A stretch of DNA of 64,000 nt from Selaginella moellendorffii (lineage: Eukaryota > Plantae > Lycopodiophyta): positions 2,014,052-2,078,051 of the forward strand of contig NW_003314273.1 of assembly GCF_000143415.4 (NCBI RefSeq). Direction: 5' to 3'. Below are positions 1 through 64,000 of this stretch, piece after piece. Position 1 is the first letter of the stretch, and each line of letters starts with the position of its first letter. Under the pieces are notes generated by a model that did no database searches, had not been told where the DNA came from, and saw only the letters and a program-made list of their open reading frames with translations. The position numbers and the translations under genes are program-made.

Positions 1-2836
1 AAATCGCCATTGGAAGAACTGCTGATCGCTGCGCAGGATCAACATCAGGAAAATGCTTCGTCTTTTGGGTATGTTCTACATGCTTTCGCATAAGCAAAGC
101 TTATTTCTCCGTTGTCAGGTATAAACTTTTGGTATATCTCAAGTATTGCTTCTCTGGTCTTGCGTTTCCTCCTGGTACGTCCGTCTGTTTACAGCTTTAT
201 CAAGTTTGCTCATATCATACTCATGCTTAAGGTCGTGGATCATTACCTGCTGAACAAGTATATGGACTCAAAATACAGCTTTTGGAGTATTTACTCGACC
301 CCGCTGGCTCTGGAAGAGATGCAGAGTCGGTATATGCAGTTTATCCGAGGCTTCATTATCTACTCAACCTGGATGTGTCGGCCACCCTGGATGTTTTCAA
401 AGTAGCTTTGGGGAACGTAAAGGAGGCTGAAGGACATCTGGTCCAGCTAACGATTGATCCTCTTGTGCACATTGTCGAAACAGTTCTATGCATGGACACC
501 GAGTTCATTGACAAGACAAGCTACATTTTACAGTTTATTGCCGACTATGTATCTGCTGGGGCTGCTTCTATACCTCCTACAACACTAGATCGGATTCTAA
601 ATCTATTTCTGGACAATACTCAAGAAAGCATTCTCCCTGATCGCGAGGAACTTACGGTGAAAGTTTTGGAGGCGGTTCCCGCGGAAGACTGGGATCCTGA
701 TGCTGTTCTTGAGCTAGCTAAGAAAACTCAATTCTGGCGGGTAAGCATGCTTGTTCCTGAAAATTCTTTGTATAGAATCTTCCTACGCAGCTGTCCGCGT
801 TGGTCTATACACGGAAAGGAGACCACATATCCGCACTTTATAGTCACCTAGAGGATGTTTCTCGACCACGCCATACTTTTAACTTCGTGATATCTAAGCT
901 TGATCGGGACAATGGCCTCAAGGGAACTGCATTGACAGAATTCCGTGCGGCTGTAATCTCTCGTATTCATCACCTTGTACAGAAGAACAGGTAAAACACC
1001 TAGTTTCTGTTTTGTTCTTTCAGTGCTTTAACTAGTGTTTATTATTATTATTATTTATCTTACAGGATTGCAGCTTTCTATATAGTTCTTGAATACTTCA
1101 ATGACCAACTCGACGATGTGGTGAAAGCCTTACAACCGTTTCCACTCTCTCTGTTTAACTTCCTGAAAGCTCTTATGGAAGTCCGTGCCATCTCAGATAC
1201 TATTAGTGATGTGCAAGTCTCAGAAGTCGACTGCGATCCCTGGGATGACCGATCTCGACTAGCAACGCTACTGGAAAACATGCGTTTGGAGGTCACGGAT
1301 GACATGGTCGAGGAATATATAGAGGTTTGATATGACCTTTACCATTTTTGCCGTTTAAGCGCAGTTTTTTTTCACAGCTTATGTGCGAGCTTGAGCCTAG
1401 TGGCGTACTGAATTTTCTTCAAGGCCATGAAAATTATAGGCTTGAACAATGTTTGAAGCTGTGCCAGAAGTATGGGGTGAAAGACGGTGCGGCTTTTCTT
1501 CTCGAACAAGCTGGTGATGTTGGCAGCGCTCTGACTCTTATTCTGGGTGACCTTTCGAAGTTATTCCATGAACTTGATGCGGCAGTTGCAATAATGTGCA
1601 CTGCATCAAGCACTGGAACGAACATTCCTGAGGTACGTGAGAAGCGTTATGACATGGTTTTAATGTTCACGATCTCTTCTAGGAGCAAGCTTTGCATTCA
1701 GTTAAGAATGCCGCGGTTTCTCTTTGCCAAAGAAATACTTTTCGGCTTGATCCCCAGGAAGCCGAGTCCCTTTGGTTTCATCTGCTGGACAGGTAAGAGT
1801 TTGTAATCTCTAGCTTAATCCTACGCAACCTTGCTACAGATTTATTCACCCTCTGGATGCTCTGAATTCGTCGAAGCACAACAAAGCTGTGAAACCAGCA
1901 GATATAGGATCATCATCTCGCTACGAGTGGCAGGTTTTTCAAGTTAACGGTGCAGCGAGTGTTCTCCGAAAGATGCTTTCTAAGTTTGCTGGGGACATTG
2001 TCACGGGTATGATTGGTCATGTACCCGTGCAAGTGATTTTGAACAAGATCGTATCGGATCATGGTAACCACGAGCTTGGCGATTTCAAGAACACCATTCT
2101 CGAAATGCTGAGTGCGTATGGCTACGAGTTGGCAATTCTGGTAGGACATGAACTTCTTTCTATTCTTAAACACGGACTCGTTGTCCTACAGGGTACTGCA
2201 AGGCGGATACTTGAAACTGACATGTTTCACGACATTCAAACACTTAAGAGAGGCCGATCTCGTGGATTAAGTCCCTTGACAGCCAGCTGCAGCGTGTGTA
2301 GTCACACGTTTGTGGAAGATCAAAGTGCAAGGAAGGGCGTACAAATTTTCTCTTGTGGGCATTTAGTCCACCTGAGCTGCATGGAGGACGCTAACTCGAA
2401 GTCAAACCGGTGCCCGGTTTGCATGCGTCACGACGTAGGCACGGATACAAATTACAACAATGGTTATAACAATGGAAGCTTTCCTCAAGATCGTAAGGGT
2501 AAAGGCCACGAACAAGCTATCGAAGAACGGCAACCAATTCGAAAACAGGGAGTCTCCAGAGTGAGTGATTTCTTTTTTCTCGAAAGCTCCTCTCTCGACT
2601 GATTGTGACGGTCTCTTGCTGCACAGTTTGAATTGCTGAAGAGTCTCCAGAAGGGAGAACCCCTGCCTGAGCTGAATCCTGATTTACCAAGGCTACAGCT
2701 CTCGCCTCCGATCAAGTACAAGCACAGGCCTTCCAGGCCGCTGTCTGGCTATAGCAACACCAACATCAGCGGCAACTCTAGCAGAAGACCCCTACAGCAA
2801 AAATCGCATTCCTTGCGCGTTCTCAAAGCAAAATGA
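1..2836 (+). CDS. VPS8: Vacuolar protein sorting 8 (CORVET subunit) homolog, 3' part, multi-exon; 5' end lies outside the window
   Basis: Exons separated by GT-AG introns encode a clathrin-repeat-like segment (LNFLQGHENYRLEQCLKLCQKYGVKDGAAFLLE), GDFKNTILEMLSAYGYE, and a C-terminal RING-H2 (CSVC..FSCGHLVHLSC..CPVC). Stop TGA at 2834-2836. Confidence 0.85.
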
Positions 2837-3374
2837 TGGAACAACAAGCTCGTCATGCTCTACACCTTTCTGGCGAATTCAACTTTGCTATCGTATGAAG
2901 AGGTACGTGATCATCTGTGATCATATAGTAGGTTATAACGCCGTCCTTCTAGGAGAAGTCCATTCTATATCCTATATCGGAATGTGACATGGCGTGGCAG
3001 ATGACGGGCTCCTTGGCCGCTGGAGGTGAGACCGATCAGCACGCATGCCAGCATCCTCGGCAGTGGAAGGAGTCACCAGAGTTTCTCGACATAGCGGCCG
3101 AAGCCCGGGAGTCGACTTCATGTCTTCCAAGGTGGACGTGCAGCTGTACAAGTGCCACGAGCAAGGTCCCCATTCAAGTTTACAGGATGGATTCTTGCGA
3201 CCAGCGTCCAACACAGTCGGGCCATTGTGGCCGAGCTCTCACGGTCCAGCACTCAAAGTCTTCCAACTTCCACTGCACGAATGACTTACCTCTACACTGT
3301 CTTCTGCGACTGCCAACACTGTATGGAGCAGCTGTTTGAGCTACTGGCGCTTGAGGTCAATGAGCAGGACAATT

Positions 3375-3547
3375 GGAATGGGAGGCATGCTTTCCGGGAC
3401 AGTCGATCGATTCGAAAGAGTAACTCGATTCTTCTTTTATGCTTTGGCTCGATCGTCGCGTCCGATCCAACTTTTTATTTCCAGGTCTTCGAGACAAAAT
3501 CTGGCCGCAACGTCGTTGCTTCTTCTCGGTAAAGTGCCTGTAGATAG
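3375..3547 (-). repeat. Diverged repeat, inverted copy of 15123-15386
   Basis: The reverse complement shares blocks such as TTGCGGCCAGATTTTGT, CGAAGACCTGG and GAATCGATCGACTGTCCCGGAAAGCATGCCTC with 15123-15386. Both ORF translations contain YSFESIDCPGKHAS. Confidence 0.85.
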
Positions 3548-4983
3548 ACAATCCAAAGGCTCTTTAACATGGGCTAGATCAAACAATGCGTTGGACACCG
3601 CATCCCAGAAACTCCAGCATGACGCAGAATCCGAGAAAAGGCAACAGTCTCATTGTCCCCCTTCATGTAATGATAGCAATTGTTGTGATTTCTCATTCCA
3701 CTGGTGATCCTGAGAGCCATCTCGATCTTCTCAGCAAACAATCACGGTGCGAACAACTCTTGATGGCCGCCATCGACAAACTAAAGATGACGAGGTGACT
3801 GAGAGGCTTTGTGACAAAGAGAAATAGCGATGCATTTCATACTTACTTCCCCTGATGCCTCGATAGTTTTAACTGCGTATAATACGACAGATAAAACTTA
3901 GTTTCCAGGTATAACATTCGTAGCATTCTTACCTTCAAATGTGCGAGAACCTAAAACTCCACAATGGAAATTATTTGCCCAACCTATACATAAAATGGCA
4001 TCACTTTTTGGCCTAATCTTACCGTTTATTTTCACTGGATATGACCCAAGGATCAGATTTATGCTCTCCTACGCATGAGCAGTCATAGCTGTCTATACGA
4101 GAGGTCTTGCAGTTGTTGAATGCTGTGGAACCGGGGCTGTCACGGTGATGTCCCAGACCTGGAGTTTCCATCCTCATAGACACGGGCATTTTCGTGGACA
4201 TCTCTAGAGTTGAGCTAGCCCCGATTGGAGGAGCTAGCATGGAGGACTTACAGAGGAGGGAACTTATGGATGTTGTGGTGGTGGGGGGCCGCTGCGATCA
4301 TCCTTTTCATTTGTCATCGATGCACTGATGAGTGTATCTATTTCCTGAGCATGCAGAAATAGCAATACCTACATGTGTGAATAGAAGAGGAGGAAATGCT
4401 GGATCTTCCAAAAGCATTAGATTCTTGCTGTGTACTGATATGAATATTGCCATGGAATATGTATTGGCATCTTGAGAACAAGTATGTGGAGACAATGTTA
4501 TAGAGTAGTGCTCTTTCTCTTTCTCTTTCTTTTTTTATCCTTCTCAGTATCTCAGAGAAGGTGATTTCACATTAGAATGTTTTTGTCCACTGGTTCCTTG
4601 AATTCACAATGCACTCCAGATCTGGACGTGGGATTTCCACCTGTAGAAGATGAAGACTATAATATTCCATGAAACACACAAAGAACAAGTGTGTGTACTA
4701 TATACACCAATGCCATATAAAGCCATTGTGTTGGGAGCAATGGCCCCATTGCGGTTTCTTTGACAGGTGGAACAGTTGAGAACGCTAAAGTTAATAGAGC
4801 TTTTTAAATTTCTCATTGTTTGACAGGCTCATTGATGAAGTGCTTCACAAGTTATTTATGGTTAAAAAAATTAAAAACAGTATAAATTAGTGGGTCCAAG
4901 TATTTAGAGCTCCCATGTGTCTAAAAATAGAAAAAAAAAATAGAAAAGGATTTAAAAATAAATAACAATCCCAAGTGCACTAA

Positions 4984-6033
4984 ATGGAAAAGAAACACTT
5001 ATATATGGTATCAAAACTGTTTCCTATTTCTTTATATCTATGTTTGTTAAATATACAATTTGTATTTGCAACACCACCAACCCCCATTCCAGATGATGAG
5101 CCTACTCTTATATATGCTAAAAATCCCTTTGCTATCAATGTAAACCCCTTCACACGCTTTTTGGGGCACATTCGAGCATATATTTTCTCAACATTTCTTG
5201 ATGGTGAAACATATCCAGCAGGATTACGAATTATAAATATTCATTTCCATAGATCAGGGTTTGATATCACGGCAAATTTATATATTTTAGAACCTGGGTT
5301 TGCTAGTCAACAAACTCTTATACCATATGTTTGCACTACAGATCCAACAATTCCATTAGGCTTTCAAGGTGATGAGGTGAGAACCCTTTATGAAAGAATT
5401 TTAACATTCATTCGAGCAAGAGCTGCATCAGATACACATGGGATATCCTTTTGTGGAGAAATCCGTGTTGTTTATTTCAATCTTATGATTGACTATGAGA
5501 TCACAGTACCACTTCCTCAACTTCCCCATGAGATGTTCATACATAGTAATTATACTAAATACTACAAATCTGAAATAGTTCCGCAGCTACAACAGGCTGC
5601 AATACTTTTGCATATAGCAGATTTGCATAAAAATTGTTGGGCATTCTCAACTATACTTATTGGTCAGAAAACTAATATAGTTGGCTCTTCTATTGAAATT
5701 GGTAATAGTTTAACTTCACCAAATAAAAAATTCAGACTAACTTTAGGGAGTGATTGCAAGCTAAATTTTTATAAAATTGGGTATAGCATCCCACTTTGGA
5801 TTAGTGAACACAAATTTAACCCCCAGCAAAGCTGTTATGCACACTTACAAGAGGATGGAAACTTTGTTATTAAGGAAGGTAATATTAAACATGATCAAAA
5901 TAATGTTTATTGGGCTAATAATAAGTATTGTACACCACAACCCTCATGTAAGATCATCACAACATTAGTTGTGAGTAATCATGGAAATATTATTATTTAT
6001 TGGAACAGTAGAATTTTATGGAAAGCCTTGTGA
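4984..6033 (+). CDS. Secreted protein: signal peptide, unknown (possibly RIP-like) domain, C-terminal bulb-type (GNA/B) lectin domain
   Basis: Uninterrupted 349-aa ORF in AT-rich DNA with a hydrophobic N-terminus. From ~5671 it follows the B-lectin pattern (GNSLTSPNKKFRLTLGSDCKLNFY..PLW..YAHLQEDGNFVI..VYWAN..LVVSNHGNIIIY..ILW). Confidence 0.8.
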   Translation: MEKKHLYMVSKLFPISLYLCLLNIQFVFATPPTPIPDDEPTLIYAKNPFAINVNPFTRFLGHIRAYIFSTFLDGETYPAGLRIINIHFHRSGFDITANLYILEPGFASQQTLIPYVCTTDPTIPLGFQGDEVRTLYERILTFIRARAASDTHGISFCGEIRVVYFNLMIDYEITVPLPQLPHEMFIHSNYTKYYKSEIVPQLQQAAILLHIADLHKNCWAFSTILIGQKTNIVGSSIEIGNSLTSPNKKFRLTLGSDCKLNFYKIGYSIPLWISEHKFNPQQSCYAHLQEDGNFVIKEGNIKHDQNNVYWANNKYCTPQPSCKIITTLVVSNHGNIIIYWNSRILWKAL

Positions 6034-6749
6034 ATTATAGATTATAAAATATATTTTGGGGCTTATTATAAAACTTATCATAAATACTATAATTAGATAA
6101 AATTTAAAATTACTCTATATCATATATAATAACATTAGCATTACATTAGAAATTTGTAGCTGTAAGTTTTGTAACTATAAATATGCATATTTACATATAT
6201 CATAATATAATATAAATATTTTAATTATAATAGTGTAGCATAAGATTTAATCCATCCATTCCTTTATATAAACAAGGGTCTTTTCAATTATTATATCTTC
6301 ATATTGAAAATTATCCCTAAAGGACAAGGGTTATGCTTTTGGTTTTTGATTTGTTTTGATCTTCTTAGCGTTTTGTTAAATTTCATTTTATTATCATTTT
6401 TGCTCTTTATATTGCATTTCCTCTTTTTGCCATATCATGCCATCAATTAAAGAGTGTATCATTGGTCCATTGTCCTTATCTGGCAGCACTATTCTTGCTA
6501 TTGTATCACATGTGGATTGAGCTTTTGGTACTGTTGGGTGTATGATGCTGCCTTAATATTTAGTATACTGTTATTTCCAACTTCTGTGAAATATGATTAC
6601 ATTGTGTGTCCTATTCTTAATATCCAATTGGAATATACAATTGTGAAGGGTAGAATGTCCAAATGGTACTGAGCACAACCGCACATAAGAGAGCTTGGCC
6701 AAAGAATGCTAGCTGATCCCTAATATCCATTAAAGGGAATGAGAACAAT

Positions 6750-6764
6750 AGAGAGGGGGAGAGG

Positions 6765-6800
<36 letters not shown>
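6750..6800. repeat. (GA)n microsatellite
   Basis: Directly visible GA run. Confidence 0.95.
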
Positions 6801-7645
6801 AAAATGACAATAAAAATCTACCATACTCTATACTATGGTGTATTATTCATAAACTGGTGCTTTGTGAAGAGTTTATACTATGAAAAAGGACACGTGGCAT
6901 TATCTTATTGGTCTTGGTAGAATATTCTACGCATAAAATTGGATATTCTCCACATGAAAACATATATTCTGCACCTGAAAAAGAATATTCCCTAGGTGAA
7001 AATGCATATTCTACACGTGAAATCAAATAAAAATCTTCAAATGCATCCATAAATAAAAAGAAACTAGATTGCTAAAACCTCTAGAATCCAAGAAATGTTG
7101 GAATTCCTACAATCATATTCTTAAGAAATTTACTCTGAATACGAAATTATATACCTTTGTGTATTGCTCTTCATTATCACTCTTAGATGTTGAAGAAGAG
7201 TCTGAATCATATGGTATAGACTGTCCACTTATACCATTTTGCTCTTCCATGAGACTAACAAAAATCTCATGCAAAAAAATGTCTTTATCTATAACAAAGA
7301 AGTTTGAAATTGACAATAGAAATTTACTCATATTTCTTAAACCTGACTATGTATGCTATATGTCAAAACTTCCTTACAAATTCTGTCATAAAAAACCATC
7401 TAACTATTTCAAATATGAATCACCTTGCTATTGGTTTGGATTTTTCAGTATCAATACCTTCACTCTAGACTCCACCACGGCACCCCACCCAGCAACAAGC
7501 AAGCCTTGCCTCAAAGATGACTTTAATCAAAGGATGAGTAGGCATGTGCTATAGGCCATACCATGGATGTGCATAATAGGCATGTATGGAAGATCAAATG
7601 TTGCCACCTGGCAAATGGAATATTGTGCAATACAAACTCTTTTTC

Positions 7646-8017
7646 ACAGAGCATCGGTTTACAAGTAACACGCCATACATACCCCTGCCATCCTATATAT
7701 ATGCCCTGGCTCTGGGCCATATGAAATGGTTGAGTGATGAAGCAAAAGCCACTCCCTGCACCAACTATACTGCTGGATGACAGAAGCTTGCTGATTCTAG
7801 AGGGTATGGTCCAAGTCCAGATGCAAAAGCCTGAGGCACAAAGTCCTTCAAAATACGCTGGGTAGGGACAGGGGAAATGGAGGACACCTAGGTCACAAAG
7901 GAACAGTTAAAGAAGCTTGAGGAGTTCATCTATTCAACTTAGAAGACTTTGTAAGGTAGGGCATATATAGGATGACAGGGGTATGTATGGCATGTTATTT
8001 GTAAACCGGTGCTCTGT
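7646..8017. mobile_element. Chromovirus (Ty3/gypsy) 3' remnant: chromodomain fragment between ~60-bp inverted repeats
   Basis: ~7840-7930 translates KSFKIRWVGTGEMEDT*VTKEQLKKLEEF (chromodomain-like). 7646-7707 is the reverse complement of 7958-8017. Confidence 0.7.
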
Positions 8018-9229
8018 AAAAAAAAGTCTGTTCAAATCTTTTTAAATTTTGGTTTTTGTCTTCCAGCGCATTGAATATCTCTAGAGAGAGCTTTACAAGA
8101 AAGTGATATGGTTTTATAAGCAATTATTTAAGTCAATGGAGGACATTGGTATTTTAGATGTTAAATATATGGCGTATACAAAGATTGAGGTGTGTATTTA
8201 CACCTTATATTGCTAAGGACCTTGCACATTAGGTTGTGACTTGGAACATCCATAAGGTTCAAGCATTTCAAAATGGTGACTATTTCAGAGCTTCTCATGT
8301 TCCTGTAATTTGTTTCAACTTATGGAGTCTGAGCTTGGGTAAGAACATAGATATATGCTCTTTGTTTCTTTAATATATTTATTATTTTCATAGCATAGTC
8401 AGAGTATTGAGCAGTAAGGGTATTGAACTCTTGTCTAGACTATTTCTATGCAGTGTTGAAGGTGCTACTTTGCCACAAATATTTAGTTCTACCTTTTTTA
8501 TGATGTTCCCTACTCTAACAATTTCCTTGTTTTGAGCAACACATAACAATAATTTGAAATCAAGCATTTCACTCTATCATACTAGGCTAAATCTGGATGA
8601 ACAATACCTTTTACACTTAGACTTGTCAATGCAATATGCACTAGTAAATATAAACCACATCCCACTTACAGATTATATTGCAACAACACTACCCATTGTG
8701 ACTCCAATCACTAAAAGAGCTCTTGGGAAGTTGCAGATAGTCTCCATCTATCTTAGTTTTAAATTCTTTAAAATTTGTTTGTTCTTTGAGGTGTATTCCA
8801 ATTTTAAGTAGTGGAATTCAAATGTTGTCACCAAATATGTAATAGTATTATTGATTCACAAACAAAAATATAACAAAGCATGACTATATTCCTAGATCAG
8901 GAGATTGGTAAGCATGAAGTACATATTTGAACAACATGTTTTGAATCATATGGCAAGTTATAAAAGGTAATAATCTTATATGAAAAACATACATGCTATA
9001 ACTTGGTATAAGAGCTAAGTGCACTTCACCACTTTGAGCATACTTGAAAAGCATAGCGTTCCATGAAACACAGTCTCAAATACGCTCTTGAATGTTGTCT
9101 ATACAAAGTACTTTGGATGAAGCTTTGATTAAGCTATTGTCCTTTTCCTTAGGGTGTGACATTTTGGCCTATACGTTGAAAGTCCTGAAGGAACACTTCT
9201 AGTTGGCATAGAAGCTCATTCACTGCCTT

Positions 9230-9800
9230 GCAGCTTTGAGCCTTCTCTTCACCAAATGGTGTATTACAGCCCGCCTCCAGGTGTTTGGCTGTGGACAGAC
9301 AAATTGGGAAGGTACACTGTGGCGCCAAGTATGGGGCTATGCCGATTGGGGAATAAACAGCATATGCCAACCACTTCACCCAGGACGTTGGTTTGTCCAT
9401 ACAAAAAGCCCATAGCAAGGCCTCAAGAGTCTGATTTTGTTCGCTCAGTTTGCCCATCACTCTGAGGGTGATACGTGCTCAAGAAGGTGAGTTTGGTCCC
9501 CAGGATGAACAGCAATGTTCAAAAGGAGCTCAAGAACTTCAAGTCCCTATAAGAGACTATCTCCCTCAGTATCCTGTGAAAGTGGGCTATCTCCACCTAG
9601 AATAGCTCGGCCACCTTTTCTGTAGATGCCTTTGATGACACCTGGCCACATCATGCCCTCCCACTGTCGGTAGCCCCACAACAAAGTCTATTGAAATGCT
9701 ATTAAATGGATGAGCAGAAGTCCCAAGGAAGCCTCTATCTCCAATTTTGTTATCTGGCATGCTGGACACTGCACTATTAATGATGCATGTCTTTTTGGAG
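9230..9800 (-). mobile_element. Degenerate Ty3/gypsy integrase fragment
   Basis: Minus-strand frames give HPFNSISIDFVVGLP, STYHPQSDGQTERT/NQTLE and WVKWLAYA, broken by frameshifts. Confidence 0.85.
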
Positions 9801-11379
9801 GCCCTTTCTAATAAAATCTGCTCTTGATCTCCACAAGCATCTGTCCTATACCAATATGGACTACGAAAATCCCTATATGGCACTCCTTGAAGATCACTTC
9901 ACACAAAGCACTATTTTTGCTTATGATTATTGGAGAGGGTTTTGATTTTGGAATAGGGTAGATTTATCAATAGCAATGACATCTGGATTGGTGTGGCTTA
10001 TTATATCCAAGAAGCAAGGTTGGGAGCTTGGAAATGGTCACAATTGGTGAGGTGTTCAAAGTAAAAACAATTTGCTATGCATTGCATGTAGCAACAATTG
10101 ATTTGCTTAATAGTAGTGTTATTCTTACTTATTACTCCAAAACAAATTTTATAATTATAAATATGTTTATAATTTATAAACACAAGATTAAACTAAATTT
10201 AGTGTTATGTGGACTCTTCTAGAAATTAGCAACTGTTTCTTGACTGCAGAACTGTAGTAGGATGCTCAAACAGGATGAAAAACAATACAGTATTCTTTTT
10301 CTATCTTTTATTCTGGGACAAGTCTTTGTGCTTTTCTATCTGATTAACAATGCCGGTGGTATTGTCCTTGAGATTGATAATCTCGTTGAATGCTTCGTGG
10401 AAACATATCAACCACTAGATGGTAGAATAAAAAAGAATATACTAAAAAGTGTTTAAAAAGTTTATAAATTACAAACATATTTAGAAAATATAAATACAAG
10501 ATTAATCTAAATGAATAACAACTATTAGATAGTAGAATATCCTAGAATATTCACTACTATCCCTATAGGTTTGCTTAAGCCAACCAAAAATAGTAATAGG
10601 GTGTTTGGATCTTTTATATATTTACTTTTAGGATCTATTAATTTTTGATACCATAGGTAGATATATAAGGGTTAGAATTGATTTATTTTTTGGATATAGC
10701 TTGGGTTTTTAAATTTTTTTTGAACACAGCCATTTATTTTTATATTCACCCCAAGATTGATGCGCAGTCTAGTCTCCTCAAAGAATTGAGTCAGTGTAAT
10801 GTTAAGCAAGTTCACTATGTTGATTATCTTGTTCTGGCCATAGTATTTTATAATGATATATCTTTTGTTATTCAGCCTTTCTACTTGGATGAAGTCTTTT
10901 ATAATATAAGGGTTTCTATTATCTATGATTATTTCTTTTTACTTCCTCATTGTTGTTTATTTCTTCAATGTTTCTTTATCTTTTTTTTTCCATTTTCATA
11001 TTCTTTCTTTCTGAAATTTTATTGCTCTCTCCTTTTTACTTTGATAATTCAAACTTTTTTTCCTTAAAGGAGAGAGGGGATGCACAGGAATCTAGCCCAA
11101 TGATGGAGTAAAGATAAACAATAATGGTATTAGAATAATGATAATTATAATAAGTTAAAACAGAACATTTGGCCTGACTGAGTAAGGTAAAAGGGATATG
11201 ATAGTAGAGTGAAGTTAAACATAGTGAAAATGAAGTATACCCAGTAAAACATAGAATTCAAAAGGTGGATGACAATTGATAACAAAACAATTTCAAAAGA
11301 GCCATCAAAAGGAGAAGCCCATGCAATGATCTCATTACCTGCTTTCATAGGGAGTGTGAGGCTCTAGTGTTTCCAAGTG

Positions 11380-11680
11380 CAAGGATTGATAGGGAGTTGG
11401 CAAGCTTTTGCCCTTATTGATTCAAAGATGTCCCATATGTTTGTCAATAGTTTATCACTCTCAAAACTCAAACTCTATAGGAAAGGTACCATTAGAGCTG
11501 GCTATTGAGATAGCTGATGGAGGAATTATGAAGTTGACCATAATCACCCAAAGTGAATTCAATATGGGAGGTTTTGTGATATATGGCCATTTCCATGTGT
11601 TGGAGATGGGGATCATTAATATCACCATTGGCATTAAGACCCTTCACCAACTTTAGGAGATCTCAATGAACTTTGTTTTG
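11380..11680 (+). mobile_element. Degenerate Ty3/gypsy aspartic protease
   Basis: ALIDSKMSHMFVNS (decayed DSG motif), then after a frameshift IEIADGG...FHVLEMGIINITIGIKTL. Confidence 0.7.
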
Positions 11681-11974
11681 CAGATCTTGTGGCAAGGGGT
11701 AAACCAATCTCCATCAATTCAGATTGCTTTGGCAGCTCAATATTCTCAATTAGTGGCAAAGGGAGTTGAGCTGGTGCTTTATCATTCATTCGTAGGAGTT
11801 TGAGAAAATCATGTAGGGAGCACATGGACCTAAGTAGATCTTGTGGTGGGGTCCTAGTTAGTTTAGTTGAGATATATGATGAGAAGAAAGTAGAGAAGAA
11901 AGTAGGGCATTAGTGGACGAATGTGACGGTGTGAGTGACAAGACCCAGAAGAAAGCATGGACATTGGAGATAGT

Positions 11975-12572
11975 TGTAAGCAACCAAAGAGAACGACTTA
12001 AAACAATCCATGGGGTTCAAATATAAAGGGAAAGGGCCTATGAATAAAAGTTTTCTAATCGATTAAGGGTCTTGAATATTTGGAGTTAAGTATCCTTGGG
12101 TTTGAATAGTATTGGGTTGGATGACCTCCTGAGAAGTTTAAATTCAAGAGCTTACATTTGGTATTAGAGAGGTCTCAGAGTCTGACTTTATTAATTGGCT
12201 TACATTTGGTATTAAAGAGGTCTCAGAGTCTGACTCTATTAGTTAGCTTAGGGGAATTATATCACATGTTGAGATTGACATCTGGTAGGTCCAATTTGCT
12301 CCTAGCTGGGCTCGACTCGAGGGGTAGGGTTCTCTCAGCTTCCGTTTATAAGGGCATAAACTTGCAGGGAAGCATGGTGAATTATAAACAACCAAAGAAA
12401 AAAACTTGACAGATGATCCATAGGGTTTAAATATAAAGGGAAAGGGCTCATGAACAAAAGCCCCCTTTTCTAATCAATTAAGGGTTTTGGGATATTTGGG
12501 GTTAAGTGTCCTTGGGTTTAAATAGTACTAGGCTGAGTGACTTCCCAGGAAGTTCAAATTCAAGAGCTTACA
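11975..12572 (+). mobile_element. Cassandra-like TRIM (non-autonomous LTR retrotransposon with 5S rRNA-derived LTRs), full length
   Basis: LTR1 11975-12156 (TGTAAG...CTTACA) and LTR2 12383-12572. Met-tRNA PBS-like TGGTATTAGAG follows LTR1. Flanks ATAGT/ATTGT match 4/5 as a TSD. Each LTR holds a 5S A-box/IE/C-box-like segment (12084-12137, 12501-12553). Confidence 0.85.
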
Positions 12573-12709
12573 ATTGTCACAAAGAGCAAAGATTGGGTAA
12601 GAACAAGGCAATATTAAAAGCATTAAAAGATATTGAAAATGCAAACCTCTAGGGAAACATCTAAGTGTTATCCAAAGGTATTACAAAGATTGATAAGAGT
12701 CCAATGATA

Positions 12710-13500
12710 AGTTAGGTGTCAAACACCATATCAGTCTGAAAGTTGGTATAGCACCTATTGCTAAAGCATTTGTCAGACTCAATCAAGAGGAGAGGCTAGT
12801 GGTGGACAAAATGGTGAATTGTGTGTTGACTATTGCCTCCTCAACAAGTCCACAATCAAGAACTTCTTTCCAATTCTGAACATGGAAGACCTCTTCAAGG
12901 AGCTGGGTTAGGTGTGTTTCTTCACCAAACTAGATTTGAGATTTGACTATTACCAAATATTGGTGGCTGACGAGGATTGCTTCAAGACAGCTTTCTAGAT
13001 AGATGTTACAGATGCCTTGGATGCAAGGGTAGGAGCTATCTTGAAACAAGGGGAGAAACTCATAGCCTTCAAGAGTAGCAAACTTAGTGACATAGAGGCT
13101 TGCCAGCTGGTTTATGAGCAAGAGATGATGGCCATAATGCATACCATTAGGAAGTGGCAGCATTATTTGGTCCCAGCTCATTTCATGCTATGAGTGGACC
13201 ACTTTAGCATAAAGTTTTTACTTGAGCAACAGAATTTGAGCAAGAAACAAAGGTAGTGGATTGAACAATTACAAAAATTGGATTTCATAATCAAGTATAA
13301 ACTTGGGAAATTCAACACTCTCTCTCAAAAGTTTGAGAAACCAGCAAAATCATACCTCAGGGCCTTGTCAGCTCATCAGCAAAACTATGTACAGCAGATC
13401 ACAGAGGGGCATAATCAGGACCCAGTACTGTCACCAATACTAGATCACTTCCAGCCTTCATATTCTGATTTCAGCTTCAAAGATGGGCAAGGGATACCCT
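12710..13500 (+). mobile_element. Degenerate Ty3/gypsy reverse transcriptase (N-terminal part) and RNase H
   Basis: VDYCLLNKSTIKNFFPI..FFTKLDLRFDYYQI..DCFKTAF, an internal deletion, then TDALDARVGAILKQ..YEQEMMAIMHTIRKWQHYL..DFIIKYKLGK, with stops. Confidence 0.9.
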
Positions 13501-14954
13501 TTGTCACCTGCTGGGAAGCCAAGAAGATATACTACCTCATGAGGACTTTATGGATCCGAGATGTAGGGGCCACACTTATCCAACGTGCAGTGGACGTTGA
13601 CAGAAACTAGAGACCTAGGAATCTCCCACAAGATAAGATACCCAACTGGAAGTCATGGCATGGAGCTGCACTATCCTTTATCTTCGGTTCCTACGCTTGT
13701 AGATAGTGTCATTGAGGACTCCAAAGAACTGGATTGACAATACAGGACAGGATGGTGGCACAGCATCATTGGATGGACAATCAGCTTTGGACATGAGATC
13801 AACCACTTGCTTGACAAGGAAAACAGATTGTGTGGATCAGAACCAAGTAGCCATGATTAGGTACCATATGTACACAGAGGAGATCAACCTAAACAAGATA
13901 CATAGTGACAATTTATAATAGGCTCTCAAATTGGAATAAACAAATATTTTATAAACAAGACATGAATATAAAGCATTTCAAAAATAGTCATCAGGCTAAA
14001 ACTTTATAAGTCATCAGATTAACAAAATTCAAAAGCTAGATCACTTAATAGGGTCAAGGGATGGTCCAAAAAGTTTGGAGGAAACATATTGTACCTAATG
14101 AAGGATTAGAAAGATTATAATATCTAAGTATGAAAATAATGAATATTTTATTAATGGTGGAAAGTGCTATATTAAACTTGTGAAAATGTGTTCACAGAAG
14201 AAAACAATTTTTGCAAAGAGTTGTATATAAACACTACAGTGCAGTGCTAACTAATAATTGACATAAGAAACAACTACTATATTTTAAAAAAGACCTAGAC
14301 AAATGGGATGATGCCACTGCACAAAGAGCCACCAACTTTACATCCAACCAAAGTCCAATGCACCGAAGGGACAGAAATAGTGACACCAACACTGCCTGAT
14401 ATACCAAGATCTGCTCTCCCCCCACATCAACTGGAACACCCACTGCTAGCCACCCCTGAATATGCAGTGCTGTTCCCTGAGACCCTCCAGGAAATAACAC
14501 CGAGACAATGAAGCAGGGACAAGTGACACCAATGGAGGAGCTGTGGAGCCATGGGAGAAAATCAACACATGAACACTAATCCACCTTACATTTTTGCTCC
14601 CGAGGAATTAAAATCATGATCACTCGATGCAAAGAACACAACTTTAAACAACATATAAATAGATACAGTTTAAAGCTACGGTTAGAGTTTACCTGAATCC
14701 ATCAGTTGGATGTAACCAGTATATGAATGAATGAATGAATTTTGTCTCGTGCTCCAATGGTACCAATTGGAGAACGGCATGGGAGTGTTGTTCAGTCATA
14801 CCTTTAAGGCAGATGTGACAAACTCAACAAGATTGCCTAAGATTGTAGATCCGTCTCTTTTCAGATTCAGCATCCCCGGAGGACAGTCTAACAAACAGAC
14901 TTGTTTCAGGTCAAGGGCCTGTTTTTCTTGCTACTTCGTTAAAACATTTAGCAA

Positions 14955-15023
14955 CTTGTAGAGCCGATCCCGGGTTCGAACCCAAGAGGGACTCCTTTTA
15001 ATTTCCTGGGGCACGGCGAACAC
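14955..15023 (+). repeat. tRNA-like/SINE-like repeat with a Pol III B-box, deleted copy of 30403-30515
   Basis: 30 bp identical to 30403-30432 (CTTGTAGAGCCGATCCCGGGTTCGAACCCA) plus downstream shared blocks. Confidence 0.7.
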
Positions 15024-15122
15024 GTGACTCTTGCGTGCTCAACGTGGATTTTGCGTCAAGCTGATCTTCACGCGTTATATGGTTTAGATTTATTTTTGGC
15101 TAGCGATTTTGACTAAAAGAGG

Positions 15123-15386
15123 CTATCTACAAGCAAAGTGGTAGACGATACACGTACTCTACTTTACCATGAAGTAAATGAGGAGGAACACGAGAAGAAA
15201 CGAGGCAACGATCGTGAACATGTTGCGGCCAGATTTTGTTTCGAAGACCTGGGACCAAAAGGTGGGATCGCAAAGTCAGTAGCAGTCGATCGAGCCAAAG
15301 AGAAGAACAAAAATCGAGTTCGCTTAGCTTACTCTTTTGAATCGATCGACTGTCCCGGAAAGCATGCCTCGCGCAGTATCCATTCC
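15123..15386 (+). repeat. Diverged repeat, inverted partner of 3375-3547
   Basis: See 3375-3547. This copy is longer; the left copy has multiple small deletions. Confidence 0.85.
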
Positions 15387-16102
15387 ACTCCCCTGTGCAA
15401 TTCTAGAGATGAGCAAAGATCTCTCTCCAGAAAGCTTACGTGCGTACCATTTGATCCAGCAGTCGAGAATGCGATTGCGCTTCTTCATGGATATCTGTTG
15501 TCAGCTGCGAGAAAGAAATCCACCAAACGGTGGTGAAAGATCGAAAAGAAAGACGCAGCTACGAGAGAAGCAAATTTGGTTCTCTAGGACCAAATTACCA
15601 AAGGGAAAAGAAAAATGGAAGAAAGAGCTCTCGATCTTACCGTCTTGAGCATCCGGACTCGATCGTGGAGGCCGTCCAGATCTCTCTCATTCTCTTGCTC
15701 ATCGATCTCGCCGCTGGCATACGAGGACGAAACATTCCTCCCGGCTTCCAGATTATCAAACAGGGAGCTCCTGTTGCCGCGATAATCCCTGCGTCACAAA
15801 CACCACAAAACCCTAGAGTCGATTGGAAAGCGTCGCATTCTCACCGCCATTGGCTCATCGCTCTAAGCGCGATCGCTCGCTCGCTCGCTAGATCCCAATT
15901 CCCTTCCCTAGGGCCACAGTAAAATTTCTCTCTAGGTTTCCATCCAGCTAGGGCTTGTGGGGGAGCGCCTTGGATTTGCGCTTAGATCTGGAAGCTCGTT
16001 CCATCGGCCAGGTCTGGATCGTGCATTGGATCCCGAATGCCGGATTCCAGGCGCTGAAATCTTCCTTGATCCACATCGCGTCGGTCGGCACAGGGATTTC
16101 GG

Positions 16103-19100
16103 ATGAGCTTCACGACTATGGAGCAGCTCAAGACGATTGGGCGGGAGCTGGCTATGGGCTCCCAGGGGGTGTGGGGATCGTCCAAGGAATTCCTGGAGCT
16201 CGTCAAGACGATTGGCGAGGCGAAATCCAAGGCCGAGGAGGAGAGGATCGTGCTGGCCGAGATTGAGAGCCTCAAGCGCCGGATCCAGGAGCCGGATGTG
16301 CCCCGGAAGAAGATGAAAGAGTATATCATGCGCCTCGTCTATGTGGAGATGCTCGGCCACGACGCTTCCTTTGGCTACATCCATGCCGTGAAGATGACCC
16401 ACGATGACAATCTCTTGCTCAAGAGATCCGGCTACTTGGCGGTCACGCTCTTTCTCAACGAGGACCATGATCTTATCATCCTCATCATCAATACCATCCA
16501 GAAGGATCTCAAGTCGGACAACTATCTCGTGTGCTGTGCCGCGCTCACTGCCGTGTGTCGGTTGATCAACGAGGAGACAATCCCCGCGGTTCTTCCCCAG
16601 ATCGTCGAGCTTCTCAACCATCAAAAGGAGCTCGTGAGGAAGAAGGCTGTCATGGCTTTGCACAGATTTTTCCAGAGGTCTCCTTCGACTGTGTCGCATC
16701 TCTTTCCAGCCTTCCAAGAGGTAAGTTGCTGGTTTTCTAGTTCCTAAGCTTCCTACTAAGTCTATTGTTTTTCCAGAGACTTTGTGATAGAGATCCCAGC
16801 GTGATGAGTGCTGTTTTGTGCGCGCTCTATGACATGATCCTCGTAAACGTGAAGCCTTTCAAGCATTTGGTAGCGAGTCTGGTCAGCATTTTGAAGCAAG
16901 CCGTGGAACACAGGCTGCCAAAGTCGTATGACTATCACCGGACTCCAGCACCTTTCGTGCAGGTAAACTGCCGCGCTCGTTTGATATCAGAGTATGCTAA
17001 GTGGGAAATCTTGCTTCACAGATTAAGTTGCTGAAAATTCTCGCTTTGCTCGGGACAGGTGACAAGGCTGCCAGCGAAAACATGTTTAATGTGCTGGGAG
17101 ATATTCTCAAGCGCTCGGATTCGACCAGCAACATTGGCAACGCGATCTTGTACGAGTGCGTCAGGACTCTGACATCAATCTACACCAATCCTCGGCTACT
17201 GCAAAATGCAGCGGAGATAACCGCAAAGTTCTTGAAGGTTTGTTGTGTCATTTCATTGCGGAGTATATACTGACATAGTTTGGTGCAGAGTGATAGCCAT
17301 AACTTGAAGTATATGGGAATTGATGCCCTGGGTCGGCTTATCAAAATTACGCCAGAGTGTGCCGAAAATCATCAACTGGCTGTCATTGACTGCTTAGAGG
17401 TAGCGTCTCTATTCCTATTTATTGAAGGATCGCCTTTCAGTGCGAACTCTTGTAGGATCCAGACGATACGTTAAAACGGAAAACGCTGGATCTATTATAC
17501 AAGATGACAAAGGCCAACAATGTCGAAGTTATTGTGGAACGCATGGTGGAGTACATCAGAAACATCAGCGATAACCACTACAAAACGGAGATTTCTTCAC
17601 GGGTTATAGAGCTGGCTGAGCGATATGCACCAAGTAACCAATGGTTTATACAGGTAATACTATATGGTTTATACTTGCACTCGTCTCTTACGGACTAAAT
17701 TCGTGTGATCGGGTGCCAGACGATGAACCAGGTTTTCGAAATTGCGGGAGACCTCGTGCCTCAGAAGGTTGCGCATGACTTAATGCGTCTCATAGCCGAA
17801 GGAGCTGGGGAGGAGGATGAAGATGCTGACAGTCACCTTAGATCATCTGCAGTATATTCATTTCATTATTTTCGAGTGTCTCGAGTTCTTAATTTGCTGT
17901 GTTACAGGTTCAAGCTTATCTACAAATACTAAAGGAACCAAAGCTTCCCTCGATACTTCTTCAGGTACGTAGAGTTTTCTTTGTGTGCTGATAAATTTTC
18001 TGAAAACGTTTAATGGGCTTCCAGGTTATCAGCTGGGTGCTAGGTGAATATGGCATTGCGGACGGCAGCCACTCAGCTGAATTCATTATAGGAAAACTAT
18101 GTGATATTGTCGCTACACGCCCTGGTGATGACAAGTTAAAGGTATACATTCTGATTGTTTGCTGCGAACGTTGACGCCGTTCACTGCTTGCAGGGTTATG
18201 TTGTTTCGGCAATTACAAAAATCTGTGCATTCGAGAAAGCCGCTGGACAGACAGTAGATCTCATTCCAGAGGTAGTGCCATTCAACGTGTACTCTTAAGA
18301 TTTGACGTCTGAAAATGTGTTGCAGTGCGTCTCGTTCATCGAGGAACTGTACGCTTCTCATTCTACCGATCTACAGCAACGCGTCTATGAATTCCACGCC
18401 GTGCTAAAGCTAGACAGAGATACCCTTGCAAGTATCTTGCCTATGGATGCCAGCTGCGAAGACATTGAGGTCATCTATGCTTTTGATGCTCGTAACTCAA
18501 AACTGATACTCTTCCTTCTGATAGGTGGACAAGGATCTCTCCTTCCTCAACTCTTTCGTCGAATCCGCCTTAGCAAATGGCTCTAGACCATATCTATCCG
18601 ACAATGAGCGCCGTGGAATGGGTGCAATGACAACCTTGGCATCCAACAATGACGCTGGTACGTCGTCTTTACTTCGTTTCCAGCCTTACGAGAAGCCAAG
18701 CATCCCGGAGCCTGCCGCAGCTCTCGTCACTGCGTCTCATTATAGCCAAGACGCGATCGACCAGCACGACATCTACTCTAGTGCAATCACGGTTTCCACG
18801 AGCTCTAAAGCTCCAGAATCTAGCAGCAACGACGGCACGAGACTCAAACTCGAGGGAGTCCAGAAAAAATGGGGTCGTCCAACGTACACTCCTGAGGCGC
18901 AGGTGCCAAAGAATCCCATCAACATATCCGACAGTGTCAAGGTAAGCAGCAGCGCAGCAGGGAAAGAGGCGTCGAGTAGAAACAGCAGCGCTCCTCCCTA
19001 CACGGAAAGAAAGCAGCCTCCGCAGGAGATCTCGGCAGAGAAGAAGAAGCTCGCAGCGTCACTCTTTGGAAGCAAAGCAGGAGACACTAAAGCCAAGCCG

Positions 19101-19451
19101 GCAGCAAAGCTACAACAGAATGGAACGTCGAAGAAAGCTCCAGCAAAGCCAACTTCGCCGCCACCTCCAGCTCCAGCTCCACCGCCTGCTGATCTACTCG
19201 ACTTGAGTGACAGTCTACCTCAGACTCCCTCGGTGGATCCGGTTGATCAGCTGGCGGATTTAATCTCGGTTGATAGCTCGGCCGCTACGTCGACCACTTC
19301 GCTCGTCGAGCAAGTTTTTGACGCTGGAAAAGTTGCGACGAAGGGGCCATCGCCGCAAGCATCGTTGCAAAAGGACGCTGTTTCACGCCAAGTGGGGGTG
19401 ACGCCGAGCGGAGGAACAAACCCGGACCTTTTCAAGGATTTGTTTGGATGA
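16103..19451 (+). CDS. AP4E: AP-4 complex subunit epsilon (about 11 exons)
   Basis: MEQLKTIGRELAMGSQG..SKEFLELVKTIGEAKSKAEE..LVYVEMLGHDASFGYIHAVK adaptin N-terminus. Plant-type C-terminus (LKLEGVQKKWGRP..NPDLFKDLFG). Canonical short introns. Confidence 0.95.
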
Positions 19452-19649
19452 GGAAAGCTCGCTCGCGTTCTCGCGTTTGGCGCGGTGGTGTGAGATTTTC
19501 TCACATCCCTCTGGATCTGTATGGTCAGTAAGATTCTAATGGAACACGAGAAGAGCAGCAGCGGAAATGCGTTTATACTTCTCTGGAGAAAAGAATTTCC
19601 ATTCCCTGCGAGTCGGGCAGTGTACAAAACTTTTTCTGTGCTGATTCTT

Positions 19650-20530
19650 CTAAAAGTTGAAAGCGTTTTGTAGCCTGGATGCCATATGACCCGTCACGAC
19701 TTGAGAAGCAAGCGACTGGATTTGCTTCTTGGCATCTGAGTTCCATCGACAGAAAAAAATGGAGTGAGTGGATGATTCGATCAAACTTTCAGTTCGAACC
19801 TCTCCGGCATTTGGTGAATCCGATGATGTTGGCGACTCCCAGCGTGAGACAAATCCCCACGATCAGTAGATAGTCGAAGTTGAACTTAATGAGCGCGACA
19901 AGGCCCAGAGCTAGCCATATCCCAGGCTGTGAAACAAAACTAAGATCTCTCCTAAAAAAATAAAGTGGAGAGAGAGATAGAAGCTTACAGCAATGTAGAG
20001 CGTCCACCAAAAGAGCCATGTATCCTTCTTGTTGAGCCTCTCCAGAGACTGAAAGGGGAAGAACCATTCAAAGCTTGTAGCAGTGAAAGAGAGAAGAAAG
20101 AAAAACTTCTTTGTGCGTACCTGTTGATCCAGCGACTCAAATCGCCACACACTCTCGCCTTGGTCATCGATCTCATTCCACCAGCGCAGCCCCACCAGGA
20201 TTCTACCGCTCACGTTCTTCACCACCCAGAAATCCAGCGCCGCCAAAAGGACGGTGACCACGAACTGGATGATGAAGCTGCTGACGAAGAAGGAGCAGAG
20301 GATGTAGAATGCGATCGCGGATCCCTGCGAGGCGAGCGAGTGAAGAGAGAGAGAGAGAGTGAGAACGGCGCGATCTAAGATGAGAATTTCGAGAGAGACC
20401 TTGAAGACGACGTGGAAGAACGCCGTGAGTGGATTCGAGTAGTTTTGCTGCGGCTGGCCCTCCTCCGCCTGCGCACAAGGCAAGGATTGAAATTCACGAC
20501 GCCGGAAGCGCGGATCTGCAAACTCACCAT
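19650..20530 (-). CDS. ECH: Golgi/TGN membrane protein TVP23 family (ECHIDNA)
   Basis: FFHVVFK..LDFWVVKNVSGRILVGLRWWNEIDDQGESVWRFE..NIIGFTKC. First coding exon is the ATG alone (20528-20530). Stop at 19650. Confidence 0.92.
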
Positions 20531-20672
20531 GGATGGAATCGCCACTCGCCGAGCTCCAGATCGTAAAACCCTAGAAGAAGGCCTGGTGACGTGGCAAAGT
20601 GCCGCGTCAGCGTCCCAGTCACGTCCGTAACGTTTCCCCTCCGTACATTACCGTACAAACGTACAAAACATT

Positions 20673-23648
20673 TTATTTTACAAAACTGGAATTTTTCCTT
20701 GCCCCGTTCGAGAGCTTGTCTTTGGCGACGTATTCGTTCGTAACGTGGAACTCTCCGCGAGAAAGCTCCGTGGAAATCTGGGAAGAACGATGAGAAAGAG
20801 AAAAGGAGAGCGAGTTCTTCGATTCATACCTTGAGTGTTAGTAGAACATTTAGCGCGGAGCACAGCTGATTCATTCGCCTCCTCCCGCGGGTCTTGAGGT
20901 AATCGTGCATGACGGGATCCACTCGAAGCGCCATTGACGGCCACCTCGTGCTCTTGCTAAAGCTGTTCTTCCGGTTGGCCTGGCAAGGAGGAAACGACGA
21001 GCGTTTGATCAGTTTTAAAGTTCTCCAGAGATGTTACCAGGATCTTTTTGACTGCTCTCTCAATCTTCGAGAGCGCCATTTCTACCGACTCGATGCGTCC
21101 AGTACCGCCGCAGCAGCTGCATGAATCAGTGACCCTCGAGGTGACGCTCGGCCGGTCCTGAAAGTTCCATAGCAAGTCAAGCACCACGAAGAGAACTGAT
21201 ACACAACAAGATTAAGTACCCGTGCTCTTGTCATTTCCATGAGTCCGAACTCTGAAATTTCCGAGATGACAACTTTAGAGCGGTCCCGCTCAATGGCCTT
21301 GCGCATTTCTTCGAAAACAAGCCTTTCGTGACCTGCAGATATACCACAATACTCGCTGCCAAACTATCGAGTCTAGAGGCTTACTTGGATCCTCCATGTC
21401 TATGAAGTCAACAACTATAATCCCACCAATATCTCGTAGCCTCAGCTCTGTCGCAATCTGCGGCTCATTCCGTATGATCAGAAAATCACAGAGATTATGA
21501 TGGTTTTTACCTTTCGAGCAGCAGCGAGATTTACTTCTAAAACTGCTTCTCGTTGAGATGTCGCATCACCGAGCATTCCCACGCCACCATTTACATCAAT
21601 AGATACGAGAGCTTCGGTTTCCTCCAACACCAAATATGCACCGTTTGGTAGTTCTACCCTGCAGGGAGAACGAAAGCGAAAGATGACCACTTTTGCAAGA
21701 AACACCAAGCACCTACCGCTTGCTAGATGATTTCTCAATTTCTGCTTCCAGGTTGAAAGCCTCGAAGATAGGCTCTTTGCCAGAGTAAAGTTCCACACGA
21801 TCACATAAGTGAGGTGCTATTTCTTGGAGGTAAGCTGTAACCTGAAAAGAAGAAAACACAAAGAAATATAAGTTTCTTATCTACGTCCAAAAGTCGTCAC
21901 CTCTTGGTATGTTTGAGACGAATCCACGACAAACCTTTCAACCTGTAAATAATCGTTCAAAGAAAGAAGATAGTATACTGTGACAAACCTCATTGTTGAA
22001 GAGATCACGAACTGTCCTGAGCGTTTGTCCCATGGCCCTTTGTAGCAACACAGGGACCGGGTCTTTTCCACCAGCAGCAGCAGCAACCTCCGCTCTCTCC
22101 AGAATACTTCTCCACGTCTCCATGAGGCGTGCCAAATCCTTCTCGAGCTCTTCACGGCTGCGGCCAACAGCCTCAGTCCTCACAGTAAGACCAAATCCAG
22201 GAGGCTGCAGCTCTCTGGCAAGCTGCTTAAGCCGACTTCTTTCCAGCCCGTTAATCTTGCGAGTAACTCCAATGGTCGAAACTTGAGGCACCAGTACCTG
22301 CACTACATCTCCAACTTCACGCATTCATTCTCTAACAAAAAAGAGCAGGAGGCACTTACCCAGTATCGTCCCGCCAAAGCCACAGTTGCAGTAAGCTGTG
22401 GTCCTTTCTGCCGAAGAGCCTCTTTCTTCACTTGCACGACCATCAAAGTTCCTCTCTTGACTTTCCTCCATGCACCGATCTTCCGCAGAACAGTAGCCGG
22501 CTTTACGTTTGTCTTTCCATCGCTCTGTTCCATCTCCTCTCCGTTTGGATCGTCCACAGTTTCTTCAATTTCCTCTTCATTCACGTCGATAACTATCCCA
22601 TCCTTGTTTCTCAAGCCGTCCTCTTCGTTCCCCTGAGCTTTGTCACCGTAGAAGACGTGCGGGTATTGGTGCATGTTAACTTCCAGCAATGCCGTTCTGG
22701 AAGATCCAATCTCCACAAATATCCCGTTCATGCCTGGGAGGAGCTGCTTCACAACGCCGAGGTAGACATTCCCAACTTGGAAGTTCGAGTTGACAGGCTC
22801 GAGCAGTAGCTGGACGAGCTTCTTGTTCTCGACGATCGCAATTCGCTGCATCGTGCACTCGGAGGAGTTGATGAAGATCTCCACTGCTACATCGCGAGCT
22901 TCCGGAACTTCCTGGCTCTCGCTCAGGAAAATGCTCTCGAGCAGCCATGGCTCCTCCCTTGGAAACACCTTCCGCTTCGGGAAAAATCTAAAGTCCGGCC
23001 ACTTGGTCGTGGTTTCACTCGAGACACTTGCCTGATCATCTTCTCCCTTGGAAGAAAAGTCTCTGAAAGCTTCGAGTTCTGCTACAGCGATGAAAGGATC
23101 TTCCTCTCCAAAAACCTTTTGATCCGAGAGTTGCAACGCGGCCAGGAACGGGTCTTCTTCTCCAAAAGTTGGAACTCTCGAGACATGGAGAGCTCTAACT
23201 TCTGAGGGCGATGAGTCGTGTAGTGCCGGGACCTGGACAACGTAAGAGTTCTCCAAAGATCGTCCTGGCAGCACCTAGAAATTCTAGAGGAAATGAATCG
23301 AGCTTGTGAAAATCTCTACAATCACGGACGAACCTGTGAGCCATTCACTAGCGTTGGAGCTTCAGCTATGCTCGCTCTGGCCGCTCCATTCCCATGAAAC
23401 AGCCGAAGAGACGAGGAAGAAGAACTCTCGGCCCAGGGATCTTCCTCGAAGAGAACGCGCTGGTCGCCCTCGGCTCTCCTGTGCGCCCGGGGAATGTGAA
23501 GGAATTCCGCGCCTGGAATCCCGAAATGCCGATCCCTGAGATGCCTGCGCTGAGAATCCGCCACGGAATTCTTGGAGCTCAACCTGGACGAGGAAGGAAA
23601 CAGCGCTTCCGCGAGGAATGGAGCGGCGGCGTGGATTGTAGGCGCCAT
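20673..23648 (-). CDS. RNE: Chloroplast RNase E/G-like protein
   Basis: S1 region VGNVYLGVVKQLLPGMNGIFVEIG, LTVRTEA, EETEALVSIDVN, LRLRDIGGIIVVDFIDM, FGLMEMTR and the Zn-link CSCCGGTG. Ser-rich transit-peptide-like first exon. Confidence 0.93.
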
Positions 23649-23754
23649 TTCTCACCAGAGCAAGCGATTCCATCGCTCATTGTCAGCGATCCGCGAGCAG
23701 CTTATCCATATATCGACACGCATTTTTTAGGGTTTATGCTGCTAGGTTGAAGAA

Positions 23755-23805
23755 GCCACGTCATCCAAGTAGCTGACGTGGCGGACACCACGTCTGACGT
23801 GGCGA
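23755..23805. promoter_or_regulatory. Cluster of four G-box/ABRE-like ACGT elements in a bidirectional promoter
   Basis: GCCACGTCA, TGACGTGGC, CCACGTC and TGACGTGGC within the 248-bp gap between divergent ATGs. Confidence 0.6.
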
Positions 23806-23896
23806 AGGGACAACGGTCGGATCGTTTACTTGATAGTTCCGTTATACAGAGCTAGAGGCGATCGATTGATTCATTCGTTCTCTCCAGCTCGAAGCT

Positions 23897-24621
23897 ATGG
23901 CGGATTTTCGTGCCGCAATCCCAGTTCCAGGAGGAAGGATTGAGAGCTTGCAATGGCGCCGGCCAGGAATTCCTGCTAATCGACAGAAATGGAGAACGCT
24001 AGCAATGGCTCGGGACGATTCTAGCAGGAAGAAGAACGAATTTCCTCTCATTCTCGACGCGAATCTCTCCTCCAGAATGGCAGCGTTCCAATGCGCCCTA
24101 TCGTCCACTGCCGAGAACAACGAGATGACACACTGCCGCAGGAATTTCACCTCGAGCATCCAATCTCTGGTCCAACACAGCGATAGCGCGCAGAGGCACT
24201 GCCAGGCCTTCCAGGCATCGCTGGATTCGATCGAAGCTCGCCTCGCGCTGGCTCCCAGCGCCTCTGAGATTTCCAGCCTCCAGGTACCAAAGAATCCATC
24301 CCCTGCTCCACAAAATATTTCATCATCTCCCTGTTCTTGCAGACGCGCCTGGAGCGAGCATCGTCCTCCTTGCTCCCCCAATCCGGCATCGAGCAGTTGA
24401 TCCGAGAGGCCGAGCTCTTGGAATCGAGGCTCGCAGAGATTCCAAGCGCGGAAGAAATCCAGGCCCTAGACACTAGAATCCCCGAAATGCTGATGAAGAG
24501 ATCGTGGGAGAGAGTCGGCGATGGCGCCAGGAGGCTGCGGCGAGCGATGGATAGAGCTGAGATCGCGTGGCTGCGGCATCTAGAGGATGCCGCCTCGCAG
24601 CTCATCGGGAATAAATCTTAG
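23897..24621 (+). CDS. Unknown 221-aa helical protein, possibly plastid-targeted; exons 23897-24283 and 24343-24621
   Basis: An in-phase GT-AG intron (24284-24342) joins two ORFs. Arg-rich N-terminus and a two-copy internal repeat. Confidence 0.6.
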
Positions 24622-24650
24622 GGTTTATAGCGAGCATTTTTCTAGGGTTC

Positions 24651-25412
24651 ATGGAGACCTCTCTCAGATTTCGAGGCGATGAGAGGCAACTCCGGCTCCA
24701 CGCGAAGGAGAATTTCCTGCTCGACAGCTCCTTTTGCCTCCAGGCGCGCATTTAATCGATCTCTATCGCGCTCTTCTTCTCAAAATCTCTCGCTTCTTTT
24801 CTCTCGCAGGTCCACGGCTATCTCAACACGCACAACGGCAGGGCGGGATGCATCGCGCAGCTCAAGAGGAAATTCCTCCCCGAGGCATCGTCTCTCTCCT
24901 CTGCAATCGCTGGATCGATCGAATCGACTCTCTCTCTCTCAATATTTGTTTTGCAGCTTCTCACGAGCTTGGATGTGGGCGCGCGATACGACACCGATCA
25001 CAAGGAATTCACGTACGATGTGCGCGGCAAGAAGACGCTGCCTCTCACGGACAATGGATTGCTCAGCGTGGATCTCAAGGGAGGATTCAACTTTAATCCT
25101 CGATTGAAACTGGTGAGCGCGCTGGTTCTAGATCATTGTCCCTTCAATCGTCCTTCGATCGTCCAGGGAAAAGCCAGGGGAGCGATAGAGCTCAGCTACA
25201 AGGTCTTCAACTTCACGGAAGATCAAGATCTCAAGCTCAAAATCGGCTATGATCCTTTCAAACAGGCAAGAACAAACTTTTTTTCGTGTGATCGATCGAG
25301 ATTCGAGATTTCTTTTGTTCTTGCGCAGAAGCCATACTTGCAATTGAGGGAGAACAATTGGACATTCAATGCCGACATAAACGGTGCCTGGAACATCATC
25401 TACGACCTGTAA
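24651..25412 (+). CDS. OEP21: Chloroplast outer envelope pore protein 21
   Basis: METSLRF..LRLHAKE..Q/VHG..GAIELSYKVFNFTEDQDLKLKIGYD..PYLQLRENNWTFNADINGAWNIIYDL; five exons. Confidence 0.9.
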
Positions 25413-25501
25413 TTCTCGAGAGCGAGAGGGAACGAACGATTCTTTCAATCATCTCATTCATCTTAGCAGCGAAGAATGAAAGGGAAAATTTTTTAGAGGT
25501 C

Positions 25502-25732
25502 TTACTTGCGTTTCTTGGTGGCACTGGCTAGTTCTTCCTCCAATTCTTCTTCTTCCTCCTGCTCTGGATCGGCTACTTCCAGCGCGCAGTGATGCCGGAG
25601 CATGTAATCGCCCAGTAGCTGCATCGCTTTGCTCTTGAGATCCACCAGCGCCGCCGAGAGCGATGGATTACTCTCGGATTGGATCGATTGGGCCTCCGCC
25701 TCGAGCCGGAAGCTCGCCATAGCCGTCGCCAT
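25502..25732 (-). CDS. Small 76-aa protein with an acidic tail and C-terminal KKRK
   Basis: Complete intronless ORF that fills most of the gap between OEP21 and VTI1, with coding-like composition. Confidence 0.55.
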   Translation of the reverse strand: MATAMASFRLEAEAQSIQSESNPSLSAALVDLKSKAMQLLGDYMLRHHCALEVADPEQEEEEELEEELASATKKRK

Positions 25733-25817
25733 TCTATCTATCTTCTTAGCCCTAAAAAAAGGCTTTGATCAATTTTTTAGGGCTCCTACATTGTGCTTCT
25801 CCTGTTGCCCGGCGAGG

Positions 25818-26757
25818 ATGAGCGAGATCTTCGATGGGTACGAGCGCCAGTACTGCGAGCTGTCCACGAATCTCGCCAGGCGATGCAGCGCCACGGCGAT
25901 TCTCTCCGGAGGTAGGCCCAGATCGAGCGATCGATCGTGGTTCTTCTGATTTGAGGGTTTGATCGATGTGCGAGAGAGCAGAGGAGAAGAAGCAGAAGCT
26001 GGCTGAGCTGAAATCCGGGTTGGATGAAGCACAATCTCTGGTAAACGCGATCGATCTTTTGTGGGAAGTCTAAAATTCTCGGAATTTTTTTTTCCTTCTT
26101 CTCTAGATCCAGCGCATGGAATTGGAAGCTCGCAGCCTCGGGAATTCGCAAAAGGCCGTGTTCCTGGCGAAACTGAGGGAGTACAAGTCCGATCTGACCT
26201 CGCTCAAGAAGGACGTACAAAAATGCGCGACGACTGACGCTCTCGCTGCCCGCGAAGAACTCTTGGAAGCCGGCCTGGGCGATTTGTCGGTAACGTTTCT
26301 TGGCCATTTTCCCAGGGAAGAACTGTCTTTGATCGGCGATCCGCTGCAAATTTTCTTTCTTCCAGACTTCCACCGACCAGAGAGGACGACTACTGTACGC
26401 GACAGACAAAATGAATCGCTCCGGAGAGAGGATCAAAGAAAGCAAGAGAACTTTGCTGGAGACCGAAGATCTTGGAGTCTCGATTCTCCAGGACTTACAC
26501 GACCAGCGCCAGAGACTCCTTCACACAAGAGACACGGTAAGAATTCGAGGAAGATCTCCATTTCTTCCCTTTAACTCTTAACGCTTCTCTCTTTGTTCCA
26601 GCTTTACGGCGTCGATGACAACGTTGGCAAAAGCAGGAAGATCCTCAACTCCATGGCCAGAAGAATAAATCAGAACAAATGGATCATGGGTGGACTCATT
26701 AGCTTCCTCATCGCCGCGATTCTACTCGTCGCCTATTTCAAATGGGTGAGCAAGTAA
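25818..26757 (+). CDS. VTI1: Qb-SNARE VTI1 (VTI11/13-like)
   Basis: MSEIFDGYERQYCELS..MELEARSL..KLREYKSDL..ETEDLGVSILQDLHDQRQ..C-terminal TM helix; five exons. Confidence 0.93.
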
Positions 26758-27018
26758 GTGATCGATCCTCCGATCTTATCAGTCTCTCTGGATGGATATA
26801 AACTATGCCGTTGTGTGTACATTCTTTTCCTCCTCCATACATACATTATATAGGTACGTAACAAAGCTTACGTTCATAGATCTCTCGGAAGCTTTTTTCT
26901 CACAGCTAAAAACCAAAGAGAAGTTGCGCCGTGTGGAATCCTGGGTGCGATTTCCAGTGGCCACTCGCAACGTTTACTTTGCTTTTTATTCTTCGCATTT
27001 ATTCTCTCTTGACGGAAT

Positions 27019-28511
27019 CTACTGCGACACAATGCAGCACTTGGCTCGCTTGTGATCGTGAGAGCAGTGGAAGTTTGGCTCCTTGGGAACTGTCAAGCGT
27101 TTGGAAGATCTGCCAGGAGCAAAGTTTGTGAGCGTTTTGCTCCAGGAAAACTTTCACTACCTTTGTGGAATGAAAGGCCGATCGAAGTAAGGCATGAGTT
27201 GAGCACGAGGGACCATCTCTTTCCGCAGCTGCTTGATTTCTTCTTGTTCCGCAAGCTGTCGACGCATGAATCCAGCAGCTAAGGAACAAGAATTTTATAA
27301 ACTGTGCGAACCTCTTGCAGTCGCTGTTGCTCCTCTCGCTGATGCTCGATGTAAATTATCTTTGCGGCAATCTACACGCAAAACAAAGCTTAGTCGTCGC
27401 TCCAAAGCTTTTTTATCAGAGTGATACGTACGTAGTCGTCGAATTGAGCTCGCCGGACGGATCTGAATTCAGTACAGAGCCTGATATCCATCGGAACAGT
27501 GTTCTCTTTCGGAGGAGGCTTGGGAACAACCTGGATCGAAATCTTAGATGCTGAAAGAAAGCAAAAGCCTCGAAGTTCTGGATAAGAAGTACCTCTGGTT
27601 CGTCAGTTGTCCATGGCAGGCCTTGTGCTATAGGAATCCTGAGCTTGCTATCTTCTTCAAATATCTTTTGCAGTTTCTTCCGGAACTCGTACTCCTTTCT
27701 CGCGCCTCGAGCCTGTGTACAAACTGAAAGAGTCCAGCAAAAGGAAAGAAGAAACTTGTAACGCACCTGTGTTCGCAGGCTAAAAGGTTGTATGCACGTT
27801 GCCTTGGACGACTTTTGGTACGACTCGGATGATCCACAGTCACTGGCATTTTTCTCAGACTGGATGTCATCTTTCTCGTCCCTGCAATGTCAGGTTTGTT
27901 TGCAAGCAAAGCCATAGAAAAGCTTCAAGGAACAAATACCTGTCCAAAGAGCCACCTTCGCTGTCAGCATTGTCCTCCTCTGCCGATTTCTCTTGAGTTG
28001 CTTCGCAGGAACCAAACTCGAACTCTTCCTCGGTCTGCGACAACGATCGCCGGCTGGGCTGCCACTCGCGACGCTCCTCCATCTTTCGGATGTGAGTGTT
28101 TACTTCCGCGAGCGAGATCATACTCTCAAATGCCTGGACTAAGCTATGGACCTTGGAGCCACAGATCCTCCTCCCAAGAGCGCGAAACTCAGCCTCAGTT
28201 TCTCCCTCCTGGTGAGAATCCTTGTCGATCGACGAGCCTGAAACCTCTGCATCGCCAGGAATCCCACCGCTGGAATCCTCGGCCGGGGGAGTCGAAGAAC
28301 ACACATCCTTCTGGACCAGGGACTCTTGAAATTCCGGCGCTCGAGCCTGGCAGCATGATTCCAGCCTATTGCTCTCGTGAAGAACGGCTGGGATAGGAGA
28401 GATCCGAGGTCTAGCAGCGATTGCCGCGGCATTGGGATCGCAATTCTCCAGCGATTTCTTCTTCTTCGTCATGCCGCATTCTTTCGCTGGGGATCTCGCG
28501 GCGCCAGCCAT
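27019..28511 (-). CDS. TPX2-domain microtubule-associated protein (MDP60-like)
   Basis: Spliced QPFSLRTQ/ARG..IPIAQGLPWTTDEPE..EEIKQLRKEMVPRAQLMPYFDRPFIPQR/SSKRLTVPKEPNF; stop at 27019. Confidence 0.85.
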
Positions 28512-28706
28512 CGCCGATCGCCCCAAGGATCTTATAATACCTGGAATCTCCCAGCGATTAAAGTCGCTCCTCCTCTCGCGCTTCGCCGCCTCCCCAGCTC
28601 CCTGCTCTAACCTAATTCTGCGAAGGAACGTTGTTTAGGCTAACGGCTAGATGCGCCTACGTGGCGCCACGTGGCCGGAAACTTAGCATTAGGGTTCTTC
28701 GTGGCT

Positions 28707-30222
28707 ATGGTGGGAGACTGGAGGAAGGGCTACTGGTATGTGATCGTAGGGTTTCTGGCGCTCGGGCTGATTCTCTACTTGACGAGCGACATCGAGCATT
28801 GGCTACTCCCTAGGGATTCCCACGTACAAGATTCCGGGCGTCTTACGGATCTTCTCCGGCGCCAGGAGCAGGGGCTCTTCGAAATCTGGAATGCGACGCG
28901 CGATTCTTCTCACGCCGATGCCTTGCGCTCGCAGATCGAGCTCAATCACCAGATCCAGCAGCTGGTATCAGGCGCCAGACATGGATACGATCCGGGAATG
29001 GGGGGCTGCCAGGGCCAGAATTTCTCATCCAGACGCCACGGCAAGCTCGTCCAATGGCGGCCGAGAGAGGATCGCTTCCTTCTCGTGATTTGCACGTCCG
29101 GCCAGATCTCCAATCACCTCATCTGCCTCGAGAAGCACATGTTCTTCGCGGCGCTGCTCGATCGGACGCTCGTTTTGCCCGACCCCAGCGTCGATTACTC
29201 GTACGAGAAGACGCTCGACATCGCCCACATTCGCAGCTGCCTAGGAGAGAAGACTCTCCTCACATTCCATGAGTTTCTCGCCAAGAACAAGACGGACATC
29301 CGGCTCCTGTGCTACATGAGTGGCTGCTACTTGGACGAAGATCACGAGAAGAAGATCAAAGCTTTGGGACTTTCCTGGAGTTCCAAGACCGATGCCTGGC
29401 CTGAAGAAGCTTCTCTCAAAGGCTATCCATCTCATCCTCGCGCGAGCGAATTCGTGGCGAAGTTCTCTTGCGAGGACGAGGTTCTCGGCATAGGGGACGT
29501 GTTCTACTCGGACGTGGAGTCGCAGCTCGTAGCACAGATTGGTGGTCCATTGCAGCACTCGTGCAAGACGATCATCCGTCCAAACCGGCTCATTCTTCTC
29601 ACCGCGCAAAGGTTCGTGCAAACTTTCCTGGGATCCAACTTCATGGCGCTCCACTTTCGTCGGCATGGCTTCTTAAAGTTCTGGTAAGAAGAGCTTCGCC
29701 ACCTTTTCTCTTCTTCTTATGATCTTTTCTCTCTTTTTTGGCAGCAATGTAAAGAATGAGAGCTGCTTCTTCCCGATTCCTCAAGCTGCCAGCTGCATCT
29801 CGAGGAAGATCCAGGAGGCCAAGCCCCGAGTGATCTACGTCTCCACGGACGCGGCGGAGAGCGAGATCACTCTCCTCCAGCAATTGCTCGGCCCTGACGT
29901 TCCAATGATCCAGAGGCCACAGCACGACTCGAGAGAGAAATGGGACGCGATCCTGCAAAGAAAAGGCCTGCTAGCTGATAACGAGGTGAGCGATCTAAGC
30001 AAAACTTTCTTCTTTCTGACGCTCGACTTTGCTTTGGTTGCAAAGGTGGTAGCGATGCTGGACAAAACGATCCGCGCTATGGCCGAATCATTCATCGGGA
30101 CGCCGGGCTCCACTTTCACGGATGATATCGTGAGATTGCGGAAAGAGTGGGGAAGTAGCAATAGCTGCGATGGTGTTCTATGCCAAGGACAACATCCAAA
30201 TTTCATAGCCGACACAGATTAA
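28707..30222 (+). CDS. O-fucosyltransferase family protein (OFUT36-like)
   Basis: N-terminal TM helix; SGQISNHLICLEKHMFFAALLDRTLV; FMALHFRRHGFLKF; IYVSTDAAESE; FIGTPGSTFTDDI. Two introns. Confidence 0.88.
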
Positions 30223-30402
30223 AACATAGAAACTCGACGTCTGGAGTTCTTCGCTCCCAATATTCTTCTTCTCGCTAGAATATTCGTTCCAAGGCTTAAA
30301 CCAAACTAAGTTTAGCTCACGGGTTATGTAGAGGAGGGGCGCAATATTTTTCAAGTGATCAACCCTGGGAAGACTGGCCAGCCCAGGGACCTGAGGGATA
30401 GT

Positions 30403-30515
30403 CTTGTAGAGCCGATCCCGGGTTCGAACCCACCCGAAGAAGAGGGACCCTCAAATAAAACAAACTGATCACTCCCTTTTAATTTCCCAAGCATGTTGGG
30501 GCACGGATTCGAACA
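30403..30515 (+). repeat. tRNA-like/SINE-like repeat with B-box GGTTCGAACCC
   Basis: Matches 14955-15023; a possible A-box (TAGCTCACGGG) lies at ~30313. Confidence 0.65.
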
Positions 30516-30882
30516 CAGCACTCCTTCGTACTTAAAACGAAATTTCTCCAAAAACGAAATTTCTCCAAAATGAAACTTGCAACGACGCGAACATGTTTGG
30601 TGCTCGGAGTGGCGCTTTGAATATTACTTTGGACCTTCTTTTGAGCTGGACGACTAGAGTTTCATGAATGAGACGAGTGCCATGAGATCATGAAGGCTGA
30701 AATCAAGGCAATGCTCCTAGCGTGAAGCTCTAATTTCGCCGTTGTTTTTGCTTCTTTCAAGAGACTTTTTCATGGTATGATCAATGTCAAATTAACAAAA
30801 TTGGTTAGTGGTTACATTAGTGTTTGGGGTGGTGGTGGTGTGTGTGTGTGTGTGTGCGTATGGTGAGAAGTAAAACGACTAT

Positions 30883-32022
30883 TTAAACAATGACTTTGCA
30901 TCCCTTCTCCAAGCTCACCTTGGGCGTGATGTAGTTTCCGGCCAAGATAAAGTCGGACATAATCTTGTAAAAGTGTTCTGTGTAGTGAATGCCATCGAAG
31001 GTGAAGTACTCGCTGGGATGCTCGCACACCGTGTAGACTGCATCTGTGTGGTTCAATGGCGCACAGCCGCAAAGACCATCTCCATCACAGTTAAACTTGC
31101 CACCGCCGCCGCAGCACGACTGGAGCGAGTTCGTGAAGCCAAACTCGTCCATGTTCTCCAAAACGTAGGTGTTGGCAGCAAACCAATCAAAGTAGTAAAC
31201 AGTGAGACCGGGATACTCTTGGGTGAGCTCGGCCGCCAAAGCCTGGAGTTGTGAGTTGAAGTAGGAGATAAGCTGGGCAATCTCGACAATACAACCATCC
31301 TTGTCGTAGTGGTACATCCCCTGGGGGAACTGCTGGAAGGACTGAAGATAGTTTGGCGAGCAATCGGCGCGGGGCATGTTGTAGAGCAAGACATGGCGAG
31401 CTCCGTGTGCGTACAAGTTGTGGATTCCATCGGCCAGGCCCCGGATCACGGCCGGAATGGTGACATTGATCACGTAGCCACCTCCCAGCGGCAGCCCGAA
31501 GTTGATGTCGTCACCTCCAATCTCGACCATGTAGAGCGCATTCTCGTACCATGGAGAGCTATCCTCGCGGCCGTATTTACCCACGACCTTGGAGCGGTGA
31601 CGCACGAAATCGTCAACCTGGGCAGAGAAGATGTGCGGGCTGGAGAATGGCTGGTTCTCGACCTTGATCACGGTGGCTCCGGCGTATCCAAAGTTGAGGC
31701 TGACAAACTCGGTGCCATTGAATTCGAGGCTCGGAATGCCCAAGTTCTCGAGGTGGAGCTCCTGGATCAGAAAGTCAGGGATGACGAGCCCATCGCTGTA
31801 GCGTCCGGTGGGCCTTCCATAGGTGACGCCATAGGGATACATGCCCGAGAGAGTCTTGCCGCCACCTTCGATGTCGCGGTTGCCACCATCGCTGAGAGAA
31901 TCTGCGAATGTAAAGACTGCAGTGGGACAGATTGAGCCCTCCTTGGGCGATCGAATCGCAGCAGACTGAGAAAACAGTGAGACGATGAAAAGAGCAAAGA
32001 TTGCAAGAACAGTGGAAGCCAT
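30883..32022 (-). CDS. GDSL esterase/lipase, secreted, intronless
   Basis: Signal peptide; FADSLSDGGN, PTGRYSDG, NFGYAGA, EIGGDD and FDGIHYT (blocks I-V). Confidence 0.95.
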   Translation of the reverse strand: MASTVLAIFALFIVSLFSQSAAIRSPKEGSICPTAVFTFADSLSDGGNRDIEGGGKTLSGMYPYGVTYGRPTGRYSDGLVIPDFLIQELHLENLGIPSLEFNGTEFVSLNFGYAGATVIKVENQPFSSPHIFSAQVDDFVRHRSKVVGKYGREDSSPWYENALYMVEIGGDDINFGLPLGGGYVINVTIPAVIRGLADGIHNLYAHGARHVLLYNMPRADCSPNYLQSFQQFPQGMYHYDKDGCIVEIAQLISYFNSQLQALAAELTQEYPGLTVYYFDWFAANTYVLENMDEFGFTNSLQSCCGGGGKFNCDGDGLCGCAPLNHTDAVYTVCEHPSEYFTFDGIHYTEHFYKIMSDFILAGNYITPKVSLEKGCKVIV

Positions 32023-32064
32023 CTTTTATGATGCTTTGAAACTGCGATGGAGTTGCTTTATATA

Positions 32065-32164
32065 NNNNNNNNNNNNNNNNNNNNNNNNNNNNNNNNNNNN
32101 NNNNNNNNNNNNNNNNNNNNNNNNNNNNNNNNNNNNNNNNNNNNNNNNNNNNNNNNNNNNNNNN
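32065..32164. other. Assembly gap (100 N)
   Basis: Run of N. Confidence 1.
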
Positions 32165-32591
32165 CTTTGTTTTACATAAAGGTGAACTAAATAAAGAGCT
32201 CACATCATTTCCACAATGTTCTTGGTTTTCTTCTTGCGTTAAAGACGAAAAATCACCAGCATTTTGCATCAAATACTTGCATTGATCCTTCTTCCAGGGA
32301 GCGATGTGAGCCGCGAGCAGAGTAGTTCTGGAACTGTGTGAGCTAAGCGAACACATGATCCCGCCCAATCATGGGGCCACACTACGCCAAATCATCTTCG
32401 TATTTCAGCAGCACGGTATTCATGAACCGGTCCCCGTCCTAGGCAGCAATTGATGGAGCTGATGGCTGCGATTCTTGTGAATGTTTCCAGCAGCCAAATT
32501 TTTTGATCGCTTTGGTAACTCGAAATACTGATCGACTTTCAGAAACTCAAATTAGCATACCAGTAGCAGAGATTAGCATACCTTGATCTAG

Positions 32592-32630
32592 TATATAAAG
32601 CAACTCCATTGCAGTTTCAAAAGATGGCTT
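32592..32630 (+). repeat. Inverted copy of the GDSL TATA box, 5'UTR and ATG
   Basis: TATATAAAGCAACTCCATTGCAGTTTCAAAAGATGGCTT matches the reverse complement of ~32016-32064 with one small deletion. Confidence 0.85.
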
Positions 32631-33299
32631 AAAAGCGGAGAAGATGGGCTGTGGTTGTCTTGGTTTGGTGACAATTGGTTAGGGTTTAGGGTTTAGCCGT
32701 TTAAAACCCTAAACTTTGAGCTCCAGATGGAGGTGAGTCTTGTCTTGGTTTGTCTTGGTCTGGTGGCAAGAATTTGATCAATTTTTTATCCCATTTTCCC
32801 ATAGCCTAAATGGCTGCAAGCACCAAGATTCCCAGTTTTATTTACACAAAAACCTCCTCTCGCTTTTCATCTTGCTTCTTATATTTCTAAGTAACTAAAA
32901 TACCTATTAAAGTATATTTAATGTTCTTAAATTTAGTATTTATTTGATTTTATACATGTAGACTTTTTGAAATTGAACCAAAAAGCGTTTTCAAATATAA
33001 AACTTAATTTCTTAAAATGTTTTTTATGTTATATTATGCACTCAAAGTTAATTATAAATGACTAATTTTTTTATTCTACTTTAGCTACTAAAACACACAT
33101 AAATAAAAGCCTTATAATCTCCATAAGTCCTTATCCCAACTTAGGATGTTTCTTAAAACTCAAAAGATAGCTTCAAATTCACATTAAATTCACACCTAAC
33201 CCTCTAAAGGTATCATTGATTATTAGTTTCTTACATTAAAGCTATATTTATTTTCATTATCTTAATTGCTAGTCCAAGACCACTTGCACTATAAACCCA

Positions 33300-33900
33300 T
33301 CTCTTTAAAACAAAACCATCCTTTCCATGAAAGCTCACTTTATAACCATTTCCTTAGTAGCTCTATGATATGAGGGAATATTATCCTCTAATATCCTTTA
33401 TTTGATCCCTATAAAGCTCCTTTTTAATCATAATAGTGCTTATTAACACCATCACTAAGTCAAAGTCTAAAAACCTATCTAATAAATTTCATTAATCCAT
33501 GGGACTTCCTCTTCATGTAACCATATTTTTTATTACTAAGCAAGAGGACCATTCATTTTCCTTTCTACAATCAAGGATTTTCAAATACCACTTCAAAACA
33601 CTATAACCCAACATAAGCCTTATGGATATATTCACCTTCCATCACAATATTGCCTCAATTATGTGGCTAAAATGAAATTTTGGTGAGCCATATAAAGTAT
33701 CCAAGTAGGTAATGTCACCCAATTCGAATTATAGGTGGCACTTTCAATCCAACTACTAAATATCTAAGAGGTATATAAAGTACCCTAGTGATGTGTTGAA
33801 TATATTTAGGGCCAAATATCAAAACATATCTAAGAGTGTTAATTCACCCCACCCCTATCAATCATTCAAACTCTTGGAGGAAATAATATTAATTGTCCAT
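33300..33900 (-). mobile_element. Heavily decayed Ty3/gypsy RT/RNase H-like remnant
   Basis: Only faint motifs (..VLIFG..HITRVL..GLKV..ITYL) in very AT-rich DNA. Confidence 0.3.
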
Positions 33901-34103
33901 TTATGTTTACTTTAGCCTTAGACTCTTCACTCATTAAGTAGGTATAACTTTCTTTTACTATTAAAATCCTCCCTTTACTATCTCACAAAAACTTACAAAA
34001 CCTTTTAAAGTCTGAGAGATGATCACTTTAGGCTTTCATCCCACCCTTTAGACATATTTAGGTGATATTTCATAATGAAGTGAGATAGTTTTAATATCAT
34101 TCT

Positions 34104-34257
34104 TGTAAACAACCAAAGAGAATAACTCAAGAGAGGATCTATAATAGTTCAAATATTAAAAAAAAGGCCTATAAATAAGAGTATATCCTCTATTTCAATT
34201 AATTAAAAAACTTTTAGGATACTGTTCTTGGGTTTTAGTAGTATTAGATTGGGTGAT
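34104..34257 (+). mobile_element. Truncated solo LTR of the Cassandra-like family
   Basis: TGTAAACAACCAAAGAGAA start and the 5S-like TTCTTGGGTTTTAGTAGTATTAGATTGGGTGA segment match 11975-12156. Confidence 0.7.
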
Positions 34258-36578
34258 TAGAAAATTCATAATATTTTCATTAATCAAGAATAAAAATTAG
34301 GGGCATAAAGATGATCAAATACCATTTTAGTCTCAATTATAAATGCATTTTGAGCTTAGTGTCATAGTAGTAAATATAGTTTTGCTAACTAATCTTTACT
34401 AAAGTTGGATATTTTTTAGTTGCTTTTGTATTACGTATTGGTCATTCTTTTGTCCCTTTTTGATATTTGTTTATCAATCATTTCATTCTCATTCTTCGGG
34501 TGTTTTCTTAAGAGTTTTATTCTCATTCTTAAATTGTCCAAATCAAACTTGAGTTTTTCTTTAGAAGTTTTATTTCCACATTTCAATTTTCCAAATTAGA
34601 GCTTTTGGTCCAAACATGTTATATTTATTGGACTTCTACCTTAGTTATTCCCATATGGCAGACATTTAATTCTACTTTGGGATTTCGGGATTTATATTTC
34701 ATATTAATATTTGGTTTCAAAAATGAATTACTTTATACATTAAAAGGTTATTAAAATTAAAGGAGATAGTTATAACTAAAGAATAGTAAGTGGATTTGAA
34801 TAGTTTCTTATAATTATTATTATTTAATTAAAATGATAATTTAGTAAAAGTTTGAACCTTGAAAAACTTTAAAGATTATAAGTAGCTTTAGAAATTGAAA
34901 AATATTCACTCAGCTCTATTGTTAAGTTTAATAGTCATGGTAGGTTTAATCTTAAAGGGATAGTGTATATTTATTCAATACATTAATATAATTATTGAAA
35001 GAATTAACAATTTATATTTTTCAAGATAGAAACATATTAATTTATATTTTTTATTTATTTTTATTAATTAGACCAAACACTTCACACAAAAATATATATT
35101 ATAAAATATTTTTTATTCTTTTTATAATATTATTTTAATAAAGAAATGGGATGATTGACGATATGAAGCAGCATAACTCAAATTAATTATTTCCTAACAA
35201 AATAAACAAAAAAACTTTTTTAGAAAAATAAATTCTTACAAATTCCTACTTTTCAAGTTCAATTTAATCCTTTATTCAATGTTATGAGAAAAATGGGGTA
35301 AAAACTTATTTAAGCATTTTTACTAATTAAAATATTAAATTATTGATTAATTAAATTTATATTTTTAAATTTATTTTTAGTCTATGGTTTTATTTTTTTC
35401 CTAATATTTAAATTATATATATAAAACTTAACATTTTTTAATATACAAGTCATAATATAAAATTTGTTACTACCATTATTATTTGCTAGAGGATATGTTG
35501 GTCAAAAAAATTAAATTAAATAAGTTAAAAATAATTGTTATCATTGAAAAAGTGTTCAAAACTGTGTGTAAAATACATAAAAAAGGTGTGATACATAAAA
35601 TATTAAACCAAAAAACATCTTTTTAGGGTTTAAAAAGAGTTGTTTTATACTAGTTTGATAAAAAAAATCATTTAATCGAAATAATTTGAAAAAGAGATTT
35701 AAATTTTTATATTTTGGCAACGTAATAAACTTAAATTTTATATTTAAGAAACTCATTCCACAACTTTTTTTTTAGTTTATTTTCTTTTTATAATTATATT
35801 TGATAATTTTTTAAGGTCTTCTATAGCTTATAAAAGCTAATATTTTTTTAAGTTGATTTAAAAAATATAGTTTAATAATCTCATTGTTAAATAAAACATA
35901 AATAACTTTTATTACTTATAGAAATTTTCTTAAAATTATATTTCTATATAACTCAATTTATGCTATAATAATGATAAAATAAATATTTGTGTATTTATTA
36001 TGATGAAGTTTTTTTGGGCCTTAAGTATATAATCTTTCTTTTTGCTAAATTTTATTTTAAATTCCAAATTGTAACACATTAGAAATTATTGAATGTATAC
36101 ACAAATGAGCAAACACATTTGTGTGTTTTTGAAAGATAGTAATATTTCACAATCATGTGTTTTAATTTGTATATAATATTTATTTAAATGATTATTTAGA
36201 AATATAACATGAGAAAGTGAATTATTTAATTTTTTAAATAGTAAAAAATGAGATGGCACTATTAATAACAAGTTACAATTCAACTTTGAATTTTAATAAT
36301 TGCATTATGGCACGAAGTGATAAAACTATTACTCCATAATAATAAATAACTAAATTATTATTGATTGTTAAATGAAAATATACTAAGGATTATACTAATG
36401 TTTCTAACAGTTTAGAATTGTTATTATTTATAATCAAATTTTAGTTAGTTAGAGTTCCATGGGTGTTTAACAAGTTTTGAACTAAATAAGTGAACTAATT
36501 TAATGGGCTGTGAAGTCGGTGAGTGGAGCGCCTTCCGTAACTGGAGGTAAGCGACACTCAATGCCACAAGGCAAGGCG

Positions 36579-36636
36579 CTGGCAGCTTCCATTGTCATAG
36601 GAGAGTTTGATCGCTGATGACAATGGAAGCTCCTAG
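36579..36636. ncRNA. Candidate miRNA-like hairpin
   Basis: Perfect 15-bp stem AGCTTCCATTGTCAT (36584-36598) / ATGACAATGGAAGCT (36617-36631), extendable to ~22 bp. Confidence 0.4.
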
Positions 36637-36886
36637 GCAAAGAGATAAGATTGAGTGTTGCTGGGAGAAACGCTCCGAGGCGAGGATCGATTATTGCTCG
36701 CTGGTCTCAGAATACACGCAGGATGGAAAATTCCTGAAAGTACCGATCTTGAGACGATGCAGAGATCCATGCTGCGTCTGACGTGGAAGGGTTGGAGCTC
36801 AAATTCTTCGAAAACCATTTGGAAAAATGGTACCTTTGGATCGAGAATACCTCACAGGGAGACTAAACCATCGCTTCTATACAAGC

Positions 36887-38537
36887 TTACAAGCCCTGCA
36901 CGATATTACATTAGAACTGAAGATAGAAAATCACAAGATAGAACCTTAAATAGTAGATCGTGAGCTAGTGTCTCCCAGTCGAGTGAAACCGAGAGAAGCG
37001 AGCATCTGAGTGGAATCAAGTCCTCATTTGGCCCCGACGATGCAGCTAGATAAGCGTGCTTTGCCGCGTCGGCCGCCTTTCGCACGATGGTACCGATCCC
37101 AAGCTTTGCTCCTGGTGCTTCGACTGGTTCCTCGCTGGGATCTGATCGTGGTAGCAGAAAAACAACTTTGTGAATCTCTTCACGTAAAAATAATTCTTGC
37201 TACCTGGTACTCTTGTAACAATCACGTCAACTTCGCCACGGCCACCAGGCCCTCGCATCACAAGCCTCTCCGACTTGCCTCCCAAATGTAAAAATCCAAA
37301 GCTCAATTTTCCACCTGGAAACTCCGAAGAGTAAGAACGCTACGTAGTGGCTCTATGTGCACTTACTTTCAAAAGCGGAACGCACCATTTCGTAACTTAC
37401 AAATCCCGAAAACAATGTCACCTGGAACAAGGCGTGAGAAGAATGGTGTGTGACGGAAAAGTATTACCACTGCGCTCGAGCGTGAACCATCTTTTCCTCT
37501 TATAAGTCTCCCGGATCCAAATGCCGCTCCTCCCGTGGCGTGAAGGAGAACGCAGTAACAATGATCTTCATTTTTAAGAATCTGCACGAGAAGCATAAGA
37601 TCAAGACGAGAAGATGACCAAGATTTACCAGGTGTTCAAATGTATCGTCGTGATCATCAACCGAGAAGTAAATGTCGGGATAAGATGACACCGTCTCCGA
37701 AGCCTGGAAGTCCCAAGATCAGGAAGACAACGCCAAAACGAAGCACTTACTTTTGAAGACTTTGTTTGAAAATTTGAGCGGCTTGGCGAGGCAAAAACAT
37801 TTTTTGTGATCTGGAAAACAAGGCATTGTCAAGAAAGAAAAAAAACGAGAAAACAGAGCTGAACCTTATAGATGGATTCCAGAGAACTTCCGGAGGAATT
37901 TCGATATCTAAGCAACTCTTCTCGGCTGCAGGATGAGAAAGCGTGAGAGAAACACCAAGCAAATCGTTCGATAAATACCTACAAATCGAAACTGTTAATG
38001 TGTATGTTGTGTGCACTACAAGGTTGAGATAAAAGGATCGTCTCCAGTCCACTTCCCGTGTTCTATCTCCAAGAACTTTACTTAGCTGTGGAAGCCAAGA
38101 GAGATGCTACTTGAAGAACAAAATGAGAGACAAACCTGTGGTTGCCATCGGCGCACGAAGCATGGCTCCGCGAAGATTTTTCCTTCGTCATTGAATCCAC
38201 CACCGCCAAATTCTAAGCTCTGGAGAAAACCGAGAAGAAAATCGAGTCTCAATAGAAGAGAAAGAATTTTTTCCGGACACTTACGAGCAAATTCACGAAG
38301 AAGAGAAGATCGTCGCTCGTTGTTTTCGACTCCACAAGACCACGGACGAAGAACATGTCCAGCATTTCTTGCCAAAAGTGCGAATCCCCGCTCTCCTCCC
38401 CATCGCGCGCGATAGTCTGGCCGAGAGAGCTCGAATACTTGCGGACAATCGCAAGAAGCTCGTCCCTGCGCAAGCGCGAGCTGAGAATCTATTGCCCTTA
38501 CTAAGTGATCATACCTGGAGGGGGCGCTCACCGACAT
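36887..38537 (-). CDS. DUF2045 / KIAA0930-like protein
   Basis: HFWQEMLDMFF..DDLLFFV..FVRRW..VDWRRSFYLNLVVHT..FASPS..YPDIYFSVDD..VMRGPGGRGEVDV..LDWETLAHDLLFK; many short introns. Confidence 0.85.
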
Positions 38538-38624
38538 TTGTTCCTCGCTTTCATGAAACTGGGATTAGGGTTCTTGGTATTATAGGGTTCTTCGCTTCTC
38601 TCTTTTCTCTAGTGGCATTTGGCG

Positions 38625-39798
38625 ATGGCGCTCTCCGACGATTCGAGCTGGATGACTGCCGCGCACAGCATGGGCGTAAGTATAGCATTCGATCTCCAGC
38701 TGAGCTTGATTTTCCTGTGTCCGCGCGTAGACCACGATCATTGGCGTGGAGTACGCCGACGGTGTTGTTCTTGGAGCTGATTCGCGAACCACAACAGGTA
38801 CAAAGAGTTTAACTCTTTATCTTTCATTGGTAGCTCCCATTTTTCCTTTGCGCAATCAGGAATCTATGTCGCAAACCGAGCTTCCGATAAAATCTCCAAG
38901 CTGACCGACAATGTCTACATTTGTCGATCTGGATCGGTAGCTTGTTTTTGGTGTTTTGTGATTTCTTTGTCCTTATATCTTGTTCCAGGCAGCAGACACG
39001 CAAGTAATCTCCGATTACGTTCGTTACCTCCTCCACCAGCACACGTAAGTGATCGATTTTCATGGTTTTCGTTCTCTCTTACTTGTTTGTCTTTATGGAT
39101 CCAGGATTGTTTTGGGTGAACAAGCAACTGTCAAGGCAGCTGCGAAGCTGGTTAGAGAGATTGCCTACTCGAACAAGGTTTGTTTAGCAGCAGCTTTGAC
39201 TGATCTATATAAACAGTGTGTGTTGCTTTTAGTCCTTCCTCGAGGCTGGAATGATCGTCGGAGGTTGGGACAAGCACGAGAAAGGTAGCATCTTCGGTGT
39301 GCCAATCGGTGGAACTTTACTCCGCGTGCCTTTCACGATTGGAGGTAAATCGAAGCGTGTTTAGAAATTCCAGTTCTTATGCCTTCCCTCTTTCCTGCCA
39401 GGCTCTGGATCGACCTATATATTTGGTTTTCTCGATCAAGCGTGGAGGCCAGGAATGAGCAAACAAGAAGCACAAGTATGTCCTCCAAATTTCTCTCCAC
39501 TTTCCTGATCTTTTCTGGCAGGACCTCGTCGTTAAAGCCGTGTCTCTCGCCATGGCTCGTGATGGCGGCAGTGGTGGCGTCGTGCGAACTGTGACAGTGA
39601 GTAGAATGTCGCGAGAACATACTTTCTCTTGTATTAAGTGGAACTTCCTGGTGTGATTTCCAGATAAGCTCGGCGGGCGTGACTCGGGATTATTTCAGCC
39701 ACGACAGGCTACCAAAGTGGCACGAGGACATACCGGCGGGCGTGTCTACGGCTCTCGAGGCTCTGGAAAATGCCAACGGTGAATGGATGGTTGTCTAG
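38625..39798 (+). CDS. PBA1: 20S proteasome subunit beta-1 (beta type-6)
   Basis: [56 protein letters not shown]. Confidence 0.93.
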
Positions 39799-39949
39799 AA
39801 CCGAATTCAGGACTTTAAATCCGTGAAAAGCTTGTTCAAGTTTTGAAAACTTGTTTGTTGATGGACATGGAGGTGGTCTGCAATTCCTGGTGTTCTTAAT
39901 TTTGAAAACAAGAAGACGATCTGTAAGTCGCTGTAGTTATACAAGACAA

Positions 39950-40064
39950 CCAACTTAAGACTCGTACTAAGAGAAACGTCGGTGCCAGAGCTTGCCCGTT
40001 CAACAATTTCCATGGAAGCGTGAGCAACTTTGTTTCGTACTAAATGGCAATCTCCAAGCATTCC
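39950..40064 (+). repeat. Inverted repeat, partner of 41415-41538
   Basis: TTCAACAATTTCCATGGAAG, CGTGAGCAACTTTGTTT and TAAATGGCAATCTCCAAGCAT occur as reverse complements at 41415-41538. Confidence 0.85.
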
Positions 40065-40316
40065 CTGCCCCTTTGAGGCTTTCGTGCAGCTGTTGGCTGA
40101 GTGCTACAGGTCATCTAGTTCTTATGTGTAAGCAAATGTCAGATGGAGGTCGGCGGTTCCTCCCTTGCGGCCTAGTATATAAGCTGTTCCATCTAGTTCT
40201 GATTGATCCATTTGCATAACATAACCCTCACTAAAATCTCATTGAAATATTCGAAAATCCAGAAAAGTCAGCTGATTGAAAATAGAAACAAGCAAACAAT
40301 TCGATATAGCCCTAAT

Positions 40317-40870
40317 CAAGTTGGCACAGCCTTTTCCGCAAGAAGAACTTCCAGTCTGACGAGCTCAAACAATGCCGCCATCCGGGAGGTAAGGCATGGT
40401 TTCCAGGAGGCTCAATCTCCCAGTCCGCCCCAACAGTGTCTTGCCGCTCATCGAAACAAAGGTCTCGCGTCCCTCGCGCAAGCAACCAAAGCACTCAGAT
40501 ACGCAAAGCCCGTCTTGAAAGAGCCCTCTATAGCCCCTCTACATGCAAAGATCACCGACGTCCACGACACAACGTCCCGGCATTCTTTGGATGATTCTCT
40601 TGGATTCCTGGAGATTCCCGCGGTGGAAGAATGCCGCCAGGATGGAGTTGAGACGATGTCTCTCTCGGGCATGAGAGCGAGGATTTCTTGGGCGAGGCCC
40701 AGATGCCCTTGTTGGGTATATCCCGCAAGGAGTGAGTTCCATCCTCAAGGTGCCCTCTTGATGGCGATCATCGTGTTCCCAGTCACAAGATCGCGCTGCT
40801 GGAGCCTGGAGAAGATCTCGCGCGCTTGAACCAACCTACAAGGAGGCCCAAGATTGCATTGGAGGAGCGG
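40317..40870 (-). pseudogene. Deleted duplicate of the 3' part of the PPR gene at 49840-51414
   Basis: Blocks nearly identical to 49839-50627 with many small deletions and frameshifts. The flank 40076-40270 also matches 49253-49420. Confidence 0.9.
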
Positions 40871-41142
40871 GCATAAGCCAGGATACAAGTTGTCCCAGAA
40901 CATCTCGCCAACTCATCGCCAGAGCGGATCGGAGAAGACACGGCCACGATATAAATTTCTTAGCTTGATTCTTTCCATTCTTTTTGTAACGCAGAAGATA
41001 TGAAACAAAATTTTGTGCGCTATAATTATATATAATAATCAAGGAAGAATCGTTAGAGGATTTATATTTTTCTTTGTCTTGTTCTTACTCCATGGAATCC
41101 ATTTTTACATGTTCACAGACACAGGGATCAACCAGGACGAAT

Positions 41143-41368
41143 TTTACGTTCTTCCCAAAGACAATGCTAGTTGTTCCAAGAATCCAAGTTTTGAAAGCTT
41201 GTTTGTTGATGGTGGTGGAGGGATGTTCTTAATCTTTGAAAGCAAGAAGACGAGTTGGATGTCAACTCTGTTTTAAGTATCCAAGATAATTGGTGGCATC
41301 CACCTTGGAAGGGGACTGGACGAGCACGAAGCAGAGTAGCGCAACGAACACCAAAGCTCTCACCATAT
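41143..41368 (-). pseudogene. Possible degenerate RALF-like secreted peptide gene
   Basis: TATA box upstream (~41433-41440); signal peptide MVRALVFVALLCFVLVQSPSKVDA, then TNYLGY (cf. RALF YISY), an early stop, and PPPPSTNK in a shifted frame. Confidence 0.35.
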
Positions 41369-41833
41369 TGAACCTTTTGTATGAAGTGGGTTGTTGAATG
41401 TTTTGTGCTCGTATGGATGCTTGGAGATTGCCATTTATACTATACGGCGTACAAAACAAAGTTGCTCACGCAATTGCAACTTCCATGGAAATTGTTGAAT
41501 GGGTAAAGTTCTGACACCGACAGTATGAGTCTAAGTTGTGGCTCTTAGTTGCCGTGGCAGCATCCTGGGCCCTGTGGCTGTGACTGGTGAATAGCTCTGC
41601 ATCTTGAACGTCCTGTGAATCTGTAGATATTTTACAGAACTTTATGGACGAACAGTTGGAGAATTGAAAATCAAAAATCATGTATTGTTTATGAGTTGAT
41701 AAAATAAACTCAAAGACAATGCATATTTATTCATGTTCAGCTCATTACTATATGAATAGCAGTAACAGGTCAATTAATGATTGACATTGTTTCTGGTGTA
41801 TGTTCATATGATAATGCGAACAAGTGGATAATC

Positions 41834-43711
41834 CTATGTCTCGTACTTAATTTTGAACCCCTTGAACGTGACTGGTCCAGAGCTGCCTCTAGGAACAAGA
41901 GTGACAACAATGTAGTCTGCATCTTCCAGCCCTAGCTGCTCTAGCGTGTCACTTATTCCTAGCCTCACCTCCGTCTCCATAATGTGCCCCTTCCCTGCAG
42001 AGTTGGGAACGTTCACAAAAGTTCCAGCAAACTCCACCACATTGACCGGCGTGTTTTCATTCGCATTTGGATAGTTGATGTAGACATCGAATTTGGTGGC
42101 CTTGTTGTAATCCAGCTCCACTCCTTGGATCACCAGGATCTCCTCAACTTCATCATCATCATCATCATCATCAGATTTATCACCACCTCCACCTGAGAAC
42201 AGGGTTGGCAGGTTATTGAGCGGCACGTAACTGAACATCCTGAACAAGGGCCCCAGCGCCTTGTTCAGCCTGGTCAGCTTGTTCTTCAGTGGCCGCTTCA
42301 CCTTAGTGCTGAACACACTCTCCAGTTTCTGGATCTTGCCGCTCACTGCCTCCCCGAACTCTTCAATCACATCAGCCGCTGCAGTTGGAGGTGAATCTGG
42401 CGAAGCAGAGACTAGAGGCTTCGAATTCGCTCCAGCAACGGTGGAAGGCCGAGCAGTCACCCAGGCATTGTGGATGTCCTGGTAACGGTACCCCAGCTGC
42501 TCCGTTTTAAGCGCATCCCGGACCCGAACCCGAACCAGGCGCCTTTTCTCATCGTAGAACAAGAACGTTGCATTGAGCCAATCCGGATCTTTGTAATCCC
42601 TTCTGGGGCGGAAGGGCCCCTTCCTGTTGCGCGGCAGCGTCTTCCACACGGTCCACAATCGGTCGAGGTTGGCGTGGTGAGGGTAGAAGATGGGATCCCT
42701 AGCCGCGGAGTAGAACACCCCCATGTCTTCAAAATGGGGTTTCCCGCTGCTCCCCGTCCATTTGTGAACAGTGTTATGTGGGGCACTTTCTATTGTTCCT
42801 AGTCCATCCGGCTTACTGTCACCTGGGTGGTACTCCTTACCATAAAACAATCTTGTCGTTCTGGCGTTCACAAGCTGCTTGTACATGAGCGCGTTGTTCT
42901 CTTCGCGCTGCTTCGAATCGCTGATCGGGGCACCATCGCCAGGGACGAAATTGAGATCCGCGAGCCGGGGCGGGAAATGATCTGGATTGCGGAAATCGTC
43001 AAACAGGACAGGATTGGTCAAGTACATCTGCGGGATGACATTCGGCAGTGGATCTGAAGCGGATTGATTGTCCCAGTTCCAGAACGGGAGCGCGAAGGTG
43101 TCGTCTTCGATCAAACTGGCCAGGATTCGCTCGTGGAAGTAGAGGAACCAGCGGTGCCAGGGAAAGAAGAACCAGTTCCTGTGGATGTGGAGCCTTTCGG
43201 TGCTGTTGGCGTACAAGAATGCGCCATCGCAGTAGGCACAGTGGACATTGGCTTGCTGGTCAAAATTGCGGGGATCGTCCGGAGGAAGAGCTTTCATCAG
43301 CTCGTAGGCTCGAATGTACTTGGCGATGTAGTCCGAGCTGAGGAGGTGAACGGGCTGCCTCAGGCGACTGGGGAGCTGGGTGTTGTGGACGAAGTCGACA
43401 ACCGATGTTGTGCTTCGAGGCGGGCAGCAACCGACCTTTCCAGCTGGAGTTTCAGCTTGGGTGCACCACTCTAGATCAATTGTTCCGTTGTCAATGGGTC
43501 GTGCCCATGCTTGCTGCTCCTGCTGGAGACTCCCAGTCGCTAGGCCCAGGGATGCCTCTCTTCTTCCTGTTGCTGTGGAAAGTAAAAGAAAGCACAAGAT
43601 TTGAACTGGAAAATAGAACTTGGTCACGAGAAGCCTGGATAACAAACTTTCGCCAACCATTCGGGGAAGAACATTGTTCAGAATCCTGGCGCTTGATGGT
43701 GTTCTTCCCAT
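41834..43711 (-). CDS. PPO: Polyphenol oxidase (catechol oxidase)
   Basis: CuA HCAYC..HIHRNWFFFPWH; CuB HNTVH..FYPHHANLDRLW; DWL and KFDV domains. The start codon is uncertain. Confidence 0.95.
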   Translation of the reverse strand: MGRTPSSARILNNVLPRMVGESLLSRLLVTKFYFPVQILCFLLLSTATGRREASLGLATGSLQQEQQAWARPIDNGTIDLEWCTQAETPAGKVGCCPPRSTTSVVDFVHNTQLPSRLRQPVHLLSSDYIAKYIRAYELMKALPPDDPRNFDQQANVHCAYCDGAFLYANSTERLHIHRNWFFFPWHRWFLYFHERILASLIEDDTFALPFWNWDNQSASDPLPNVIPQMYLTNPVLFDDFRNPDHFPPRLADLNFVPGDGAPISDSKQREENNALMYKQLVNARTTRLFYGKEYHPGDSKPDGLGTIESAPHNTVHKWTGSSGKPHFEDMGVFYSAARDPIFYPHHANLDRLWTVWKTLPRNRKGPFRPRRDYKDPDWLNATFLFYDEKRRLVRVRVRDALKTEQLGYRYQDIHNAWVTARPSTVAGANSKPLVSASPDSPPTAAADVIEEFGEAVSGKIQKLESVFSTKVKRPLKNKLTRLNKALGPLFRMFSYVPLNNLPTLFSGGGGDKSDDDDDDDEVEEILVIQGVELDYNKATKFDVYINYPNANENTPVNVVEFAGTFVNVPNSAGKGHIMETEVRLGISDTLEQLGLEDADYIVVTLVPRGSSGPVTFKGFKIKYET

Positions 43712-44316
43712 TTCCTCTTCTCGAGCTTCTGCTTTTTCTTCTTCCGCTCAATCTGCTCAATGGGAACTCAAAACATGCTCCCACTCAGCCTGACTCAGAA
43801 ACACAGTGCCCTTTTCAGAGCCTCTGTGTTCGTTCATCAAATGTTTGAGTTAAATTTGCATTATGAAACATAAACCCTGAATTCATTTCTAATGGAGTTA
43901 TCTCCAGTGCTTAGCTGAATGCGAAGCCAAACTTACTTCCTTTAAGGTACGCGTGTCATCGTCAGTTATAACTTTAAGGGTACAACGTTTGCCCACTAAA
44001 TATGTTGAAGCTATAACCTCATATATGTATTATGTACCATACTACAAATTCATTGGGACATCTGTCTTCTTATAACATAAGGGTTTGAATCTCAAAAACT
44101 AAGGTGGCAAGAAAATTCAGTGAAATCAAATTTTCATTGAAAATTCACTGAAAATTCGGAAAATGATTAAATAAATTTCTTTTGTAATGTAGCTTGTAAG
44201 AGTTGGAGCACTGAAAACCTTCTATTAATAATGGCTAAAATTAATAACACAATTAGAGTGTAAGGAGAATTATAGCCAAAATTGAGCACATTGTGCACTA
44301 ATTTTGTAATTAACCT

Positions 44317-46309
44317 TGGAAAAAGGGCAGTTGCTCAATGAGAGAGCCCTTAGTGGCTATTCCCTCAAGGTTTCAAGGATCCACGGTGACAGTATATCCA
44401 AATCTCATCCCATGATCATATCCCCCGTTCAAAGATGTCAATGTTCTTATTGACTATTGATTAACAACCCCTACTGAGCCAAAGGGAACCAGCACCTCCA
44501 TTTTCGCACTCAATCTACCAATCCTTCTATTGTGTAGACTAGTTATTCCAAGGACATTGACTATTGACTAACAACCCCTACTGAACCAAAGGGAACCAAC
44601 ACCTCCATTTTCGCACTCAATAGTAGGGGCCAAAGGGAACCAGCACTTCCATTTCCGCACTCAATCTACTAATCCTTCCATTGTCACTCAATCTACCATT
44701 GTGTAGACTAGCTATTCCAAGGACATTAACAATCTCATCCCATGATCACATGCGCTACACTCACCCCCCCTTCAGAGATGTCAATGTCCTCATTGACTAT
44801 TGACTAACAACCCCTACTGAGCCAAAGGGAACCAGCACTTCCATTTCCGCACTCAATCTACCAATCCTTCGATTGTGTAGACCAGCTATTCCAAGGACAT
44901 TGACTATTGACTAACAACCCTTACTGAGCCAAAGGGAACCAACACCTCCGGGAACCAACACTTCCATTTCTGCACTCAATAGTAGGGGCCAAAGGGAACT
45001 AACACTTCCATTTCCACACTTAATCTACTAATCCTTCCATTGTCACTCAATCTATCAATCCTTCCATTGTGTAGACCAGCTATTCCAAGGACATTGACTA
45101 TTGACTAACAACCCCTACTGAGCCAAAGGGAACCAACACCTCCGGGAACCAACACTTCCATTTCTGCACTCAATCTACTAATCCTTCCATTGTCACTCAA
45201 TTTACCAATCCTTCTATTGTGTAGATCAGCTATTCCAAGGACATTGACTATTGACTAACAACCCCTACTGAGCTAAAGGGAACCAGCACCTCCATTTCCG
45301 CACTCAATCTACCAATCCTTCTATTGTGTAGATTAGCTATTCCATGTGAGGCAAAAATCCACCCCAATCCTTCCATTGTGTAGACTAACTATTCCAAGGC
45401 CATTGCAACCCCTACTGAGCCAAAGGGAACCAACATCTTCATTTCTGCACTTAATCTACCAATCCTTCCATTGTGTAGACTAGCTATTCCATGTGAGGTG
45501 AGCCAAAGGGAACCAGCACCTCCGGAACCAACACTTCCATTTCCGCACTCAATCTACTAATCCTTCCATTGTCACTCAATTTACCAATTTTTCCATTGTG
45601 TAGACCAGCTATTCCAAGGACATTGACTATTGACTAACAACCCCTACTGAGCCAAAAGGGAACCAACACTTCCATTTTCGCACTCAATCTACCAATCCTT
45701 CCATTATGTAGACCAGCTATTCCATGTGAGGCAAAAATCCACCCCAATCCTTCCATTGGTGTTCCATTTCCGCACTCAATCTACCAATCCTTCCATTATG
45801 TAGACCAGTTATTCCATGTGAGGCAAAAATCCACCCCAATCCTTCCATTGTGTAGACCAGTTATTCCAAGGACATTGCAACCCCTACTAAGCCAACCCCT
45901 ACTAAGCCAAAGGGAATCAGCATCTCCATTTCCGCACTCAATCTACCAATCCTTCTATTTCCGCACTCAATCTACCAATCTTTCCATTGTGTAGACTAGT
46001 TATTCCATGTGAGACAACTAGTTATCCACCCGTACCGCAGTCCCACGGTGGATACCTTCGTACGATTTTCAAATTTAGGGGTAGGAATATACCTTGCTCA
46101 AGGGTAATCAATGAGAATCGAATCCGTGTTATTTGCTTCGATACCAACTATAACACACTTTATCTCTCTCCCCTTAAGCCAACTGGAAAAGGGGCAATTT
46201 CTTGATAAGAGAACCCTTAGTGGCTATTTTATCCCCATTTATCCCCCAAGGTTCCAAGCTCTATGGTGACAGTATATCCAAATCTCATCCCATGATCACA
46301 TGCGCTACA
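44317..46309 (-). mobile_element. TRIM-like non-autonomous LTR element with an expanded internal tandem array
   Basis: 5' LTR 46309-46149 begins TGTAGCGC. PBS TGGTATCGAAGC at 46146-46135. PPT GAAGGGGGGGTGAG at 44773-44760 precedes an LTR start. Truncated 3' LTR at ~44420-44317. Confidence 0.8.
44440..46012. repeat. Complex tandem repeat array with ~100-130 bp modular units
   Basis: Repeated GACATTGACTATTGACTAACAACCCCTACTGAGCCAAAGGGAACC..CACTCAATCTACCAATCCTTCCATTGTGTAGAC, more than 10 variant copies. Confidence 0.95.
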
Positions 46310-47243
46310 CTTAGGTCCTTTTTATATTATTTACAAAAAAATTTATTCTCATGAGTTTCCATAGTATTTTCTTTGTAATAACAAAAAATAAAGACTAGAT
46401 AAGCTTGGATAATTATGTAGCAATCTTATCATAAACTGACATAACACATTTATTAAGATGAGAGTTTTCTTGACATAAATTTTATGTATGTGGCAATATA
46501 TGATCTGATCACTTTTTTTTAATTGTTTGTAGTGTTCACATTCAACTCTGTTGTTATTTACTTAATTAAATTTTAATAATATTAAAACAAATGCTACAAT
46601 GCCATAGTATATTATAGTTTTTCTATTTAGGCTGCAATCAAAATTAAAATTTCAATTAATTAAAAATTCAATTGATAACATACTACAGCTACAAAATTTT
46701 GTTACATTATTGTGCTTGAAGTGCAATAATCATGATAAACCCTAACTTGCTAGTAAACCCTAAACCTTATATATAAATAAACAAGAAATAAGCTGCTATA
46801 GTCATGCAAGATAAGGTTTTGCTTAACTTGGGTGAAGTTTAATTCAAAGTGTCAGTTGACAAGTGTTATTCCAAGAACATCTCGTGGTATGGGGTGATCC
46901 GCTGGAACTTATTCTTGAGCATCTGAATTGGAGGGTTGGGATTTTTGTTTTGGACAACAGCTGGGCAACTGCAAAGGGAGAGCTTGAAGCCATGTATCCA
47001 TGCTTGGTAGTGGACATTGCTTTTGTCACATTGTCACTGTTGTTAAATGCTTAAATTTATGGTTTGCTCTGATAACACTCAGTGAGTTCTTCCTGATCAG
47101 CCAGATTACGACCTTTTCCAATATCATCATGTCATGTTCATGACTATTTTTCACTTTGTGGGGCCATTTATGAAAACAGAAATCAAGAGGTCCACTCATC
47201 GGGCATCTGCAACAAGCGGGTCCTTGTTGAGCTGCGGGTGGCA

Positions 47244-47700
47244 CTTAGTTGCCGTGGCAGCATCCTGATCCCTTTGGCTGTGAGTGGTGAATATAGCTCC
47301 ACATGTAGCATCCATCTAGAACATCTTGCATATTTTGTGAATCTGTACATTTTTTTTATAGAATATTACAAACAAGCAGTTACGTTGTTTGATTTCCGAT
47401 TCAAGTAAGTGCTGCTGCTTCTCTCGCGATACGACTGCATGATTGTTTTGTGGGATATATGAGTAGTAATGTTCATAAGCTGTAGGTATCCAACTTACTG
47501 TATCACCTATGAAAATTCAAGTCTAGATAAAATCAAGTCATAGACACTATTTATTTATGATTTTCATTTCTGTTCAGCTCATTACCATAAAGGATGTGAA
47601 TAGGAACAGGCTGCGATGTAAGAGAACACAACTAATGATTGACATTGTTTGACTATCGTGTATCTTCATCTTCACATGATAATACGAACAAGTGGATAAT
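47244..47700 (+). repeat. Direct duplicate of the PPO 3' flank (41544-41832)
   Basis: Shared CTTAGTTGCCGTGGCAGCATCCTG, TGTTCAGCTCATTAC, ATGATTGACATTGTTT and AACAAGTGGATAAT in the same order. Confidence 0.85.
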
Positions 47701-48376
47701 GGTTATCTACCGCTTACAAGGAACACCATGCTTGTGGTTAGTGCTAGTCAAGTCAGCAGAGTTATATATATAAGAGTTTCAAGAGTCTTTAATATAGGGC
47801 ATTTTTGGGGCAACTGTCAATTTGCAATTCTCAATTCAGCTCCAGCAACAATTCATGGTACGGAGTGAGCCATGTGCGGCGATAAGCATTAGTTAAGGAA
47901 CTGCATAGAAAGCTTAAAGCCGTGTATCCATTATCAATAGAGCATATTGCTCTTTAGGCATTCGTGACCATAATGCAACATGCTTAAATTTAAGTTTTTT
48001 TAGCCAACCAGCAGGGATCATCCAGATTGAGGAACCGTCTTCACAATATTCAACAAAATTCGTGCAAGACTTTTTTCTTTCACATGTTTCATGATGTGAA
48101 AGCATACCAGGAATTACACGCTTTAAGTTAGCTTAGGTTTCGGAACAATCTGGCCCTTATCAGTAAGTGGTCCACTCAACGGGCATCTACAGCGAGCGGG
48201 TTATTTGGTGAGTGGATGGGATGTTGTCTAGAGGGATGTTGTGATTATGTGGTTAGGAGTGATTTTAGTTGCATCTGATAGTCACAGTGAGCATTTCCAT
48301 GACGACTCTGCACCACGTCTTCTATCAGATGTGAATTCATAGTTAGAGATCCAAATTTCCAAAAGCAAGAACATTT

Positions 48377-48712
48377 TCAGGCAGCTAAACTCAATAGATT
48401 TTCAGTCATGGATTCCACACTCGTAATTGAACAAGGGCCCCAGCGCGTAATTGAGCAAGGTGTTATTGTTATTGAGCCTGGCAAGCTCAAGGTCGACTGG
48501 CACATTCCAATCTTGGCGCAGATCTCGTCGTCATCGAGCACAGCTTCCAGATTTGCCAACACCTGTGGCCCATACTCCACCACCAGCAGCTTGCACTGCA
48601 CAGAAACATGTCACACTCGCCTCCTTTAAAAACCAGCTCGAATTGCCATTACCTCATCCTCATGGTTGTGCAATTTCTGGCAGTTGGCCAGCAGGAATTC
48701 AATCAGCTTCTC
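48377..48712 (-). pseudogene. Saposin-B (prosaposin-like) gene fragment, last two exons
   Basis: EKLIEFLLANCQKLHNHEDE / CKLLVVEYGPQVLANLEAVLDDDEICAKIGMC across a GT-AG intron; no upstream exons recognised. Confidence 0.7.

Positions 48713-64000: not shown

What the first reader, a model, noticed from the sequence alone, without database searches (positions are those of the whole stretch)
4984..6033. Intact secreted chimera: RIP-like domain fused to a bulb-type (GNA) lectin, inside a TE graveyard
Seen: an unbroken, intronless 349-aa ORF, far more AT-rich than the resident genes, while every neighbouring TE ORF is riddled with stops. It has a signal peptide and a C-terminal B-lectin whose only near-canonical QxDxNxV site is QEDGNFV. 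Inference: the ~200-aa middle region shows four motifs in the order found in ribosome-inactivating A chains: FTRFLGHIR (cf. YxxFIxxLR), DITANLYI (cf. DVTNLYV, adenine-stacking Tyr), TIPLG (cf. NIPLG) and LHKNCWAFST (cf. LENSWGRLST). The catalytic ExxR is not recognisable. Established: type-2 RIPs use a ricin-B lectin, so a GNA-lectin partner would be an unusual AB-type defence architecture, possibly non-catalytic and possibly mobilised or horizontally acquired.
Basis: partly seen in the sequence, partly recalled or inferred. Interest (0 to 1): 0.8.

Follow-up and report, generated by a model that had tools for sequence, protein, structure and literature searches.

The report
Secreted lectin with orphan N-domain
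This is a real, intact plant gene for a secreted protein with a snowdrop-type sugar-binding domain behind a ~190-residue domain of unknown fold; its only relatives are five unstudied genes of the spikemoss Selaginella, and nothing tested supports the idea that the unknown domain is a ribosome-inactivating toxin.

Summary
The 349-aa ORF at 4984..6033 (+) is real. It is open at P ~5e-12 for local composition. GC falls 41/36/23% over codon positions 1-3, and GC3 is 23% against 46-69% in the neighbouring plant genes. The N-terminus looks like a signal peptide. Residues ~229-349 are a GNA/bulb-type beta-prism II lectin: 245 lectin hits in an exhaustive search, AF2 pLDDT 73-92, and Foldseek TM 0.75-0.82 to garlic, snowdrop and Gastrodia lectins. 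One near-canonical sugar site (QEDGNFVIK) is present.

The RIP reading of residues 30-216 found no support. No RIP family or RIP structure was hit at E<=10 with the protein, its relatives or three profiles. The proposed key Tyr and Arg are not conserved in the closest relative. The fold could not be predicted (pLDDT <50).

The gene belongs to a small unnamed family. One full-length relative exists among 1.84 billion representatives, a Selaginella moellendorffii hypothetical protein (30% identity, E 4e-47). Four more Selaginella loci share the architecture. All are intronless and mostly AT-rich. All carry a Cys-Trp linker and a YCxP(Q/S)PxC loop in the lectin.

Best reading: a secreted chimerolectin, probably for defence or recognition, whose effector domain is an orphan. 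Horizontal transfer or mobilisation is neither shown nor excluded.

The parts
4881..4887 (+). TATA-like heptamer about 100 nt upstream of the ATG (possible core promoter; weak evidence)
   Evidence: Pattern match only; no transcript data.
4984..6033 (+). Complete intronless coding sequence, 349 codons plus stop
   Evidence: unbroken ORF, P(open) ~5e-12, codon-position GC 0.41/0.36/0.23. Full-length relative in Selaginella at E 4e-47.
4984..5070 (+). Predicted signal peptide (aa 1-29; cleavage inferred after V-F-A)
   Evidence: Single N-terminal hydrophobic segment. All full-length family members start with a comparable hydrophobic leader. Inference; no signal-peptide predictor available.
5071..5631 (+). 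Orphan N-domain (aa 30-216), fold unknown; conserved Cys117
   Evidence: No Pfam, NCBIfam or PDB match. Only significant relative is Selaginella SELMODRAFT_428061/406093. AF2 pLDDT <50.
5632..5667 (+). Linker with Cys218-Trp219 (N-C-W-A-F-S-T-I-L-I-G-Q), a family hallmark
   Evidence: The Cys is present in all six family members; five have it at the same aligned position and the second L002 copy has it offset by a few residues. Trp follows in four. A disulfide to Cys117 is inferred, not shown.
5668..6030 (+). GNA/bulb-type (B-lectin, beta-prism II) domain, aa 229-349
   Evidence: 245 of 246 exhaustive-search hits lie here, best E 4.5e-27. PDB sequence hits to pyocin L1 and garlic/snowdrop lectins. 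AF2 pLDDT 73-92. Foldseek probability 1.00, target TM 0.75-0.82.
5848..5874 (+). The one near-canonical sugar-binding motif, Q289-E-D-G-N-F-V-I-K297
   Evidence: Q289, D291, N293 and V295 are invariant in all six family members and in the single-domain lectins aligned. The Tyr position is Lys here.
5926..5949 (+). Family-specific Cys loop Y-C-T-P-Q-P-S-C (aa 315-322) inside the lectin domain
   Evidence: Y315, C316, P318, P320 and C322 are invariant in the family. Among the 154 proteins retrieved, the pattern occurs only in Selaginella entries.

Best explanation
The ORF is a functional plant nuclear gene for a secreted two-domain chimerolectin. It belongs to a small, so far unnamed family known otherwise only from the lycophyte Selaginella moellendorffii. 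A signal peptide takes the protein into the secretory pathway (inferred). The C-terminal beta-prism II domain supplies glycan recognition through one retained mannose-type site (fold shown by prediction; binding inferred). The ~190-residue N-domain is an orphan alpha/beta module. It is probably tied to the lectin through a conserved Cys117-Cys218 pair and supplies the second, still unknown activity: an effector, inhibitor or oligomerisation function (inferred). Several traits fit a defence or recognition role at the cell surface or in the vacuole: multiple copies including a tandem pair, fast divergence of the N-domain, and purifying selection on both halves in a Selaginella tandem pair. It is not a demonstrable ribosome-inactivating protein.
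For: Real gene: intact ORF at P ~5e-12 with codon periodicity. Plant genes lie on both sides in the same window. Family: one full-length hit among 1.84 billion representatives, P0001 = S. moellendorffii EFJ09349, 30% identity over aa 19-349, E 4e-47. Reading Selaginella loci gave two tandem intact ORFs (L002:3425-4348 and 6960-7931), a 5'-truncated one (L003:27-647) and P0117 (L005:10001-11002). These share the leader, an N-domain of similar size, the Cys(-Trp) linker and the YCxP(Q/S)PxC loop. Lectin. The sugar-site residues Q, D, N and V are invariant across the family. Constraint: dN/dS is 0.20 between the L002 tandem copies (N-domain 0.26, lectin 0.12). The window ORF pairs with L001 more closely than L001 does with its own paralogues, so the subfamily appears older than the split of the two species.
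Against: No transcript or protein evidence for the window gene. Its exact product is absent from the protein and contig collections. No close paralogue or orthologue exists, so no direct dN/dS; against L001, synonymous sites are saturated. The dS of the L002 pair is near saturation (1.1-2.0), so that ratio is rough. Homology of the N-domain to those of L002, L003 and L005 is not statistically supported (hhalign E 0.13-0.48). It rests on shared architecture and a few anchors. Pfam scores the lectin below its own threshold. The Tyr of the sugar-binding pattern is Lys, so binding may be weak or altered. The two Selaginella haplotype copies differ by 3 nonsynonymous and 0 synonymous changes, which is too few to interpret. 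The defence role is inference only.
Confidence: 0.72

Rival explanations
1. One reading: residues ~30-228 are a diverged, perhaps non-catalytic, ribosome-inactivating (rRNA N-glycosylase) domain fused to a GNA lectin, an AB-type toxin with an unusual B part.
For: Domain order (leader, ~200-aa module, lectin) resembles type-2 RIP precursors. Low-confidence AF2 secondary structure (short strand, helix, beta-hairpin, later helix or strands) is not incompatible with an alpha+beta fold. The fold is undetermined, so it is not excluded.
Against: No PF00161 match at E<=10 for six family members or for the isolated N-domain. No RIP among PDB hits at E<=10 in five searches, three of them with profiles. 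The putative stacking Tyr100 is His and Arg64 is Val in the closest relative, and there is no ExxR in either protein. The 'fourth motif' is the family's Cys-Trp interdomain linker. The mature N-domain (~187 aa) is shorter than typical RIP A chains of roughly 250 aa (my own knowledge).
Confidence: 0.05
2. The gene is a recent foreign acquisition or a passenger of a mobile element. Its AT-richness reflects a donor genome, and the inverted repeats at 3382-~3560 and ~15130-15370 are the ends of a ~12-kb element that carried it in.
For: GC3 is 0.23 against 0.46-0.69 in resident genes. The whole block ~4500-15000 is AT-rich. Inverted repeats of 76-98% identity bracket this block. The gene is intronless. 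The lectin domain scores better against a bacterial lectin-like bacteriocin model than against Pfam's B_lectin.
Against: The only relatives of the N-domain are in another plant. None turned up in viral, metagenome or prokaryote contig scans. Four of five Selaginella paralogues are equally AT-rich (GC3 0.20-0.40) in a different genome, so low GC is an old family or regional trait rather than a mark of recent arrival. The inverted repeats have no target-site duplication and no sharp outer edge. No transposase was found in the block.
Confidence: 0.1
3. The ORF is an unexpressed relic that happens still to be open: a young pseudogene in decaying, repeat-rich DNA.
For: It sits in AT-rich, gene-poor DNA with a retrotransposon remnant nearby. 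There is no expression evidence, and its product is absent from the collections.
Against: 349 open codons at 7% stop frequency per codon (P ~5e-12). The codon-position GC gradient is preserved. All structurally important residues of the lectin and all family-invariant Cys are kept.
Confidence: 0.08

Closest known systems
Selaginella moellendorffii hypothetical proteins SELMODRAFT_428061 / 406093 (EFJ09349, EFJ35006; UniRef 'Bulb-type lectin domain-containing protein')
   Same: Full-length collinear similarity (30% identity, E 4e-47). Both have a leader, an N-domain with shared blocks (C-x-x-D-P-x-I-P; A-A-S-D...F-C-G-x-I-R...I-D-Y), a Cys-Trp linker, and a lectin with the Q-x-D-G-N-x-V-I-K site and the Y-C-x-P-Q-P-x-C loop. 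Both are intronless when the in-frame 36-nt 'intron' of the public model is read through.
   Different: 70% of residues differ. The window protein has a longer leader and small indels in the N-domain. Its GC3 is 0.23 against 0.40. Its genomic neighbours differ, so no synteny is seen.
Other S. moellendorffii loci of the same architecture (L002 tandem pair incl. SELMODRAFT_6930/18084, L003 SELMODRAFT_139027, L005 = P0117)
   Same: Leader, N-domain of ~150-190 aa, Cys-containing linker, B-lectin with the same Cys loop. All intronless; most AT-rich.
   Different: Their N-domains are not significantly alignable to the window's. Their lectin domains are no closer to the window's than generic B-lectins by score. 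Different subdomain sugar sites are canonical.
GNA-related (monocot mannose-binding / bulb-type) lectins and GNA chimerolectins of plants
   Same: Beta-prism II fold, the conserved disulfide pair (C258/C284 here), the QxDxNxVxY-type site, and secretory synthesis (family properties from established knowledge and PMC6362431).
   Different: Classical members are single or tandem lectin domains with three (or fewer) active sites. Known plant fusions in the PMC6362431 survey are with kinase/S-locus/PAN, glycosyl hydrolase, EGF or peptidase M11 domains. A fusion behind this orphan N-domain is not described there. Only one site is retained, with Lys for Tyr, and there is an extra Cys loop.
Type-2 ribosome-inactivating proteins (A chain + ricin-B lectin)
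   Same: Overall logic of a secretory precursor with an N-terminal ~200-aa module and a C-terminal lectin, possibly linked by a disulfide.
   Different: No detectable RIP domain, no ricin-B domain, and no conserved catalytic residues. The resemblance is architectural only.
Lectin-like bacteriocins (putidacin L1 / pyocin L1, tandem MMBL domains)
   Same: The lectin domain matches the NCBIfam LLB model (E 5.7e-6; all six family members hit) and the pyocin L1/L2 chains in the PDB.
   Different: Score 25.9 bits against a cutoff of 275. There is one lectin domain, not two, and the N-domain shows no lectin similarity. The protein is eukaryotic and carries a signal peptide.

Membership tests
Ribosome-inactivating proteins (Pfam PF00161, rRNA N-glycosylase) | Significant match to the family profile | tested here: not met
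   No PF00161 hit at E<=10 for the whole protein, aa 30-228 alone, P0001, P0151, or the six aligned family members. HMMER filters may hide hits above E~0.1.
Ribosome-inactivating proteins (Pfam PF00161, rRNA N-glycosylase) | Sequence similarity to solved RIP A chains | tested here: not met
   No RIP chain among PDB hits at E<=10 by phmmer or with profiles A2, A6 and A8.
Ribosome-inactivating proteins (Pfam PF00161, rRNA N-glycosylase) | Conserved active-site residues (two Tyr, Glu-x-x-Arg, Trp) | tested here: not met
   No ExxR in the window protein or in L001. The candidate Tyr100 is His and Arg64 is Val in L001. The Trp lies in the interdomain Cys-Trp linker.
Ribosome-inactivating proteins (Pfam PF00161, rRNA N-glycosylase) | RIP fold | tested here: inconclusive
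   AF2 gave pLDDT <50 for aa 1-229, both alone and with an 8-sequence alignment. No fold comparison is meaningful for that part.
Ribosome-inactivating proteins (Pfam PF00161, rRNA N-glycosylase) | Enzymatic activity on rRNA | not testable with these tools
   Not addressed.
GNA-type / bulb-type lectin domain (Pfam PF01453, beta-prism II) | Match to family profiles and members | tested here: met
   Pfam gives 20-24 bits, below its 32.4 threshold. However, there are 245 B-lectin proteins at E<=1e-3, best 4.5e-27, NCBIfam LLB at 5.7e-6, and PDB lectins at 2e-4 to 3e-3.
GNA-type / bulb-type lectin domain (Pfam PF01453, beta-prism II) | Beta-prism II fold | tested here: met
   AF2 pLDDT 73-92 over aa 230-349. 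Foldseek probability 1.00, target TM 0.75-0.82, rmsd 2.2-2.6 A to Gastrodia, garlic, neoculin and snowdrop lectins.
GNA-type / bulb-type lectin domain (Pfam PF01453, beta-prism II) | QxDxNxVxY sugar-binding pattern in the subdomains | tested here: inconclusive
   One of three subdomains keeps Q, D, N and V, with Lys at the Tyr position (aa 289-297). The other two are degenerate. Binding was not measured.
GNA-type / bulb-type lectin domain (Pfam PF01453, beta-prism II) | Conserved intradomain Cys pair | tested here: met
   C258 and C284 are invariant in the family alignment and present in most of the aligned single-domain lectins. The disulfide itself is inferred.
Unnamed lycophyte family (SELMODRAFT_428061-like secreted N-domain + B-lectin proteins) | Collinear full-length similarity including the N-domain | tested here: met
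   E 2.3e-36 (library-wide) and 4e-47 (pairwise), aa 19-349 against 2-323 of P0001.
Unnamed lycophyte family (SELMODRAFT_428061-like secreted N-domain + B-lectin proteins) | Hydrophobic leader, Cys(-Trp) linker, YCxP(Q/S)PxC loop, no intron | tested here: met
Lectin-like bacteriocins (NCBIfam NF033557) | Score above the curated cutoff; tandem MMBL domains | tested here: not met
   25.9 bits against a cutoff of 275; a single lectin domain; the N-domain is unrelated to the lectin domain.

The most novel reading that the evidence does not exclude
The N-domain is a previously undescribed effector fold, and the family is a lycophyte-specific class of AB-like secreted defence proteins: an orphan 'A' module tethered by a disulfide to a single-site GNA lectin 'B' module. 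It would have arisen independently of the RIP/ricin-B and aerolysin/lectin fusions and been kept as multi-copy, fast-evolving, AT-rich intronless genes.
Probability: 0.2. Interest if true: 0.6.

Novelty: new variant of a known kind. Interest (0 to 1): 0.35.

Why it matters
GNA-type lectins are among the best-studied plant defence proteins, and their fusions show how plants combine glycan targeting with effector modules. Here the partner is a ~190-residue domain with no relative in 1.84 billion representative proteins outside one lycophyte. It has no Pfam family and no predictable fold. Naming this family would add a lineage-restricted architecture to the plant lectin catalogue. It would also correct several public Selaginella gene models. 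Finally, it gives a compact target for structure determination of an orphan domain.

Tried and rejected
1. Word-index protein searches with the whole ORF and with aa 30-228 found nothing. With the two-sequence N-domain profile they found only P0001.
2. AF2 on the single sequence failed (pLDDT 32). AF2 with 8 sequences folded only the lectin.
3. hhalign of the window/L001 N-domain profile against the L002 pair and against L005 gave E 0.48 and 0.13, not significant. The L005 alignment does follow the anchors seen by eye.
4. The N-domain is not a degenerate lectin repeat: BLASTP of the N half against the C half gave E 12.
5. A direct profile-profile comparison with RIP sequences was left out. No RIP came back as a hit, and no comparator was available by reference. 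The only RIP-fold proteins reachable by accession in the held collections are bacterial toxins of listed germs, which I did not fetch.
6. Species identification failed. Exact look-ups of the PPO, PPR and GDSL products and of the ORF itself found nothing.
7. Scans of metagenome, viral and prokaryote contigs for the N-domain found nothing.
8. Rfam found nothing in the window.
9. Literature searches found no description of this family or of the Selaginella accessions.
10. The reading of 3382-15370 as a TIR transposon was rejected for lack of a target-site duplication, a sharp end or a transposase.

Full report
**1. Observation**

The ORF at 4984..6033 (+) is present as described: ATG start, 349 codons, one terminal stop.
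- With the local composition (stop probability 0.072 per codon), 349 open codons have a chance of about 5e-12.
- GC falls from 0.41 to 0.36 to 0.23 over codon positions 1-3, as expected for coding sequence in an AT-biased gene.
- The window is plant nuclear DNA. ORFs elsewhere encode a polyphenol oxidase with the chloroplastic PPO C-terminal domains, a PPR protein, a GDSL lipase, a PB1 protein and a RING protein.
- Their GC3 is 0.46-0.69, so the compositional contrast is real.
- The ORF lies in an AT-rich block of about 10 kb.
- The 'graveyard' claim was only thinly confirmed. Of 65 stop-free stretches of at least 55 aa between 3400 and 15400, one (12999-13190 +) matches the RT-associated RNase H of LTR retrotransposons (E 2e-12). 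None of the others matches anything. A few dispersed repeats are present.

**2. The C-terminal half is a GNA-type lectin**

- Pfam alone is below threshold (20-24 bits against 32.4).
- An exhaustive phmmer scan of 1.84 billion representatives gave 246 hits at E<=1e-3. Of these, 245 align only to residues ~209-349, with best E 4.5e-27.
- PDB sequence hits are pyocin L1/L2 and the garlic, snowdrop, neoculin and Gastrodia lectins.
- With an 8-sequence alignment, AF2 modelled residues 230-349 at pLDDT 73-92.
- Foldseek matched that part to GNA-family structures with probability 1.00, target TM 0.75-0.82 and rmsd 2.2-2.6 A.
- Of the three subdomain sites, only Q289-E-D-G-N-F-V-I-K297 is near the QxDxNxVxY pattern, with Lys at the Tyr position. 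Q, D, N and V are invariant in all relatives.

**3. The N-terminal half is not recognisably a RIP**

- PF00161 does not appear at E<=10 for the protein, for residues 30-228 alone, or for any of five relatives.
- No RIP chain appears among PDB hits at E<=10 by phmmer or with three family profiles.
  - the Arg that ends FTRFLGHIR is Val;
  - the Tyr of DITANLYI is His;
  - neither protein has an ExxR;
  - NCWAFS is the conserved Cys-Trp linker in front of the lectin domain in the family.
- The fold could not be predicted (pLDDT <50 in both AF2 runs). A RIP fold is therefore not formally excluded, but nothing supports it.
- A direct profile comparison with RIP sequences was left out, because no comparator was available by reference.

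**4. What it is: one member of a small family**

- The single full-length hit in the exhaustive search is P0001 (E 2.3e-36; pairwise 30% identity over aa 19-349, E 4e-47).
- P0001 is Selaginella moellendorffii EFJ09349 (SELMODRAFT_428061). A haplotype copy is EFJ35006. Both are annotated only as hypothetical or 'Bulb-type lectin domain-containing' proteins.
- Its public model removes a 36-nt in-frame 'intron'. Read through, the ORF (335 aa) aligns to the window protein without that gap. Both genes therefore appear intronless.
- Following other Selaginella hits to their contigs showed that short public models are parts of longer ORFs of the same build:
  - two tandem ORFs of 307 and 323 aa (L002:3425-4348 and 6960-7931);
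  - a 5'-truncated ORF at a contig end (L003:27-647);
  - P0117 (333 aa, L005:10001-11002).
- Shared features are a hydrophobic leader, an N-domain of 150-190 aa with one conserved Cys, a linker with Cys (usually Cys-Trp), and a B-lectin with an extra Y-C-x-P-(Q/S)-P-x-C loop. Among all 154 retrieved proteins this loop occurs only in Selaginella entries.
- The N-domains of these further members are not significantly alignable to the window's (hhalign E 0.13-0.48). Family-wide homology of the N-domain is therefore inferred from architecture and a few anchors, not shown.

**5. Constraint and composition**

- The tandem pair in L002 gives dN/dS 0.20 (N-domain 0.26, lectin 0.12), with dS near saturation. 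Both halves appear to be under purifying selection there.
- The window gene has no close relative, so no such estimate is possible. Its intact frame and kept invariant residues are the evidence for constraint.
- Four of the five Selaginella loci are also AT-rich (GC3 0.20-0.40, below their surroundings). One is GC-rich, with GC3 0.74.
- Low GC is thus an old trait of most of the family in two genomes. This weakens the inference of recent horizontal arrival.
- The N-domain has no relative in viral, metagenomic or prokaryotic contigs.
- By single-domain score the window's lectin is closest to L001's (40% identity, 96 bits). All other lectins, family or not, lie near 60 bits.
- The window/L001 pair is closer than L001 is to its own paralogues, so this subfamily predates the split of the two species.
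- The source species could not be identified.

**6. Most likely mechanism**

- Shown: an intact coding sequence, a lectin fold (by prediction), one conserved sugar-site motif, and family membership.
- Inferred:
  - secretion through the leader;
  - glycan binding by the single site;
  - a Cys117-Cys218 bridge between the domains;
  - an effector, inhibitor or oligomerisation role for the orphan N-domain;
  - a defence or recognition function, suggested by the multiple copies (including a tandem pair) and the fast divergence.
- The mature protein has seven Cys, so Cys157 may be free or may form an intermolecular bond.

**7. Rivals**

I rate the rival readings as follows:
- RIP-lectin toxin: 0.05.
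- Foreign or mobilised gene: 0.10. Inverted repeats at 3382-~3560 and ~15130-15370 bracket the AT-rich block, but they lack a target-site duplication, sharp ends or a transposase.
- Unexpressed relic: 0.08.

**8. Novelty**

A survey of plant lectin architectures lists GNA fusions with kinase/S-locus/PAN, glycosyl hydrolase, EGF and peptidase M11 domains. It does not list this one (PMC6362431). No paper in the library cites the Selaginella accessions. I file the gene as a new variant of a known kind: a GNA chimerolectin with an undescribed partner domain, in a family that exists in databases only as partly mis-modelled hypothetical proteins.

**Limits**

- There is no expression data.
- The N-domain fold is undetermined.

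Noticed in passing
window 3382-~3560 and ~15130-15370: Inverted repeat (arms ~150-240 nt with indels, 76-98% identity) bracketing the whole AT-rich block that holds the ORF. No target-site duplication, no sharp outer edge, and no transposase in between. It could be an old inverted duplication or the decayed ends of a large element.
   Followed up: partly
L001:10001-11008 and L006:3001-4008 (S. moellendorffii GL377663.1, GL377569.1): The public gene models SELMODRAFT_428061/406093 splice out a 36-nt in-frame stretch. The unspliced ORF (335 aa) aligns without a gap to the window protein, so the 'intron' is probably an annotation artefact. The two haplotype copies differ by 3 nonsynonymous and 0 synonymous changes.
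   Followed up: partly
L002:3425-4348 and L002:6960-7931; L003:27-647: The public 'partial' 97-aa and 112-aa Selaginella lectin models (SELMODRAFT_6930/18084, 139027) are the C-terminal parts of longer intact ORFs with a leader and an N-domain. The L002 pair is a tandem duplication at 57% identity.
   Followed up: yes
window 12999-13190 (+): Stop-free fragment matching the RT-associated RNase H domain of LTR retrotransposons (E 2e-12). It is the only Pfam-detectable transposon remnant found between 3400 and 15400.
   Followed up: partly
window 11974-12576; also 62469-62976 and 34103-34182: A ~190-nt unit repeated about 410 nt apart (80% identity), with weaker copies near 62.5 kb and 34.1 kb, plus a 48-nt tandem duplication at 12150-12245. 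This is a dispersed repeat family of unknown type.
   Followed up: no
window 7632-7700 and 7963-8031: Inverted repeat with 69-nt arms, 90% complementary, 262 nt apart. It is MITE-like or a hairpin-forming element about 1.6 kb downstream of the ORF.
   Followed up: no
window 34001-36000 and 44001-46000: An extremely AT-rich stretch (GC 0.21) at 34-36 kb, and a stretch with strong negative GC skew (-0.33) at 44-46 kb. Neither was examined.
   Followed up: no
L004:1093-1758 (Logan SRR32678474): P0071, a 221-aa protein with hydrophobic N-terminal segments and a B-lectin domain 41-46% identical to the window's lectin domain, lies next to a BSP-family (PF04450) gene. It lacks the family's Cys loop and N-domain, and its source organism is unknown.
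   Followed up: no
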